A stretch of 60,243 nucleotides of DNA, counting the filler. It is 5 parts of 5 records of this genome, joined end to end, with 100 filler letters (N's around TTAATTAATTAA, not from the genome) between each part and the next. Parts side by side here need not be neighbours in the genome. Positions count along the whole stretch, not along the records: positions 49,897 to 60,243 come from SRR31156797_5017; 4 more parts are not named here. One strand, written 5' to 3'. Below, in pieces: positions 1 to 60,243 of this stretch. Each line of letters begins with the position of its first letter. The stretch's first letter is position 1. The translations under genes and the position numbers were made by a program. The notes beneath the pieces are model-generated. The model worked only from the letters and a program-made list of their open reading frames with translations. It ran no database searches and was not told the origin of the DNA.

Positions 1-76
1 CTATTTTTTCATTTGTGCAGGAAGTTAGTAGGAGTATTAATGTTACTATAGATAAGATTTTTATATATAAATTCAA
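1..76 (-). CDS. 5' end of a putative lipoprotein (runs off window start)
   Basis: TTG start after AAGGTG; translates MNLYIKILSIVTLILLLTSCTNEKI with lipobox LTS-C; not in ORF track. Confidence 0.6.
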   Translation of the reverse strand, partial: MNLYIKILSIVTLILLLTSCTNEKI

Positions 77-181
77 TTTACACCTTTAATAATAATTTTT
101 TAAGATATTAATTGTATTTAAAGTTATATTTATAACATATAAAATGATTTTTAAAGTTTGGAAAAATATGGTAAGGTTATC

Positions 182-1429
182 TTATATATTTTCAACTTTG
201 TAGAGTTTCTTTCTTTCTTTAGAGGATGGAATATCTAACATTTTTCTATATTTAGTGATAGTTCTTCTAACCATTTTTAAATCAAATTTGTCATATATCA
301 TCTCTAATATATGTTGGTCAGTAAGTGGAGTTTCTTTATTTTCATATTCAACAAGTGATTTGATATAACTTTTTATTTGAGATGAAGATAAATCTTTATC
401 ATTTACTGCATTTGTAAAAAAGTGTTTTAAAGGAAAAACACCTAAGTTACACTCAATATATTTGTTTGCAACTGCTCTACTTATTGTTGATTCTGCAAAT
501 CCTAAATCTTTTGCTAACTCTTGCATAGAGAAAGGTTTTAGTTCCCCACCAACAAAAAATCCAATTTGTTTTTCAACTATCAGTAAAACTATTTTATATA
601 GAGTTGATTTTCTTAAGTTTAGTAAGTTTACTAAATCTCTTGCTTCTTTTAGCTTTTCTCTAATTGTTTCATTTTTTGATGAAAATGGATCTTTTACTTC
701 TATATCTGGATAATAGGCATGGTTGATTTTTACATTGATATCTTCACCAATATCTACATAAAAATCAGGGATTATTTGAACATTTGTATTTATGTAGTTT
801 ACCGCAGGAGGGTTATTGAAGTATTTTATAATCCCTTTTGCATCTTCAAATCTATGGTGTGCTGCATATTTGTCTAAATGAGCTATATCTTTTATGATTT
901 TTTTCATAAAGTTATATAATTCATCATCAATTTCTTTATCACAAGCATCTAGTTGAAATAAAAATGATTCTGATAAGTTAATTGCTCCAACTCCAGATGG
1001 TTCTATTCTTGAAAATCTTTGTCTAATTGATTCTACATACTCTTTATATACATTGCAGGTAATAGCAATCTTTTCAATATCTCCTTCAAAATACCCCTCT
1101 TCATTTATATCACATAAAATCTCCATAGCTACTTTTTGTGAGTTTGGAGTAGGAAAATTTGGAGCGCAGATTTGTTCACTTATTTTATCATTTAATGATT
1201 CACTGTATAAAGCTAGTGACTCAATAAATTCTCCACTAGTTCCTTGAGGCATAAAATTATTATAAAATTCTTTAGGTTTTTTAATCTCTAAAAATGGGTT
1301 CTCATAAGAGACATTTTTAAGGTGTTTCTCTAGGTCTTGAAGTGAAGTTTGTAGCATAGGAAGCCACATCTTCAAAGATAAATTAAGATTTTGCTTTTGT
1401 GAAACCGAAGTTGATAATGTAGGTGCCAT
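182..1429 (-). CDS. rpoN: RNA polymerase sigma-54 factor
   Basis: Region I (QKQNLNLSLKMWLPMLQ), HTH ESTISRAVANKY, RpoN box VRRTITKYR. Confidence 0.95.
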   Translation of the reverse strand: MAPTLSTSVSQKQNLNLSLKMWLPMLQTSLQDLEKHLKNVSYENPFLEIKKPKEFYNNFMPQGTSGEFIESLALYSESLNDKISEQICAPNFPTPNSQKVAMEILCDINEEGYFEGDIEKIAITCNVYKEYVESIRQRFSRIEPSGVGAINLSESFLFQLDACDKEIDDELYNFMKKIIKDIAHLDKYAAHHRFEDAKGIIKYFNNPPAVNYINTNVQIIPDFYVDIGEDINVKINHAYYPDIEVKDPFSSKNETIREKLKEARDLVNLLNLRKSTLYKIVLLIVEKQIGFFVGGELKPFSMQELAKDLGFAESTISRAVANKYIECNLGVFPLKHFFTNAVNDKDLSSSQIKSYIKSLVEYENKETPLTDQHILEMIYDKFDLKMVRRTITKYRKMLDIPSSKERKKLYKVENI

Positions 1430-1439
1430 ATTAAATTTT

Positions 1440-1465
1440 ACCCGAATCCAATATTGGATTCGAGT
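1440..1465 (-). promoter_or_regulatory. Strong hairpin directly upstream of rpoN start
   Basis: minus strand ACTCGAATCCA-ATAT-TGGATTCGGGT, ending 10 nt before the ATG. Confidence 0.55.
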
Positions 1466-1490
1466 TTTCCTTGTTTATTTTTTATTAGAA

Positions 1491-1787
1491 TTAGTATTTA
1501 ATTCTAATAACACCATTAGGCTTAACAACTTTCATTTGACAAGAAAGTCTAGTGTTATCTGTACAAGTACCAGCACACGCTTCTTTAATTACCTTAACCT
1601 CTTTTTCATTGATTTCAGATAAAAATTCCATACCTTGCTCTACTTCAACCACACAAGTTCCACATTCTCCATCTCTACATCCAAATGGTAAAGCTGAACC
1701 TGAAGCTTCAACTACATCTTGTATAGTACTTCCTGGTTTAACATTAATTGCTAAGAAGTCATTAATAATTTCTACTCTTGTTGTCAT
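1491..1787 (-). CDS. [2Fe-2S] ferredoxin
   Basis: PFGCRDGECGTC...RLSCQ motif, 98 aa. Confidence 0.92.
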   Translation of the reverse strand: MTTRVEIINDFLAINVKPGSTIQDVVEASGSALPFGCRDGECGTCVVEVEQGMEFLSEINEKEVKVIKEACAGTCTDNTRLSCQMKVVKPNGVIRIKY

Positions 1788-1800
1788 TATATTTTTCCTT

Positions 1801-2136
1801 TTATTTTGAAAATGGTTTTACTAAAATATCACCTTTGATAAGCATCATTGGTGCAATTCTAACTTTTGGGCTAATTGTAAATTGTTGACATTGCTCTGCT
1901 TCTTCAGCCGAAATAGCTCCATATTTAACTAAAAGATCTAACTCTTCATCTTCCATGTAACTAGTTGGCTCTTCATCAGCTAGATTTTCAACATAGATAA
2001 GAGATTTTGAATAATCTTTTTCAGTAGGAACTGGAACACCCTTCTCTTTTGCTAATCTAACAATTGGCTCACCAATTTTCGCATCATAAACACCGTCTGT
2101 TTCAACATCAAAGTGCATAAAAATAACTTTTGCCAT
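1801..2136 (-). CDS. Ferredoxin-fold, FeSII/Shethna-like protein lacking the cluster-binding cysteines
   Basis: LAKEKGVPVP...SLIYVE and PKVRIAPMMLIKGDILVKP align by eye to 2Fe-2S ferredoxins with the long FeSII-type insertion; Cys ligand positions are deleted or replaced by S/P. Confidence 0.6.
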   Translation of the reverse strand: MAKVIFMHFDVETDGVYDAKIGEPIVRLAKEKGVPVPTEKDYSKSLIYVENLADEEPTSYMEDEELDLLVKYGAISAEEAEQCQQFTISPKVRIAPMMLIKGDILVKPFSK

Positions 2137-2167
2137 CTATTCTTCTCCTTTCTTTAGATTGGTTTTT

Positions 2168-2218
2168 ATACCAAGCCATACGAAAAAGTTCTTTAAACTC
2201 TTTCATTTGACTTGGTAT
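2168..2218 (-). repeat. Long intergenic stem-loop
   Basis: ATACCAAGTCA-A-ATGAAAGAGTT-TAAAG-AACTTTTTCGT-A-TGGCTTGGTAT; most mismatches become G-U pairs on the transcribed (-) strand. Confidence 0.7.
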
Positions 2219-2231
2219 TAAAAAAGTGTGA

Positions 2232-2639
2232 TTAATCGTTTTTGTAGTGTTTTTCTCGGTGTTTTCTCATAAATTCAAGTTCTTCATCAACTTCATTTCT
2301 ATAATCTTCCATCGCTTCAAGTTCATTTTCTCTACAGCCAACTACTTCTACAGGTGCATCTTCCACACCTAAGAAATGAACTTCATATACTCTGATTACT
2401 TGAAGAAATTCTCCAATTGATTTTATATAACCGATTGAGCCTTCTGGCATCATCAAAGTTCCAATTGGAGAGTGTGGGTAAGTTCCATCATTCACAATCT
2501 CTTTGATAAGTTTTACTTTTTGGCCTACACCAAATTTAGCTTTTTCTTCATCTTTCCCAGACCTAGTAGCAGTTACACTATCGTGTAAAACTGTATCAGG
2601 ATTTACAATATTTTCGTGATTTATTCCCTTAGCAGCCAC
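2232..2639 (-). CDS. nifZ: Nitrogen fixation protein NifZ
   Basis: KFGVGQKV...IVNDGTYP...G.GYI.SIG.FLQ...YEVHF...VVGCRE.EL; start moved to the GTG at 2639 after AGGGGG. Confidence 0.9.
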   Translation of the reverse strand: MAAKGINHENIVNPDTVLHDSVTATRSGKDEEKAKFGVGQKVKLIKEIVNDGTYPHSPIGTLMMPEGSIGYIKSIGEFLQVIRVYEVHFLGVEDAPVEVVGCRENELEAMEDYRNEVDEELEFMRKHREKHYKND

Positions 2640-2967
2640 AAGAACCCCCTGATGAAGTACCTGCTGTTGTACCACACGATGAACATCCTTCAAGTTTTCC
2701 TGTTGCGTACATATTCCAAACATCTGCTGCACTTGGTGCATGACCATTTTTATAATCTCCATATACTCTTAGCAATGAAAACTTCAAAAAATCTAGCAGT
2801 TTGTTTTCTTCGGTTATTGAGTCTATTCCTTTTCTAATCAATGTTCCATACTCTTTCATCATATGAAATCTTTTTACATTTATTAATGCTTGGTCAAAAT
2901 CAATATTAAAAAATCTGAAATAATCTTCTGTATCTCTTAGTTTGTAAAATTCTTCAACAGTTGCCAT
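2629..2967 (-). CDS. nifW: Nitrogenase-stabilizing protein NifW
   Basis: EDYFRFFNIDFD..LINVKRFHMMKEY motif; nif context; Cys-rich C-terminal tail. Confidence 0.85.
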   Translation of the reverse strand: MATVEEFYKLRDTEDYFRFFNIDFDQALINVKRFHMMKEYGTLIRKGIDSITEENKLLDFLKFSLLRVYGDYKNGHAPSAADVWNMYATGKLEGCSSCGTTAGTSSGGSCGC

Positions 2968-3021
2968 TTTAATCTCCTTTAAACTCTTATGTAGAGTTTT
3001 TCCTTTTTTTAATACTTTAGA

Positions 3022-3543
3022 TTATGCTGGTATTTGAGTTTTTAGATTCTCAATCCAGTTTTCTATTCTTGTATCTGTTTTATCTGATTCATTGTGGTTA
3101 TCTATAGCTAAACCACAAAGTTTTCCATCCATCTCTGCAAGTGAAAACTCATATTTATATCCATCTTTTTCTACTGTACCTACAGCCTTTGCTCCAAGTG
3201 TTGTAAATGTTTTATGTAGTTTTCCTAATGCAGAACAAAAATGCTCTCCATGTTTTACACTATCTCCTGCTCCAAAGAATGCAACAGTTTTTCCAGATAA
3301 ATCCATCTCTTCATCTTCCATTTCAAGTTGAGGGTCAACCCATGAAAAGTGAACATCACCTTGTCCCCAAGTTGAGCTTCCTATGAAAAGTACATCATAA
3401 TCCTCAAATTGTTCAATATCATCAAAATCTTCTTCCATATTTATTACATCATCTTCTTCTACCCCAAAAGCTTCCACCAACGCATCAGCCACAGCCATTG
3501 ATGTTCCTCCAGCAGTTCCACAGAAAATTCCAATCTTTGCCAT
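3022..3543 (-). CDS. Long-chain flavodoxin (NifF-like)
   Basis: IGIFCGTAGGTS, STWGQG, FGAGD motifs; start at ATG 3543 after AGGAGA. Confidence 0.9.
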   Translation of the reverse strand: MAKIGIFCGTAGGTSMAVADALVEAFGVEEDDVINMEEDFDDIEQFEDYDVLFIGSSTWGQGDVHFSWVDPQLEMEDEEMDLSGKTVAFFGAGDSVKHGEHFCSALGKLHKTFTTLGAKAVGTVEKDGYKYEFSLAEMDGKLCGLAIDNHNESDKTDTRIENWIENLKTQIPA

Positions 3544-3568
3544 ACTTCTCTTCTCCTTCTTTTCTATT

Positions 3569-3997
3569 TTAACTTTTGTATTTTTTATATTTTTCTTGTG
3601 CTTTTGTAAGCAGTTTTTCACCCTCATCTTCTAACTTTTCTAAAGTTCTAAATGAGAATCTATGTGCATCTTTAAAACCTTTTTCACATAAAACAATATC
3701 TTCAGCAAAAACAACAACTCTACCAAAACCTTCGTGACTCATCTCCATAACAACTGAACACATAATTCCTGTCATCTTTTCAAAAGCTAAAGCTACAGCT
3801 TGGTAAATAAGTCTAATATCTTGAGTTTGCATCTCATCGATATCTGCAATAATAGGAATGTTTTTTAATTCCTCTTTTGTTCTTACATATTTTTCAACTA
3901 ATAAATCTTCATCTGATTTATTTACCCAAGTTCCAAACTGGTCTAGGGCTCTAATTTGTCCTATCAATGTATCTTTAAATAATTGTTTAGCTTCCAT
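3569..3997 (-). CDS. NifX-associated protein (DUF269 family)
   Basis: QIRALDQFGTW, SHEGFGRVVV, DAHRFSF motifs. Confidence 0.88.
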   Translation of the reverse strand: MEAKQLFKDTLIGQIRALDQFGTWVNKSDEDLLVEKYVRTKEELKNIPIIADIDEMQTQDIRLIYQAVALAFEKMTGIMCSVVMEMSHEGFGRVVVFAEDIVLCEKGFKDAHRFSFRTLEKLEDEGEKLLTKAQEKYKKYKS

Positions 3998-4392
3998 TAT
4001 GCAGCCTTTTTGTCAATTATTTTTTTGATAAATGGTGGTGGATTTGTGTTTAACATATTTTGAAGTTTTTTAGTTTCTTCTTCTATAGAAATCTCTTCTT
4101 TATATTTGATTGTAAAAATTCCACTATTAATAAGTTTAGCTGCAGCAATTGCTCCAACATTTGTGAAATAAACAATATCAATACCATCTAATAAAGCTAC
4201 AGTTTTATCTGTATCTTTTTCAGTAACTTTTTTTATTTCACTAAGGGATATATCACTTTTACTAATATCATAAACAGCAAATTGTTTTGCACTACCAAAG
4301 TGCGAATCAATATTTTCTAAATCTTTTGTAGCGAAAGCCACTTTGATCATACCCTCACCTGAAGTGTTCGAAGTTATTTTTATACTACTCAT
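3997..4392 (-). CDS. nifX: Nitrogen fixation protein NifX
   Basis: KVAFAT..IDSHFGSAKQF...PPPFIKK; followed by DUF269. Confidence 0.85.
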   Translation of the reverse strand: MSSIKITSNTSGEGMIKVAFATKDLENIDSHFGSAKQFAVYDISKSDISLSEIKKVTEKDTDKTVALLDGIDIVYFTNVGAIAAAKLINSGIFTIKYKEEISIEEETKKLQNMLNTNPPPFIKKIIDKKAA

Positions 4393-4423
4393 GGCAATAT
4401 CCTAATTAATTTATTAGGGTATA

Positions 4424-4439
4424 TGCAAAAAGTGTTCCA
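4424..4439 (-). promoter_or_regulatory. sigma54 -24/-12 promoter of the nifX...rpoN operon
   Basis: TGGAACACTTTTTGCA, GG-N10-GC. Confidence 0.85.
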
Positions 4440-4446
4440 CAAAAAA

Positions 4447-4749
4447 TTAACTCTTTTTAGCACTTTTTATAAGAGCTAAAAAATCAATCAAATCACTTAA
4501 GAAAAATGCCCTATTATCGATAAGTGAGTAATACACATTTATAAATGTGTTTTGGCCTGCAAAAAGTTTTGCATTGTTTATAAACTCAGGAGGAATTTGT
4601 CTATTTATTGCTCTATCTTCTATTAGTTCATCACAAACTTCTTCAAAAAGAAAAAATATCTCAGCAGGTTTTTCTTGGGTTAGCATATAAATATCACTTC
4701 TATAAAGTTCATATTTTTTGAAAAGATTTACATAGGTTTCTTTACTCAT
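4447..4749 (-). CDS. Hypothetical protein
   Basis: 100-aa ORF abutting the upstream gene in the nifN operon. Confidence 0.7.
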   Translation of the reverse strand: MSKETYVNLFKKYELYRSDIYMLTQEKPAEIFFLFEEVCDELIEDRAINRQIPPEFINNAKLFAGQNTFINVYYSLIDNRAFFLSDLIDFLALIKSAKKS

Positions 4750-6003
4750 CTATTTTCCTATAGCCATTAGATATAAAATATTGTTTTCTGTTTTGAAAAA
4801 CTTTTTACATTTATCATCAAAAAATGCACCAATGCCACTTGAATCAATATTTAAATAAGTTGCTTTTATAGCAACTATATGTGCAAGTAGAGAAGTTAAT
4901 ATATAGTTTTGAGTATAGTTTTCAAAAAGTTTTGAGGTGAAAAAAAGTGTAAAGCAACTATCTCCACCAAGTTTTTGATTAAAGGCAAGTGTTGTTGCAA
5001 AGTCCTTAAAATCGCCATTTTCTAGTAAAGTTACATTTTTGTAAGAACCTTTATCATAGCTTTCTATATTGTTATTGAGCCAGAAAATATCTATTCCATA
5101 TTGCTTTGCAATTTCAAAAATATCTTTTGTGATAAAATCAAAATCCTCTTTTTTGATAGTCTCTTTTTTAAAAGCTCTTATTGATCTTCTATTTTCAATT
5201 GCTTCTTTTAGTTTTTCTTTTTCTAAGGAAACAAGTGGATTTTTAAAATCAAAGTTTTTAAATGATTCACTAAAAACTTTTACTGCAAAGTTTTCAATAA
5301 ATTCATTTCTAATAAAATAATCTGTGGCACAAACACTTAGAAGGTTTTCACGAAGCTCTTTTGGTTTTGTATCTTTTTCATTATCAACTGTTATTGCAGC
5401 TAAAAAGAATTCATTTTTATCAAAGCCAAAACTTTTATTTAGTTTCTCTTTGTCAAAATCAAAACTAAATGAAAAATTGATATCTTCAAGTTGTAAAGCA
5501 GTAAAAATAGAGCCTAACTGATGTCCACAATCTAAAAGCAAATATCTTATTGCTCGATTACTATATTTCCAAGAACTTCTAAAATATACTGTACTAACTA
5601 ATACTATAAACTTTTTTGAGCTATTTTCTTCAAAATAAAACTCAACTCCATCATTACTTAGTTCATGGATTAAAGCAAGTTTGTTTTCAAGTGGTTCATA
5701 ATGATAAATACCAGAAAGAACCCCTTTAACTCCTCTAATCTGGATATAAATCTCACAAGGATAAAGACCTCCCGCACTTGGGTTGATTCTTAGTTTAACT
5801 TCCTCTTTTCCATACTTTTTGATAGTTGTGATTTTTCCAAAATTTTTTACAAAACTTAATTCTTCTATCTCATCAATATCAAATCTTCTAAAAAATTTTG
5901 GGTAGGTTTTGTAATTCCTAGGTTGAGTTCGCCAGTCGATAAACTGGGTCTGCTCAAAGGAATTTTTTTGTGTTAGGTCTGTTTTGTTATGAAGCTGTTG
6001 CAT
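4750..6003 (-). CDS. SagB/ThcOx-like nitroreductase family protein
   Basis: RINPSAGGLYPCEIY, RSSWKY..RA.RY..LDCGH, second domain NRRSIRAF. Confidence 0.85.
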   Translation of the reverse strand: MQQLHNKTDLTQKNSFEQTQFIDWRTQPRNYKTYPKFFRRFDIDEIEELSFVKNFGKITTIKKYGKEEVKLRINPSAGGLYPCEIYIQIRGVKGVLSGIYHYEPLENKLALIHELSNDGVEFYFEENSSKKFIVLVSTVYFRSSWKYSNRAIRYLLLDCGHQLGSIFTALQLEDINFSFSFDFDKEKLNKSFGFDKNEFFLAAITVDNEKDTKPKELRENLLSVCATDYFIRNEFIENFAVKVFSESFKNFDFKNPLVSLEKEKLKEAIENRRSIRAFKKETIKKEDFDFITKDIFEIAKQYGIDIFWLNNNIESYDKGSYKNVTLLENGDFKDFATTLAFNQKLGGDSCFTLFFTSKLFENYTQNYILTSLLAHIVAIKATYLNIDSSGIGAFFDDKCKKFFKTENNILYLMAIGK

Positions 6004-6436
6004 TTTTCAGCATTTTAAATATCTTTGGAGTTACTGCTAAATCAATAGCTTTAAATCCATCAAGGTTTTCCAAAGTAACATCTGCTTTATTTTCTAAAAG
6101 AAGTTGAACAAAATCTTCTTTCCCTGCACTTGCGCAATACATCAGTGAAGTTACGCCATTATCATTTTTAGAGTTTATATCAATTCCCCCATCTATAAGT
6201 GCATAAAAACAATCAAATGATGAAGCAAAACATGCATTCCAAAGTGCAGTGTTGCCATCTACATTTCTAGTATCAAGATTTACACCTTTTCCTATTAACT
6301 CTTTTACAATATCAACTTTTGCTTCTCTTGCCGCTTTCATAACAGCAGAGTTTCCATGTTTTCCTTGTTTGTTAAGGTCATTAATATCGTAATCGTTTTC
6401 TTTAAGCCAAACTCTTGTTTTATCTGTAAAAGACAT
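5987..6436 (-). CDS. Ankyrin repeat protein
   Basis: GNSAVMKAA, GNTALWNAC, GVTSLMYCA repeats. Confidence 0.9.
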   Translation of the reverse strand: MSFTDKTRVWLKENDYDINDLNKQGKHGNSAVMKAAREAKVDIVKELIGKGVNLDTRNVDGNTALWNACFASSFDCFYALIDGGIDINSKNDNGVTSLMYCASAGKEDFVQLLLENKADVTLENLDGFKAIDLAVTPKIFKMLKNATAS

Positions 6437-6437
6437 A

Positions 6438-6959
6438 TTAAACACCCATCCAGTTTTCGTGGGTATGACCCTTTTGTTTGAAGTTAACTACTTCATCAAG
6501 TGAAGATTTAAATTCATTTAAATCAAAACTAGTTTCTATATTTGAAGGGATTTGGATATATTTTATAACTCCCTCTTTATCTATTATAAATATAGATTTT
6601 GCAAGAAGTTCTTCATTTATATTTACTCCAAATTTAAGTGAAAAATCTTTTATATCACTTGAAATAAATCCATCATCAATTGAGTATGCATTTTTTATTT
6701 TTTCTATATTATCGTCACTACTTTTTGTAACAATATAAACTATTGTTTTAGAAGCATATTTTTGAAGAATATTGTGTAGACCATTGTTGTAAGCTTTTAT
6801 ACATGGCAAAGATATCATAACTTGAGTTTTATCTGCCATCATACCAATAACTTTTGTTTCTCCATTTATCATTTTTACTCTAACAGCTGGAGCTTCACTT
6901 TCAACTTTTCTTTCTTTTTTCCCTAATGTGTACTTTTCTTTTTTGTATATTACTTCCAT
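6438..6959 (-). CDS. Thiol peroxidase (Tpx)-like redoxin, degenerate active site
   Basis: Tpx-like N-terminus (EAPAV..KTQVMISLP) and LAKSIFIIDKEGVIKY; lacks PSLDTxxC. Confidence 0.7.
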   Translation of the reverse strand: MEVIYKKEKYTLGKKERKVESEAPAVRVKMINGETKVIGMMADKTQVMISLPCIKAYNNGLHNILQKYASKTIVYIVTKSSDDNIEKIKNAYSIDDGFISSDIKDFSLKFGVNINEELLAKSIFIIDKEGVIKYIQIPSNIETSFDLNEFKSSLDEVVNFKQKGHTHENWMGV

Positions 6960-7337
6960 TTATAGAATTTCCTTATGTGTGATTTGACAATTTGTATCAA
7001 TAATCATTAGTGATTTTTTTAGTTTTTTATTTTCATCATACATATTAAATAGTTTTGCAAAATCTTTGTACTCTGCTGTGATAAGATTGTTTTTTAAGTC
7101 ATATTTTTCAACTATATCTCTACAAGCATCTTTTGAACTTGAAGTTATAATAAAAGAATCAGCTCTATCTTTGAAAAACTCTATTGCATCGTTTAACTGG
7201 TCGTTAAATAAAGTGATATCAGGTAAAGTCATCACAACTTGAACTTTTTCTTTTGGGATTCCTAGAAGTCTAGTTCTTCCACCTATCATCTCTAATGCAA
7301 TTGCTGGGACAATTGGTCTTTGTAGATTAATGCTCAT
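6960..7337 (-). CDS. Shorter Tpx/redoxin-like protein, degenerate
   Basis: KVQVVMTLP, KDFAKLFNM, KSLMIIDTNCQI parallel the neighbouring redoxin. Confidence 0.55.
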   Translation of the reverse strand: MSINLQRPIVPAIALEMIGGRTRLLGIPKEKVQVVMTLPDITLFNDQLNDAIEFFKDRADSFIITSSSKDACRDIVEKYDLKNNLITAEYKDFAKLFNMYDENKKLKKSLMIIDTNCQITHKEIL

Positions 7338-8622
7338 TATGTGCCTCGTGTCTATGGTTGTTGATTATGTTTGCTAACTCAAATAGAAAATATGTACTAC
7401 CTTCATAAAGTACATCATTTTTTAACTGATTCCCTACACCTTCATAGTCAGGAAAACCTCTTAAAACTAAAGCTTTTTTATATTTGTGTGTGTATCTTTC
7501 TCCATGGAAATTTGTGATAAGAACTTCACTATCTTGAAGATATTTCTCCACATCTTCAAAATCTCCAATTAACAAATGTTCACACTCAATCTCATCCAAT
7601 AAATCGTTTTTATGTGTAGTTACAATAGCTTTAATATTTGCTCCAGCTTCAATAATAGTATCTGCTATTGAGATACATTGGTCTGGTTCTAAAGCTAACA
7701 CAACAGAAGAACTTCCTATTGCAAAATGAGTATCTAGTAGTGCATCTTGAAGCCTTTTTCTCCATCTTACAATACTTGGATGGGGCGCTGATACCTCTTT
7801 GATTTTACAAAGGTCTTTAAAAAACTTATCACTGTTTTCTAAACCACCTAATGAATCATAATGTATTAGGTTTATTTTGTCGTTTTTCTTTTTTAGTTTC
7901 TCTCCAGCTTTTTTAACACTAGAGCCAATTGAGATAACTAAAGATGCAGTTGCAAGTTCTCTTATCTCATCAATTGTGACTCCCCCTGAACTTAATGCAC
8001 CTTGTTTTAAACCTAAGTGACCATCTAAGGAATCACTTAAATCAGGAAGTGCAACAACTTCATATCCAAATAAAGCAACAGTATCTTTTATCTTTTCAAT
8101 CTCTATTGGTTTTAGGTTTACATTTGGAATAATTACAGCTTTTTGTGTACTAATTGCATCTTTTGATTCAACAATTTGATCTACTAAAGCCTCAATAGAT
8201 TTTGCAAAACCACTCTCAATAGAACCTTCAAAATCTGGAGTGTTTACATAACAGATTGTTTGTTGGTCTTGAAGAAGAATTGTTGCACCTTTTATATCAT
8301 CACCTTTTGTTTCAGTAAGACCTGTTGTAAAAAGTCCAACTAAATCAGGTTTAACTTTTTTAGTGATGTTTTTAATTGACTCAGAGATAGAATAATCTCC
8401 TCCATCAATTACAGCTGTGATATCATTTACAGCTGTTGTTTGAACTGCTATTGGGTCATTGAAATGTCTTGTAAAAAATACTTTTGAAAAAGAAGCACAT
8501 CCTTGCGCTCCATGCATAAGAGGCATACAGTTTTTAATACCTAAAAAGCAAAGCATTGCACCCATAGGTTGTGATAATTTGATAGGATTTAATTGTAAGG
8601 GTTTTGAACTAATTGCTTCCAT
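7327..8622 (-). CDS. nifN: FeMo-cofactor scaffold NifN
   Basis: NPIKLSQPMGA, PLMHGAQGC, TRHFNDPIAVQTTA. Confidence 0.95.
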   Translation of the reverse strand: MEAISSKPLQLNPIKLSQPMGAMLCFLGIKNCMPLMHGAQGCASFSKVFFTRHFNDPIAVQTTAVNDITAVIDGGDYSISESIKNITKKVKPDLVGLFTTGLTETKGDDIKGATILLQDQQTICYVNTPDFEGSIESGFAKSIEALVDQIVESKDAISTQKAVIIPNVNLKPIEIEKIKDTVALFGYEVVALPDLSDSLDGHLGLKQGALSSGGVTIDEIRELATASLVISIGSSVKKAGEKLKKKNDKINLIHYDSLGGLENSDKFFKDLCKIKEVSAPHPSIVRWRKRLQDALLDTHFAIGSSSVVLALEPDQCISIADTIIEAGANIKAIVTTHKNDLLDEIECEHLLIGDFEDVEKYLQDSEVLITNFHGERYTHKYKKALVLRGFPDYEGVGNQLKNDVLYEGSTYFLFELANIINNHRHEAHNEH

Positions 8623-8650
8623 ACTGTTTCCTCAATTTTTGCAATTTTTA

Positions 8651-8666
8651 TGCAAAAACTGTTCCT
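8651..8666 (-). promoter_or_regulatory. sigma54 promoter of nifN
   Basis: AGGAACAGTTTTTGCA, GG-N10-GC. Confidence 0.8.
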
Positions 8667-8718
8667 TTGTATTAAAACTATTATTTCTAATAAAAGGAAG
8701 AGAAAGTTTGTTAGAAGT

Positions 8719-9744
8719 CTATTTTTTTCTTCCCACATCTGACATTAAAAGTGAAACCCATCTTGTAGAACTGTTTGATTCAAATGCAATTTTAAGTGTC
8801 ATAGTGATTGGAACGGCTAAGAACATTCCAACTATTCCTAAAATATATCCCCAAAGGATTAGTGAAAAGAAGATAACTAAAGGTGAAAGTCCAAGCTCTT
8901 TTCCCATAAGTTTGGGTTCTATAATATTACTAATAGAGATATTTATAATCACATAAAGTAAAATAAGTATTAAAGTTGTATTCATATCAGCAGTTACAAG
9001 TGATAAAAGTACGGCAGGAACAGCTGCAATTATTGAACCAACAACTGGAACAAAGTTAAATAACATAGCAATTACTCCCCATAAAACAGGGTAATCTATT
9101 TTGAAAAATATTAGAATTACAGCGATAGTAAAACCTGTTAAAAAACTTGTGAATGTTTTCACTAAAAAGTATTTTTGTATATTTTTAGAAAAAAGATTAA
9201 AGTGCTCTAATTTCTTTTTGTCTTTATCGAAGATGATTTTTAGTTTCTTTTCAAAAGATTTTGATTCAGCAAGTATAAATGCAATACCAATAACCACAAG
9301 TAAAAATTTTGAAAGGAAAGTTCCTATACTTCCTATTAGGTTGGTTGTGATTCCAAAAAATGAACTAAAATTTAAGGCTTTTAAAACTGTTTCTTTATCA
9401 ACTTCATATCCATATTCTATCCCTAAGTTAATTACTTTTATAACTGCATCTTTTAGTTGCTGTTCATATTGTGGTAGGTTTGATAAAAAATCTTTTAATG
9501 AAATATTCACAATATAAGAAAGAAGCAATGATACTAAGACAAAGGCTCCAATAACAATCAAATAAGACAAAAGTTTTGGGATTAATTTACTTTCTAAATA
9601 TCTAATAAGTGTTGAAAAAATTGATGAGATAAATATAGCTAAAAATAGGATTATTACAATTTCACTAGATATTTTAACTCCAGCTAGGACTATTACTATA
9701 CTTGCTAAGTAGAAAAAATAGCTTTTTATTTTTGCTTCATCCAT
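8719..9744 (-). CDS. AI-2E (PerM/TqsA) family transporter
   Basis: hydrophobic; FNFVPVVGSIIA, IIEPKLMGKELGLSPLV, GMFLAVP motifs. Confidence 0.92.
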   Translation of the reverse strand: MDEAKIKSYFFYLASIVIVLAGVKISSEIVIILFLAIFISSIFSTLIRYLESKLIPKLLSYLIVIGAFVLVSLLLSYIVNISLKDFLSNLPQYEQQLKDAVIKVINLGIEYGYEVDKETVLKALNFSSFFGITTNLIGSIGTFLSKFLLVVIGIAFILAESKSFEKKLKIIFDKDKKKLEHFNLFSKNIQKYFLVKTFTSFLTGFTIAVILIFFKIDYPVLWGVIAMLFNFVPVVGSIIAAVPAVLLSLVTADMNTTLILILLYVIINISISNIIEPKLMGKELGLSPLVIFFSLILWGYILGIVGMFLAVPITMTLKIAFESNSSTRWVSLLMSDVGRKK

Positions 9745-9764
9745 GAATATCCTTTAAAAAAGGT

Positions 9765-9773
9765 ATTATATCA
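9765..9773 (-). promoter_or_regulatory. sigma70-type extended -10 for the AI-2E gene
   Basis: TGATATAAT about 20 nt upstream of the ATG. Confidence 0.55.
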
Positions 9774-9845
9774 GCTTTTTGATAAGTTTAGAATTGAGAA
9801 AATTATTTTTTTAAGAAAAATGTTTCAACTTTTGGAGTAGAGATT

Positions 9846-11192
9846 CTACTCTACACCCCAAGGTTCAGGAGAACCTACTACTTTGAAAACTTTATTATTA
9901 ACTGCATGGCATACATCTTTTGCAAGGTTTATTAAACCTCCATATGCTCCATAACTAACCTTTTTCTCTTGGTTTACATCTACAAAAGCAACTTTCTTTT
10001 TAATAGCAGTATATAAACTTCTACCACCTGCTAAAAGAATATCAACATTGTGTTCATCGATAAGTTTTGCTTGCTGTGTTCCTGGATCTGTCATAAGAAT
10101 ATCAACATATTTTGCTGCAATCTCTTTATCTTCTAAGGTTGCTTTTTTTACACTAGTTGCAACAACTTCAAGTCCAATATCTTGTAGTGCACTTGCAATT
10201 GACCAAGATTTATTTCCACCTGTATTTAAGATAGCTTTTTTACCCTCTAGTATTTTCTTATAAGGTGCCAAAGCCTCTTCAAGTTTTGCTTCCTCTTCTG
10301 CAATAACTTTTTCTGCTTTTTCTAAAAGCTCTTTATCTCCAAAGGCATTTACAATACTTCTAATTGCATTGCTTGTATCTCTTTTCCCATAAAATGAGAT
10401 TGAGATATATGGAATCTCATATTGCTCTTGCATCTTTCTACAAAGTGTAATAAGTGATTTTGCACAAACTATTACATTTAGTTTTGCAGTATGTGCTGTT
10501 TGGATATTTTCAATTCTTCCATCACCTGCAAGTGTTGAAACAATCTTAATCCCAATTCTTTCTAAAATAGGAGTATATTGCCACATATCTCCAGTTACAT
10601 TGTATTCCCCAATAAGGTTTATTCCATAAGGATGAATCTCTTTTGGTTCTTTTGTTCCAATTAGTTGATGTAAAACTGACTCTGCTCCAAGCCTAGAACC
10701 AAGATTTTTACCACCTACAAAACCTGGTGAGTGAACAACTACAATTGGAAGACCGTGTTTTTCTTCCATTCTTGCACATACATTATCCATATCATCACCA
10801 ATCATAGCAGTAACACAAGTTTCATATACAAAAATTGCTTTTGGATTTTTGTTTTCTACAATATAATCGATTGAATCTTCTAGTTTTTGATTCCCACCAA
10901 AAATTACATCATTTGTATTAACATCGGTTGTAAACCCAGTAAAGGTATTGTTTTCACCTTTATGTGAAGTAAGTGTTTGTCTAGTCTCCCACGACGCACC
11001 AATACATGTTGCTGGTGAGTGAACTAAATGAACAGCATCTGCATAAGGGAATAATGCTATTTGTGAACCCTCAAAAGCACAACCACCTGAAGTAGCACCT
11101 GGTTTTGGCTTATCACATGAAGCTTTCTTAGTTTTATTATGAGAACATGCGCTCTCATTTAATAGATCTCTAATTAGTTTCTTATTTACCAT
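9846..11192 (-). CDS. nifE: FeMo-cofactor scaffold NifE
   Basis: PGATSGGCAFEG, YETCVTAMIGDD, GGKNLG, NTGGNKSWS. Confidence 0.95.
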   Translation of the reverse strand: MVNKKLIRDLLNESACSHNKTKKASCDKPKPGATSGGCAFEGSQIALFPYADAVHLVHSPATCIGASWETRQTLTSHKGENNTFTGFTTDVNTNDVIFGGNQKLEDSIDYIVENKNPKAIFVYETCVTAMIGDDMDNVCARMEEKHGLPIVVVHSPGFVGGKNLGSRLGAESVLHQLIGTKEPKEIHPYGINLIGEYNVTGDMWQYTPILERIGIKIVSTLAGDGRIENIQTAHTAKLNVIVCAKSLITLCRKMQEQYEIPYISISFYGKRDTSNAIRSIVNAFGDKELLEKAEKVIAEEEAKLEEALAPYKKILEGKKAILNTGGNKSWSIASALQDIGLEVVATSVKKATLEDKEIAAKYVDILMTDPGTQQAKLIDEHNVDILLAGGRSLYTAIKKKVAFVDVNQEKKVSYGAYGGLINLAKDVCHAVNNKVFKVVGSPEPWGVE

Positions 11193-11227
11193 CTTAGACT
11201 CTTTCTATTTTGATTTGTATATTTACT

Positions 11228-11243
11228 TGCAAATATTGTTCCT
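11228..11243 (-). promoter_or_regulatory. sigma54 promoter of nifE
   Basis: AGGAACAATATTTGCA. Confidence 0.8.
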
Positions 11244-11252
11244 TTAGTTCTA

Positions 11253-11268
11253 TGGAATAGTTTTTGCA
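11253..11268 (+). promoter_or_regulatory. sigma54 promoter of the divergent operon ending in fprA
   Basis: TGGAATAGTTTTTGCA. Confidence 0.8.
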
Positions 11269-11303
11269 TTGATAAAACATATAACTTGAGTGAGGAGATA
11301 GAA

Positions 11304-11693
11304 ATGATTGCTATACCATTAAGTAAAAGTAGTTCAACTACTATATCAGATTTATATGGAAATGCTCCATATTTTGCTCTACTTGATACAAAAACAGGAG
11401 ATTTTACTGTTGAAGAGAATAGTGGCTGTGGAAATGGATTAGATACTGCAAAGTTTGTAAAAGATTCAGGTGCAACAAGCACAATCTTTTATCATATGGG
11501 AGAGGGAGTATTTAATAATTTATATGATGCAGGTGTGAAAGTATTCTCAGCAACAAAAAGCTTATTATCAATAGAAGATATATATAGAAAGCTTTTAGAT
11601 AATACATGTAAAACAGTTACAAAAGATAATTGTGAAAAGTTACTTGATTCAGGTACTACATCTTGTTCTTGTGAATGTGAGAATAGAGGTTAA
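11304..11693 (+). CDS. NifB/NifX family Fe-Mo cluster-binding protein
   Basis: MIAIP..ISDLYGNAPYFAL..HMGEG; ATG after GAGGAG. Confidence 0.8.
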   Translation: MIAIPLSKSSSTTISDLYGNAPYFALLDTKTGDFTVEENSGCGNGLDTAKFVKDSGATSTIFYHMGEGVFNNLYDAGVKVFSATKSLLSIEDIYRKLLDNTCKTVTKDNCEKLLDSGTTSCSCECENRG

Positions 11694-11696
11694 AAA

Positions 11697-12077
11697 ATGT
11701 CTGTAATAATAACTGATGAGTGTATCAATTGTGACGCATGTGTTGAGGAGTGTCCCGCAACTGCAATAGTTAGTGCTGATGAATCTCCACTTGATGACCC
11801 AGAATACACTTATGTAAAACCAGAAAAGTGTATTGAGTGTGTTGATTGCTCAGTTCCAAAGTGTTTTGATGTATGTCCAACTCCAGGTGCAATTGCTTGG
11901 GATATGCCATACACAGAAGAGTTTGATGATTATTATTTACAAAGAAATGAAGAGGGGATTTATAAAATTCGAGTTCACAAAAAGAAAGGAATTTTTTCTC
12001 CCTCAAATCAACCAAGACCTTTTAGAGAATCTATTTTAATTGAAGATAGAGAGATTCACAAGGAATTGGAATTTTAG
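11697..12077 (+). CDS. 2x[4Fe-4S] ferredoxin (FdxN-like)
   Basis: CINCDACVEECP and CIECVDCSVPKCFDVCP. Confidence 0.9.
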   Translation: MSVIITDECINCDACVEECPATAIVSADESPLDDPEYTYVKPEKCIECVDCSVPKCFDVCPTPGAIAWDMPYTEEFDDYYLQRNEEGIYKIRVHKKKGIFSPSNQPRPFRESILIEDREIHKELEF

Positions 12078-12080
12078 AAG

Positions 12081-13052
12081 ATGAAAAAAGATTTAGAACA
12101 CTACTTATCGCTTGATTATCCATTTGAGTGTTACAGTGGAGAGAATGAAGTTGGGGATGCCTTCTTAGTTCAGTTTCTAGATTTTGATATTAAAGCTGCC
12201 AGTGAAGATTATGAAGAGGCAGTTGAGTTAGCTTATGAATATTTAGCTAAACATATAGCAAGACAATTGCAAATGGGAAGAGAACTTCCCAATCCAGGTG
12301 AAGGAATAGGATTTATGAAACATAGAGAAGCATTAGCAGCATACAAAAGTAAAGATTTTGAAACAGCATTAAGAATTTGGCAAGAGGAAGCAAAGGTTAA
12401 AAATGACCAAGCAATGGCTAACTTAGGATTAATGTACCTAAAAGGTGAAGGTGTTGATAAAGACTATAATAAAGCAAAAGAGTGGTTTGATGAAGCTAGT
12501 AAATACGATAACGATTCTGCAAATTTCAATTTAGCTTTAATGTACCAAACAAAAATTGGTGTAGATGAAGATTTAGATAAAGCAAAAGAGTATTTTAGAA
12601 GAGCAGTTAAGAAAAACCATACTCAAGCAGCTTTTAGACTTGCTTTACTTTTACTTCAAGATAGAAACGATTTAGATGGAGTAAAAGAGGGATTTGATTG
12701 TATGTTAAAAGCAGCATCAAATGGTCATGCTATGGCAAATATTCAGTTAACAGGTATGGATAAACCTTTAGAAGAGGTTGAAGAGTTAAATGATGATTTT
12801 AGAGCTCAAACAAAAGAGAAACAATTAGAGATTATAAATGATGCGTTAGATAGATTCATCAGACCTATTTTATTAAAAGATGGGGGAAATGTAGTTTTAG
12901 TTGATTTTCTAAATGAACCAGAAATAGAGATAAGACTTGCATATCAAGGTGCATGTGTTGGGTGTTCTATTGCATCAACTGGAACATATACAATGATTGC
13001 AGATACTATGCAAAAAATAATCGACCCAAGAGTTAGGATATTTATACTATGA
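12081..13052 (+). CDS. HicB-like + Sel1-repeat + NifU C-terminal domain fusion protein
   Basis: N-terminal KKDLEHYLSLDYP...EEAVELA...GRELPNP; AMANLGLMYLKGEGVDKD repeats; IRPILLKDGGNV...GACVGC. Confidence 0.8.
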   Translation: MKKDLEHYLSLDYPFECYSGENEVGDAFLVQFLDFDIKAASEDYEEAVELAYEYLAKHIARQLQMGRELPNPGEGIGFMKHREALAAYKSKDFETALRIWQEEAKVKNDQAMANLGLMYLKGEGVDKDYNKAKEWFDEASKYDNDSANFNLALMYQTKIGVDEDLDKAKEYFRRAVKKNHTQAAFRLALLLLQDRNDLDGVKEGFDCMLKAASNGHAMANIQLTGMDKPLEEVEELNDDFRAQTKEKQLEIINDALDRFIRPILLKDGGNVVLVDFLNEPEIEIRLAYQGACVGCSIASTGTYTMIADTMQKIIDPRVRIFIL

Positions 13053-13405
13053 AAATTGCATTTGCTTCAAAAGACAATACTCATGTTAATGAACACTTTG
13101 GTTGGTGTAAAGAGTTTCACATCTATGAGATTAAAGGAGAAGAATACTCTTTTTTAAAATCTGTAGATTCGTCAATTGAGATTGATGATGAGATTGATAA
13201 ATTAACATATAAAATTGAGTGTATAGAGGGTTGTGATATTCTTTATGTTCAACAAATTGGACCAAAAGCTTCTATGATGGTTAAATCTGCAAAGGTTTTT
13301 CCAATGCAAGCAGGAAATGAAAATGAAAAAATAGAGGATGTTTTAAACAAACTTATTAAGATGCAAGAAAATCCTCCTATTTGGATGAGAAGGTTAATAG
13401 CGTAA
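13049..13405 (+). CDS. NifX/NifY family protein
   Basis: KIAFASKD..VNEHFG..IGPKAS..PPIWMRR. Confidence 0.85.
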   Translation: MKIAFASKDNTHVNEHFGWCKEFHIYEIKGEEYSFLKSVDSSIEIDDEIDKLTYKIECIEGCDILYVQQIGPKASMMVKSAKVFPMQAGNENEKIEDVLNKLIKMQENPPIWMRRLIA

Positions 13406-13409
13406 GAAG

Positions 13410-14654
13410 ATGAGAAATTCACAAAATGAACCAATAGAAATAGCTCCCAATATATATTTTATAGGGGCTTTTGACCCTGATATTAGAACTTTTGATATTA
13501 TTATGAAAACAGCAAACGGTTCTTCATATAATGCTTATTTAATTAAAACAGATGAAGGTGTTGTAATTGTAGATACTGTAAAGGTTGAGTTTCAAAAAGA
13601 GTTTTTTGAAAAAATAGAAAAGCTTTGTTCTTATGATGAAATCAAATATGTGATTTGTCACCATCTAGAACCAGATCACGCAGGTGCAATTCCTGAACTT
13701 ATAAACAAAGCACCACAAGCAAAAGTACTAATCTCACCTCAAGCAACAGGTATGTTAAAAGCTATTACACACAATGAAGATATTGAGTTTGAAACAGTTT
13801 GGACAAACAAAAGTTTAAAACTAGGAGATAAAACTATTAAGTTTTTGACAACTCCATATTTACATTGGCCTGAAACTATGAGTTCATATGTAGAAGAGGA
13901 TAAACTTCTTTTCTCTGGTGATGTTTTTGGAAGTCACTATTATGACAAAAGGCTTTTTGATGATTTAGTTGGTGATTTTTTCTATGCCTTTAAATACTAT
14001 TATGACCATATTATGAGACCTTTTAAAACTTATGCTTTAAATGCAATCAAGCTTTATGATAAATTTGAGATAGATATTATTGCAACTTTGCATGGACCAA
14101 TTTTAAGACAAGAACCTAAAAAATATATTGATTACTATAGAAAGTGGAGTCAAGATGATTATAAGGTTATCTCAAATGGTGAAAAAATACTTTCTATTTT
14201 TTATCTAACAAGTTACAAAAATACAAAAGATATGGCAGAAGCTATTTATGAAGGTGCGGAAAGTGTAGATGGAATAATAGCAAATGTATATGATTTGGCT
14301 TCAATTGAAGAATCAAATATGATAAATATTTTAGAAGAGAGTGATGGAATTCTTATTGGAACACCAACAATTAATGCCGATGCACCAAAACCTGTATGGG
14401 ATTTATTATCGTGTATGATGCTTTTAGAAAAAAGAGGAAAAGTTGGTGGAGCGTTCGGAAGTTATGGTTGGAGTGGTGAAGCTGTTGATATGATAAATCA
14501 CAGATTAAAGTCACTAAAATTTAGAGTTCCCCCTTTACAAGATATGAAAATAAAACTAATACCTACAAAAGAAGAATTAAAAGATTGTTACAATTTTGGA
14601 ATAGAGTTCTCAGAAGTAATAAACGGGAAAATGATCGAAATGACTATGAATTAA
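13410..14654 (+). CDS. fprA: FprA-type flavodiiron protein (O2/NO reductase)
   Basis: SYNAYLI, HLEPDHAG, LHWPET, FSGDVFG, FGSYGWSGEA. Confidence 0.92.
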   Translation: MRNSQNEPIEIAPNIYFIGAFDPDIRTFDIIMKTANGSSYNAYLIKTDEGVVIVDTVKVEFQKEFFEKIEKLCSYDEIKYVICHHLEPDHAGAIPELINKAPQAKVLISPQATGMLKAITHNEDIEFETVWTNKSLKLGDKTIKFLTTPYLHWPETMSSYVEEDKLLFSGDVFGSHYYDKRLFDDLVGDFFYAFKYYYDHIMRPFKTYALNAIKLYDKFEIDIIATLHGPILRQEPKKYIDYYRKWSQDDYKVISNGEKILSIFYLTSYKNTKDMAEAIYEGAESVDGIIANVYDLASIEESNMINILEESDGILIGTPTINADAPKPVWDLLSCMMLLEKRGKVGGAFGSYGWSGEAVDMINHRLKSLKFRVPPLQDMKIKLIPTKEELKDCYNFGIEFSEVINGKMIEMTMN

Positions 14655-14655
14655 G

Positions 14656-14731
14656 AGTTAATTGGTGATGAGTATAAAATTGCAGTATCTTTGACTAAAA
14701 CTAATTTCTTTATACTCATCACCAATTGACT
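14656..14731. repeat. 23-bp inverted repeat between convergent genes
   Basis: AGTTAATTGGTGATGAGTATAAA / TTTATACTCATCACCAATTGACT, 1 mismatch, 30-nt loop. Confidence 0.8.
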
Positions 14732-14789
14732 TTCTAATTTAAATTTTGCCAATATTTATCTTAATAAATAAACTACATCTTTTATTTTT

Positions 14790-14975
14790 TTAGTTTAAAT
14801 CACTAAGTCCAGATACTTTATAAACTACATCTTTAAGCTCATTTAGCTTTTTTACTATTGCATCATTACATGGTTTATCTAAATTGTATCTAGTATCCAT
14901 AAAATCGTATATGTTATCAATATTTGATAAAACTTCTTTTAGTAGTTGGTCCTTGATTTGCTCTTGTATTGTCAT
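14790..14975 (-). CDS. Small hypothetical protein (61 aa) with its own sigma54 promoter
   Basis: ATG after AAGGA; MTIQEQIKDQLLKEV... Confidence 0.7.
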   Translation of the reverse strand: MTIQEQIKDQLLKEVLSNIDNIYDFMDTRYNLDKPCNDAIVKKLNELKDVVYKVSGLSDLN

Positions 14976-15004
14976 TTTTTTTCCTTGCTTTTTTAATCTA
15001 TATA

Positions 15005-15020
15005 TGCATTTTCTATTCCT
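15005..15020 (-). promoter_or_regulatory. sigma54 promoter of the small ORF
   Basis: AGGAATAGAAAATGCA, GG-N10-GC. Confidence 0.65.
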
Positions 15021-15041
15021 AGATTTACAATCTTTTTTCAA

Positions 15042-15057
15042 TGGAACACTATGTGCA
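15042..15057 (+). promoter_or_regulatory. sigma54 promoter of nifB
   Basis: TGGAACACTATGTGCA. Confidence 0.8.
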
Positions 15058-15103
15058 TAAGTTAAAGCAAATAAAAAAGCATGGCTTGTAAAAAGGAGAT
15101 ACT

Positions 15104-15451
15104 ATGAGTTGTTCTTGTACATCAAGTAGTACACAAGATAGTTTAGAACAAGAGGTGATGGATAAAATCAATAACCATCCATGTTATAGTGAAGGTGCTC
15201 ACCAGCATTATGCTAGAATCCATGTGGCAGTTGCTCCTGCATGTAATATCCAATGTAACTACTGTAATAGAAAGTTTGACTGTTCAAACGAATCTAGACC
15301 AGGTGTTACTTCAAATAAACTAAGTCCAGAAGATGCAGTTAAAAAGGTATTATATGTTGGTGGCGATATCCAACAACTTTCTGTTGTAGGTATTGCAGGT
15401 CCTGGAGATGCTCTTGCAAATCCTAAAAAAACATTTGATACATTTAGAATG
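15104..15451 (+). CDS. nifB: FeMo-co biosynthesis radical SAM protein NifB (5' part, cut by contig end)
   Basis: [39 protein letters not shown]. Confidence 0.96.
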
Positions 15452-15551
15452 NNNNNNNNNNNNNNNNNNNNNNNNNNNNNNNNNNNNNNNNNNNNTTAAT
15501 TAATTAANNNNNNNNNNNNNNNNNNNNNNNNNNNNNNNNNNNNNNNNNNNN
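15452..15551. other. Artificial contig spacer
   Basis: N44-TTAATTAATTAA-N44. Confidence 0.98.
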
Positions 15552-16095
15552 CATTTAAAGATAAAATATTTGTTTGAAATGAGATTTGATCAATCGTTAC
15601 AACTGAATCTGCGATATTTGCTGCTTTTGTATTTAATTCACTTACTACAGTATTAATTGCTTCAGTACTTTGTGTAAGTGTACTAATATCTTTAACAATA
15701 CTATTGAGTTTTTTCTTCGAATCTTCATAGACTCCATTTATCTTAAAAGTCTCACTTAAATTCTTTCGTGAGAGCTCTGTTGATTCAGATAAGTTTGATT
15801 GGATATCTAATAAACCTAATTTGAGATTTTCATTCTCATATGCAAAAAGCTTATCCAATGAGTCTTCATCATTCGTTGCCATTGATTTCATTTGTTCTTG
15901 TTGTTGTAAAGAACTTAATTGTGCTTTTAAACTCTCTATCTCATGAAGTAAAGAGCTATTTTTTTGTTCACTTTGTTGCAATTCACTCTGTAATGTAGAG
16001 TTTTTTTGCTCTAAGGAACTTTTTTCATTTTGTAAGTTTGAAAGTTTTTGGTGAGATTCTTCTAACTCTCTTTTTAATTCTCCATTAAAAAACAT
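15552..16095 (-). CDS. Methyl-accepting chemotaxis protein (partial, no TM segments seen)
   Basis: coiled coil followed by IDQISFQTNILSLN signalling motif. Confidence 0.85.
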
Positions 16096-16144
16096 ATTCT
16101 TTACCTCGTGATTACAATATTCTACAATTATACAAAAAACTTGT

Positions 16145-16609
16145 TTAAATAACTAAAAGTAATGAAACCTCATCACATACAGGAAAATGTTTACATTTAA
16201 TACAATCCGCCCAAATCTTTGTCTCTGGAATTGATTCTTTTGGAATCTCAATAAAACCAAAAGACTCAAAAAGTGATTTTTTATATGTAAGGACAAGTAA
16301 TCTTTCAAGTTGTAAGGCCTTTGCTTCTTTTATCAGTAAAGATATAAGCTCTTTAGCTATTCCTTGATTTCTAAAAGAGTCTTTTACTACCAAACTTCTC
16401 ACTTCCGCAAGCTCAGTTGTATGGATATGAAGTGCTGCAAATCCTATAATCTCATCATCAATTTTAACTGCAGTATATGACCTAATTGTTGTTGCCATCT
16501 CATTAGAATTTCTATCAAGTATGTTACCATTTTCAACATCTGGAGCAACTAATTTTTGCATCCCTGTAATATCTAAAACAGTTGGCTTAAAATAAATAAA
16601 CTTTTCCAT
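16145..16609 (-). CDS. GNAT N-acetyltransferase (short ArgA-like)
   Basis: LAEVRSLVV..FRNQGIA, PETKIWADCIKCKHFPVCDE. Confidence 0.85.
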   Translation of the reverse strand: MEKFIYFKPTVLDITGMQKLVAPDVENGNILDRNSNEMATTIRSYTAVKIDDEIIGFAALHIHTTELAEVRSLVVKDSFRNQGIAKELISLLIKEAKALQLERLLVLTYKKSLFESFGFIEIPKESIPETKIWADCIKCKHFPVCDEVSLLLVI

Positions 16610-16610
16610 A

Positions 16611-17225
16611 TTAATTTATTCCACCAAAAAGATATTCACTTATTCTTTGTTCTAATTGATCAATACCTCTATTTTTTAAGTTACTAATAAATATCCCATC
16701 AGGATACCTATTTTTTAACTTTTGAAGATCAGACTGCTTGAGTTTATCTGTTTTTGTAAAAGCATTGATAATGATCTGATCCCCTTTTTGAATATATTTT
16801 AAAAATTCATCCACACTTTGATCAATCTCTAACTCTGGATGTCTTGAATCGATTAGGTGCACAAAGATCTGTAATGATTGTCGACGCTCTAAAAAATCTG
16901 TTAAGTTTTGATGCCAATCTTTTTTTATTGATTTTGATACCTTTGCATATCCAAACCCTGGAAGGTCAACAAATCTAGCATATCTATACTCCGCATCAAC
17001 ACTCCCTTTAAACTTGATCTGAAAATAATTGATCAATTGAGTTTTTCCTGGAGTTGAAGAGGATTTTGCAAGATTTTTTCTTTTTGAAAGCGAGTTTAAT
17101 AATGAACTTTTCCCAACATTACTTCTACCTAAAAAAGCGATCTCTGCAATATCTGGTGGAGGAGAATCCTTTAAACTTTGTGCCGAAGTTAAAAAACTCC
17201 CCTCTATAATTTTATACATACTCAC
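16611..17225 (-). CDS. engB: GTP-binding protein EngB/YihA
   Basis: GRSNVGKSS, STPGKTQLINYF, DLPGFGYA, TKTDK. Confidence 0.95.
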   Translation of the reverse strand: MSMYKIIEGSFLTSAQSLKDSPPPDIAEIAFLGRSNVGKSSLLNSLSKRKNLAKSSSTPGKTQLINYFQIKFKGSVDAEYRYARFVDLPGFGYAKVSKSIKKDWHQNLTDFLERRQSLQIFVHLIDSRHPELEIDQSVDEFLKYIQKGDQIIINAFTKTDKLKQSDLQKLKNRYPDGIFISNLKNRGIDQLEQRISEYLFGGIN

Positions 17226-17722
17226 TTTTTCTCTTCTTCTGGTTCATCAAGTTTTAACCTAAACTGTACAGGTTGCTTCCCACCACCATCAATCTTAATA
17301 TGACCTGTTTTTTCATTAACATAAATAGTATCAGCAGTGATCTTTTTCTCTTTTGTAAGATCCTCTAAATATCCATTTCCTACGATAATATACTTTTGCT
17401 CTTTTGGGTAATAATATACCTTATCCCCTTTTCCTTTAAATAGATTCTCCTGTGTTTTAATTGAAAACTTTACATCCCCAGTTGCCATATAATCTTTTGG
17501 AACTTGTTTATTTTTATCCTCTTTAGAAGACTCTGTATTGATTAAAAGATAATTTGACTCTAAAGTATCAGAGTTTTTTGACATTTTCACATTCCCTTTA
17601 AAATACATCTGCTGCTTTTTTTCATCTGCTTCAAAAAAATCTGCATCAATATTTAAATACCCCTCTTTTGCAAATAAAAAAGATGCAAATAAAACTACTA
17701 AAAAAATTGCTCTGTTAATCAT
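17222..17722 (-). CDS. lptA: LPS transport periplasmic protein LptA
   Basis: signal peptide, beta-jellyroll pattern FKGNV/ATGDV; kdsC-lptC-lptA order. Confidence 0.8.
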   Translation of the reverse strand: MINRAIFLVVLFASFLFAKEGYLNIDADFFEADEKKQQMYFKGNVKMSKNSDTLESNYLLINTESSKEDKNKQVPKDYMATGDVKFSIKTQENLFKGKGDKVYYYPKEQKYIIVGNGYLEDLTKEKKITADTIYVNEKTGHIKIDGGGKQPVQFRLKLDEPEEEKK

Positions 17723-18236
17723 GAAGGTCCTTTAGTGAAAATTTAACATTATTACCATTAATAAATCGCTTATCAAAATCTAAATAAAGTTTTTCTCCTC
17801 GAAAAACACTTTCATTATATTCTATTACAAATGGTAATTGATTTTTTGCTATTTTTGTTTTTGTATTATACTCTAGCTGTTCAGAAGTCAACTGAACTCC
17901 TCGTTGGGCTTGAAGCATCACATTTCCATCAAGATAAAGGTCATCTTCTATTTTTGTCACAAAATCTGCTTTAGCAAAGTTTGTCTCTGTTTGTTGCTCT
18001 TGTCTTAAAAGCATTGTGGCACTTACCATCTCTTCTCTTTTTTTATAAAGATATATCTCATTGGCTCTTACTATACTTGTCACACTATGCTCATCAATAG
18101 TATATGAAATGGCATCATAAAAACTAACTAATGGTTTTTCATCTTTTTTTATATCACTTTTGATAGATTTAATATCATAAAATAAAAAAAATATTGATAA
18201 CACTAATAAGGTAGTTATAAATCTTTTTATTCCCAT
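17715..18236 (-). CDS. lptC: LPS export protein LptC
   Basis: N-terminal TM, LDGNV..SEQLEYN; synteny. Confidence 0.72.
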   Translation of the reverse strand: MGIKRFITTLLVLSIFFLFYDIKSIKSDIKKDEKPLVSFYDAISYTIDEHSVTSIVRANEIYLYKKREEMVSATMLLRQEQQTETNFAKADFVTKIEDDLYLDGNVMLQAQRGVQLTSEQLEYNTKTKIAKNQLPFVIEYNESVFRGEKLYLDFDKRFINGNNVKFSLKDLHD

Positions 18237-18739
18237 AAAGTTTCTAGACCTTTTTGATCATCATACTCTAAGATATACTCTATCATCTCTCTTACTGCAC
18301 CTTTTCCACCTTTGTGCTGGCATACTACATTAACACTTTTCTTAATATATTCTACTGCATCATTGGGTGCAAATGATAAAGAGACTTTTTTTAACATTCT
18401 AAGATCATTGAGATCATCTCCTATTGCAGCAACATTATCCCAAGTCAGATTCTCTTGTTCTAAAATATCTTTTAAAACTCTATCTTTATCATCAACTCCT
18501 TGAAAGATGTAAGTCACTCCTAACTCTTTGGCCCTTTTTTCTACTAGAAGAGAATTTCTCCCTGTAATGATAGCAGCTTTTTTTCCCATCTTTTTTGTCC
18601 ATGAAGCCACTGCTAAACCATCTTTTACATCAAAAGCTTTGCTTTCCTGAAATGATTTTAATTCTTCTCCACTATTAGAATAGATGATCCCACCATCAGT
18701 TAAAGTACCATCAACATCAAGTACAATTAATTCAATCAT
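18227..18739 (-). CDS. kdsC: KDO-8-phosphate phosphatase
   Basis: LDVDGTLTDG, FDVKDG, IGDDLND, GGKGAVRE. Confidence 0.92.
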   Translation of the reverse strand: MIELIVLDVDGTLTDGGIIYSNSGEELKSFQESKAFDVKDGLAVASWTKKMGKKAAIITGRNSLLVEKRAKELGVTYIFQGVDDKDRVLKDILEQENLTWDNVAAIGDDLNDLRMLKKVSLSFAPNDAVEYIKKSVNVVCQHKGGKGAVREMIEYILEYDDQKGLETLWE

Positions 18740-19308
18740 AATACCCCTTTTGTACTTGGAATTCCTAGCTTTTGATTTTCAGCAAGCGCTCGTCTTAAAG
18801 CTACTGCAAAAGCTTTAAATGATGCTTCAACAATATGATGTTTATTTTTTCCTCGCTCTTTTATAATATGACAAGTGATCCCACAGTTACTTGCAAGGGC
18901 ATGAAAAAACTCTTCTACAAGTTCCACATCAAACTCCCCTACTTTTCCAAAAATATCACACTCATATACTAAATATGGTCTATTGCTTAAATCAAGAGCA
19001 CAAGTCACAGCTGCTTCGTCCATTACAACCGTAGCATTTCCATACCTCTCAACATTTTCTATGGGAAAGATCTCTTTTTTTAAAAGCTGTCCAATTACGA
19101 TTCCACAATCTTCTACACTATGGTGTTGATCCACATGAAGATCCCCCTCACACACTAGATCAATATCAATTCCACTATGTTTGCTCATTGCCTCTAACAT
19201 ATGATCAAAAAAACCTATTCCTGTATTAATAATAGCTTTTCCTGAACCATTTTTATCGATACTACATCGTATATTTGTCTCTTTTGTAACTCTTGCCATC
19301 TCATTCAT
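18736..19308 (-). CDS. hisB: Imidazoleglycerol-phosphate dehydratase
   Basis: TGIGFFDHML, HHSVED, NKHHIVEASFKA, PSTKGVL. Confidence 0.96.
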   Translation of the reverse strand: MNEMARVTKETNIRCSIDKNGSGKAIINTGIGFFDHMLEAMSKHSGIDIDLVCEGDLHVDQHHSVEDCGIVIGQLLKKEIFPIENVERYGNATVVMDEAAVTCALDLSNRPYLVYECDIFGKVGEFDVELVEEFFHALASNCGITCHIIKERGKNKHHIVEASFKAFAVALRRALAENQKLGIPSTKGVL

Positions 19309-19317
19309 ATTTCTTCC

Positions 19318-20136
19318 TTATTGAGCTATGATCATAGCTGTTTCAAGTCCATTATTAGCTTTAAAGTCATTTGCTTCAGCTTCACTTCTAAAACCACTTA
19401 CCCATACACGATTAATAGGTTTTCCGTTAAACTGTCCCTCTTTGATCACAACTTTGTATTTATTTTTATCTAACACCATCTCAAATTTACGTTTAGTAAT
19501 CTGCGCACCCTCATCTCTTACAAAGGCACCAACTTGAACATAATAGTTTCCAACTGTTGCAGTTTGTTGTTTCTCAGCATAGGTAGTTGCAACTTTTCCA
19601 TTAAACCCTAAAATAGTAAGCTTTACTTTTGCTGTTCCTTTTTTTACCATTTCAATATCATGAGCAGCTTTATTAGAAAGATCAATAATTCTTCCTTTTA
19701 CAAAAGGTCCTCTATCGTTGATCCTAACTACTGTAGATTTTCCATTTTCAAGATTATCTACTCTTACCATTGTGTTCATAGGTAAAGTTTTATGGGCTGC
19801 TGTTTGCCCATACATATTATAAATCTCTCCATTACTGGTTTTTTTTGCATGAAAATCTGGTCCATACCAAGATGCAATTCCACTAAAAGTATCATTTACA
19901 TGAGCTACTGTTGGATAATATTTTTTTCCAAAAACAGTATAAGGACGCATAGTTGCTCTATGCATCGCTTGGGAGTTATTTATCTTTGCATTCTTAGCAG
20001 TTTTTTGATACTGGGAACTAGAGTAAGAAGAGGAGTAATAAGTTCGATCATCACTACTACTATTAAATAGTGAAAAACATCCCGTAAAAATAAAAGGGAT
20101 TATAACTATAAAGATCTTATTGATATTTGATAACAA
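19318..20136 (-). CDS. rlpA: Septal ring lytic transglycosylase RlpA (lipoprotein, SPOR domain)
   Basis: FTGC lipobox, GIASWYG, TAAHKTLP, INDRGPF, YVQVGAF. Confidence 0.93.
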   Translation of the reverse strand: MLSNINKIFIVIIPFIFTGCFSLFNSSSDDRTYYSSSYSSSQYQKTAKNAKINNSQAMHRATMRPYTVFGKKYYPTVAHVNDTFSGIASWYGPDFHAKKTSNGEIYNMYGQTAAHKTLPMNTMVRVDNLENGKSTVVRINDRGPFVKGRIIDLSNKAAHDIEMVKKGTAKVKLTILGFNGKVATTYAEKQQTATVGNYYVQVGAFVRDEGAQITKRKFEMVLDKNKYKVVIKEGQFNGKPINRVWVSGFRSEAEANDFKANNGLETAMIIAQ

Positions 20137-21505
20137 GCTTCTCTCCAGTTTTGATCATACTTGTTTTAAGGTTATTATCTCTCATTAACTGTCGTGTATC
20201 TACTTTGTATTTTGAAGCGATCTTTCCAATAGTATCTCCCACTTGTACAATATACTCAATAGATTTATGATAAATCTTTGGATCTATTACAGGGATAATA
20301 AGCTCTTGATTGATACTGATCATATTTGATCTTAGTTTGTTATGTTTTTTAATAATATGATAATCTATTTTAAACTTTCTTCCTATACTTCCTAGAGTAT
20401 CACCACGTTGTACCCTATAACTTGCATATTTAGTAGCTTTTAGATTATCTTTATTTGCATTGTATCGTGAAAGTTTTGAGTAAGGGATATATAAAGTATA
20501 ATACTCTTCATCCATTGGTAAGATATCTCTTCTAATATGACGGTTGAGTTTTTTTAACTGATCTTTACTAATTCCAACAACCTCCGCAACATTTCGAAGT
20601 AAAATTCCACCTTTTACTTCAATACTTGCAATTGGATCTGTAATTCCTCTATTTAAAAGGTGTGTATTATCATCTTTAATTAAAAAATCACTATTGTTCA
20701 TCATAGCAAGAGAGATAATTTTTCGAATATATCCACGACTTTCATCAGGGATATATTGTCTAGAAACAACCTTTTGAACCACTAAAAGCTTATCAATATC
20801 AGGTTGATACTTCCACTTTTTTACCTTTTTATAAACTTTATTAAGCTCTCTAAACTTGATCCATCTTTTTTGATATCCATGGATAATTCTTCGATACTCA
20901 TTAATCCGTGGCTCTTTTCTACACTGTTGATATCCAACATCTTCACAGTACATATCTATAGTAGCTCTTGTTAACCCCTCTATAACTCTCCCTTGTCCAC
21001 AGTTATAAGCAATTGCTGCTAGATACCATTTACCAAACATTCCATGAAGTTTTTTAAGATATTTAACTGCTGCTTCAGTAGACTTTACAATATCCATCCG
21101 TTCATCGATATATTCATTAGTCTCTAGACCATAAACATTTGCAGTTCCTCTCATAAACTGCCACATTCCAGTAGCACTTACATGAGATTTTGCATCAAGG
21201 ATAAAATTTGATTCTGCCATTACTAGATATAAAAAAGCTGATGGGATACCATTTTCTCTTAAAACTTTTTTAATTTTTGGAACGAAAAGATATGCATCAT
21301 TAAGTTTTTCTGTATATCTTTCTTGGGTATGACGAAGGGTTCTTTGAAACTGTTTTTGGAGTTCGTAGTCTGTTATATATTCTGAGCCGATATCAAGTTC
21401 TTCTAAAACTTTTAAATCACTACTTACAAAAGAAGTGCTCACCAGTGTTGCATGTGCATTTATTAAAAACAGATAAATTGTAAATATACTAAATAAAATC
21501 TTCAA
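20117..21505 (-). CDS. MltD-like lytic transglycosylase with LysM domains
   Basis: MAESNF, ATGMWQFM, AYNCG, two LysM (YRVQRGDTL, YIVQVGDTI). Confidence 0.9.
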   Translation of the reverse strand: MKILFSIFTIYLFLINAHATLVSTSFVSSDLKVLEELDIGSEYITDYELQKQFQRTLRHTQERYTEKLNDAYLFVPKIKKVLRENGIPSAFLYLVMAESNFILDAKSHVSATGMWQFMRGTANVYGLETNEYIDERMDIVKSTEAAVKYLKKLHGMFGKWYLAAIAYNCGQGRVIEGLTRATIDMYCEDVGYQQCRKEPRINEYRRIIHGYQKRWIKFRELNKVYKKVKKWKYQPDIDKLLVVQKVVSRQYIPDESRGYIRKIISLAMMNNSDFLIKDDNTHLLNRGITDPIASIEVKGGILLRNVAEVVGISKDQLKKLNRHIRRDILPMDEEYYTLYIPYSKLSRYNANKDNLKATKYASYRVQRGDTLGSIGRKFKIDYHIIKKHNKLRSNMISINQELIIPVIDPKIYHKSIEYIVQVGDTIGKIASKYKVDTRQLMRDNNLKTSMIKTGEKLVIKYQ

Positions 21506-21549
21506 TAGAATAAACCTTTTTGATAAAATAAGGTATATTTTACCAAAAT

Positions 21550-22335
21550 TTATCTATCGAAACCTTTAAATAAGCTTTTAGCATTGGCTGTAGTAAGATT
21601 TTCCAGCTCTTTTTGATCCATTTGAAGTAATTCTGACATTTTTTGAGTCACTAAAGTTGTATAATGGGGCTCATTTCTTGTTCCTCTATGAGGATGAGGG
21701 GTAAGATAAGGACCATCAGTCTCAATAAGTAGCTTTTCTTTTGGTATTTTTGGTAAAACTTCTACTAGCTTTTTTGCATTTTTAAAAGTAAGAACTCCAC
21801 CAATTCCAAAGTAAAAATTATGTTCACTTAAAGGAAGAAGATGTTCACTTGCATTAAAACAGTGTAAAACGCCACCTACTTCTTTAGCATTGTTTTCTAT
21901 AAGAATAGTTCGACTATCATCACTTGCTTCTCGAATATGTACAATAAGAGGTTTTTTCACCTCTTTTGCAAACTCAATTTGAGCTTTGAAAATCTCTTTT
22001 TGTTGTTGTATATTATGTTCTTTCTCTTGAGCATCTTCTGGTAATCTATAATAATCAAGTCCACATTCACCAACTGCGATACATTTAGGATGATCCACAT
22101 ACTTTTTTAAAACTTCTAGATCAAAATCTTCCATATCATAAGGATGAACTCCTACAGCAAAAAACACATCATCATATTTTTCACTTAAAAGTACTGCTTT
22201 AGGAAGTTCTTTGGGATCAGCTCCAGGGATTAAAAAAGCTTCAATCCCACTTTCACGAGCCCTAAGTATAACTTCATCAATATCGTCTTGATATTGAATA
22301 TTATCTAAATGACAATGGGTATCAATGATAGACAT
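21550..22335 (-). CDS. tatD: TatD family hydrolase
   Basis: IDTHCHL, GVHP, GECGLDY, ETDGPYLTP. Confidence 0.93.
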   Translation of the reverse strand: MSIIDTHCHLDNIQYQDDIDEVILRARESGIEAFLIPGADPKELPKAVLLSEKYDDVFFAVGVHPYDMEDFDLEVLKKYVDHPKCIAVGECGLDYYRLPEDAQEKEHNIQQQKEIFKAQIEFAKEVKKPLIVHIREASDDSRTILIENNAKEVGGVLHCFNASEHLLPLSEHNFYFGIGGVLTFKNAKKLVEVLPKIPKEKLLIETDGPYLTPHPHRGTRNEPHYTTLVTQKMSELLQMDQKELENLTTANAKSLFKGFDR

Positions 22336-22337
22336 AC

Positions 22338-22631
22338 TTACGCTGCTTCTCGCCTTTGTACTTCATCTAAAAGCTCACTCAGTTTTCCAACATCATCTCT
22401 TTTGATCCATGCTGTGATACCAAAGTTTTTAAAAGCATCATAATCACTTGGATCATCAATGATAGCAATTGATGTGAACTTATCTTTACAGATATCATGT
22501 TTTTTTTCTTCATAATCAAAGATACTATTAATGTCTAAGATCACAACATCTGCATCTCCATCACATCCACTATGGATGAAACATATCTCATAACCTTGTG
22601 CTTCCACATCTTCAAAACTTGCAATTTTCAT
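22338..22631 (-). CDS. Hypothetical protein (possibly degenerate receiver-like fold)
   Basis: 97-aa ORF with RBS; DVVILDI and FGITAWIK segments. Confidence 0.65.
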   Translation of the reverse strand: MKIASFEDVEAQGYEICFIHSGCDGDADVVILDINSIFDYEEKKHDICKDKFTSIAIIDDPSDYDAFKNFGITAWIKRDDVGKLSELLDEVQRREAA

Positions 22632-22688
22632 TACTTTTTCTCCACAATTGTCTTATTCAAAAATTTTAACTAAACCAATCTTATTTCA

Positions 22689-24017
22689 TTATAAAATATA
22701 TCGTGCACTATCTTCATTAGATGCTAAATCTTCTAACTTCTCATGCACTAACTCTTTTGTTACAGTGATAATCTCTCCACTATGTTCATCAGCAGTAAAA
22801 CTAATCTCATCTAAGACTTTTTCTATAACTGTGTGAAGACGCCTTGCTCCTATATCTTCTGCCTTTTCATTAGCACTCACACTTAATTTTGCAAAAGCTT
22901 TAATTGCTTCATCTTCAAACTCTAAACTCACCCCCTCAACTCCTAAAAGTGCTTTATACTGTTTAAGAAGTGAGTTTTTTGTATTTGTTAAAATTTTATA
23001 TAAAGCCTCTTCATCCAAAGGATTTAGCTCAACTCTTAAAGGAAATCTTCCTTGAAGCTCAGGTAAAAGATCACTTGGTTTACTTACATGAAATGCCCCA
23101 GCAGCTATAAATAAGATATGATCTGTTTTTACTTGACCATATTTAGTATGTACTGAACTTCCCTCAACAATTGGAAGAAGATCTCTTTGAACTCCCTCTT
23201 TTGAAGGATCAGAGTTTTTATTATTTGCTCCTGTTGCAATTTTATCAATCTCATCTAAAAAAATGATTCCTCCATTTTCACATCTATTGATTGCTTCATT
23301 TTGTAGAGCTTCTTTATCAAGAAGGTTATCACTTGCTACACTTCGTAGAAGTTTTTTTGCTTCTTTGATCGTTACTTCTTTTTGAATCTTCTCTTTACCC
23401 ATTTTCCCAAGCATATTGTTGATACTATCACTAATTGAGCTCATATCCATAGGAAGATTACTATCTACAATCTCCACATGGGTTTTTTTAGGAAGCTCTA
23501 TCGTGATTTTTTTATCATCAATTTCACCACTTACTACTTTTGCTTCCATCATATTATATGTTTTGATAAAAGATTCTTTTGCATTTTCACTAGCACTCTC
23601 AGGAAGTGGTGGCACTAAGATCTCAACAATCTTTTTTATCACCTCATCATCTATTGAGCCTTTAATTTGCTCTTCATACTCTCTTGTTACAAGATTTACG
23701 GCTTCATGAGCTAGATCTTTTACCATAGATTCCACTTCTCTTCCCACATACCCTACTTCAGTATATTTACTGGCTTCAACTTTGATAAAAGGAAGATTCA
23801 TCATCTTTGCCATTCGTCTAGCAATCTCAGTTTTCCCTACTCCAGTACTTCCTATCATAAGGATATTTTTAGGCATAATCTCTTCTTGCATTTCAGTTTC
23901 TAATTGCATTCTTCTATATCTATTTCTAAGAGCAATGGCGATTGTTTTTTTTGCTTCTGTTTGTCCAATGATATAATCATCAAGATACTCAACGATTTGT
24001 TTTGGAGTCATATCCAT
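22689..24017 (-). CDS. hslU: ATP-dependent protease ATPase subunit HslU
   Basis: GSTGVGKTEIARR, GYVG, DEIDKI, PELQGRFP. Confidence 0.97.
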   Translation of the reverse strand: MDMTPKQIVEYLDDYIIGQTEAKKTIAIALRNRYRRMQLETEMQEEIMPKNILMIGSTGVGKTEIARRMAKMMNLPFIKVEASKYTEVGYVGREVESMVKDLAHEAVNLVTREYEEQIKGSIDDEVIKKIVEILVPPLPESASENAKESFIKTYNMMEAKVVSGEIDDKKITIELPKKTHVEIVDSNLPMDMSSISDSINNMLGKMGKEKIQKEVTIKEAKKLLRSVASDNLLDKEALQNEAINRCENGGIIFLDEIDKIATGANNKNSDPSKEGVQRDLLPIVEGSSVHTKYGQVKTDHILFIAAGAFHVSKPSDLLPELQGRFPLRVELNPLDEEALYKILTNTKNSLLKQYKALLGVEGVSLEFEDEAIKAFAKLSVSANEKAEDIGARRLHTVIEKVLDEISFTADEHSGEIITVTKELVHEKLEDLASNEDSARYIL

Positions 24018-24565
24018 TATTTTTCTTCCTCACCTAGTTTTAATATTTTAATATTTTGATTTGTATAGATACATAGCTCACCTGCAATCATCAGCGACTC
24101 ACGTACAAGCTCTTCAGGAGCAAGCTGTGAGTGTTTTTTCAAGCTTCTTGCCGCTGCGATTGCAAAGTTTCCACCACTTCCAATAGAAGCAAGACATCCA
24201 TCTTCAGGCTCAACCACATCTCCTGTTCCACTTAAGATAAAGATATGATTTTCATTTAATACTAACATCATCGCTTCAAGACGTCTAAGCGTTTTATCTT
24301 TTCTCCACTCTTTTGAAAAGTTGATCACTGATTTTAAAAGATCACCTTTTGTAGTTTCAAGATGCGCTTCAAACATATCAAAAAGATTAAATGCATCAGC
24401 CGTACTTCCTGCAAACCCTGCTAATACTTTCCCATTATAAAGTGTTCGTATCTTTGTAGCATTGTTTTTTAATACAGTATCACCAAAGGTAACTTGACCG
24501 TCACCTCCTATGACTGCTTTTCCATCTTCACTTTTATATGCAAGTATCGTGGTCGCTTCAAACAT
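24017..24565 (-). CDS. hslV: ATP-dependent protease subunit HslV
   Basis: [25 protein letters not shown]. Confidence 0.97.
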
Positions 24566-25014
24566 TATTTTTCCTCAATAACATCTATTGTTGCAATAGC
24601 ATGGATCCCATTTCCAAGTTTACAATCAGCTTTATAGATACCAATTGTTTTAATTTTATTATCTAATGTAATCTGTTTTTTATCAATACCAATTTCCGCT
24701 TGATCATACATAGCTTGTTGAATCTCTTTATTTGTTACACTTCCTATTAAGTGCCCATTTGCCCCAACTTTATGTTTAATAGTAAATTTAAAACTATCAA
24801 TTTTCTCTTTTACTTCTTTTGCTTCTTTGATCTCATCTTCTAATGCTTGTTGGATCTTTTCTTGCTCTATTGCCCACTCTTCTAATACTTCAGGTGTTGC
24901 ATGTTTTGCAAACCCTTTTGCAATTAAAAAGTTTTTTCCATAACCATCTTTTACTTCTTTTACTTCTCCAGTTTTCCCTAGAGATTTTACATCTTTTATT
25001 AATAATACTTTCAT
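24565..25014 (-). CDS. rplI: 50S ribosomal protein L9
   Basis: [30 protein letters not shown]. Confidence 0.97.
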
Positions 25015-25105
25015 AATTTACCTATCCTCTATATATTAAATTTCATTTATCAATATGAGTTGAAAAGTGCCTATTATAACATACTGAACTTTAGTTATTA
25101 TGTAA

Positions 25106-25867
25106 TTAGATAACTAATTTTTTTAATAATGTTTCCACCTGTTCTATCTTGATTGGTTTTATTAGCCAGGCTTTGGCCTTGATAAGCTGACCAATATGTT
25201 TCATTTTAGTATCCATAAGATCTACAAGCATTACTACAGGAATATGATCATATAAAATATCATTTTTTACATCTTGGACAAAATTTGCACAAGCTTCACA
25301 AGTTCCCGTAACATCTGCAAAGATAATATCTATCTCTTGTTCGTGTAGTTTTTTTAACGCATCTACTCCATTATCGGTAATATATACATCATGTCCAAGT
25401 TCTGCAGCTATCATTTTGATCTTATATCTATTGATACTTGAGCTTTCAACTACTAAGATAGTTTTTTTATTTAAAAGCTCTGGCTGTTTTAAATATTTTT
25501 CTAGTTCATTTTTTAGATATATAGCTAAATCTTGAGCCGCTATATCATCATATATACCATCTACAGTATTATTAATTGAGATGTTTAAAAAATCTTCTAA
25601 CTCAAAATATAAAGAGACAAGTTTTTCATTAGGATTTACTTTCCCATGCCGAATCTCATCTAATAGATCTTCTGCTTTGTGAGTGATCTCTACAACATCA
25701 AACATCCCTAAAAGATCAGCAGAACCCTTAATTGTATGAATAGATCTAAATATATCATTGATGATCTCTTTATTAGAGTAATCTTCTTGAAGATCCACTA
25801 ACGCATTATGAAGTGCTGTTAGCTTATTTAAAAACTCATCATAAAATATATTTTGACTTACTTCCAT
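25106..25867 (-). CDS. Hpt (CheA P1-like) + receiver domain protein
   Basis: IFRSIHTIKGSA; C-terminal TILVVE..IIFADV..WLIKP. Confidence 0.85.
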   Translation of the reverse strand: MEVSQNIFYDEFLNKLTALHNALVDLQEDYSNKEIINDIFRSIHTIKGSADLLGMFDVVEITHKAEDLLDEIRHGKVNPNEKLVSLYFELEDFLNISINNTVDGIYDDIAAQDLAIYLKNELEKYLKQPELLNKKTILVVESSSINRYKIKMIAAELGHDVYITDNGVDALKKLHEQEIDIIFADVTGTCEACANFVQDVKNDILYDHIPVVMLVDLMDTKMKHIGQLIKAKAWLIKPIKIEQVETLLKKLVI

Positions 25868-25925
25868 ATCTTCACCATAATTTAACTATTTGCTGGCTAT
25901 TATACACTCAAAAGGATTAAATAAA

Positions 25926-26132
25926 ATGAAGATGATAAAAATAATTAATGAGAGAATTGATGAACTTCATAATGAAGTAAGTTATATAGTAGAGAATCAA
26001 AAGTTAAATCTTACAGAAAAAAATAAAATAATGCAGCCTTTAGTGGAGGAGAAAAAAGTCTTAGAACATACATTAGTTTATTTAGAAAAAATACAAAATA
26101 CTGATTATAAAGGACAATGCGGAGGAAATTAG
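25926..26132 (+). CDS. Small hypothetical protein
   Basis: ATG after AAGGA; coiled-coil character. Confidence 0.55.
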   Translation: MKMIKIINERIDELHNEVSYIVENQKLNLTEKNKIMQPLVEEKKVLEHTLVYLEKIQNTDYKGQCGGN

Positions 26133-26234
26133 TTTTATTTAAGCTAGAAAAGAGTTTTGTTTTACTATAATTCGCTTCCAATTTGTAAAAATAGATTTAC
26201 ACTTTGAGAAAATATACCAATCAGGAGGTCCAAA

Positions 26235-26507
26235 ATGGCTTTAGATCAGGACATAAAACAAGAGATTATCTCTAAACACCAAAGAGATGGAAAAGACACA
26301 GGTTCAGCGGAAGTACAAATTGCTTTATTAAGTGCAAAAATTGCAAGACTTACAGAGCATTTAAAAACAAATCATAAAGATCATCATTCAAGATTAGGTC
26401 TTCTTAAAATGGTAGGAAAAAGAAAAAGACTTCTTAACTACTTAAAAGGGAAAGATTTTACTAAGTTTACACAACTTATTGCTGATTTAGGAATCAGAGC
26501 AAAATAA
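26235..26507 (+). CDS. rpsO: 30S ribosomal protein S15
   Basis: [32 protein letters not shown]. Confidence 0.97.
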
Positions 26508-26515
26508 TCCTATTC

Positions 26516-26540
26516 AAAAAGGGCAATTTTTGTCCTTTTT
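26516..26540 (+). terminator. Rho-independent terminator of rpsO
   Basis: AAAAAGGGCA-ATTTT-TGTCCTTTTT. Confidence 0.75.
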
Positions 26541-26647
26541 CTTAAAATAACTTTACAATTTTAAATCAAATCAACTGAACAGACTCTTATTTAAAACACT
26601 TTAACTACAATTATACAAATTTTCAAACAAACCTTTAGGATAAACAA

Positions 26648-27046
26648 TTGTTATTAACAAAAAAAAGTGAATATGCTCTTCTTTCTTTAGTAAGTATTGC
26701 TAAAAGTGATGAACCAAAGAATGTAGAAGTCTTAGCCAATGAGTTAGGAATATCTAAATCTTTTTTAGCAAAAATATTACAAAACCTTGCAAAACAAGGG
26801 ATACTCAATTCCTATAAAGGAAACAATGGTGGATTTACACTAAAGAAGAATTGTGATGAGTTAACGATTTTAGAGATAACAACTATTGCTGAAGAGAAAA
26901 CCCCATCAGTTTTTGAATGTACTTCAGATAATGGAACCTGTTCTTCAAGTTTCAATGGATCTTGTACTGTCTTTCCTCTTTTAGCAAATCTTCAAAATAA
27001 AATAAGTGGTTTTTTAGACAATCTTACTCTCAAAGATATTATATAA
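26648..27046 (+). CDS. Rrf2 family transcriptional regulator
   Basis: SEYAL, FLAKILQ, G.NGGF, three Cys (ECT..C..C). Confidence 0.9.
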   Translation: MLLTKKSEYALLSLVSIAKSDEPKNVEVLANELGISKSFLAKILQNLAKQGILNSYKGNNGGFTLKKNCDELTILEITTIAEEKTPSVFECTSDNGTCSSSFNGSCTVFPLLANLQNKISGFLDNLTLKDII

Positions 27047-27158
27047 TTTCCTAAAAACTGTATATAAACTATTCAATACAAGTAATCTATAATATTTAAA
27101 ACTGTATAATCCCCAAATAATTAAATATTCACAAATTTTTCACAGAGGATAAAGTCTT

Positions 27159-28211
27159 ATGAAGTTTTTTCACATCTCCCATACTGATATGGATGGGTAT
27201 ACTTGTCAACTTATCTCAAAAAAAGTTTTCCCTGATGGATTTTTTTTAAATGCCAATTATGGATTAGAGGTAAAGCTTTATATTAAAGAAGTACTCAATA
27301 AAATCAAAGAGTGTACAAAAGAGGATAAGATACTTTTTTTAATCACTGATCTTAATCTTACGACAGAAGAATCAAAAAGTCTTAATAATGATATCAATCA
27401 GCTTAATAGCGATGGGTTTAATATCACCTTGCAACTTTTAGATCATCATGCAACTGGAAGTAAAAGTGCTAAACGATATGAGTGGTATCATCTTGATACA
27501 TCAAGGAGTGCTACAAAGATCACCTATGAGTATTTTAAAGAGCATTATAATGAGATACTTGAACCACTTTGTCAAAAGAACTTTGATAAGCTAATCCAAG
27601 CGGTAAATGCAGCTGATATTTGGCTGGAAAATGATCCATTATTTGAGTATGGAAAAGTTTGTATGAGTATGGTTTCAAAATCAAATGAGGTCAATAATAC
27701 AATTTTCCCAAATGACCATCGTGCTTATAAACACTATCTTCTTACTCGTGCACTAGAGTTTATTGATCAAAAAGATGGACATATCATGCTTGATGAAAAA
27801 GTCTATTTTAATAAAAAAACATTTTTAAATCATACTGATAAAAATAACACTATGGATAATTTGATCTCTGATAATCTTGTAAAACTTTTAGATACAAAAA
27901 AAGAAGAACTTACCGTTACATATAAAAACTATCGTGGTCTTTTAACATATGCTTTAGGAAATATCTCCATCTCAGCCAATGGATTTTTAAGAGCCAACCC
28001 AGAGTATGATTTTTTTATGGATGTAGGAAAACGTGGAAGAGTTGGTTTTCGATCAAATAACAAACTAGACGTATCAATCTTAGCACAAAAACTCGCTGGC
28101 GGAGGGGGACATCCAAATGCAAGTGGGGCTAGTTTTGATGATTTTAAAGAGACTCCTTTATATGAAGAGGTGAAAAAATTTATTCAAGATAAACTAGATA
28201 GGTGTGAATAA
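27159..28211 (+). CDS. DHH family phosphoesterase
   Basis: SHTDMDG, ITD, LDHH, GGGHPNASG. Confidence 0.9.
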   Translation: MKFFHISHTDMDGYTCQLISKKVFPDGFFLNANYGLEVKLYIKEVLNKIKECTKEDKILFLITDLNLTTEESKSLNNDINQLNSDGFNITLQLLDHHATGSKSAKRYEWYHLDTSRSATKITYEYFKEHYNEILEPLCQKNFDKLIQAVNAADIWLENDPLFEYGKVCMSMVSKSNEVNNTIFPNDHRAYKHYLLTRALEFIDQKDGHIMLDEKVYFNKKTFLNHTDKNNTMDNLISDNLVKLLDTKKEELTVTYKNYRGLLTYALGNISISANGFLRANPEYDFFMDVGKRGRVGFRSNNKLDVSILAQKLAGGGGHPNASGASFDDFKETPLYEEVKKFIQDKLDRCE

Positions 28212-28214
28212 CAA

Positions 28215-28958
28215 ATGAACTTTATAGCAAAATCTGAAGCATCAAAAAAACTTCTTAATATCGCGCAAATGTCAAGCACACTTCCTGTCAATATTTTAAT
28301 TATTGGTGAAAAAGGTGTTGGGAAAACTATCTTAGCACAAACTATTTTGCCAGAAGCTATTATCTTTGATGCTAAAGTGCTTGAAGAAGCGATCATCAAT
28401 AAAAGTGCAGACCTTGATCAATATAATGAACTTATTATCACAAATATAGATAATGTATTAAATAAGATCGAATTTTTAGATAATCTTGTCAATATAAAGA
28501 TAGTAGCAACTTCTACTTTTTTACCAAGTGAGATTGAGACAAACTTTGCAATAAAGATGGATATTCCACCTTTATCAAAACGACCTGAGGATCTTGAAGA
28601 GCTTACAAAATATTATGTAAAAGAAGCAAATAATATTTATGAGACAAATATGAAATCTTCAAATCTAGATATTGATCTTACAAACAATGGTATAACTCTC
28701 AAACAATCTATCTTTAAAAACACCTTTTTAAAATCTATGAATGATAAAGATATGATGAATGCTATCGAAGAGTTTGTAATAAAAAAGCTTAAAAATGGAG
28801 AAGGGTACAAAGATCTCTTAGAGTATTTTGAAAGACCCCTTTTAAAAGCTGCAAAAAAAGAGTATAGGTCTCAACTTCAAATGGCAAATAAGCTTCACAT
28901 AAATAGAATCACCCTACGAAAAAAACTTGATATGTATAATATTGATGAGGAGAAATAA
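28215..28958 (+). CDS. Truncated NtrC/Fis-type regulator (degenerate AAA+ plus HTH)
   Basis: Walker A GEKGVGKT, IPPLSKRPED, HTH LHINRITLRKKL; no GAFTGA, no receiver domain. Confidence 0.8.
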   Translation: MNFIAKSEASKKLLNIAQMSSTLPVNILIIGEKGVGKTILAQTILPEAIIFDAKVLEEAIINKSADLDQYNELIITNIDNVLNKIEFLDNLVNIKIVATSTFLPSEIETNFAIKMDIPPLSKRPEDLEELTKYYVKEANNIYETNMKSSNLDIDLTNNGITLKQSIFKNTFLKSMNDKDMMNAIEEFVIKKLKNGEGYKDLLEYFERPLLKAAKKEYRSQLQMANKLHINRITLRKKLDMYNIDEEK

Positions 28959-29656
28959 TGAAAGATTTTTATGAACAACTCATTGAACATGATCTCAATC
29001 CTTATTTGCTTTTCGACTCTAGTGGAAAAGTAAAAAGTTATAATAAAGAAGCAGAATTTTTACTTAACTTTGTCAGTGTAAAAGAGCTTTTTGAACTGGC
29101 TGTTTCAAATGCAAGTTTAAATTTTGGGTTTAATCATAAATATATCTCTTTGAAATATAATAAACAATCCTACTATGCTATTTTAGTAGGATATTTAAGT
29201 GATGATGAGATAGCGTTAAGGCTCTATAAAGTGGTTTCCAATCATGTCAATGTGATCAATAATGATAAACTCAAACTTGTAAATATTTTTAGTCTTATTG
29301 ATCTTTCAAAAAATAGTACCTTACTCAATTCAAATCTAAAGATCAAAGAGCTTTATGATATCTCTATTCCAGAAGTAAAACTTAATATCAATGATTTTTT
29401 ACTCTGCTTAAATGAGTGTTTTACTATTTTTCACGATTATAAAGAGATCTCTTTACAAGTTCAAATAAAAATTGGTGAGTATGAGATCATCAATGAAAGA
29501 AAATGTAAGATCATCGCTTTAGAATATCGTTCAAAAGCACCTCTTAAAATTTCAAAAGATCAAGAGCATACCTTAGAAAAAAAGGCAAAAAGTGCCAATA
29601 CCAATATATTTTATGAACAAAATGGGATTAAACTAGAATTGCCAATGATGCTATAA
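28958..29656 (+). CDS. Hypothetical protein, PAS-like N-terminus and degenerate kinase-like C-terminus
   Basis: PYLLFDSSGKVKSYNKEAE (PAS-like); ends GIKLELPM; no H-box seen. Confidence 0.6.
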   Translation: MKDFYEQLIEHDLNPYLLFDSSGKVKSYNKEAEFLLNFVSVKELFELAVSNASLNFGFNHKYISLKYNKQSYYAILVGYLSDDEIALRLYKVVSNHVNVINNDKLKLVNIFSLIDLSKNSTLLNSNLKIKELYDISIPEVKLNINDFLLCLNECFTIFHDYKEISLQVQIKIGEYEIINERKCKIIALEYRSKAPLKISKDQEHTLEKKAKSANTNIFYEQNGIKLELPMML

Positions 29657-29677
29657 TTGTATATTAAATATACAATT
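29655..29677. promoter_or_regulatory. Perfect palindrome upstream of amtB (candidate operator)
   Basis: AATTGTATATT-A-AATATACAATT; extended -10 TGTTATAAT at 29703-29711. Confidence 0.6.
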
Positions 29678-29739
29678 TAGCTTATTTTTATTTTTATACT
29701 TTTGTTATAATTGTCTAATTTATTTCAAAAGGATTAGAT

Positions 29740-30927
29740 ATGACCCCTGAGATTTCATATGTAATGGATACTTTTTTTGCACTCTTTGCATTTGTATTGA
29801 TTATATTTATGGTTCCTGGCTTTGCTATGCTTGAAGCTGGAATTGTTCGAACGAAAAATGTTACTACTGTTCTTATGATCAATACGATGATCTATGCTAT
29901 CGCTTCACTGGCATTTTTACTTATAGGATACTCTATAGCCTTTGGTAGTTTTGGAAGTGATAATATGAGTGGTTGGGCAACATTACTTTTTCAAATGGCC
30001 TTTGTAGGAAAAGTTATCAATATAATGAGTGGAGGAGTAAGTGAGCGAGCAAAGATAATACCACTTACTTTATTTGCCATTATAATGGCTGCAATCATAT
30101 ACCCAACAGTTGTAAACTGGTCATGGGGACAAGATATGTTAGAAAACAGTTTTCTAGATCTTAGTATGTATGACCTTGCAGGAAGTACCGTGATCCACTC
30201 AACAGGAGGATGGGCACTATTAGCAGCAATTCTTATTATGGGTTCGCGTCATGGCAGATACCCAAAAGATGGAGGTGTTAGAGTAATACCAGCTTCAAAT
30301 ATTCCACTTGTAACGCTTGGAGCATTTTTACTATGGATCGGATGGTTTGGTTTTAATGGTGGAAGTATAGGAGGGATCGCATCAAAAGAAAATGCTGATG
30401 CCGTAGCTCTTACTATTTTAAATACAAACACTGCTGGACTCTGCGGTGCTATTGTTACAGGAATACTGATGCTCATACAATATAAAAAGATAGATATCAC
30501 CATGGTTTTAAATGGTGCTTTAGGGGGTCTTGTCGCAATTACAGCTGGACCTGATCTTTATAATATTTATCAGCCTATTATTATCGGTGGAATTGGTGGG
30601 GCATTAGTAGTGTTTGCAGTTCCTCTGTTTGATAAGTTTAAGATAGATGATCCTGTTGGAGCGCTTTCAGTACACCTTGTAAATGGTATCTGGGGAACTT
30701 TAGCTGTAGGTATCTTTGCTAGTGATCCTAGTGCAAATATCACTTTTATGGGGCAATTAAAAGGTGTTGTTGTTGTAGCTTTATTTGCATTTATAAGTAG
30801 TTATGTAGTATTATTTATTATAAATAAAATCATGAATCTACGAACAACTCATGATGAAGAGCTTGAAGGCTTAGATGTCAATGAATGTGGTGTGGAATCA
30901 TATCCAGAATTTAAACGAGCATTCTAA
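29740..30927 (+). CDS. amtB: Ammonium transporter
   Basis: PGFAMLEAG, DLAGSTVIH, LWIGWFGFNGGS, DDPVGALSVH. Confidence 0.96.
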   Translation: MTPEISYVMDTFFALFAFVLIIFMVPGFAMLEAGIVRTKNVTTVLMINTMIYAIASLAFLLIGYSIAFGSFGSDNMSGWATLLFQMAFVGKVINIMSGGVSERAKIIPLTLFAIIMAAIIYPTVVNWSWGQDMLENSFLDLSMYDLAGSTVIHSTGGWALLAAILIMGSRHGRYPKDGGVRVIPASNIPLVTLGAFLLWIGWFGFNGGSIGGIASKENADAVALTILNTNTAGLCGAIVTGILMLIQYKKIDITMVLNGALGGLVAITAGPDLYNIYQPIIIGGIGGALVVFAVPLFDKFKIDDPVGALSVHLVNGIWGTLAVGIFASDPSANITFMGQLKGVVVVALFAFISSYVVLFIINKIMNLRTTHDEELEGLDVNECGVESYPEFKRAF

Positions 30928-30931
30928 TTAA

Positions 30932-31291
<360 letters not shown>

Positions 31292-31360
31292 GTACTAAAC
31301 GTACGTATATAGTTTCTGAAAATCAATATATTTTATACTAAGATATAAACTATATTTTTA

Positions 31361-31382
31361 AAAAGGCACTTCGCCTTTTTTT
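31361..31382 (+). terminator. Rho-independent terminator after the P-II gene
   Basis: AAAAGGC-ACTTC-GCCTTTTTTT. Confidence 0.75.
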
Positions 31383-31446
31383 AATTTTTTTGATCTAAAC
31401 TTTTTTATACACTACTATAGTTTTCTTTGCTATACTTCCAATTACT

Positions 31447-32466
31447 ATGAAAAACTTAAAACAACTATTACACAAAATGCTAATCATTGGTTTTGATGGG
31501 CAAGATATTTCTAAAAACGATACACTTAAAACACAGATACAAAATGGTTTAGGTGGAGTGATACTTTTTGATCGCTATATTGATGATACAACAAAAAGTA
31601 AAAACATCTCTAATCCTAAACAACTTAAAGAACTCACACAATCACTACAAAATATTAGTAACAATCCACTTATGATCTGTATAGATCAAGAGGGTGGAAA
31701 AGTCGCACGTCTCAAAGAGGAAAAAGGGTTTCGAGAGTCTCCTAGTGCTAAAGCAATTGCTTCACTCTCAACTGATGAAGCCAAAAAAGCATATGATCTT
31801 CTGGCTAGTCAGTTATCTACTCTTGGGATAAACTGTGACTTTGCTCCTTTGGTTGATCTTGGGATCAATAAAGATTCAAAAATCATCTATGGACTCGATA
31901 GAGCATACTGCGATGATCCTCAAACTGTAGTAAAATATGCTGAGATATTTATGGATGCTCTTACACAACACCAAATAATAAGTGTGCTAAAACATTTTCC
32001 TGGACATGGGAGTGCAAAAGGGGATTCTCATGAGGGGTTTGTGGATATTTCAAAGAGTTGGGAAGAAAAAGAGCTTTTCCCATATAAACACTTACTTCCT
32101 AAAACAGATATGATAATGAGTGCCCATGTATTTAATAGTCAAATAGATGACAAGTATCCATCTACCCTATCCTATGCTACAAACACCACACTTCTTAGAG
32201 TTCATCTAGGCTATGATGGCGTTTTAGTTACAGATGATCTACAGATGTTGGCAATCAAAGAACACTATAAAAAAGAAGAAGCGATCGAACTCGCCATAAA
32301 CTCAGGTGCAGATATGATTATGTATTGTAATCAATTAGGAGATGATGATACAGATGAGACTATTGATATGATGATAAGTTTAGTTAAAAGTGGCAAAATA
32401 TCAATGCAGAGAATAGAAGAAGCAAATAGAAGAATTGACAAACTCATATCAAGGATAAAAGTTTAG
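31447..32466 (+). CDS. nagZ: GH3 beta-N-acetylhexosaminidase
   Basis: IDQEGGKVARL, KHFPGHG....DSH, TDDLQM. Confidence 0.92.
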   Translation: MKNLKQLLHKMLIIGFDGQDISKNDTLKTQIQNGLGGVILFDRYIDDTTKSKNISNPKQLKELTQSLQNISNNPLMICIDQEGGKVARLKEEKGFRESPSAKAIASLSTDEAKKAYDLLASQLSTLGINCDFAPLVDLGINKDSKIIYGLDRAYCDDPQTVVKYAEIFMDALTQHQIISVLKHFPGHGSAKGDSHEGFVDISKSWEEKELFPYKHLLPKTDMIMSAHVFNSQIDDKYPSTLSYATNTTLLRVHLGYDGVLVTDDLQMLAIKEHYKKEEAIELAINSGADMIMYCNQLGDDDTDETIDMMISLVKSGKISMQRIEEANRRIDKLISRIKV

Positions 32467-33951
32467 ATGCAAGCTGGTTTTTCACTCTTAGATTGGAGTA
32501 TTTTTATCGGCTATTTAGCAGTTTTACTTGGACTTGCCGTGTATCTTTCCAATAAAAATGTAAGTACAGCAAGAGAGTTTTTTACTGCAAAAAACAGTAT
32601 GATGGCATGGACTGTTGCACTTTCACTTCTGGCAACTGCACAATCTGCAGCTACCTTTTTAGGTGCTCCTGAGTTTTCTTATCGATTTGATCTTACACTT
32701 TTGGGATACTCAGTGACCTCATTACTTGCTATTTATATTGTAGTAAAAGTTTTGATCCCTAAACTCTATGCTATGAATGCAGTGAGTGTGTATGAGCTTT
32801 TACAAGAGAGATATGGTGGCAATGCGAGACGTGATGTGGGAGTTATGTTTTTAATTGGACGACTTTTTGCAAGTGGTGCAAGACTTTATATGGCAGCACT
32901 TGCTCTTAGTATGATACTGTTTTATGATATAAGCTTAGGTCATGTTGTTTTTTCGGTTGTTTTACTTGTAATTGGAGCTTTGATATTTACCTATTTTGGA
33001 GGGATCAAATCAGTTATTATTAGTGATATTTTACAGATCATTGTGTATCTTGGAGCTGGACTTGCAGTTGTAGTCTATCTATATCTCTCACTCTCCATGG
33101 ATTTTTCACACATTTTTCAAACATTAAGCGAAGCAGAGAAACTAAAATATATAGATTTTGAACTTAGCTTTACCAATGAGGGAAAATTTAATATTTTTGC
33201 ACTCTTTACTGGATATATGCTTTTAAATATAGCTGCTTTTGGACTTGATCAAGATTTAGCCCAAAGAGTTCTCTCTTGTAAAAACAAAAAGCAAGCGGGA
33301 TGGTCTTTGTATGGGGCAACACTTCTTAGTATACCTGTTTCAATTCTTTTTTTAAGTATAGGACTACTACTATTTTTATACTACCAAGAACACACAATCA
33401 GCCAAAAGTTTGCAGGTGAGAGTGTAACTATCTTTATGTATTACATCTTAAATGAGATGCCAAATGGACTAAAAGGGTTTGTAACCATTGGAGCAATTGC
33501 AGCAGCGCTTAGTAGTACCAACTCTGTTTTAGGAGCAATGAGCAGTGTAGCTATAGAAGATGTGTATAGACCCTATAAAAACCAAAGCGGTACAAAAGTT
33601 GATGAGAGTCATTTTGTAAAAGTAGCAAGGGCTATGGTGCTGATATTTGCAGTTGCTTTAGCTCTTATGGCAATTCTTAGTTTTGTAGTACATATCAATA
33701 GTGAGATTCCACTGATTAGTTTTGCACTTGGGGTGATGGCTTATGCGTATAGTGGACTTTTAGGTGTCTTTGGAAGTGCCCTGTTTACCCGTCGTGGAAA
33801 TGCTAAGATGATCCCCTATGCACTTGCGGTTGGATTTGTAAGTGTATTATCGATGCAAGGGTATACTTTTGGATTCAATGTTGGTTTTGCGTGGCAGTTA
33901 GTCATAGGTACTGCCCTTTCATTTGGAGTGATGCAACTTGGAAAAAGATAA
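32467..33951 (+). CDS. Sodium:solute symporter (SSS)
   Basis: SLLATAQSAATFLGAP, YFGGIKSVI.SD..Q, DQDLAQR.L, AAALSS. Confidence 0.92.
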   Translation: MQAGFSLLDWSIFIGYLAVLLGLAVYLSNKNVSTAREFFTAKNSMMAWTVALSLLATAQSAATFLGAPEFSYRFDLTLLGYSVTSLLAIYIVVKVLIPKLYAMNAVSVYELLQERYGGNARRDVGVMFLIGRLFASGARLYMAALALSMILFYDISLGHVVFSVVLLVIGALIFTYFGGIKSVIISDILQIIVYLGAGLAVVVYLYLSLSMDFSHIFQTLSEAEKLKYIDFELSFTNEGKFNIFALFTGYMLLNIAAFGLDQDLAQRVLSCKNKKQAGWSLYGATLLSIPVSILFLSIGLLLFLYYQEHTISQKFAGESVTIFMYYILNEMPNGLKGFVTIGAIAAALSSTNSVLGAMSSVAIEDVYRPYKNQSGTKVDESHFVKVARAMVLIFAVALALMAILSFVVHINSEIPLISFALGVMAYAYSGLLGVFGSALFTRRGNAKMIPYALAVGFVSVLSMQGYTFGFNVGFAWQLVIGTALSFGVMQLGKR

Positions 33952-35041
33952 TCTATATATTGGAGTTATGAGCGGTACGAGTTTAGATGGTATCGATATA
34001 GCTTTATGCTCTATTAGTGATAATGAAATCAAAACTCTGCACGCTAAAGAGTACAGCTATGAGAACCAAATAAAACAAGATGTATTAAATGCCATTTCAA
34101 ACGCTGTTACCTTAGAATTTATAGGTACCTTAAATCATAAATTAGGACTCATGTACTCTAATGCGATAAATCAGTTCTTAGATGAGTTTACTATTGATTT
34201 TAAAGAGATAAGAGCAATAGGTCTACATGGTCAAACTATCTGGCACTCTCCAAATACACTCTATCCTTTTTCTATGCAACTAGGTGATGGCTCACTTGTG
34301 GCTAAAAATACACAAATAGATGTAGTCAATGATTTTAGAAGTGGTGATATTGCAAATGGTGGAGAAGGTGCGCCTTTAACTCCTGCGTTTCATAAAGCCC
34401 TATTTAATAATCATGGTGATGATAATCAAAGTGCGGTAGTAAATCTTGGGGGTATTGCAAATATTACTATTTTAAGTGATGAGTTTATTGGTTATGATGT
34501 GGGAGTTGCTAATATCTTATGTGATTATTGGATAGGAAAACATCAAAATATCTCTTTTGATAAAGATGGTTTATGGGCACGTGAGGGAAAAGTAAACAAA
34601 GAGCTTTTAGAAGTTCTACTAAGTGATCCTTATTTTCAAAAACTACCACCAAAAAGTACAGGGCGAGAGTATTTTAATGCTAGTTGGCTAGAGAATAAAC
34701 TCAAACAGTTTCCAACTCTATCAGCGGTTGATGTGCAAGCAACTCTACTTGAATTTACTATTATACCTATACAACAAGCTTTGCAAAATCAAAATATCAA
34801 ACGTTTGATTGTGTGTGGCGGTGGTGCACATAATGGCTATTTGATGGAAAAACTTGTCCAAAAGTTAGAGGGGATACAGGTTTTAAAAAGTGATAATCTA
34901 GGGATTGATAGCACTTTTTTAGAAGCGATAGCGTTTGCATGGTTAGCATACAAAAGAATCCATAACGAACCAATAGATCTACAAAAGATCACAGGGGCAA
35001 GTAGACCTACAATTTTAGGAGCAATATATGCAAAAAGTTAA
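33938..35041 (+). CDS. anmK: Anhydro-N-acetylmuramic acid kinase
   Basis: GVMSGTSLDGID, HGQTIWH, GGEGAPL, PKSTGRE. Confidence 0.95.
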   Translation: MEKDNLYIGVMSGTSLDGIDIALCSISDNEIKTLHAKEYSYENQIKQDVLNAISNAVTLEFIGTLNHKLGLMYSNAINQFLDEFTIDFKEIRAIGLHGQTIWHSPNTLYPFSMQLGDGSLVAKNTQIDVVNDFRSGDIANGGEGAPLTPAFHKALFNNHGDDNQSAVVNLGGIANITILSDEFIGYDVGVANILCDYWIGKHQNISFDKDGLWAREGKVNKELLEVLLSDPYFQKLPPKSTGREYFNASWLENKLKQFPTLSAVDVQATLLEFTIIPIQQALQNQNIKRLIVCGGGAHNGYLMEKLVQKLEGIQVLKSDNLGIDSTFLEAIAFAWLAYKRIHNEPIDLQKITGASRPTILGAIYAKS

Positions 35042-35966
35042 AAGATTTTTAGAAGGTACCCCTTATGAAGATTTTAAAATTGAAGTAGCTTCAAGTGATG
35101 CGAGTTTTAGAAGATATTTTAGACTTAACCATGAAAATACTACTCTCATCCTTATGGACTCCTCCTTAGAAAAAAGCTCCTTAGATCCTTTTATAAAAGT
35201 CACCAATCTTTTACAGAGTGTAAATTCCCATGCACCTAAAATTTTTCACGAAGATAAAAAACAAGGGTTTTTAATCTTAGAAGATTTAGGCTCAAGTAAT
35301 TTACTAGATACTCTTACTAAAGAAAATATGCATACTCTTTATAAAAAATGTATAGATGAGATTATCACTATGCAACATATTGATGCTAAAGAGCTACCCC
35401 TTTATGATGATAGCTTTTTAAAAAAAGAGATGCACTTAATGGGTGAGTGGTTTTTAGAAAAGCATTTGGAGAAAAACTTGACACAAGAGGAGCAAAGTAT
35501 GATTGAAAATACTTTGGATCTCATTTCTAAAAAAGTACTCTCCCATCCACAAGGGGTATTTGTCCATCGTGATTTTCACTCACGAAATATTATGTATTGT
35601 GAACCACTTGGAATAATAGATTATCAAGATGCCATGAATGGCTCTATTGTGTATGATTTGGTATCTTTATTAAAAGACCTTTATATTGAGATTGATCCTA
35701 AGATAAGAGAAAAATTAGCACTTTATTTTAAAGAGCAAAAAGACTTAAAGGTAAGTGATGAAGAGTTTTTAGAATGGTTTGATTTTATGGGCTTACAGCG
35801 ACATCTAAAAGTGCTTGGTATCTTTGCTAGATTGTATCTACGTGATGGGAAAGATGGGTATTTAAAAGATCTACCTCTTACATTAAAATATGTACTTGAT
35901 GTGGCTCAAAAATACCCTGAACTTAAAAAGTTACAGCAATTATTATCAAAGGTGAAATTAAAATGA
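35028..35966 (+). CDS. amgK: MurNAc/GlcNAc anomeric kinase
   Basis: SDASFRRYFR, VHRDFHSRN, IDYQDA, QRHLKVLGIFARL. Confidence 0.88.
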   Translation: MQKVKRFLEGTPYEDFKIEVASSDASFRRYFRLNHENTTLILMDSSLEKSSLDPFIKVTNLLQSVNSHAPKIFHEDKKQGFLILEDLGSSNLLDTLTKENMHTLYKKCIDEIITMQHIDAKELPLYDDSFLKKEMHLMGEWFLEKHLEKNLTQEEQSMIENTLDLISKKVLSHPQGVFVHRDFHSRNIMYCEPLGIIDYQDAMNGSIVYDLVSLLKDLYIEIDPKIREKLALYFKEQKDLKVSDEEFLEWFDFMGLQRHLKVLGIFARLYLRDGKDGYLKDLPLTLKYVLDVAQKYPELKKLQQLLSKVKLK

Positions 35967-36583
35967 CAGCAATGATCTTAGCAGCAGGCTATGGAAAAAG
36001 GATGCGTCCGCTTACAGATACTACGCCAAAACCTCTTTTAAAAGTACAAGGAAAACCTTTAATTGTATGGCATATTGAAAAACTAGTAAGCCAAGGGTTT
36101 AAAACCATTGTTATCAATATTTCCTATTTAGGGGATCAAATCATTGAAGCTTTAGGAGATGGCTCAAAATGGGATATTGAGATTATTTATAGTGATGAGA
36201 GACTAAGTGGACCACTTGAAACTGCAGGTGCAATAATAAAATCTTTATCACTTTTAAGTGAAACTTTTTTAGTGCTTAATGGTGATATTTGGTGTGATTA
36301 TGATTTTGATATAAATTTTAAACTCGCAAAACCAGCTCATCTTATTTTGGTACCAAATCCAGAACATAATCCAAATGGAGATTTTAAATATCAAGACTCA
36401 ACTTATACCTTTAGTGGCATTGGCTATTATAGTAAAACTATTTTTGAACATATCCCACTAGAGAGATTCCCATTAGGACCTATTTTAAAAGGGCTAGCTG
36501 TAAAAGATAAGCTTAGCTATGAGGTGTATAATGGAGTTTGGAGTGATATAGGGACTCCTGAGCGTTTAGCCCAAGTGCAATAA
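35963..36583 (+). CDS. murU: MurNAc-1-phosphate uridylyltransferase
   Basis: MILAAG.G.RMRPLTD..PKPLL, LETAG, VPNPEHN..GDF, WSDIGTPERL; adjacent to amgK. Confidence 0.88.
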   Translation: MTAMILAAGYGKRMRPLTDTTPKPLLKVQGKPLIVWHIEKLVSQGFKTIVINISYLGDQIIEALGDGSKWDIEIIYSDERLSGPLETAGAIIKSLSLLSETFLVLNGDIWCDYDFDINFKLAKPAHLILVPNPEHNPNGDFKYQDSTYTFSGIGYYSKTIFEHIPLERFPLGPILKGLAVKDKLSYEVYNGVWSDIGTPERLAQVQ

Positions 36584-36603
36584 ATAGATTTCTAGCTTTT
36601 TAA

Positions 36604-36855
36604 AAGCAAATAGCAGACCTTTTTGATGTAAAAACACCTGCCATCTCAAAACATATTAAAAATATATTTTTACAAAATGAACTGATAGAAAACATGGTTG
36701 TTTCTGAAATGGAAATAACCACTCAACATGGAGCAATAAATGATAAATATCAAACAAAAAATGTGAATATTTATAGCTTAGATGTTGTACTTATAATTTC
36801 TAATAAAACTGAGATTATTCAGAGTTTTATGTCGTCAGCAACTGATAGTTCCTAG
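36604..36855 (+). pseudogene. Fragment of a RhuM-family gene
   Basis: start-less frame KQIADLFDVKTPAISKHIKNIF..NEL..NMVVSEMEITTQHGA....QTKNV..YSLD, preceded by a stop. Confidence 0.75.
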
Positions 36856-36915
36856 AATTTTAACATAGTAATTTTACTAACCCTAACTTATGCCCAAAAA
36901 GTACAGATTGTTGAA

Positions 36916-37503
36916 TTACCAATTTAGCCATATATTTTCTTTATCTATTTCATTGGATTTTTCAAAAACTTTATTACCATCAAAAGATACTATGTCTAAA
37001 TAAGATTGTTCATTTATTAAGTTATTATCAATTTTATCTATAATTTCACTTAAAAATTCTTCATTATAATCATTAAATTCTATTTCTCTAAACATAAAAT
37101 CTGCAAGACTAATTGTTATCTGTAGAGATTCGCATATGCCATATAGTGTAAAATATTCACTTTTTCTTTTTTCTAAACTTATTTCATATTTTGAAGTCAT
37201 AAGTTTTTTATATACTCTCATCTGAGATACAATTTTATTAGCTCTATTAATTCTTTTTTGTTTTTCTCGTCTTTCTTTAAATTTTATATCTTGTTGTTCA
37301 ATTTTTTGTTCTAAAATCTGAATATCATTTCTAATATCTTTTTTTTCAATTTCAAGGTTTAGTTGATTAATTTTATATGTGGAATGAAAAAATCCATTTT
37401 TTGGGACTTTTCTATATACTTCATTAAGTTTATTTATTAATAAATTTTTCTCATTGATAAGTTCTTTTTCTATTCTTTCAATTTCTTCAAAATCAGCTTT
37501 CAC
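36916..37503 (-). CDS. Hypothetical, very AT-rich coiled-coil protein
   Basis: 195-aa ORF, GTG after GAGG; no motif recognised. Confidence 0.65.
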   Translation of the reverse strand: MKADFEEIERIEKELINEKNLLINKLNEVYRKVPKNGFFHSTYKINQLNLEIEKKDIRNDIQILEQKIEQQDIKFKERREKQKRINRANKIVSQMRVYKKLMTSKYEISLEKRKSEYFTLYGICESLQITISLADFMFREIEFNDYNEEFLSEIIDKIDNNLINEQSYLDIVSFDGNKVFEKSNEIDKENIWLNW

Positions 37504-37810
37504 TACAACCTCTTTTTTTCAATTTTACTGCTTCAATTATATTCATATTTCAATCTTTTAATAAAATTATATGATTGTACTACATCTGTTATTATATTAA
37601 TCTAATAACGGAAAATAGAACACAAAATTTTGAATAATCTTTTCTTAAATCTCTTATATTTGGAACACTACTTTAAGTTTTAGTTAAAAGTTCCAAATAT
37701 AACTATTTATATATCTTTTATTTAATTTTAAATCCTACCCTACTTTGTAGATATTTTCATTTATTACATAACATAATAGTTTTATAAAGATTAGGTTTAT
37801 TTTCTCCTAA

Positions 37811-38018
37811 CTATATAATACTCTGTAAATACTTAGCCACCGCATCTTCATTATTGGTATACTCAGACACTACTGTAGCGATTTTTTTGACCTCTTCTTG
37901 AGCATTAGCTACAGCTACTGAAGTGTGTGCTAACTGAAACATCCCTATATCATTAAGATTATCTCCAAAAACTGTAAACTCTTTATAATCAATTTGCATC
38001 ATATCTTGCACTCTTTGT
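37811..38018 (-). CDS. Cof-type HAD hydrolase (3' part)
   Basis: FGDNLNDIGMF..A..SVAVANA, NNEDAVA. Confidence 0.85.
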
Positions 38019-38118
38019 NNNNNNNNNNNNNNNNNNNNNNNNNNNNNNNNNNNNNNNNNNNNTTAATTAATTAANNNNNNNNNNNNNNNNNNNNNNNNNN
38101 NNNNNNNNNNNNNNNNNN
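38019..38118. other. Artificial contig spacer
   Basis: N-run with TTAATTAATTAA. Confidence 0.98.
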
Positions 38119-38143
38119 TTCCCGCGCAGAGCACGGGAACGAG
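38119..38143. repeat. REP-like palindromic repeat at contig edge
   Basis: TTCCCGCGCAGAGCACGGGAACGAG, resembling the widespread TTCCCACGCAGAGCGTGGGAACGA repeat. Confidence 0.55.
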
Positions 38144-38181
38144 AAGAAGGCCTTCAATCGCCTGTTTTGTTTCCTCACGCC

Positions 38182-39732
38182 TCAGGCGTCTTCCGCAGCG
38201 ATTTTGCGCAACTCCCTTCGTAATATCTTGCCAATCATACTTTTGGGCAGGGCGTCGACAAAATTTATTTTTTGAGGGACCTTGAAAGAAGAAGTTTTAT
38301 TTTTCATATAGCCGATAATGTCATCCTCCGAAAGTCCCGCATCCGGCTTGAGAACGACAAAGCCGACAACATTTTCTCCATAAACAGGATCAGGTTTGCC
38401 GACAACCGCGGCTTCGGCGACTCCGTCGATTTCGAACAGTATGTTTTCCAGTTCGGCCGGGAATATATTTTCACCCCCCTTTATTATCATGTCCTTTTTT
38501 CGGTCGACAATATAGAGCCAGCCTTCATCATCAAGACGGCCCATGTCGCCCGTATGCAGCCAGCCGTTGCGCAGGGCGATTGCCGTCTCTTCGGGACGGT
38601 TGTAGTAGCCCTTCATTATCGTCGGCCCGCGCAGGACCACTTCTCCGATTTCATTGGGCGCCAGAAAGTTATCATCATCGTTTACAATTGCCAGTTCCGT
38701 GTTGGAATAAGCCTTGCCGCAGGAACCCGGCATGTAGGGCAGGCTCAAACGATTGGCCGAGCCAATGCCAACGCATTCCGTCTGTCCATATATTTCCCTT
38801 ATCCGGCATCCATACCTGTCCATGAAGGTCCTGGCGATTTCCACGGGAAGCGGGGCGGCGCCGCAAACAATCTCATCCAGGCAGGACAGGTCGTAATCGT
38901 TTATGTTCGGGTGATTAAGAATAAGGATTAGCATGGTTGGAACCGCGGCCATGGAGTTGCACTGGTGCTGAACAATGAGTTTCATGAATTTTTCAGGCTC
39001 AAACCAGGCCATCTGCACCGAGTATGCACCCTTGATATGGGCGGGCGTCCTGTATCCGCCCATCATTATTCCCACGCCGTAAATATGGGCCATGGGCATG
39101 GCGCTCATCATAATAATCGGCTTTTCCCGCGTCGCTATTTCAGCTCCTTCCGCGGCCGCGTCCGCCAGGGCCAGCAGGTTGCCGTGGGTCAGCATCACTC
39201 CCTTGGGCTTGCCCGTGGTCCCGGCCGTATATAGAAGCATGGCCAAATCGTCTTCCTCAATATCAGGCAGTTCTTCTTTAGGCTGCTCTTCCAGCAGTGT
39301 CTCCAGGCTGTATTCGGGCGGAGAAGCAGTCGTATCGTCTTTACCGCCCAATACCGCGATCCAGCGGACATTGTCCAGGCCCTGCACCGCAGCCCTGACC
39401 TTGTCCAGGTTCAATACATCGGTTAACACGCCTTTTGCGTCGGAATCTTCGAGTATGTACCTGATTTCCGGTTCGGCCAGTAAAAACATTACCGGCAGCG
39501 CGACCGCTCCGTTTCGGAAAATTCCTTGAAAAGCCGGAAACACGAGAGGGTGATTCATCATACACATCAGGATCACATCCCCCTGTTTCATACCGATCCG
39601 GGCAAATCCCTGCTGCAGGCATTTCGCCTGCCGGTGTTGTTGAAAGTTGGTTATTTGCTCCCCTTCAAAATCCAGCGCCATGCGTTCGCCCAGGCGAACA
39701 ATCGCTTCCTCTCCCAACAATGCCAGGTTCAT
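38182..39732 (-). CDS. Long-chain acyl-CoA ligase / class I adenylate-forming enzyme
   Basis: YTAGTTGKPKG, YGQTE, LHTGD, DRKKDMI, LPKSMIGKILR. Confidence 0.93.
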   Translation of the reverse strand: MNLALLGEEAIVRLGERMALDFEGEQITNFQQHRQAKCLQQGFARIGMKQGDVILMCMMNHPLVFPAFQGIFRNGAVALPVMFLLAEPEIRYILEDSDAKGVLTDVLNLDKVRAAVQGLDNVRWIAVLGGKDDTTASPPEYSLETLLEEQPKEELPDIEEDDLAMLLYTAGTTGKPKGVMLTHGNLLALADAAAEGAEIATREKPIIMMSAMPMAHIYGVGIMMGGYRTPAHIKGAYSVQMAWFEPEKFMKLIVQHQCNSMAAVPTMLILILNHPNINDYDLSCLDEIVCGAAPLPVEIARTFMDRYGCRIREIYGQTECVGIGSANRLSLPYMPGSCGKAYSNTELAIVNDDDNFLAPNEIGEVVLRGPTIMKGYYNRPEETAIALRNGWLHTGDMGRLDDEGWLYIVDRKKDMIIKGGENIFPAELENILFEIDGVAEAAVVGKPDPVYGENVVGFVVLKPDAGLSEDDIIGYMKNKTSSFKVPQKINFVDALPKSMIGKILRRELRKIAAEDA

Positions 39733-40148
39733 TTTTTCCTCCGTTAATTTTAAGACTTTGTTACCGAAAACCGTTAGTCAAAAAGCTTGTATTGCTATGG
39801 AGCCAATGAACTCGGATAAAAGAAAAGTTGAGAAGAACACCGGGGTTTATCCCGGTTTTCCAGGTTTAACCAGTAGCGCTAAAAAACTTGCTTCAGCAAT
39901 ATAAGCTATTCGCGGGCCGCAGGCGCCCTTCCAATAAAACTGCCTAAGATGGGGATTGGGAACTATGTGGGATTATAAATCACCAACCTCGTGCCGGTCA
40001 ATTACTTTGGGGCAAAGCCTTTCAAAGTTATAACGGACAAGGTAGGAGCCGCTAAAAAAAGGATGAGAGACGACAGTCGGCCGGAAAGGAGCAGTATCGG
40101 GCGAGAATGCAGATGCACGACGCGACGGCCGCCTGCCAAAACCACAGG

Positions 40149-40189
40149 GTTTGCGAACCGACTCCGCCCTGGAGCCGGTTCAACCAAAC
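40149..40189. repeat. GC-rich stem-loop downstream of the secreted-protein gene
   Basis: minus strand GAACCGGCTCC-AGGGC-GGAGTCGGTTC with outer GTTTG/CAAAC. Confidence 0.55.
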
Positions 40190-40225
40190 TATATTTCCTT
40201 ATCCATCCTTAAAGGAAGAATACAC

Positions 40226-40675
40226 CTATTTAATACCCAACAACTGTTTGATATTCGGCCAGACCCTCTGCCGGATCTGCTGGTATTTCTGGGCGTCAGC
40301 CTGGCTTTTAGTCTGGGAATAGGCAGAGACAGTCCCGGCCAGCAGCTTGAGGTCGTTCATGATGGAGACCATGGAGTTGACGGCCCGCTGATCCGAAGGC
40401 GTCAGGTTGGGCACCCCTTTCAACGCTTTTTCCGTTGCGCCCAGCGCCGCTTCAGTTTCTTTCATCATGGCTTGTATCTGCTGCGGCTTGTACGTGCCGG
40501 CGCTGAATCCATCGGCTGAGGCCCCGATAAAGGCATAAGTCATATAAATATATCCCCCGCCCAAGGCTCCCATCGCACTAAGAGCCGGATCACAGGGGCC
40601 GGCCGAGACAGAATTTGGGACTAGTGCACAAGCAAATAATAATACAGTAATAAGCACACAACCAATTCTTTTCAT
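40226..40675 (-). CDS. Hypothetical secreted protein
   Basis: signal peptide MKRIGCVLITVLLFACALVPNSVSA; RBS AAGGAG. Confidence 0.8.
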   Translation of the reverse strand: MKRIGCVLITVLLFACALVPNSVSAGPCDPALSAMGALGGGYIYMTYAFIGASADGFSAGTYKPQQIQAMMKETEAALGATEKALKGVPNLTPSDQRAVNSMVSIMNDLKLLAGTVSAYSQTKSQADAQKYQQIRQRVWPNIKQLLGIK

Positions 40676-40971
40676 GGCAGAAACTCCTTTTGGCCGTCTG
40701 GGCGGCCGGTTGAATTTTTGAGATTCAAATGAAATAGACAGCGTCTTGTTCTATCGCCTTAATTAATATTAAGGCAAAACCTTTTTATTTTACAGGCCGT
40801 GGAATTTTTAAGAGCGGTTGCGCATAGGACGCCCTTGAAAGCAATTTACGATATTTCCAAATAATTTCAAGATTATTCAAACCTTAAAATGTGAAAAGAA
40901 AAAAAGTTCTTGACAAAACTGAACTAAAAAACGAATATAGTCTATATGGTTCATAATGACGGAGGACGTCC

Positions 40972-41541
40972 GTGGATAAAAAAAACAACATCATAATCGC
41001 CGCACAAAAACTGTTCGGCCAGTTCGGGCTTAAAAAAGTAACAATTGACGACATTGCCGGAGAAGCTTCCGTGGCCAAGGCGACCATCTATAAATATTTC
41101 CCGAGCAAAACAGAGATATTTCATGAAGTGGTCAGCTTTGAAACCGATGAAATGCTCAAAGCCATAGATGAAGCCGTGGAAAAGGAATCGACCGTATCCG
41201 GAAAGCTTAGGGCTCACCTGATGGTCAAGATGGCCAAGATCAAGGAACTGATAAACTTTTACAGGGTCACCAGGGGGACCTGGAAGGACCATTGGCCGCA
41301 TATCGAGGAAATAACCGACCGTTTTTCATGCAAGGAGAAAAAAATCGTCAAATCCATCCTCACATGCGGAAATCAAGCCCGTGAACTAGATGTCAATGAC
41401 GTTGATTTCACGGCCCATGTTATGGTCCTTGCTCTCAAATCCCTTGAAATCCCCTGGGCGGTGGAAGAGCATGATTATCCCCTAGATAACTATGTGGACA
41501 GGCTTCTGGAAATCATGCTGAACGGACTCAGGAAAAGGTAA
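40972..41541 (+). CDS. TetR/AcrR family regulator
   Basis: AAQKLF..G..KVTIDDIA..A.VAKATIYKYFPSK; RBS GGAGG; TTGACA at 40910. Confidence 0.93.
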   Translation: MDKKNNIIIAAQKLFGQFGLKKVTIDDIAGEASVAKATIYKYFPSKTEIFHEVVSFETDEMLKAIDEAVEKESTVSGKLRAHLMVKMAKIKELINFYRVTRGTWKDHWPHIEEITDRFSCKEKKIVKSILTCGNQARELDVNDVDFTAHVMVLALKSLEIPWAVEEHDYPLDNYVDRLLEIMLNGLRKR

Positions 41542-41576
41542 TAGCAACCACCAAATGTAATATTGGAGGACAAGCG

Positions 41577-43064
41577 ATGAAAATTCTCATGGTTTATCCA
41601 AAGTATCCCGATACGTTCTGGAGTTTTAAGCATGCCCTGAAATTCATTTCCAAAAAAGCTGTACACCCTCCCCTCGGCCTTTTGACGGTCGCCGGCATGC
41701 TGCCCGAGGAATGGGAAAAAAAGCTGGTGGATATGAATGTGGAATCGCTCAAGGATGAAGACGTTAAGCAGGCCGACTACGTCTTTATCTCGGCCATGTT
41801 GGTTCAAAAGGATTCGGTCAGGGAAGTTGTGGCTCGCTGTAATGAAGCAGGTGTGAAAATAGTCGCCGGCGGCCCGTTATTCACTTCCGAGCATGAAGCA
41901 TTCGAAAACATCGACCATTTTGTACTCAATGAGGCGGAAGTAACCCTGCCCCGGTTCCTGGAGGACCTTAATAATGGGCGGCCGGAAAAGTATTATACCA
42001 GCGATGAATTCCCAGACCTGGAAAATACACCCATTCCTCAATGGGAATTGATAAAAATGAAAAAATACGTTTCCATGAACATCCAGTATTCGAGGGGATG
42101 CCCTTTCAATTGCGATTTTTGCGACATCACTGTGCTGTACGGCCGCAAGGCCAGGACGAAAAGCCGGGAGCAAATACTGTCGGAACTGGAAAGGCTTTAT
42201 AGTACAGGATGGAAGAGCAATGTATTTTTTGTCGACGACAACTTCATCGGCAACAAAAAGAAACTAAAGGAAGATATTCTTCCGGCCATAACGGAATGGA
42301 TGAAAGAAAAAAAGTATCCGTTCGTCTTCTCCACCGAAGCTTCCGTCAACATGGCCGATGATGAAGAGTTGATGGATATGATGGTAGACGCCGGGTTTGA
42401 TTCCGTGTTTGTGGGCATCGAAACCCCTAATGAAGAAAGCCTGTCCGAATGCAGCAAGTTCCAGAACAAAAACAGGGATCTTGTGGAAAGCGTCAGGAAA
42501 ATTCAAAAGTTCGGTCTACGCGTCAGGGGTGGATTCATAGTCGGATTTGACAATGATTCGCCGTCCATTTTCGACAGGCAGGTGGAGTTTATCCAAAAAG
42601 CCGGAATAATCAGCGCCATGGTCGGCTTGCTCAACGCGCCCCGCGGGACCAGTTTGTACAAACGAATAGTTAAGGAAGGCCGTCTTCTTAATGAAACAAC
42701 CGGCAGCAATACTGATTTTTCAATAAATTTCATTCCGAAAATGGATAAGGAGGTCCTGCTTAGCGGGTATAAAAATATCATCAACGGCATCTATTCTCCC
42801 AAGCCGTATTTTAAAAGAGTCAAGAACTTTCTCATGGAATACAAACCGACCGGGGGAAAGCCGGTTCGTTTAAAACTAGAGCATACATCGGCCCTGTTGA
42901 AATCCATTTTTGTCTTGGGGATTAAAGACAAGGAAAGAATCCATTATTGGAAGCTGTTTTTCTGGTCGTTATTCAAAAGGCCGCAGGTGTTTCCTCTGGC
43001 CATTACGTACGCCATATATGGTTTTCAGTTTCGAAAGTATTTTGCGGGGTATCTGGAAGAGTAG
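41577..43064 (+). CDS. B12-binding radical SAM protein (DUF4070-type)
   Basis: PPLGLLTVA, SRGCPFNCDFC, FFVDDNF, GFIVGFDND. Confidence 0.92.
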   Translation: MKILMVYPKYPDTFWSFKHALKFISKKAVHPPLGLLTVAGMLPEEWEKKLVDMNVESLKDEDVKQADYVFISAMLVQKDSVREVVARCNEAGVKIVAGGPLFTSEHEAFENIDHFVLNEAEVTLPRFLEDLNNGRPEKYYTSDEFPDLENTPIPQWELIKMKKYVSMNIQYSRGCPFNCDFCDITVLYGRKARTKSREQILSELERLYSTGWKSNVFFVDDNFIGNKKKLKEDILPAITEWMKEKKYPFVFSTEASVNMADDEELMDMMVDAGFDSVFVGIETPNEESLSECSKFQNKNRDLVESVRKIQKFGLRVRGGFIVGFDNDSPSIFDRQVEFIQKAGIISAMVGLLNAPRGTSLYKRIVKEGRLLNETTGSNTDFSINFIPKMDKEVLLSGYKNIINGIYSPKPYFKRVKNFLMEYKPTGGKPVRLKLEHTSALLKSIFVLGIKDKERIHYWKLFFWSLFKRPQVFPLAITYAIYGFQFRKYFAGYLEE

Positions 43065-43104
43065 CTGTTTAAGCGCCCCAAATTATAGCTTTTGTTAAGG
43101 CCTT

Positions 43105-43144
43105 TTTGTATGTTGGGTTATACTCGGATAACTCAACATACAAA
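43105..43144. repeat. 17-bp-arm palindrome (REP-like or terminator)
   Basis: TTTGTATGTTGGGTTAT-ACTCGG-ATAACTCAACATACAAA. Confidence 0.65.
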
Positions 43145-43180
43145 TTATTAAATTTATAGTGGTTCTCAAAAGTATTTTCC

Positions 43181-43280
43181 NNNNNNNNNNNNNNNNNNNN
43201 NNNNNNNNNNNNNNNNNNNNNNNNTTAATTAATTAANNNNNNNNNNNNNNNNNNNNNNNNNNNNNNNNNNNNNNNNNNNN
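43181..43280. other. Artificial contig spacer
   Basis: N-run with TTAATTAATTAA. Confidence 0.98.
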
Positions 43281-43310
43281 TCGCTGGTTCGATTCCAGCC
43301 GGGCGCACCA
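43281..43310 (+). tRNA. 3' part of a tRNA (acceptor stem suggests Arg; anticodon not visible)
   Basis: T-arm GCTGG-TTCGATT-CCAGC, then CGGGCGC-A-CCA. Confidence 0.85.
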
Positions 43311-43322
43311 ACCCATCTCATC

Positions 43323-44564
43323 ATGACAAATCCACTCAATATAGGAATCATCAGTTACCGAAGCAATCCCCATTGCGGCGGTCAAGGCGTATATGTCAGA
43401 AACCTCAGCCGTGCCCTGACAGATCTCGGGCACAGGGTCGAAGTGATTGCCGGGCCACCTGATCCCCAGCTCAACGGCCATGCAAACCTTACCATGCTCA
43501 GGACACTGGATCTGTACAATCCCGAGGATCTCTTCAGGACACCCTCCCTGGATGAGTTGAAGGATCCCATCAATATGATGGAATGGCTCGGGGTTTCGAC
43601 CATGGGGTACCCCGAACCCCTCACCTTTGGCATGCGGGCAAACAAATACCTCAGGGACAAACTGGACCGGTTCGACATCATCCATGACAACCAGAGCCTG
43701 AGCTACAGCCTGCTCCCCCTTGCCGGCAAGGTGCCCCTCACGGCAACCATTCACCACCCCATCACCGTTGACAGGAAAATCGCCGTTAAGAGCACGCGAT
43801 CCTTCATTAAAAAGGTCAAACACCTGAGATGGTACTCCTTCATCGGGATGCAGAAGTTTGTTGCAAGGCGCCTCAAGAGCCTTATCACCGTGTCCGACTA
43901 CTCCAAGCATGACATTGCAAAGGAGTTCTCCATCCCGGCCGACCGGTTCACCACCATTCCCATCGGCATCGACACGAGCATTTTCTACCCCCTGGAAACG
44001 GTAAAAAAGGATCCCTGCCGGCTGATCGTCACCAACAGTGCCGACACTCCCCTGAAGGGACTCTACTACCTTCTCCATGCAGTAAAAAATCTCTCCATGC
44101 GACGGCCGGTCAAACTCACCGTCATCGGCGCCCCCAAAAAAAACGGCGGCATCGAGCGGCTTGTGAAGGAGCTGGACCTTACCGGCCATGTGGAGTTCAC
44201 CGGCAGGGTCGACAACCAGCAATTCCTTCAGGAGTACGCAAGGGCCAGCATTGCCGTTGTCCCGTCCCTCTACGAAGGGTTCGGCCTGCCCGTGGGAGAA
44301 GCCATGGCCTGCCGGATTCCCGTAATATCGACCACCGGCGGGGCACTGCCGGAAGTTGCCGGGGATGCCGCGCTTCTGGTTCCCCCAAAGGATGCCAAGG
44401 CCCTCGAGACGGCCATTGAAACGCTTTTTGACGATCCCGCGGAGCGTGAGCGCCTGGCCGACGCCGGCTACAAACGCGTCATGGAAAATTTCACCTGGGA
44501 GACAACCGCTGTAAAAACCGCCCAAGCCTACAGGAAAATCATCGATGATCACACTGGACTTTAA
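43323..44564 (+). CDS. Glycosyltransferase family 4
   Basis: SYRSNPHCGGQGVYV, PSLYEGFGLPVGEAMAC. Confidence 0.93.
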   Translation: MTNPLNIGIISYRSNPHCGGQGVYVRNLSRALTDLGHRVEVIAGPPDPQLNGHANLTMLRTLDLYNPEDLFRTPSLDELKDPINMMEWLGVSTMGYPEPLTFGMRANKYLRDKLDRFDIIHDNQSLSYSLLPLAGKVPLTATIHHPITVDRKIAVKSTRSFIKKVKHLRWYSFIGMQKFVARRLKSLITVSDYSKHDIAKEFSIPADRFTTIPIGIDTSIFYPLETVKKDPCRLIVTNSADTPLKGLYYLLHAVKNLSMRRPVKLTVIGAPKKNGGIERLVKELDLTGHVEFTGRVDNQQFLQEYARASIAVVPSLYEGFGLPVGEAMACRIPVISTTGGALPEVAGDAALLVPPKDAKALETAIETLFDDPAERERLADAGYKRVMENFTWETTAVKTAQAYRKIIDDHTGL

Positions 44565-45261
44565 GCGCCTCAACATCAGACCCGGACACAGGATTCTCGA
44601 CATCGGATGTGGTGAGGGCAGGCATACCGCCCAAGCCTACGAGCAGGGCGGCACCTTTTGCCTGGGAGCCGACAGAAACCCCAAGGATCTTCTGACGTCA
44701 AAAACGAAACTCGAGCTCCACGAACAGCTATCAACGGCCAAAGCGTCCACCTGGGCCCTGTCAGCGGCCGACATCACACGGCTTCCCTTTGCCGATGCAA
44801 GCTTTGACACGGTGATCTGCTCCGAAGTGATGGAGCACATCCCCGAGGAGGAGAAGGCCCTTTCTGAAATCGTCAGGGTCTTGAAACCCGGAGGCACCCT
44901 GGGGGTGAGCGTGCCCAGGTACTGGCCCGAGGCCATCTGCTGGAAGCTGTCCGATGAATACTACAACGCCAACCAGGGTCACATCCGGATCTACAAAAAA
45001 AAGGAACTGGTCTCCAAGATCCTGGCCCAGGGGGTAACATTCAAAGGCGCCCACCATGCCCACAGCCTCCATTCCCCCTACTGGTGGCTCAAATGCCTGA
45101 TGGGCCCCACCCGGACCGACTCCTTCAGCGTCAATCTTTACCACCGGTTTCTGGTGTGGGACCTCATGAAAAAGCCCTTTTTGACCACCTTCCTGGAGAG
45201 GCTGCTCAACCCCATCCTGGGCAAGAGCCTGGCCCTGTATTTTGTAAAAGAGCCGAAATAG
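44545..45261 (+). CDS. Class I SAM-dependent methyltransferase
   Basis: [34 protein letters not shown]. Confidence 0.93.
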
Positions 45262-45322
45262 GGGGAACACACAGCCCAACCAGGCCAATTCTTCAATCAC
45301 AGGCAGGAGCATCAGGAGATCC

Positions 45323-46138
45323 ATGATCCAATCCTTTGATACCAGCGACCAGAATTACCGAATCAGCGAGGAACCCTATTTCCTGGACAGGGAGAACAAA
45401 GGCGCCATCTTCAGGTCCGCCTACGACGCAAGGCTGCCCGTAATGCTCAAGGGACCGACAGGATGCGGCAAATCCCGGTTTGTCGAACGCATGGCCTTTG
45501 ACCTCGACCTTCCCCTGATCACCATCTCCTGCCATGAGGATCTCTTTGCCTCGGACCTTGTGGGCCGGTTTCTCCTGAAAAACGACGAAACGGTCTGGTC
45601 GGACGGCCCCCTCACCCGGGCCGTCAGGACGGGCGGCATCTGCTACCTGGATGAAGTGGTGGAGGCAAGGAAGGACACCACCGTGGTGATCCATCCCCTG
45701 ACCGACAACCGCCGCATCCTCCCCATCGATAAAACCGGGGAGATCATCAAGGCCCACCCGGATTTTCTCCTGGTCATCTCCTACAATCCCGGCTACCAGT
45801 CCGTGTTAAAGGACCTGAAGCAGAGCACCCGCCAGCGCTTTGTCTCCATGGCGTTTGATTATCCCGACCCCGAAGACGAGGCCACCATTGTCGAGAACGA
45901 GGGCGGCATCGACCGCCGGACCGCCCAAAAGCTTGTCAGCCTTGCCGTCAAAATCCGGGGTATCAAGGAACACGGCCTTGTTGAAGGCGCCAGCACCCGG
46001 CTGATCATCTATGCCGCAGCGTTGTTACGCCAGGGGGTTGCCCCCAAAACCGCCGCCCGGACCGCCATCACCCTCCCCCTCACCGATGACGACCGGCTCC
46101 AGGAGACCATGAACGATCTCATCGACGATCTGTTCTGA
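45323..46138 (+). CDS. CbbQ/NirQ/NorQ family AAA+ ATPase
   Basis: [47 protein letters not shown]. Confidence 0.95.
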
Positions 46139-46142
46139 TCCC

Positions 46143-48923
46143 ATGGAGAGGGAACTTAATAAGGCTCTCCATAAGCAAAATGCTGCCTTGTCCTCCGTGG
46201 ATCCCCCCCTCGATAGGCTAAAAATTGCCGATCCTGATATGGCAGCGTTTGTATTGGAAAAACTGAAGCCCCTGTCCCCGCCCTTGGCTGGAGTGGAACT
46301 CGCCCTTGTGGTCGAAGACACCATCTTCGGGCTGACCCATTCCCGCAAGCTTGCCGAAACCATTGTTGAAGCCCACCTGGATCTTATCCGGCAAAACGCC
46401 GGCCCGGATCTTATGGCCCGGTTCTCCGACAAACTGAGGTCTGCTGCGGAAAACGCCCCCGGGGAAGCAGAAATCACGGCCCGCTTTTTCGGAGGCATCC
46501 TGCAGTGCAGGGATACCGGCATGGCGGAACGATTCGACCTTGCCCTTGGCGCCATGAAAAAACGGGGATCGTTCCATTCCACCCATGAATCCTTCTCCCT
46601 GGCCGCCCGGTTCCTGGGGGAAAACGATATCCGGGCAGCCGCCCTCTTCCTGGAACTTCTCCATGAAGTCTTTACAGCGGCCATGCCCTTTGCCCTTCAC
46701 CAGACCCTGTTCAAGGCGCTTCCAGGGGCCATTGCCCCCCTGGCCCGCCCCAAACGCCCCTGGCTGATCAGGGGACTCAGGCATATGGTCCGCACCCATC
46801 CGGCCTCCTTCGGCCACCCGGTCAACGGCGTCGGGAACGGACTCTGCTTTCTATCCGAACAGGGATTTGACCGTTTTCTCGCAAAGGGCCTGGAAACCCT
46901 GGCAAAGGACCGGTCCAGGGGAGAGCGGTTCCTCGCCCTTGAATCCCGGGTGGCCACCGACTGGTTCAACGAAATCAAGGTGATGGTGGTGCTGGATGAG
47001 ATCCAGGCAAAGCTCCAGCGCTACATAAACCTGAGAACCGGAATTAATTTCACCATCAGGCTGGTTCAGGACACCACGGGGAACCTTTGTGTCAGCTCCA
47101 ACGGCCGGGAGCTGTTTCTGCCCAACGAGTTCGACCGGTATCCGGACAAACCGTCCAACAAGGCCCTTGCCACCTGCCTGGTCAGGCTCGAGGCCTGCTA
47201 CTATGAGTGGGGCACCTTTCTCTTTGACATGGACAAACTGGTTGACCGCCACCTCTCTTCCCCTGACGCTCCCCAGGTCCTGGCGCACTTCCCGGAATGG
47301 ATGGAAAAAATCTCCAGGAACCCGGCCACAAACGACCTGACCTTGTTTTTCGGCTGTTTTTCCGACCCGCTCCTTGCCAGGGTCCTCTTCACCATTGCCG
47401 AACATGCCAGGATCATGCACCGGATCAAACATTTCTATCCGGGCATGGTGAAACGGGTACAACCCTTTCTCATGGACGAAGTAAGGGAAATGACAAACGC
47501 CGCCGACGGCCCTGCCCTGCCCCTGCGCCTCTACGCACAAATTGCCATGGATCGCAATTTTGGCGCAACCCTTGGAAGGGATTTCAATGATAACGCCCTC
47601 CTCAACCGCCTGGACACCCTGGCCGCAGGCCTTGAAAGCCATGAATCAGGGGTCGAGGCAAGCGGAGCCTTTGTTATCGCGGCCTACCCCCTGGTGGCGC
47701 AAGACCCGGTCCCGTTTCTCAATTTCACGGCCCCCTTTCACCGGAACTTTGACGAAGGCCCCTATTTCAAGGTCAACGGAACCGCCCATGCCCGGGCCAA
47801 AGAGATCAAAAACCTCCTGGACAGGGGTAACGCCAAGGTCTACACCTCGGATATACAACAGAAACTTGTGGCCAACAACGACACCATCTCCATGGAGGAT
47901 ATCCGGGAGCTTCTCCAGGAACACCCGGAAAACGGGGACATGGATATGGGCGCTGTCACCGCCATCCCGGGACTGTCCGAGATCCTTCCCAAAAGCGGAA
48001 GCCCCCTTGGGTCTTCACCGGTATTCGGTGACAACGTTTCCGTCTACAACGAGTGGGACTGCAATGCCAATGACTATCGCAACGACCATGTGTGGGTCCA
48101 TGAAACCGGATTTCCCGAGTGCGACAACGATTTTTACCGGAAAACCCTCAAAGAATACACCGGCCTTGTAAAAAAGATCCGGCACACCTTTGAGCTGTTG
48201 AAGCCCGAAACCGTCAAGATCATTCGCCAGAGCCTCGAGGGGGAGGAGTTCGACTACCGGGCTCTGGTGGATTTTGCCGTGGACAGGCGGGCCCGCCTGA
48301 CACCCAAGGAAAATATATACATCAAACGGCTCAAGCAGGAGCGGAACGTTGCCGTAACCCTCCTCATTGACCAGTCACGATCCACGGCCAACCTGGTGGG
48401 GGGCAGTGACAAAACCGTGCTGGACATGGAAAAGGAGGCGGTGGTCCTCTTTTGCGAAGCCCTGGAGGTGGTGGGGGATACCTTCAGCGTTGCAGGGTAT
48501 TGCGGATCGGGCCGGCACGGGGTCCGGTACCAGACCATCAAGGGGTTTGACGACGCCCTTGACCAGGGGGTCAAAAGCCGGATCGATCTTATCACGGCCC
48601 AGGGAAGCACCCGGACCGGCGCCGGAATCCGCCATGCCGTCAGCAAGCTCGATCCCGTACCGGCAAAGGTCAAGCTGATCCTGCTGCTGGGGGACGGATT
48701 TCCCAACGATGTGGACTACAAGCACACCTATGCCGTGGAGGACACCCGAAAGGCCATCTCCGAGGCCCAGGCAAAAAACATCGTCCTCAAGGCGATCACG
48801 GTGAACCTATCAACCCTTTCCGGCCTCGACGACCTCTACGGCGCGTTCCGCCACAACGTCATCTCCGATCTCAGGGAGCTTCCGGACCGGCTGCTTGGCA
48901 TCTACAGCGCCCTCACAAGATAG
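46143..48923 (+). CDS. NorD/CbbO-type VWA domain protein
   Basis: YNEWD..DYR, DQSRST MIDAS, TRTGAGIRHA, LGDGFPND. Confidence 0.88.
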   Translation: MERELNKALHKQNAALSSVDPPLDRLKIADPDMAAFVLEKLKPLSPPLAGVELALVVEDTIFGLTHSRKLAETIVEAHLDLIRQNAGPDLMARFSDKLRSAAENAPGEAEITARFFGGILQCRDTGMAERFDLALGAMKKRGSFHSTHESFSLAARFLGENDIRAAALFLELLHEVFTAAMPFALHQTLFKALPGAIAPLARPKRPWLIRGLRHMVRTHPASFGHPVNGVGNGLCFLSEQGFDRFLAKGLETLAKDRSRGERFLALESRVATDWFNEIKVMVVLDEIQAKLQRYINLRTGINFTIRLVQDTTGNLCVSSNGRELFLPNEFDRYPDKPSNKALATCLVRLEACYYEWGTFLFDMDKLVDRHLSSPDAPQVLAHFPEWMEKISRNPATNDLTLFFGCFSDPLLARVLFTIAEHARIMHRIKHFYPGMVKRVQPFLMDEVREMTNAADGPALPLRLYAQIAMDRNFGATLGRDFNDNALLNRLDTLAAGLESHESGVEASGAFVIAAYPLVAQDPVPFLNFTAPFHRNFDEGPYFKVNGTAHARAKEIKNLLDRGNAKVYTSDIQQKLVANNDTISMEDIRELLQEHPENGDMDMGAVTAIPGLSEILPKSGSPLGSSPVFGDNVSVYNEWDCNANDYRNDHVWVHETGFPECDNDFYRKTLKEYTGLVKKIRHTFELLKPETVKIIRQSLEGEEFDYRALVDFAVDRRARLTPKENIYIKRLKQERNVAVTLLIDQSRSTANLVGGSDKTVLDMEKEAVVLFCEALEVVGDTFSVAGYCGSGRHGVRYQTIKGFDDALDQGVKSRIDLITAQGSTRTGAGIRHAVSKLDPVPAKVKLILLLGDGFPNDVDYKHTYAVEDTRKAISEAQAKNIVLKAITVNLSTLSGLDDLYGAFRHNVISDLRELPDRLLGIYSALTR

Positions 48924-49796
48924 CTGCGGGGCCTTTCCGACGTCCGGGGCGTCCCCTTTACCGGAGAACCAGGCCTTGGGAATCAGCCTGTTCCTCCATG
49001 CCCCGTCCATGGAAAGCCCGAAGAGAAGACCCGCCACCACGGCCGTGACCGGCGCCACCATGAGGAGGCCGATACTGCCGATGAGCACCCTGAATATTTC
49101 CGCCGCCACGATCTTCATGTTCACAATCCGGGTGGCGCTGGTCCCCTGGGAGACAAACATCATGAGCATGGTCAGGTAACCGCCGGAATAGGCCAGCAAC
49201 AGGGTAGTCGCCATGGTGCCGATCACCATGCGCCCGATGGTGAAACCGGACCGGATCAGCTCCTTTGTTGGAATGTCGGGCCGTTTCTCCTTGATTTCGT
49301 TCATGGAGGCGCTCACATCCATGGCAATGTCCATGGCGGCGCCGGAGGCACCGAGAAGCACGGCGGAATAGAAGATATGCTGCATGTTCAGACTGAAGTG
49401 ACCGCTCATGATCAGGGTGGTTGAGAATGGCGCGGTCATGCCCATGAGCCGAAGCTTTGCCCCGAAAAAAAGGGTCAGCCCCAGGGTGACCGCCAGCCCG
49501 GAAACGGTTCCGATAAAGGCCGCCAGGCCCTTCCGGGTAAACCCAGCCACGGCAAAGATGATCACCACGGCAAGCAGGACAAGGACCACAAGGCTCAGGA
49601 GCAGGGGCTCTTTCCCGGCAAGGAGGTTGGGCAGGTAGACGTACCAGAGAATCAGGAGCGACGCCACAAACGACATCAACGCCTTGATGCCCACGGTTCC
49701 GGAATACACCACCAGCAACACGGCAAACACGCCGAACAGAACCAGCTCCCAGTTCTGGCGATACCCGTTGATGGCCTTGGCATTGGTGATTTCATG
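48810..49796 (-). CDS. YibE/F family membrane protein (5' end cut by contig edge)
   Basis: GASGAAMDIAMDV, IGTMATTLLLAYSG, GSIGL; frame open to 49796. Confidence 0.88.
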   Translation of the reverse strand, partial: HEITNAKAINGYRQNWELVLFGVFAVLLVVYSGTVGIKALMSFVASLLILWYVYLPNLLAGKEPLLLSLVVLVLLAVVIIFAVAGFTRKGLAAFIGTVSGLAVTLGLTLFFGAKLRLMGMTAPFSTTLIMSGHFSLNMQHIFYSAVLLGASGAAMDIAMDVSASMNEIKEKRPDIPTKELIRSGFTIGRMVIGTMATTLLLAYSGGYLTMLMMFVSQGTSATRIVNMKIVAAEIFRVLIGSIGLLMVAPVTAVVAGLLFGLSMDGAWRNRLIPKAWFSGKGDAPDVGKAPQLSCEGAVDAKQPVRKLPEIGDDVVAERAVEVVEAGKG

Positions 49797-49896
49797 NNNN
49801 NNNNNNNNNNNNNNNNNNNNNNNNNNNNNNNNNNNNNNNNTTAATTAATTAANNNNNNNNNNNNNNNNNNNNNNNNNNNNNNNNNNNNNNNNNNNN
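49797..49896. other. Artificial contig spacer
   Basis: N-run with TTAATTAATTAA. Confidence 0.98.
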
Positions 49897-49897
49897 T

Positions 49898-50656
49898 AAA
49901 GGGGATACGCTCAAGGGGCTTGCCACAATTGGAAACGGAGAGGATCCCTTAAGCAAACGGATTAACGAGACGATTGCGACGGGCCTCAATAAAGGCGTCG
50001 AGCTTGCTTATGAAAATTATCCCGAAGAAACAAAGCAGACTTTGGAACTGCTCGACAAGCTAGGCAGCAAAGTCGATGCGACCTTGACCTGGGTCGATGA
50101 GACATCGGGAAAAAGAATAAGCAAGACATGGAATTCTCTGGACGAAGATACGAAGGGCTTGCTCAAATTGGGCGGCAAAGCTTTGGGCATGACAGTTTCA
50201 ATCTCAAGTGCAGGCGTTGGTACGTTAGCGCATTTGAAGAAGGTCCAAGCTGTTGCAAAGGCTGTTGACAAGGTTGTACCGGATAGTGTCAAGAACTCGA
50301 AGGTGGTTAAGGCGCTAGCTGACGTTGGCAATGATTTAAAGGTCCCGTGGAATTCTTGGGCTGGTTACATAAAACAAGTCGAGAATGGTAGAGAGTCTGC
50401 TCAAGTTGGGAATAGGCTGTATTCTCGCCATGCTGTTGATCGCATGCAGCCTAGTGGATTAGGTGCCCCTGCCGGGACTATTGGGGCCGGCAGGAATATT
50501 TCACCAAACATTGTTGAATATGTGATTGGAAATGGGACCAAATCTACAAAAATAGTGAACGGCGTTACTAGAACAATTCATTCGGCAGGAGATGTAAAGG
50601 TTGTCACTGAAGACCATGGTAGAATAGTTATTACTGTATTAAGGGGGAGGCGGTAA
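49898..50656 (+). CDS. C-terminal part of a CdiA-like polymorphic toxin, probable BECR/DUF4258-like RNase tip
   Basis: frame open from contig edge; ends YSRHAVDRMQP..GRNISP..VE..I..G......VVTE..GRIVITV; followed by a small acidic ORF. Confidence 0.72.
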   Translation, partial: KGDTLKGLATIGNGEDPLSKRINETIATGLNKGVELAYENYPEETKQTLELLDKLGSKVDATLTWVDETSGKRISKTWNSLDEDTKGLLKLGGKALGMTVSISSAGVGTLAHLKKVQAVAKAVDKVVPDSVKNSKVVKALADVGNDLKVPWNSWAGYIKQVENGRESAQVGNRLYSRHAVDRMQPSGLGAPAGTIGAGRNISPNIVEYVIGNGTKSTKIVNGVTRTIHSAGDVKVVTEDHGRIVITVLRGRR

Positions 50657-50662
50657 CTAATC

Positions 50663-50959
50663 ATGCAAGAAGATGTTTTAAAAGAGCAGATAGAAAGAAG
50701 TTGCAACCGACATTTGAGAGGCGATCTTTCAATTGAAGAATTTCAATGGGAATTGAGGAATATTGAAAACTCTATTACTTCAATAGAATACAATGAGATA
50801 AGAACGTATCTTGCAGAAACTGAAGGAGAATTAGAGTTGATATTATATACGGAAGAACCATTCATTCAGACGAGGTTAAGCTATAGGCTGGCAATGAATG
50901 TGGTGAAATGGCTGAACCAACGCAAAATACAGGAAAAACAGATAGATCATACCAAGTAA
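50663..50959 (+). CDS. Putative cognate immunity protein (CdiI-like)
   Basis: 98 aa, acidic, low GC, starts 6 nt after the toxin stop, RBS GGAGG. Confidence 0.65.
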   Translation: MQEDVLKEQIERSCNRHLRGDLSIEEFQWELRNIENSITSIEYNEIRTYLAETEGELELILYTEEPFIQTRLSYRLAMNVVKWLNQRKIQEKQIDHTK

Positions 50960-50980
50960 GCCCCACCAATAATAGATAAT

Positions 50981-51005
50981 AGGCCCGGCTCAGTCCGGGC
51001 CTTTC
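50981..51005 (+). terminator. Terminator after the immunity gene
   Basis: AGGCCCGG-CTCAGT-CCGGGCCT-TT. Confidence 0.75.
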
Positions 51006-51021
51006 TCTTGCTCTTTGACAT

Positions 51022-51117
51022 AGCCTGACCATCAACACCGACGTTGGCACTGCCATCAACGGCGGCGACCTTGGCGAGAATTTGATCGCGAATCTGCACG
51101 GGGCGACGGTGTCCAGT
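51022..51117 (+). pseudogene. Relic cdiA fragment (DUF637-like)
   Basis: GC-rich start-less patch SLTINTDVGTAINGGDLGENLIANL. Confidence 0.55.
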
Positions 51118-51570
51118 CAAAGTCAAAGGTAGTAAGCGCTGAGAATGGGAAAATTATTTTAACGTATTTTTGCAGTGACCTTCGAGATCCGTTGGTTGTT
51201 GACGGTAACAACACTGAAAGCGGCTTCTTTTTCATGAGCCGGGTCGATCAATCCTTCGCTAAAGTCTATATGGCTTGACGTGCTCCTAATAAGGATTGGA
51301 TGGACTTTTTTTTAAAGAGTACTTTTGGAGCTATTGAGGTGCTCAATCCAGGGAATTCAACAAACTTGTTTCAACTTTTTTGAAACGGAAGAGTAGGGCT
51401 GCATGAGTTGTGAGTTTAGTCCAATAACTTCAAATTTGTAGTTCGCTTTCAACTCGTTGTTTTGTGGCCCAATAAGGTCGCCCTTCTTTTGAGTTGCTAT
51501 GAGTCGAAAAGTAAATTATAGTTTCTAAAAAAGGATAAGAAATAAATTTTAATTACTCTGGAGAAAGTCG

Positions 51571-51918
51571 ATGAGTCGATCAGCAGCAGCAGGCAAAGCC
51601 ATCTCCCCGGCAGCAGTTCGTACTCTTGAGAAGGTTGGTGCCAACATCAAGAAAGCTCGGCTGCGCCGGAACATTACCCAAAAAGACCTGGCTCGGCGAG
51701 CCTCGACCAACCATGTTACTTTGGGCAAGCTTGAAAGAGGCGAACCCACTGTCGGGTTAGGTGTGCTTGTTCAGGTCCTTGAAATCCTTGGGCTGCTCTC
51801 AAACTTAGAATTGTTGGCCAATCCCAACGATGACCAACTCGGCGTAGCTCTTGAGGAAAAAAACCAGCGCCAGCGTGCCGGCAGCAAACGCAATGCAGAT
51901 GAAGCCTTGGACTTTTAA
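51571..51918 (+). CDS. XRE/HTH antitoxin (HipB-like)
   Basis: GANIKKARLRRNITQKDLARRA...LGKLERGEP; directly upstream of hipA. Confidence 0.85.
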   Translation: MSRSAAAGKAISPAAVRTLEKVGANIKKARLRRNITQKDLARRASTNHVTLGKLERGEPTVGLGVLVQVLEILGLLSNLELLANPNDDQLGVALEEKNQRQRAGSKRNADEALDF

Positions 51919-51927
51919 GGATAGCTT

Positions 51928-53193
51928 ATGGCTCAAGATATTACATTCGTATTTATTTCGATAGAAGGACATTTTGTGCCAGCCGGACGACTTCAAATGT
52001 CGCACTCTGGAGAGGCCGTTCATTTGTCCGAGTTTTCGTATGGTCGCAGATATCTTGAACGTAAAAACGCCATCCCCATTGACCCTAACGAACTTCCTCT
52101 CACACTCCGAACATATTCCACCATAGGACAATTTCGTGCATTTCAGGATGCTAGTCCGGATGGATGGGGGCGGCATCTCCTTGATCTGGCAGCCGAAGAA
52201 TATGGTGTAAAGCCTACCGAATTTGATTATTTAACTGTTCTTGATCAGGAAAATAGGATTGGGGCCTTGGCATTTGGTCCAGACCCCAGAAAGCGGCCAG
52301 AGCCAACCACCCCTCCATGGCGGCCTGATATTGTCCATGGGGATACTCTTGATCTTGGCGAGATGATTCGTGTTGCAGATCTTGTTCTTAGCCATGAAAA
52401 ACTTGCCCCGGAACACAGACGATTCCTTGTCCGGGGATCTTCCGCCGGAGGGGCTCAACCCAAGGCTGTTGTCGAATATGAAGGCCGACAATGGATTGCT
52501 AAATTTTCACGAGAATTTGAATATTGGCCGACGTGTCGCATTGAGTTGGCCGCCATGAACTTGGCAGCTTTGTGCTCGATACGTATTCCCGAATGTAAAG
52601 TCATTGAAGTAAGTGGTCGTGACGTCTTTCTTGTCGAGAGGTTTGACCGTAGTCGTGATCATATTCGTCACCACTTTTTGTCTGCGATGACACTCGTTGG
52701 TGCTCAGGACATGACCGAAGGGGCCTATGGAGACATTGCACGAGCTATTCGACGATATGGGGTTGCTGATTATGTCAAAGATGATTTGGTGGAACTGTTT
52801 CGCCGAATGGTCTTCAATATCCTTTGCAATAACAACGATGACCACCTCAAGAACCACGGCTTTCTGTATGACCCCACGAGTAAGATGTGGAGGTTGTCGC
52901 CCGCCTACGACATCGTTCCCCAACCCCGTGAAAATACTGATGGCCATGGCTTTTTGACTCTCGAAGTTGGTTCGAAAGGTCGATTAGCCACGCTTGAGAA
53001 TGCATTGTCTCGATGTGAAGAATTTGGACTCAACAAAGATGAAGCAACTAAGATAGCTTCTGAGGTTAAGAATATAGTCTCTCACCGGTGGGTCTCCGAG
53101 AATCGGAAAGCCCTTGTGCCGGAAGAAAAGATTCGGCTCGTAGAAGAAGTTTACCGTGAGGCAGAGGCCAGCTCGGTTCTTTGGACCTCTTAG
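51928..53193 (+). CDS. hipA: HipA family Ser/Thr kinase toxin
   Basis: PDGWGR, RIGALAF, GSSAGGAQPKA, VERFDR, NNDDHLKNHGF, LSPAYD. Confidence 0.92.
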   Translation: MAQDITFVFISIEGHFVPAGRLQMSHSGEAVHLSEFSYGRRYLERKNAIPIDPNELPLTLRTYSTIGQFRAFQDASPDGWGRHLLDLAAEEYGVKPTEFDYLTVLDQENRIGALAFGPDPRKRPEPTTPPWRPDIVHGDTLDLGEMIRVADLVLSHEKLAPEHRRFLVRGSSAGGAQPKAVVEYEGRQWIAKFSREFEYWPTCRIELAAMNLAALCSIRIPECKVIEVSGRDVFLVERFDRSRDHIRHHFLSAMTLVGAQDMTEGAYGDIARAIRRYGVADYVKDDLVELFRRMVFNILCNNNDDHLKNHGFLYDPTSKMWRLSPAYDIVPQPRENTDGHGFLTLEVGSKGRLATLENALSRCEEFGLNKDEATKIASEVKNIVSHRWVSENRKALVPEEKIRLVEEVYREAEASSVLWTS

Positions 53194-53370
53194 CAGCGAA
53201 TTTAAGAGTGTCTCGTCGAGATGAGTTAATCAGGAAGTCGGACGAGAGGAATTGAGAAATATCTGTGAGCCACCTCTGAGACGTTGCTTTCGAGGGTGAG
53301 TAATTTTTTCTTGCCATAAGAAAACCGCTCCTGGTTGTTTCCATTTTCAAGAATCCCAGAAGCGGCTTTA

Positions 53371-53416
53371 CTTAACAACTTTATTACTCACTTAAAAAAT
53401 TTATTACTCACCCACA
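53371..53416 (-). mobile_element. Tn7-like transposon end, right-end type (two contiguous TnsB-type sites)
   Basis: reverse complement TGTGGG-TGAGTAATAAATTTTTTAAG-TGAGTAATAAAGTTGTTAAG. Confidence 0.75.
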
Positions 53417-53420
53417 CAGG

Positions 53421-53566
53421 TGTGGGCGAGTAATAAAGTTCTTTTGTCGAAAGTCCAGAAGTTCTTGTTTCTCGGTGACGAAAACGAAGTCTGAGTAATA
53501 AAGTTCTTAAGTGGGAGGGGTGACAACTCGAAAAGGGTACAAGTTTTGAGTAATAAAGTTTTTAAG
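53421..53566 (+). mobile_element. Tn7-like transposon end, left-end type (three spaced TnsB-type sites)
   Basis: TGTGGGCGAGTAATAAAGTTCTT at 53421; TGAGTAATAAAGTT.TTAAG at 53492 and 53547; compare Tn7 terminus TGTGGGCGGACAATAAAGTCTTAAA. Confidence 0.8.
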
Positions 53567-53924
53567 TGCCAATTGGCGAGGCGGGGGTAGCCGATGAGTG
53601 TTTTGTTTGAATTTTGGGAACACGGTATTTAATTGGGCTAGATTTTTCCTTTCGCCCTGTATCTCTACTCATGTCCTTGGTAGATACTAAATTGGGTAAA
53701 TGAAGCCGCTTTCTAGTGCTTGTATTATTAAGCAAGCCAGGAGTGACTTATGCAAAACGAAGAAAAGCCTTTCTCGATTAGCCGTTCGAAATTGTTATTT
53801 TTGAATTGAGCATTCCGATAATCTGAATAGCCTCAAAAAAATTAATGTAATTATCTATACGCTTGACGCCGATAATTATTTAATGCAGGAATTTCTCACT
53901 TGTTGAGCTTCCGGGGTGGAACTT

Positions 53925-54005
53925 CAGCAAACCATAAAGCCAAATTCGTCGTGAGGCGAAGACGGAAAGCCACGGGTCTTAAGAAGATAGCCGGGTTGCT
54001 AGGGA
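53925..54005 (+). ncRNA. c-di-GMP-I (GEMM) riboswitch
   Basis: GCCAAA-TTCGTC-GTGA-GGCGAA-GACGGAAAGCCACGGGTCT..AGATAGCCGGGTTGC, in the 5' UTR of cdiB. Confidence 0.88.
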
Positions 54006-54113
54006 TCTTACTCTATTCTTACCCTTCAGTCCTCTTTTCTCACCTTTGGTTTTCTCATAATTATTTTGAGTTTAGTGCAATCCGTTGTTCGGGTGCTCAA
54101 AGGTGAGATGTTT

Positions 54114-55841
54114 ATGATTTGGGATAAAGCTAGTGCTGCAGCTTTGTTTTTTTGTGCTTTGTTATTTGTTTTTCCGGGGAGTGCCTTGGCCCAGTCCGTT
54201 CAAGACGCTGGGCGCGTGCAAGAGCGTATCATTCAGCGAGAGGAAGAGCGTCGTCGAATACTACAGGAACAGCTCGAACAACAAACTAAACAACCCCCTT
54301 CAGGTGTTGAATTACAGAAAGAGCCTCCGGTTGAACCCATAGACGGAGCGACCTGTTTCGATGTTCGTCGAATCAATCTAACCGGCGTGACGTTGATCCC
54401 TGTCAGCATCCTTGATGATTTGACCAGCGAATACACTGGCCGTTGCCTGACCTTGGCGGACATCAACGAGTTGCTTAAGGCCATCACCAACGAATATGTT
54501 GCCCGCGGCTATGTGACCTCCCGGGCCTATTTGCCGGAGCAAGACATCTCGAGTGGTGTCCTTGAACTGAAAGTCATTGAGGGGCGCATTGAAGACATCA
54601 CGCTGAATGACGGTATTGGCAAGCAAAATCAACTTTTAGGTCCTTTTATGGGGCTTGTAGGCGATCCTCTTAACCTTCGTGACCTTGAACAAGGGCTGGA
54701 TCAATTCAACCGTTTGGCCTCAAATAACGCTACGATGAAATTGGTACCTGGCAACAAGCCAGGGCAGAGCATCGTTGCTATTACAAATGATCCTGACACG
54801 AGATGGCGCATATCATTGGGCTGGGATGATTCCGGCCAGGATTCCACTGGCACAAATCAGTATTCACCACAATTCGAGAAGGATAACTTTATCGGATTCA
54901 GCGATATGTTGTCTCTGAATTATTCGGCCACACCTCTTCCTTGGGAGTCTTCCAGGCGAGCAAAGAACAGCCAAAGTCTTTCTGCTTATTGGTCTCTGCC
55001 ATTGGGCTATTGGACGGTTAGCTTATTCGCTAGTAAATTCAATTATAATACGATCCTTTCGGGCATGACTCAGGAGTTCTCCAATAAGGGCGAGACCTGT
55101 TTTCAATCACTGGGGATCGACCGTGTAATCCATCGTGACGCCGACAGCAAAACGTCCTTGGGAGTCGGTGTGGAACATCGCAAGGTGGAAAGTTGGATTG
55201 AGGGTGTTCGATTGGTGGCTAGCAGCTATGAAACCACCGACGTCGGCCTTAAGGCCAGCCATACACGCCGTTTGCTTGGCGGATCGTTGAGCATGGGGCT
55301 CGAATATCATTGGGGTGCAGATTTTTTAGGCTCCTCAGAGCCTCTCGATGGTGAGGGGGTACCCACTCCCCAATATACAAAGTGGGAAGGGAACCTGAAC
55401 TATTACCATCCTATTTCTTTTGGTGGTCAATCCCTGATGTGGAGCTCGATTCTTCGTGCTCAGTATAGCCACGATTCCCTTTATAGTGCTGAGCGTATGT
55501 CGATCGGTAGTCGTTATACGGTTCGTGGATTTTCGATCGATAGCCTGAGTGGAGATAGCGGGGGATATATTCGTAACGAACTCTCCTGGCGGTTGCCTTT
55601 TCAGAACTACTACACCGATAAAATCTCGGCTTGCGAACTGTTCGCGGGATATGACTATGGGATGATCCTTCGCGACGAGAATGACCCTTATGAGCGAGGC
55701 TGTTTGCAGGGAATTGCCTTGGGCCTGCGTACTTTTGGCAAGTTGAGCGCCAGTGCGACTATTGCCAAAGCCATAGCCGCACCTGATTTTCTCGAAAAAG
55801 AAAACTTTGAAATCTATAGCGCTGTGACTGTGACATTCTAG
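54114..55841 (+). CDS. cdiB: TpsB/CdiB (ShlB/FhaC/HecB) outer-membrane transporter
   Basis: signal peptide, POTRA (ITNEY..RGYVTSRA), LNLRDLEQGLDQ, SIGSRYTVRGF, terminal Phe. Confidence 0.93.
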   Translation: MIWDKASAAALFFCALLFVFPGSALAQSVQDAGRVQERIIQREEERRRILQEQLEQQTKQPPSGVELQKEPPVEPIDGATCFDVRRINLTGVTLIPVSILDDLTSEYTGRCLTLADINELLKAITNEYVARGYVTSRAYLPEQDISSGVLELKVIEGRIEDITLNDGIGKQNQLLGPFMGLVGDPLNLRDLEQGLDQFNRLASNNATMKLVPGNKPGQSIVAITNDPDTRWRISLGWDDSGQDSTGTNQYSPQFEKDNFIGFSDMLSLNYSATPLPWESSRRAKNSQSLSAYWSLPLGYWTVSLFASKFNYNTILSGMTQEFSNKGETCFQSLGIDRVIHRDADSKTSLGVGVEHRKVESWIEGVRLVASSYETTDVGLKASHTRRLLGGSLSMGLEYHWGADFLGSSEPLDGEGVPTPQYTKWEGNLNYYHPISFGGQSLMWSSILRAQYSHDSLYSAERMSIGSRYTVRGFSIDSLSGDSGGYIRNELSWRLPFQNYYTDKISACELFAGYDYGMILRDENDPYERGCLQGIALGLRTFGKLSASATIAKAIAAPDFLEKENFEIYSAVTVTF

Positions 55842-55850
55842 GAGTATGAG

Positions 55851-58800
55851 ATGAAAGCCAATAGAATTTCCAACCAATTGCTTAGTGTTATACTGTCATG
55901 TCTTATCGTTTTTCAGCCCGGCTTTATCGCCATGGCTGGAGACCGTCCTACAGTGGTCGATCCGACCGCCCCTGACGGAAAGAAGCCGATAATTGACCAA
56001 GCTGCAAATGGAGTTCCTATTGAGCTGATCGCGACTCCGGGCAGCGGTGGGGTTTCTCACAATCTGTTCACCGATTTCAACGTGAATAAAATTGGTTTGA
56101 TTATTAACAACAGTCAATCAATGGGGCAATCACAGCTGGGTGGCATCATCGCTGGGAATCCCAATCTCAAAGGGGGAGAGGCGCGTCTTATCTTGAACGA
56201 GGTCACTGGCGCTAATCGTTCTCATCTTGAAGGGTATACAGAGTTACACGGTGGCAAAGCTGATTATATATTGGCAAACCCAAATGGTATTACCGTCAAC
56301 GGTGGTGGATTCATCAATTTCCCTCAAGTAACTCTGACCACGGGCAAATCCTGCTTCGGTACGGGGGGACTAGAAGGAATTGATGTTCGCTCTGGTGATA
56401 TTTTGGTCGAGGGCGCAGGTGTCAATGCTACCAATATAGACGCTTTTACACTGCTTGCGCGTGCGACCCAAATCAATGCTGCTATCCACGCCAAGATTCT
56501 GACTATCGCAGTCGGGCAGAATGCATATAATCCCACCGATGGTTCCATAACTGCCTTGGCGCCAGACGCCACACTCACTCCTTCTGTTGCCATTGATTCC
56601 AGTGCGCTGGGAGGTATGTACGCTAGACGTATCGTGCTCCAAGGTACCGAGGCCGGGGTCGGGGTTAATCTTAAAGGCATCATCCAGGCCGTGGACTCAT
56701 TTGAGTTGACGGCAGACGGGCAAATTCGTCTAAAAAATAAAACGACTGCCGGAACCGATATTCAAATTCGTTCTCAGAACGGTGGTGTAGAAATTAATGA
56801 TACAGTTTATGCGGGGGGAGCTGCTCTTGTAAGCGCCGCGGATGCTCTCAACATACGTCAGGGTGCGTCTGGTGATACCTCCATGGTCGGGGCTGCCGGA
56901 CATCTCACGTTGTCTGCTGCTTCCGTTAACGCTGTAGATGGGAATATTACTGCGGGGCTACAGACGGATGGAAGTGTATCTGGTGGGACCTTGTCTGTTA
57001 TGGCAGCCAACTCGTTGACCACAAAAGATTCGAAACTCGTTTCCGGTGGTAAATTGTCTATAGCTTCGTCTGATATTTCTATTGATGGTGGCAGCGTTGC
57101 AGCCGTAGAGAAATTGAGTATTCAAGGATCTAATTCAGGTGATGTCGTTATGACCGGTGCGGCTGAATTGTCCTCGTTGAATGCCATGGATGTTGAAGCA
57201 CGTTCCTGGACTGCGGCCGATGGTTTGCTGAAAGCAAATGGTTTGTACTTTTCGTTGATTGGCGATCTTAACCTAGGAAGTGCTGTTCTGAATTCCACCG
57301 GGACGCTGACCTTGGAAGCGAACTCGCTGGCGACCGGCGCAGGTGCTTCCATTACGAGCTTCGCAGATATGGTCTTGGCCTTGGATGCGCTCCAAAACAA
57401 TGGTGGTCTGATTTACGCTGGCGACGAACTGAATTTGAACGTCCGCAGGCTTGATAACACCTCCGCAGGCTATATCGTCGGGGTCAATGGTGTGGACGTC
57501 AGCGGACAAACCGAAGGTTCCCGTGCCGCGCTGATCAGCAACAACCAGTCGGTGATCGAAAGCCTCGGCGGCTCCGTGAATATCGCGGCGGAGAGTCTTG
57601 AAAATATTTCTGGTGCTGCGACCATCACGACACAAGATGCTGGCTGGATTTACTGGAGCATGGGCTTCCCGGCGGATTTTCCCGGCTTCAATGCCGACGG
57701 CACAAGGAATGTCTTCAGTGAAGCTGGTGCGCGATTGTACCAAAACAAAGGAGGGGTAAACGCACACCTTCAGTATATCCTGGAAACATACGGCCTGCCC
57801 TGGCACCGTCCGTACGATGGCCGCACCTTGCAGGAATGGATTCACACCACCGAAGAGATCATTGAAAACGCTGGCGTGACAGCCGAGATACTGTCTGCCG
57901 AGAATATGGTCATTGATGCTGACACAATTCTCAATGACCATGGCATCATCTCCTCCGGCGCCGACCTGACAATCACCGCCAATTCGCTGACCAACCGGGG
58001 TGTCGAACTGAGCCGCAACCTCGACTTTTACCGCAACTTCCACCAGGTGCACGACAGCGGAAGCCGTAGTTACGGCCAGGTTCAGCAGCATTTTGAACTC
58101 TCGCAAGTCACCAGCTCCGATCCGGCTGTTGTCGCGGCGGCAGGAACACTGACCGTCAATGTGCCGGGACATGTCAACAACGAAAGCTTCAAGGAAGGCG
58201 AACAGTACACGGGCAAGTTTGCGGGGAACGCTGCATACTCAGATCTGGAAGTCACAGGGCCGCTCAAGGATCCCGATACGGGTGAACCCGTCAATACGAT
58301 CACCGTCTCCCTCCCGACAGGCGTGGGATCCCTGTATGTCGTGAACAAGAACCCGGAACAGACATACCTCATCGAGACCAACCCGGCGATGACCAATGTC
58401 GGTAACTTCTATGGCTCACAATACTTCTTTGATGAAGTCGGGGTAAATGTTGCCGATCTGAACAACCAGATTTTAGGCGATGCCTTTTTTGAAACCAATA
58501 TGGTTCGTAAGCAGATTCTCAAGGCGACGGGAAAACGCTACCTGAACCCGACCTATACCAGTGACGCCGATCAATTCCGCCGACTCATGGACAATGCGGC
58601 CCAGGCCAAGACCGAGTTGGGGCTTGAAATCGGCGTGGCCCTGAGCGCGGAGCAATTGGCGGGTTTGACCGAGGATATCGTCTGGTACGAAACCCGCGAG
58701 GTCATGGGCAAGAAAGTCCTTGTGCCCGTGGTCTACCTAGGGTCCGTGTCCCAGGCCAATCTGGACCTCACACGAGGCGCCATGCTCACGGGCGATTCCG

Positions 58801-60243
58801 TGAACATCAAGACCGCCGAACTGGACAACAGCGGTGGCATTGTCGGGCAGAATGTGACCGTTGAAGCCGACAATGTCAGAAACAGTGGCGGCGACATGGC
58901 CGGACAGACCCTGAATGTCACGGCCGGCAAGGACATTATAAACAGTAGCGGTTCGATCAGAGGCAAGGACGTCTCTCTCTCAGTCGGTCGCAATGTCGCC
59001 ATTGAGACAAAGACCGAACAGCGCCGGGACGGGGCAACCGATTCCCATTCCTACGTGCATCAGACCGCTGACGTGACCGCCTCCGGCGATCTGAATATTC
59101 GTTCGGGAGCCGACACCAAGGTCCGGGCTGCCAAACTGTCGGCTGACGGCACGGCCTCCATTGACGCGGATGGCGACGTGACCATCGGCACCAAGGCCGT
59201 TACCGAACACATTGAAGCCATGTATTACAAGGCCGACCAAGAAAGCCACATGGGCTCCAAGGTCAAGGCAGGGAGCCTGGACATCACTTCCGGCAAAGAT
59301 GCAACCGTGGCTGGCAGCTCTCTCGACGCAACCGGCGACGCCTCCATCAGTGCGGCGGGCAACGTCGCCATCATGGGCGTAACCAACTATTCCGAGTCGG
59401 AACATAAGCGTTCCACCTCCGGCGGCATGTTCGGAGGCGGAGGCACCAAGCGGGTTCACGCGGAAAAGAGCCGGGTCACCCGGTCCTCGGTCACAGCTGA
59501 CGGTCATGTAACCATCAACGCAGGCACTGATACGACGGATGCCGGGAAAGGTAATCTGGTCGTGATGGGAAGCGGAATCGAGGCTGGCGGCAACGCGACC
59601 CTGAACGCAGAGGGAGAAAGCATTGTCGGCTCCATGAAAGAGCGCACGTATCGGGACGATTCCGGCTCCTCCTCAGGACTGTTCTCATCCTCCAAGTCCA
59701 AGGAAACTCTTGATGAAAACAGCTTGGTGGGCAGTTCCGTCACAGCCGGACAGGATGCCCGGCTGACCGCTGGCTCCGGCGTGGCGCTGGACTCCAGCGC
59801 CGTCAAGGCGGGCCGGGCCGTAAAACTGACAGCCAAGACTGGCGATGTGATCATTTCCAGCGGCCAGGACACCTACGCCCACCATGTTGAAAAGAGCAAG
59901 TCCGGCTTCATGGGCACCGGCTCCATGGAGCTGCGGGACAAGCAGTCGGTAACCACCGTCCGCAGCGAAATCGAAGCTGGCAACAAGGTCGCCATCGAAG
60001 CCAAGGAAGACGTGACACTCCAGGCCGCACGCATCACTTCCGGCGACACCACCGAGATCACGGCCAAGGACGGCCAGGTCGCCATGCTCGTGACCAAAGA
60101 CAGCGTGTACGAACGCAATATCAAGTCCAAGACCAGTTTTTTCTCTTGGTCCTCCAAAGACGAAGGAACGCACGACGAAACGGTCCGTCATACCGAAATC
60201 AACGCCGCAGGCGGTCTGACCATCACCACCGCCGAGGGCATCC
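55851..60243 (+). CDS. cdiA: TpsA/CdiA filamentous haemagglutinin-like exoprotein (runs off window end; absent from ORF track)
   Basis: signal peptide, TPS domain (GVSHNLFTDFNV, NPNL, ILNEV, ANPNGI), GGMYA, YP-like region (YLIETNP..LGDAFFE..DIVWY..VLVPVVYL), FHA-2 repeats. Confidence 0.92.
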   Translation, partial: MKANRISNQLLSVILSCLIVFQPGFIAMAGDRPTVVDPTAPDGKKPIIDQAANGVPIELIATPGSGGVSHNLFTDFNVNKIGLIINNSQSMGQSQLGGIIAGNPNLKGGEARLILNEVTGANRSHLEGYTELHGGKADYILANPNGITVNGGGFINFPQVTLTTGKSCFGTGGLEGIDVRSGDILVEGAGVNATNIDAFTLLARATQINAAIHAKILTIAVGQNAYNPTDGSITALAPDATLTPSVAIDSSALGGMYARRIVLQGTEAGVGVNLKGIIQAVDSFELTADGQIRLKNKTTAGTDIQIRSQNGGVEINDTVYAGGAALVSAADALNIRQGASGDTSMVGAAGHLTLSAASVNAVDGNITAGLQTDGSVSGGTLSVMAANSLTTKDSKLVSGGKLSIASSDISIDGGSVAAVEKLSIQGSNSGDVVMTGAAELSSLNAMDVEARSWTAADGLLKANGLYFSLIGDLNLGSAVLNSTGTLTLEANSLATGAGASITSFADMVLALDALQNNGGLIYAGDELNLNVRRLDNTSAGYIVGVNGVDVSGQTEGSRAALISNNQSVIESLGGSVNIAAESLENISGAATITTQDAGWIYWSMGFPADFPGFNADGTRNVFSEAGARLYQNKGGVNAHLQYILETYGLPWHRPYDGRTLQEWIHTTEEIIENAGVTAEILSAENMVIDADTILNDHGIISSGADLTITANSLTNRGVELSRNLDFYRNFHQVHDSGSRSYGQVQQHFELSQVTSSDPAVVAAAGTLTVNVPGHVNNESFKEGEQYTGKFAGNAAYSDLEVTGPLKDPDTGEPVNTITVSLPTGVGSLYVVNKNPEQTYLIETNPAMTNVGNFYGSQYFFDEVGVNVADLNNQILGDAFFETNMVRKQILKATGKRYLNPTYTSDADQFRRLMDNAAQAKTELGLEIGVALSAEQLAGLTEDIVWYETREVMGKKVLVPVVYLGSVSQANLDLTRGAMLTGDSVNIKTAELDNSGGIVGQNVTVEADNVRNSGGDMAGQTLNVTAGKDIINSSGSIRGKDVSLSVGRNVAIETKTEQRRDGATDSHSYVHQTADVTASGDLNIRSGADTKVRAAKLSADGTASIDADGDVTIGTKAVTEHIEAMYYKADQESHMGSKVKAGSLDITSGKDATVAGSSLDATGDASISAAGNVAIMGVTNYSESEHKRSTSGGMFGGGGTKRVHAEKSRVTRSSVTADGHVTINAGTDTTDAGKGNLVVMGSGIEAGGNATLNAEGESIVGSMKERTYRDDSGSSSGLFSSSKSKETLDENSLVGSSVTAGQDARLTAGSGVALDSSAVKAGRAVKLTAKTGDVIISSGQDTYAHHVEKSKSGFMGTGSMELRDKQSVTTVRSEIEAGNKVAIEAKEDVTLQAARITSGDTTEITAKDGQVAMLVTKDSVYERNIKSKTSFFSWSSKDEGTHDETVRHTEINAAGGLTITTAEGI

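What the first reader, a model, noticed from the sequence alone, without database searches (positions are those of the whole stretch)
49897..60243. Candidate non-autonomous mini-Tn7-like element carrying a CDI weapon plus HipBA, circular or tandem
Seen: the contig begins inside the 3' end of a cdiA (toxin plus immunity) and ends inside the 5' part of a cdiA. Permuting at the end junction gives left end - riboswitch - cdiB - cdiA - cdiI - hipB - hipA - right end, with no transposase next to either end (in Tn7, tnsA lies beside the right end). Inference: either one excised circle or a tandem array of mini-elements, each with its own CDI locus, mobilised in trans and stabilised by a toxin-antitoxin pair. 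A circle-forming CDI element is known in Burkholderia thailandensis (IS-bounded). I do not know of a Tn7-ended version, but I cannot search to confirm novelty.
Basis: inference. Interest (0 to 1): 0.85.

Follow-up and report, generated by a model that had tools for sequence, protein, structure and literature searches.

The report
Mini Tn7-like element carrying CDI genes
A small relative of the jumping gene Tn7 that has lost its own transposase carries a bacterial contact-killing system plus a toxin-antitoxin pair, and here its two ends sit back to back, most likely because such elements pile up at one chromosomal landing site.

Summary
The "contig" is the last of five contigs joined in the window (49897-60243). 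It reads: cdiA 3' toxin tip, small ORF, hipBA, tnsA remnant, right end (RE), CAGG, left end (LE), c-di-GMP riboswitch, cdiB, cdiA 5' part.

The ends are true Tn7-family ends. They have TGT/ACA tips, three spaced sites on one side and two abutting sites on the other. The same tips flank tnsABCD elements next to glmS in other bacteria.

A same-species-level chromosome (G328) carries the permuted order once. It is a 12,547-bp unit with no transposase, 7 nt past a GlmS-like gene. Three other chromosomes carry cdiBA units with such ends and perfect 5-bp duplications at other sites. So a non-autonomous, CDI-carrying mini Tn7-like element is well supported.

Circle versus tandem is not settled:
- **For tandem:** abutted ends with 4-8-bp spacers occur inside large chromosomal contigs of relatives. 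In one the spacer equals the att duplication.
- **For a closed cycle:** the graph path through the joint is unbranched, and both halves match the single G328 element.

I favour chromosomal head-to-tail stacking (about 0.55) over a circle (about 0.3). This is a new variant of a known kind, of moderate interest.

The parts
49898..50656 (+). 3' end of a cdiA gene, open at the contig start. The polymorphic-toxin C-terminal domain is about aa 146-249 of the fragment (nt ~50333-50644).
   Evidence: Translation. No Pfam or NCBIfam family. Its C-terminal ~100 aa are 57-66% identical to the C-termini of large TPS/DUF637/VENN and Rhs proteins.
50663..50959 (+). Putative immunity gene (cdiI), 98 aa, starting 6 nt after the toxin stop.
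   Evidence: ORF. No family found. Only 2 homologues turned up. The assignment rests on position only.
51025..51114 (+). Short cdiA-like fragment left behind by a toxin-cassette replacement.
   Evidence: It resembles 60216-60240 (repeat D5). It also resembles a 740-bp, depth-307 contig of run X1. Translation.
51111..51278 (+). 3' remnant of a 212-aa gene that is intact in G328.
   Evidence: 97.8% identical to G328 250613-250798. Its reading frame matches the C-terminal part of the G328 212-aa ORF.
51571..51918 (+). hipB (HTH antitoxin).
   Evidence: Pfam HTH_3, 3e-9.
51928..53193 (+). hipA (kinase toxin).
   Evidence: Pfam HipA_C, 1e-51, plus Couple_hipA. 97% identical to the G328 protein.
53177..53317 (-). 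tnsA remnant: codons 1-19 fused to about 107-136 of TnsA.
   Evidence: tblastn with TnsA of autonomous relatives: 63% identity over 19 aa (E 2e-4) and 42-50% over 24-33 aa (E 2e-4 to 2e-3). The same remnant is present in G328.
53370..53416 (-). Right end (RE): two abutting 20-bp TnsB-type sites, with the tip ...CACCCACA at 53416.
   Evidence: Other contigs in runs X1, X12 and X3 diverge exactly after 53416.
53417..53420 (.). 4-bp spacer CAGG between the two ends.
   Evidence: It equals the G328 att duplication ACAGG minus one A.
53421..53568 (+). Left end (LE): tip TGTGGGCG, with three sites at 53427, 53492 and 53547.
   Evidence: The X12/G328 flank joins at 53421.
53930..54004 (+). c-di-GMP-I-GGC riboswitch aptamer in the cdiB leader.
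   Evidence: Rfam RF03167, 64.5 bits (gathering score 59), E 1e-13. Found upstream of cdiB in 11 of 20 relatives' loci scanned.
54066..55841 (+). cdiB (TpsB outer-membrane transporter).
   Evidence: Pfam ShlB 7e-90, POTRA_2, POTRA_3. 99% identical to the G328 protein.
55851..60242 (+). 5' part of cdiA (1,464 codons), open at the contig end.
   Evidence: Pfam TPS 4e-47, Fil_haemagg_2. 98-100% identical to G328 up to ~58,900, then 67-72%.

Best explanation
The contig spans the joint between the right and left ends of a Tn7-family element that has lost its transposition genes. Only a tnsA stump remains.

The element's cargo has two parts. One is a contact-dependent inhibition locus (cdiB-cdiA-cdiI) behind a c-di-GMP riboswitch. 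The other is a hipBA toxin-antitoxin pair.

The element is a discrete mobile unit of roughly 11-12.5 kb. It must be moved in trans by TnsABC+TnsD of autonomous relatives with matching ends. These insert it 6-7 nt downstream of a GlmS-like gene, or elsewhere, with 5-bp duplications.

In this assembly RE abuts LE because elements of this family stack head to tail at the att site. The 4-bp spacer is what is left of the att duplication. The contig breaks inside cdiA at both ends because a conserved cdiA segment occurs more than once in the sample.

- **Shown:** the anatomy, the family of the ends, the single-copy form in a relative, the duplications in relatives, and abutted ends inside chromosomes of relatives.
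- **Inferred:** trans-mobilisation, stacking (not a circle) in this organism, and the stabilising role of CDI immunity and hipBA.
For: **The ends belong to the Tn7 family.**
- They have TGT...ACA tips, 3 spaced sites against 2 abutting sites, and 5 sites where 0.47 are expected.
- The same 20-nt tip stands beside tnsA-tnsB-tnsC-tnsD in L008 (all four Pfam-confirmed) and beside a canonical glmS in L019.
- In the bacterial family of the relatives, 28 of 401 genomes have TnsA hits. Of 19 near-full-length tnsA loci, 14 have the tip motif (up to 4 mismatches) about 100 nt upstream, and 6 have it with up to 2 mismatches.
- The window keeps a tnsA stump 99 nt inside RE.

**The element exists as one unit.**
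- G328 has one element at 241143-253689 in the order LE-riboswitch-cdiB-cdiA-Ank-212aa-IS scrap-hipBA-RE. These are the only two ends in that 3.7-Mb contig. RE lies 7 nt after the stop of a GlmS-like gene.
- Contigs of run X12 show the same structure.

**It is mobile.** cdiBA units with these ends have perfect 5-bp duplications in G125 (CCTAT), G196 (CTTGT) and G255 (CCTCT).

**Elements of this family stack.**
- Ends abut inside large chromosomal contigs with these spacers: G001 GGATT (identical to the duplication next to its GlmS-like gene), G196 TTTTT, G005 AGTGA, G158 8 bp.
- 4-bp spacers occur in a 65-kb Methylobacter contig (L012) and a 7.7-kb metagenome contig (L084).
- The window spacer CAGG is the G328 duplication ACAGG less one base.
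- The insertion offset after the stop codon varies between 6 and 7 nt. That variation could yield a 4-bp spacer.

**A free circle is unlikely to persist.** No replication gene is present in the element.
Against: - The public-run contig identical to this one runs through RE-CAGG-LE without a branch.
- Both halves are 96-100% identical to the one G328 element. Two identical stacked copies would therefore have broken the contig at LE and RE. Only a closed cycle, or a linear path linking two different cdiA genes through the shared segment, fits.
- The neighbours of the contig ends have about 2.5-3 times its depth. This is my arithmetic on the first and last bins. It is not a clean 2x.
- The spacer is 4 bp, not 5.
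- Classical Tn7 target immunity should hinder a second insertion beside like ends. I saw passages on immunity in PMC11014353.
- No flank of this element is available in this assembly.
- No cognate helper was found in G328. Its own tnsA-tnsB-tniB/tniQ module has unrelated ends, and the L008 TnsA query did not hit G328.
Confidence: 0.55

Rival explanations
1. Closed cycle. The two cdiA pieces are one gene. The element exists as a circle, or as a pure head-to-tail multimer. It could arise in two ways. TnsA/TnsB-type end joining is one. Homologous recombination between the conserved cdiA segments of stacked elements is the other. The joint RE-4 bp-LE would then be a circle junction.
For: - The path through the joint in the run's contig is unbranched.
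- Both halves are orthologous to the single G328 element.
- The spacer derives from flanking att sequence.
- Circularised Tn7 species made by TnsA+TnsB in vitro are on record. I saw only the title of Biery, Lopata and Craig 2000 in a reference list.
- A circle made between adjacent mini-Tn7 elements is an experimental design in PMC11014353 (passages).
- A circle-forming CDI transposon exists in Burkholderia thailandensis (abstract of PMC6350997).
Against: - No replication function is present in the element.
- A non-replicating circle needs chromosomal donors, and their flank joints would branch the graph just as stacked copies would.
- Tn7 excision gives linear DNA (established knowledge).
- The same kind of joint sits inside large chromosomal contigs of relatives.
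Confidence: 0.3
2. Assembly or amplification artefact. The RE-LE joint is a chimera created by the inverted terminal repeats or by library preparation.
For: The two tips are inverted repeats (24 nt, 88% complementary). Only the run that may be the source holds the joint.
Against: - The arms are shorter and less exact than a 31-mer, so they cannot fold the graph.
- The contig has one uniform word depth of 123.
- The same architecture, with spacers the size of a target duplication, recurs in independent genomes and in a metagenome.
- A second, low-depth contig of the same run also spans such a joint (record 4).
Confidence: 0.05
3. The joint lies between two unrelated large autonomous Tn7-like elements. 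Each has its own tns genes, and the two cdiA pieces have nothing to do with one another.
For: In G125 an autonomous tnsABCD element and a cdiBA mini element lie in one array.
Against: - tnsA next to RE is a 49-codon stump followed directly by hipA.
- The same RE and LE bound one 12.5-kb unit without tns genes in G328.
- No tns gene is found in any other contig of the window.
Confidence: 0.03

Closest known systems
Tn7 and Tn7-like elements at attTn7 (glmS)
   Same: TGT/ACA tips, asymmetric arrays of TnsB-type sites and 5-bp duplications. RE is proximal to a glmS(-like) gene a few nt past its stop. Autonomous relatives with the same tip carry tnsABCD.
   Different: This element has no transposition genes, only a tnsA stump. 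Its att gene is a divergent GlmS-like protein, below the NCBIfam glmS cut-off at 194 against 418 bits. Like ends abut at 4-5 bp despite target immunity.
Degraded Tn7-like elements proposed to move in trans (cyanobacterial array-targeting family, PMC11837452) and laboratory mini-Tn7 or mini-Tn6022 constructs (PMC11014353)
   Same: Intact ends without a working transposase. Mobilisation by proteins supplied from another element (passages seen).
   Different: Those natural cases keep damaged tns genes and are not described with CDI cargo. Here the unit is cargo plus ends, and it recurs with duplications at several sites.
IS2-like composite CDI transposon ('megacircle') of Burkholderia thailandensis (PMC6350997)
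   Same: A CDI locus rides on a transposable element for which a circular form matters (abstract).
   Different: That element is ~210 kb and IS-bounded, its transposase lies inside it, and the circle is shown experimentally. Here the element is ~12 kb with Tn7-type ends and no transposase, and the circle is unproven.
Cargo survey of 6,549 Tn7-like transposons (Benler et al. 2021, PMC8649781)
   Same: Toxin-antitoxin cargo is common. HipA is listed on 51 transposons (passages).
   Different: The main text has 0 occurrences of 'hemagglutinin', 'contact-dependent' or 'polymorphic toxin'. Its supplements could not be seen and may list such cargo.

Membership tests
Tn7-family transposon | Terminal 5'-TGT...ACA-3' with a short terminal inverted repeat | tested here: met
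   TGTGGGCG at 53421 and CACCCACA ending at 53416.
Tn7-family transposon | Several ~20-bp transposase-binding repeats, spaced in the left end and abutting in the right end | tested here: met
   Three sites spaced 65 and 55 nt, against two sites 20 nt apart (three in G328). 5 found, 0.47 expected. The Tn7 pattern itself is recalled.
Tn7-family transposon | 5-bp target-site duplication | tested here: inconclusive
   No flank is present in the window, and the spacer is 4 bp. It is met in relatives: CCTAT (G125), CTTGT (G196), CCTCT (G255). In G328 it is ambiguous between 5 and 6 bp.
Tn7-family transposon | [quoted passage not shown] | tested here: not met
   Only a 49-codon tnsA stump is present. 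So this is a non-autonomous derivative, not a complete member. The feature is met in L008 and G125, which share the tip.
Tn7-family transposon | Site-specific insertion just downstream of glmS | tested here: met
   Met in relatives only. RE lies 6-7 nt after the stop of a GlmS-like gene in G001, G328 and G125, and beside a canonical glmS in L019.
CDI (CdiB/CdiA/CdiI) | TpsB transporter with POTRA and ShlB domains, next to an exoprotein with a TPS domain and hemagglutinin repeats | tested here: met
CDI (CdiB/CdiA/CdiI) | Pre-toxin boundary (VENN or DUF637) before a variable toxin tip | tested here: inconclusive
   The region lies in the gap between the contig ends. Pfam finds neither domain in the G328 homologue. 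Proteins that share the toxin tip do have them.
CDI (CdiB/CdiA/CdiI) | C-terminal polymorphic toxin shared with other delivery systems, followed by a small immunity gene | tested here: met
   The toxin tip is shared with CdiA-type and Rhs proteins. The immunity role of the 98-aa ORF rests on position only.
CDI (CdiB/CdiA/CdiI) | Contact-dependent inhibition of cells that lack immunity | not testable with these tools
   Needs competition assays.
HipBA type II toxin-antitoxin | HTH antitoxin gene directly upstream of a HipA kinase gene | tested here: met
   HTH_3; HipA_C plus Couple_hipA; 9-nt gap between the genes.
c-di-GMP-I riboswitch (GGC variant) | Covariance-model score above Rfam's gathering score, in a 5' leader | tested here: met
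   64.5 against 59 bits, 62 nt before cdiB.
Circle-forming CDI transposon (B. thailandensis type) | IS elements at both ends, and an experimentally shown circle | tested here: not met
   No IS lies at the ends, which are Tn7-type. The circle was not tested.

The most novel reading that the evidence does not exclude
The RE-4 bp-LE joint marks a circular stage, or a circle re-integrated by recombination within cdiA. Through it, transposase-less Tn7-family CDI cassettes would swap their left halves (riboswitch-cdiB-cdiA 5') and right halves (toxin-immunity-hipBA). A helper's TnsA/TnsB would then cut them out again. That would give a Tn7-family element a circle step, and it would sidestep target immunity.
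Probability: 0.15. Interest if true: 0.8.

Novelty: new variant of a known kind. Interest (0 to 1): 0.5.

Why it matters
- **A blind spot in surveys.** Tn7-family elements are usually found through their transposase genes, so units made only of ends plus cargo go unseen. Here such units carry a weapon (CDI) whose immunity gene also penalises loss, plus a toxin-antitoxin pair. They recur at several sites in sulfate-reducing bacteria.
- **How arrays form.** Arrays with like ends abutting at 4-5 bp raise the question of how target immunity is bypassed.
- **If a circle is real.** It would add a new intermediate to Tn7 biology, and a way to shuffle toxin cassettes between elements.
- **Regulation of CDI.** The riboswitch link suggests that CDI in these bacteria is tied to c-di-GMP. 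My one search found no paper that holds both 'c-di-GMP riboswitch' and 'contact-dependent growth inhibition'.

Tried and rejected
- **Own genome:** none is held.
- **Other contigs of the window:** they carry no tns genes, only AMP-ligase, radical SAM, glycosyltransferase, methyltransferase, CbbQ-like and YibE/F genes.
- **Plasmid collection:** only gene-level HipA and ShlB hits at 74-76% identity, no related element.
- **Toxin tip and 98-aa ORF:** Pfam and NCBIfam give nothing. The protein atlas gave leads only, with the best named cluster a colicin-E5-related ribonuclease at 0.86, below the level to trust.
- **Size of the gap in cdiA:** I tried to measure it with proteins that share the toxin tip, but none bridges both contig ends.
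- **Metagenome scan for abutted ends:** one contig only.
- **Runs X2 and X3:** they cover the toxin tip, hipBA and RE but show no cover over cdiB and the cdiA 5' part. Lack of cover is not evidence, so I draw nothing from it.
- **Helper in G328:** its tnsA-tnsB-tniB/tniQ module has no similar ends nearby.
- **Two identical stacked copies:** rejected, because the contig would have branched at LE and RE (inference).
- **One paper search failed** on a term that was too long. I repeated it with shorter terms.
Full report
**What the window is.** The 60,243-base window is five contigs joined by N/TTAATTAATTAA linkers. The first two have about 30% G+C and the last three 45-58%. The finding is the last contig, 49897-60243.

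**Anatomy of the contig.** From left to right it reads as follows.
- A 5'-open ORF at 49898-50656. It has no Pfam or NCBIfam family. Its residues ~146-249 are 57-66% identical to the very C-termini of ~1,900-aa proteins with TPS, DUF637 or VENN domains, and of Rhs proteins. This is a polymorphic-toxin tip.
- A 98-aa ORF 6 nt downstream. It has two homologues only.
- A ~90-nt cdiA-like scrap, then the 3' remnant of a gene that is whole in a relative.
- hipB and hipA.
- On the other strand, overlapping the end of hipA, a tnsA stump: codons 1-19 fused to about 107-136.
- Two abutting 20-bp repeats ending ...CACCCACA at 53416, the spacer CAGG, then TGTGGGCG at 53421 with three spaced repeats. The core motif occurs five times, all here, against 0.47 expected. 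None of 100 shuffles reached five.
- A c-di-GMP-I-GGC riboswitch (64.5 bits, gathering score 59).
- cdiB, then the first 1,464 codons of cdiA.

**The ends are Tn7-family ends.**
- A 20-nt degenerate tip motif found 23 stretches in the species-representative genome collection.
- In L008 (Oleiphilaceae) the tip with three abutting repeats is followed inward by genes that Pfam names TnsA, TnsB (Mu-transpos_C), TnsC and TnsD. In L019 (Methylobacter) it lies beside a canonical glmS.
- In a sample of 401 genomes of the family of G001, 32 carry the tip (63 matches with up to 2 mismatches, against 8 for the reversed control). 28 have TnsA matches.
- Of 19 near-full-length tnsA loci, 14 have a tip-like motif (up to 4 mismatches) about 100 nt upstream, and 6 have it with up to 2 mismatches.
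- G125 shows the full arrangement: GlmS-like gene, RE, tnsA, tnsB, tnsC, and an IS-split tnsD.

**The mini element is a real unit.**
- Contigs of run X12 and the 3.7-Mb contig of G328 carry LE-riboswitch-cdiB-cdiA(1,935 aa)-ankyrin ORF-212-aa ORF-ISL3 scrap-hipB-hipA-tnsA stump-RE as one 12,547-bp unit.
- These are the only two such ends in G328.
- RE lies 7 nt after the stop of a 941-aa GlmS-like gene. That gene has SIS and GATase_6 domains and scores below the NCBIfam glmS cut-off.
- The window is 96-100% identical to G328 over hipBA-RE. It is 98-100% identical from LE to about 58,900, and 67-72% from there to the contig end.
- The toxin tip and the small ORF have no counterpart in G328, whose CdiA ends in a lipase-like motif. 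That is the usual picture of a swapped toxin cassette.

**It moves.** cdiBA units bounded by this end family have perfect 5-bp duplications at three other places.

| Genome | Coordinates | Size | Duplication |
|---|---|---|---|
| G125 | 2764074-2775972 | 11.9 kb | CCTAT |
| G196 | 2364371-2372561 | 8.2 kb (cdiB, cdiA and a 90-aa ORF only) | CTTGT |
| G255 | 2114890-2144087 | 29 kb | CCTCT |

- Local BLAST with TnsA-D references labelled no ORF inside these three units. I did not run Pfam on all G255 ORFs.
- Of the 30 best cdiB loci in the 401-genome sample (47 matches in 38 genomes), 5 have such an end within 1.5 kb. The association is recurrent but not general.

**Stacking.**
- In the complete chromosome G001 the array starts 7 nt after the GlmS-like stop (TAA TT GGATT, then RE). 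Further on, the cdiB-proximal end of a cdiBA unit abuts another end across GGATT, the same five bases.
- G001 has five ends but no TnsA domain hit, only a stump.
- Abutted ends also occur in G196 (TTTTT), G005 (AGTGA) and G158 (8 bp).
- 4-bp spacers occur in L012, a 65-kb contig, and in metagenome contig L084.
- The window's CAGG is the G328 duplication ACAGG less one base.
- The insertion offset differs by one nt between genomes.

**Circle or stack?**
- The run that may be the source gives the same 10,347-bp contig at word depth 123. It runs unbranched through the joint.
- The first and last bins are raised to 156 and 150. By my arithmetic, the neighbours that overlap the contig ends by ~30 nt have depths of roughly 300-380. 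A 740-bp cdiA-like contig has depth 307.
- So a conserved cdiA segment is shared by more than one locus or strain, and that explains both contig ends.
- Two identical stacked copies are excluded, because flank edges would break the contig.
- What remains is a closed cycle, or a linear path in which this RE half and this LE half belong to neighbours whose other halves differ.
- A free circle has no replication gene, and it would need chromosomal donors that should also branch the graph.
- Relatives show the joint inside chromosomes.
- I therefore favour stacking (0.55) over a cycle (0.3), and I regard the point as open.

**Literature.**
- One paper holds both 'Tn7-like' and 'contact-dependent growth inhibition', and it is unrelated (listing).
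- The cargo survey of Tn7-like transposons lists HipA on 51 elements. Its main text has no 'hemagglutinin', 'contact-dependent' or 'polymorphic toxin' (passages). Its supplements were closed and may bear on this.
- Degraded Tn7-like elements possibly moved in trans are discussed for cyanobacteria (passage).
- Target immunity and adjacent mini elements are treated in PMC11014353 (passages).
- The B. thailandensis CDI transposon is IS-bounded, ~210 kb, and forms a proven circle (abstract).
- For the in-vitro circularised Tn7 species I saw only a title in a reference list.
- The role of CDI immunity in keeping elements in place is recalled, not checked.

**Verdict.** This is a transposase-less Tn7-family element with CDI and hipBA cargo. 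It is real and mobile in relatives. Here it was caught at an end-to-end joint whose physical form is undecided.

Noticed in passing
window 1-38018 versus 38119-60243: The window joins contigs of very different composition: about 28-35% G+C in the first two and 45-58% in the last three. More than one organism may be present in the assembly.
   Followed up: no
window 53930-54004; loci L054-L058, L062, L065-L068, L071: A c-di-GMP-I or GGC-variant riboswitch stands just upstream of cdiB in 11 of the 20 relatives' cdiB loci scanned. That includes loci without Tn7-type ends. No paper in the library holds both 'c-di-GMP riboswitch' and 'contact-dependent growth inhibition'.
   Followed up: partly
window ~58,900-60,243: Identity of cdiA to the G328 gene drops abruptly from 98-100% to 67-72%. 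This is a mosaic boundary inside the repeat region, well before the toxin tip.
   Followed up: no
window 51025-51278: Downstream of the small ORF lie a cdiA-like scrap and the truncated 3' end of a 212-aa gene that is intact in G328. These are scars of the event that brought in the present toxin cassette.
   Followed up: partly
G002:C1:3003651-3005135 and G003:C8:81756-83242: These are ~1.5-kb units bounded by the same ends. They hold only a stop-ridden tnsA fragment, an even smaller class of non-autonomous derivative.
   Followed up: partly
L051 (G328:C1:73737-78237): G328 has a second, unrelated Tn7-like module: tnsA, tnsB, and TniB plus TniQ in one ORF call. No similar end repeats lie beside tnsA.
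   Followed up: partly
G001:C1:2880492-2883080: An 862-aa cdiA fragment with hemagglutinin repeats and an Ntox50 toxin domain lies just outside an end of the cdiBA unit. Several DUF637 fragments lie inside the unit. Orphan toxin cassettes accumulate in the array.
   Followed up: no
G196:C1:2372514-2372561: In this 8.2-kb cdiBA unit the end with three abutting repeats (right-end type) lies next to cdiB. That is the opposite polarity to the window.
   Followed up: no
G005:C186:10455-10484 and 64418-64447: Two left ends in one 78-kb contig are preceded by nearly the same flanking sequence. This suggests a segmental duplication within the array.
   Followed up: no
L065 922-995: A tRNA gene lies ~320 nt upstream of the riboswitch-cdiB leader in another relative, which may be a different integration hot spot.
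   Followed up: no

Follow-up and report, generated by a model that had tools for sequence, protein, structure and literature searches.

The junction at 53371-53566 is probably the boundary between two Tn7-like units that lie head to tail, in an array of the type found beside a glmS-type attachment gene. The reading is supported by a cluster of motifs beyond chance expectation, by the occurrence of the same terminus on autonomous elements, by a tnsA stub and by the spacing of the left-end sites. It is further supported by 17 abutted junctions, some of them in chromosomes, and by the decay of both units, as in other arrays. We infer from the relatives that the contig lies in such a glmS-side array, and in what order the events took place.

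Ends, repeats and spacer at the junction

The window, by which we mean the whole stretch of DNA that was analysed (60,243 nucleotides, filler included), consists of five contigs joined by N44-TTAATTAATTAA-N44 linkers at 15452-15551, 38019-38118, 43181-43280 and 49797-49896. The junction lies on the last contig (49897-60243, 10,347 bp); self-comparison of this contig, and its comparison with the two preceding contigs, found no sequence in common. The G+C content is 31% in contigs 1 and 2, which carry rpoN, nitrogenase-like, ammonium transporter and anmK genes, and ~45-60% in contigs 3-5, and the record probably mixes at least two organisms. No tRNA gene was found in the window. The 10.3-kb junction contig holds no outer ends, no glmS-like gene, no replication gene and, beyond a tnsA stub, no tns genes. 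The features at the junction are as follows.

53262..53350, minus strand: tnsA stub, approximately the first 28 codons, aligning with the TnsA N-termini of loci L008, L019 and L035 and with the remnant in genome G001
53371..53416, minus strand: right end, terminus ...CCCACA at 53416 (TGTGGGTG in reverse), with two contiguous 20-bp TnsB-type sites
53417..53420: spacer CAGG, the 4 bp that separate the termini
53421..53566, plus strand: left end, terminus TGTGGGCG at 53421, with three spaced sites at offsets 6, 71 and 126

Read directly from the letters, two inward TGTGGG termini enclose CAGG (...TTATTACTCACCCACA(53416) CAGG (53421)TGTGGGCGAGTAATAAAG...). The 4-bp length of the spacer presumes that the termini are TGT/ACA; the inverted repeat extends one base further on each side, so that its arms measure 24 nt and stand 2 nt apart. 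A repeat search placed five copies of a 20-bp site within 53371-53566, two on the minus strand, which are contiguous at a spacing of 20 nt (53371-53390 and 53391-53410), and three on the plus strand, at 53427, 53492 and 53547 (spacings of 65 and 55). The initial annotation had described two facing ends, a 4-bp spacer and five 20-bp repeats at these positions, and all of them are present in the numbers that it gave.

The cluster is confined to the junction. A mismatch scan found no further copy of the 20-mer elsewhere in the window at up to four mismatches, and the 13-mer core GAGTAATAAAKTT has five matches in the window, all at the junction, versus 0.02 expected (none of 100 shuffles reached five). 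A looser 10-mer with one mismatch allowed was uninformative, with 13 matches versus 7.9 expected. On the minus strand the abutted inverted termini (53400-53437) make a terminator-like structure, a hairpin of 17 pairs with a T run after it; across the junction, terminators (one versus 0.8 expected from shuffles) and promoter-like sites (one versus 1.1 expected) were not above chance.

Both sides of the junction carry the conserved ~8-bp TGT...ACA terminus, and passages of PMC11014353 state TGT/ACA terminal pairs for Tn7-type elements. The window also shows the combination of contiguous right-end repeats and spaced left-end repeats, at which TnsB binding is putative. Identification of the packed side as a right end follows the stub (tblastn E 6e-4 on a 520-nt target, with homology lost after ~28 codons) and the homology from 53278 to 53416, which is 77-82% identical to the right ends of L020, L029 and L011. 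Ends beside tnsA in relatives have sites at 6/26/46, and the right end of genome G329 and of organism B has a third site, as a 20-nt insertion at 53376. The left-end offsets of 6/71-72/126-127 recur in L020, L023 and G005:C186, at the ends opposite the tnsA side. The tnsA stub at the packed side and the 6/71/126 spacing at the other thus bear out the earlier proposal of a right-end/left-end junction.

Tns genes stand beside the right end in relatives that have the same ends (L008, L019, G384, G126 and G212); in the window that place is taken by the ~28-codon tnsA stub. As this stub is the only trace of transposition genes, and a Pfam scan of 32 ORFs of the window matched no tns family, the window's copies are non-autonomous derivatives.

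Autonomous relatives, attachment genes and abutted ends

The terminus pattern was found at 23 loci in other genomes (exact scan, one genome per species). L008 has genes for TnsA, TnsB (Mu-transpos_C), TnsC and TnsD/TniQ, as assigned by Pfam, after a terminus with three contiguous sites. At L019 and in G002:C72, 24 bp separate the right end from the end of a canonical glmS (853-855 bits), and tnsA, tnsB and tnsC come next. In the family of G001 (itself a Pseudodesulfovibrio sp.), a tnsA-tnsB-tnsC-tnsD set begins ~90-120 bp inside the right end in three of the five genomes examined, and the remaining two lack tns genes within 9 kb. The attachment gene of this family encodes a glmS-like protein of ~940 aa. 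This protein has SIS and glutamine amidotransferase domains and scores below the NCBIfam glmS cut-off (194-218 bits versus 381-418). In nine cases (G001, L011, G329, G384, G302, G126, G178, G321 and G292) the terminus lies 5-7 bp from the stop codon of the glmS-like gene. The same family of termini and sites therefore bounds tnsA, tnsB, tnsC, tnsD elements beside a glmS or glmS-like gene, and the earlier assignment of the two sides to Tn7-like ends holds. In G126:C1 (L150 4645-7384), tnsD of an otherwise complete tnsABCD element matches as two pieces ~1.2 kb apart and is probably interrupted.

Abutted ends are common among these relatives. Across 20 regions, seven have abutted termini and seven have a terminus beside the 3′ end of a glmS-like gene (one region has both), whilst seven show neither by the pattern used. 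With the window included, 17 junctions of facing termini were read by eye from printed sequence, with the termini taken as TGT/ACA; their spacers are distributed as follows.

4 bp, 3 junctions: the window, G002:C75, G179
5 bp, 11 junctions: G001, G005:C186, G006, G002:C72, one in G002:C75, one in L023, G197, two in G346, G292, G269
6 bp, 1 junction: G329
7 bp, 1 junction: L023
8 bp, 1 junction: G159

Several of the junctions lie on single contigs of 3.6-4.3 Mb and are, therefore, chromosomal. The 5-bp repeats of the relatives are GGATT, CTTGC, ATAGT and TCTTC; the window spacer has 4 bp, and the outer flanks of its units lie off the contig. GGATT, the spacer in G001, is also the 5-bp stretch from the stop region of the glmS-like gene to the first right end; CTTGC, the spacer in G002:C72, is identical to the flank nearest the gene; and in G346 ATAGT occurs on both sides of one element. 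These patterns are as repeated insertion at one target predicts. Most array units are reduced, and tnsA stubs are present in G001, G005, G006 and L023.

The initial annotation had offered an end-joined circle or an atypical tandem insertion in explanation of the 4-bp spacer. Because abutted ends recur and 4 bp is found in three of the 17 junctions, the spacer needs no circle; it is a minor variant and not the mark of one. The tandem half of that proposal gains from the frequency of abutted ends, the use of the spacer length as a sign of a circle falls, and the circle itself is kept in play by a single element in G329, described below.

Three further arrangements were seen in these regions. L023 contains, at 5566-7079, a 1.5-kb mini element with another site family (GACAAT/GACAGT type) between two ends of the present family, with TCTTC flanks. 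At G002:C75:50740-50812 (L033/L034), two elements of 30-33 bp, each consisting of a left and a right terminus only and having CTTGC flanks, are lined up ahead of a full left end; they have the appearance of Tn7-like units reduced by extreme deletion. Two left ends in G005:C186, at 10485 and 64448 (L038, L040), share an outside flank in which a G+C-rich hairpin is followed by GTTATCAAATGAGGT, which hints at either a duplicated unit plus flank or a second preferred target.

Cargo of the contig and origin of the junction

The remainder of the contig is occupied by cargo on both sides of the junction.

49898..50656, plus strand: 3′ part of a cdiA-type gene (252 aa), open at the contig start and ending in a polymorphic toxin (CdiA-CT) domain
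50663..50959, plus strand: 98-aa ORF directly 3′ of the toxin domain, putative CdiI immunity protein
50971..51114: remnant, identified by sequence matches, of the conserved pre-toxin boundary found ahead of orphan cdiA-CT modules
51571..51918, plus strand: hipB-like HTH antitoxin (Pfam HTH_3, E 3.1e-9)
51928..53193, plus strand: hipA toxin kinase (Pfam HipA_C, E 9.7e-52), the protein 97% identical to the G329 copy
53930..54004, plus strand: c-di-GMP-I riboswitch upstream of cdiB (Rfam RF03167, 64.5 bits versus a gathering score of 59, E 5.7e-13)
54066..55841, plus strand: cdiB, two-partner-secretion transporter of the ShlB/FhaC type (Pfam ShlB E 7e-90, POTRA_2, POTRA_3)
55851..60242, plus strand: 5′ part of cdiA (1464 aa), open at the end of the contig and window (Pfam TPS domain E 3.8e-47, haemagglutinin repeats)

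The last ~100 residues of the CdiA-CT fragment are 52-66% identical to the C-termini of CdiA/DUF637, VENN and RHS proteins (28 hits), and none of these 28 longer proteins is near-identical to it. Pfam matched no family in the ORF at 49898..50656 or in the 98-aa ORF, which is named a putative CdiI from its position. The boundary remnant shares 77-90% identity with three stretches that separate orphan modules in G001 and with cdi loci in six other genomes of the 401 searched, and it translates to a GGDLGxNL-like motif, as in the CdiA of G329. A DNA search of the 401 genomes with 49897-51200 matched only this ~80-160-nt boundary repeat, in seven genomes, and the toxin module in none. In run X1, the probable source run, another contig matches 51034-51114, at a depth of 307 versus 123 for the junction contig. 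A metagenome scan with HipA returned 72 loci at 41-63% identity, with the end motif at none of the 72. The riboswitch precedes cdiB in G001 (82%) and in G329 too; its core matches many family genomes, and most short matches fall at query 2435-2500.

Our preferred model is one in which CAGG separates a resident unit from an incomer. The right end on its left would belong to a unit that lacks transposition genes and carries hipBA with the CdiA-CT/immunity module, and the left end on its right would belong to a unit carrying the c-di-GMP riboswitch and the cdiB-cdiA contact-dependent inhibition operon. A TnsD-type protein of an autonomous relative would bind the 3′ end of the glmS-like gene, and TnsABC would insert the element a few bases downstream, its right end facing the gene. 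If another element later inserted there, it would land between the gene and the resident element, and the product would be a resident right end, a duplicated target and an incoming left end, with the spacer as the remainder of the duplication. In that case, we infer, the cdi unit would have the glmS-like gene on its right, on the minus strand, and would be the later arrival of the two. A spacer of 4 bp might arise if the 5-bp target was ACAGG, the flank seen in G329, and included the last A of the resident terminus; alternatively, the stagger or its repair may have varied by one base. With an overlapping target of this kind, ACAGGTG would be expected at the next right end. The same one-base offset, applied to the 4-bp spacer of G002:C75, misfits the next junction if contigs C75 and C72 adjoin.

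G329 complicates the reading of two separate units. Among the 401 family genomes searched, G329 matches both sides of the junction on the same strand, 53416-55900 at 99% and 51500-53411 at 98%, with the two matches 10 kb apart and in the order opposite to that of the window. They belong to a single element of 12,547 bp (241143-253689), in which a left end is followed by the riboswitch, cdiB, cdiA (1935 aa), two ORFs, hipBA, the tnsA stub and a three-site right end. The 6-bp direct repeat ACAGGT flanks the element on both sides (G329:C1:241137-241142 and 253690-253695; L126/L127), another Tn7-like terminus adjoins it on the left, and the stop codon of the glmS-like gene lies 7 bp to its right. 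Contigs of organism B, from an independent run, have the same flanks; G329 and organism B, which may be the same strain, were counted as one observation. The 6-bp repeat is consistent with one-base variation, and a 5-bp duplication with one added base fits equally. The CdiB protein of the window is 99% identical to the G329 copy, and the 5′ part of cdiA is colinear with the G329 CdiA up to ~residue 1466 of 1935, where the right end of the contig falls; the left end of the contig falls at about the start of the variable toxin region.

This element cuts both ways. In both G329 and organism B, 7 bp separate its right end from a glmS-like stop codon and its left end is abutted by another Tn7-like end, which supports the array. 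On the other hand, G329 has both sides of our junction as one element, and two unrelated neighbours are not the simplest history. The contig is short, and its two ends lie in cdiA-type frames, which a single gene could accommodate if ~0.4-0.7 kb were missing between them. Among the contigs listed for the probable source run, none joins the right end to a glmS-like gene or the left end to another flank; 21 loose ends and 37 pieces lie outside those listed. The spacer, too, is 4 bp and the canonical length is 5. Lastly, target immunity, as described in passages of PMC11014353, should disfavour a second insertion beside near-identical TnsB sites.

The alternative suggested by G329, which we regard as somewhat unlikely, is that both sides are the two ends of one ~11-12.5-kb element without tns genes, joined head to tail as an excised circle or a tandem multimer, so that the contig is a circular permutation of it. 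G329 and organism B hold exactly such an element singly, 98-99% identical to both sides, and the contig ends, at cdiA residue 1464 and at the start of CdiA-CT, are colinear with one gene of the G329 type save for the short gap. One contig of the probable source run crosses the junction unbroken, with no competing flank among the contigs listed; in a multimer, chromosomal flanks too rare to break the assembly would stay hidden. Circularized Tn7 species, moreover, are reportedly made in vitro by TnsA plus TnsB (Biery et al., in 2000). However, the contig has no transposase gene, and thus no circle-making transposase encoded by the element, and with neither a replication gene nor a tns gene a circle as the sole form could not persist. 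We know of no circular intermediate in Tn7-type transposition in vivo. Passages of PMC11014353 describe this transposition as cut and paste. A plain chromosomal dimer, for its part, should break a k-mer assembly at the termini, and the assembly is unbroken. Junctions of the same kind, 4-bp spacers included, are present in the chromosomes of relatives, and joined flanks of the G329 type would give ACAGGT, not CAGG. The fuller version of this alternative, in which the element was mainly head to tail in the sample (as an excised circle or an amplified tandem multimer), proteins were supplied in trans and the 4 bp are a remnant of the ACAGGT flanks, strikes us as decidedly doubtful.

It is very improbable that the assembly wrongly joined two transposon ends by way of their inverted-repeat termini. 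The assembly is fragmented and mixed, with contigs of 31% and ~50% G+C, and the termini are indeed inverted repeats, but their identical arms at the junction reach at most 17 nt with one mismatch, below usual assembly words. An independent contig set of the probable source run, furthermore, gives the same 10,347-bp contig, with no differences from 49897-60243, and a similar junction, longer by one letter, is crossed by a second contig there, of lower depth (record 5). Comparable junctions are present in many other assemblies.

The position of five ordered 20-bp repeats upstream of an operon might suggest an operator or iteron array, serving a regulator or a replication protein. This reading is barely credible, because in relatives the same repeats with TGT termini bound tnsABCD elements at a fixed place beside glmS-type genes, in the window a tnsA stub adjoins them, and a blastn search of a plasmid collection with 53250-53700 gave no match. 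The repeats thus did not prove to belong to an operator or iteron family, and the relatives do encode a TnsB-family transposase, the two points on which the initial annotation had staked its identification.

Relation to known mobile elements

As a boundary between two tandem units, the junction fits known Tn7 biology as a non-autonomous member, and is mostly ordinary. Like Tn7 and the Tn7-like elements that target glmS (TnsABC plus TnsD), it has TGT...ACA termini starting TGTGGG and several ~20-bp sites, which adjoin one another at the right end and are spread over ~150 bp at the left; tnsA lies by the right end and, in relatives, this end is turned toward a glmS-type gene, a few bases downstream of its 3′ end. 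Unlike those elements, the copies in the window have no transposition genes save the tnsA stub, and are, therefore, movable only with proteins supplied in trans. The attachment gene of the G001 family also differs, being the ~940-aa glmS-like gene, with the terminus 5-7 bp from its stop codon versus 24 bp in the Methylobacter loci.

Tn7 itself, according to passages of PMC11014353, moves by cut and paste with a 5-bp duplication, inserts precisely at a set distance from glmS and confers target immunity. The legend of Figure 2 in the same paper places active and inactive Tn7-like elements together in the glmS attachment site, and other passages recognize insertions in a shared attachment site by their shared target duplications. 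The window and its relatives resemble such sites with multiple or decayed Tn7-like elements (attTn7 islands; Tn6022/AbaR) in that a site is shared and some elements are active and some inactive, as passages of PMC11014353 describe. They are unlike them in that the ends here directly abut, with 4-8 bp between them, in that near-identical site families stand on both sides despite the expected target immunity, and in that most units are reduced, down to the 30-33-bp end pairs of G002:C75. The forming of genomic islands by Tn7 was reportedly treated by Parks and Peters in 2007.

Circle junctions are known from copy-out insertion sequences of the IS3/IS30 type. These, and the circularized Tn7 made in vitro by TnsA plus TnsB, likewise place a right end and a left end a few bp apart, but in the window there is no transposase, no second chromosomal form was seen and no junction promoter was found beyond chance. 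Were the circle or multimer true, it would be an in-vivo form that we did not find described for Tn7-type elements in the literature searched; as it stands, a near-identical element is single in one genome and permuted in the window.

The departures of the spacer from 5 bp (4 to 8 bp in six of the 17 junctions) bear on how exact TnsD-directed insertion is, and on target immunity. Array units that have lost their tns genes keep intact ends, and most units could for that reason still move in trans.

The cargo resembles cdiBAI loci with orphan toxin modules, having a ShlB/FhaC transporter, a TPS exoprotein whose C-terminal toxin is variable, a small ORF downstream and what remains of a further module; the orphans in G001 include DUF637/PT-VENN modules and Imm63. 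Unlike those loci, the one in the window rides on a Tn7-like element just inside its left end, with a c-di-GMP-I riboswitch before it. The main text of the Tn7 cargo survey PMC8649781 contains no occurrence of 'contact-dependent' or 'hemagglutinin'. One unit with a complete contact-dependent inhibition system behind a c-di-GMP riboswitch, together with hipBA, represents interbacterial weapons as mobile cargo.

Ends of this family were also seen elsewhere in run X1, where the 52.6-kb contig of record 3, at a depth of 275 versus 123 for the junction contig, carries a right end 90% like that of the window (aligned to 53357-53416). The sequence that follows this end is AT-rich and unrelated, and a Tn7-like element with ends of the same family seems to be present in a second organism of that sample.
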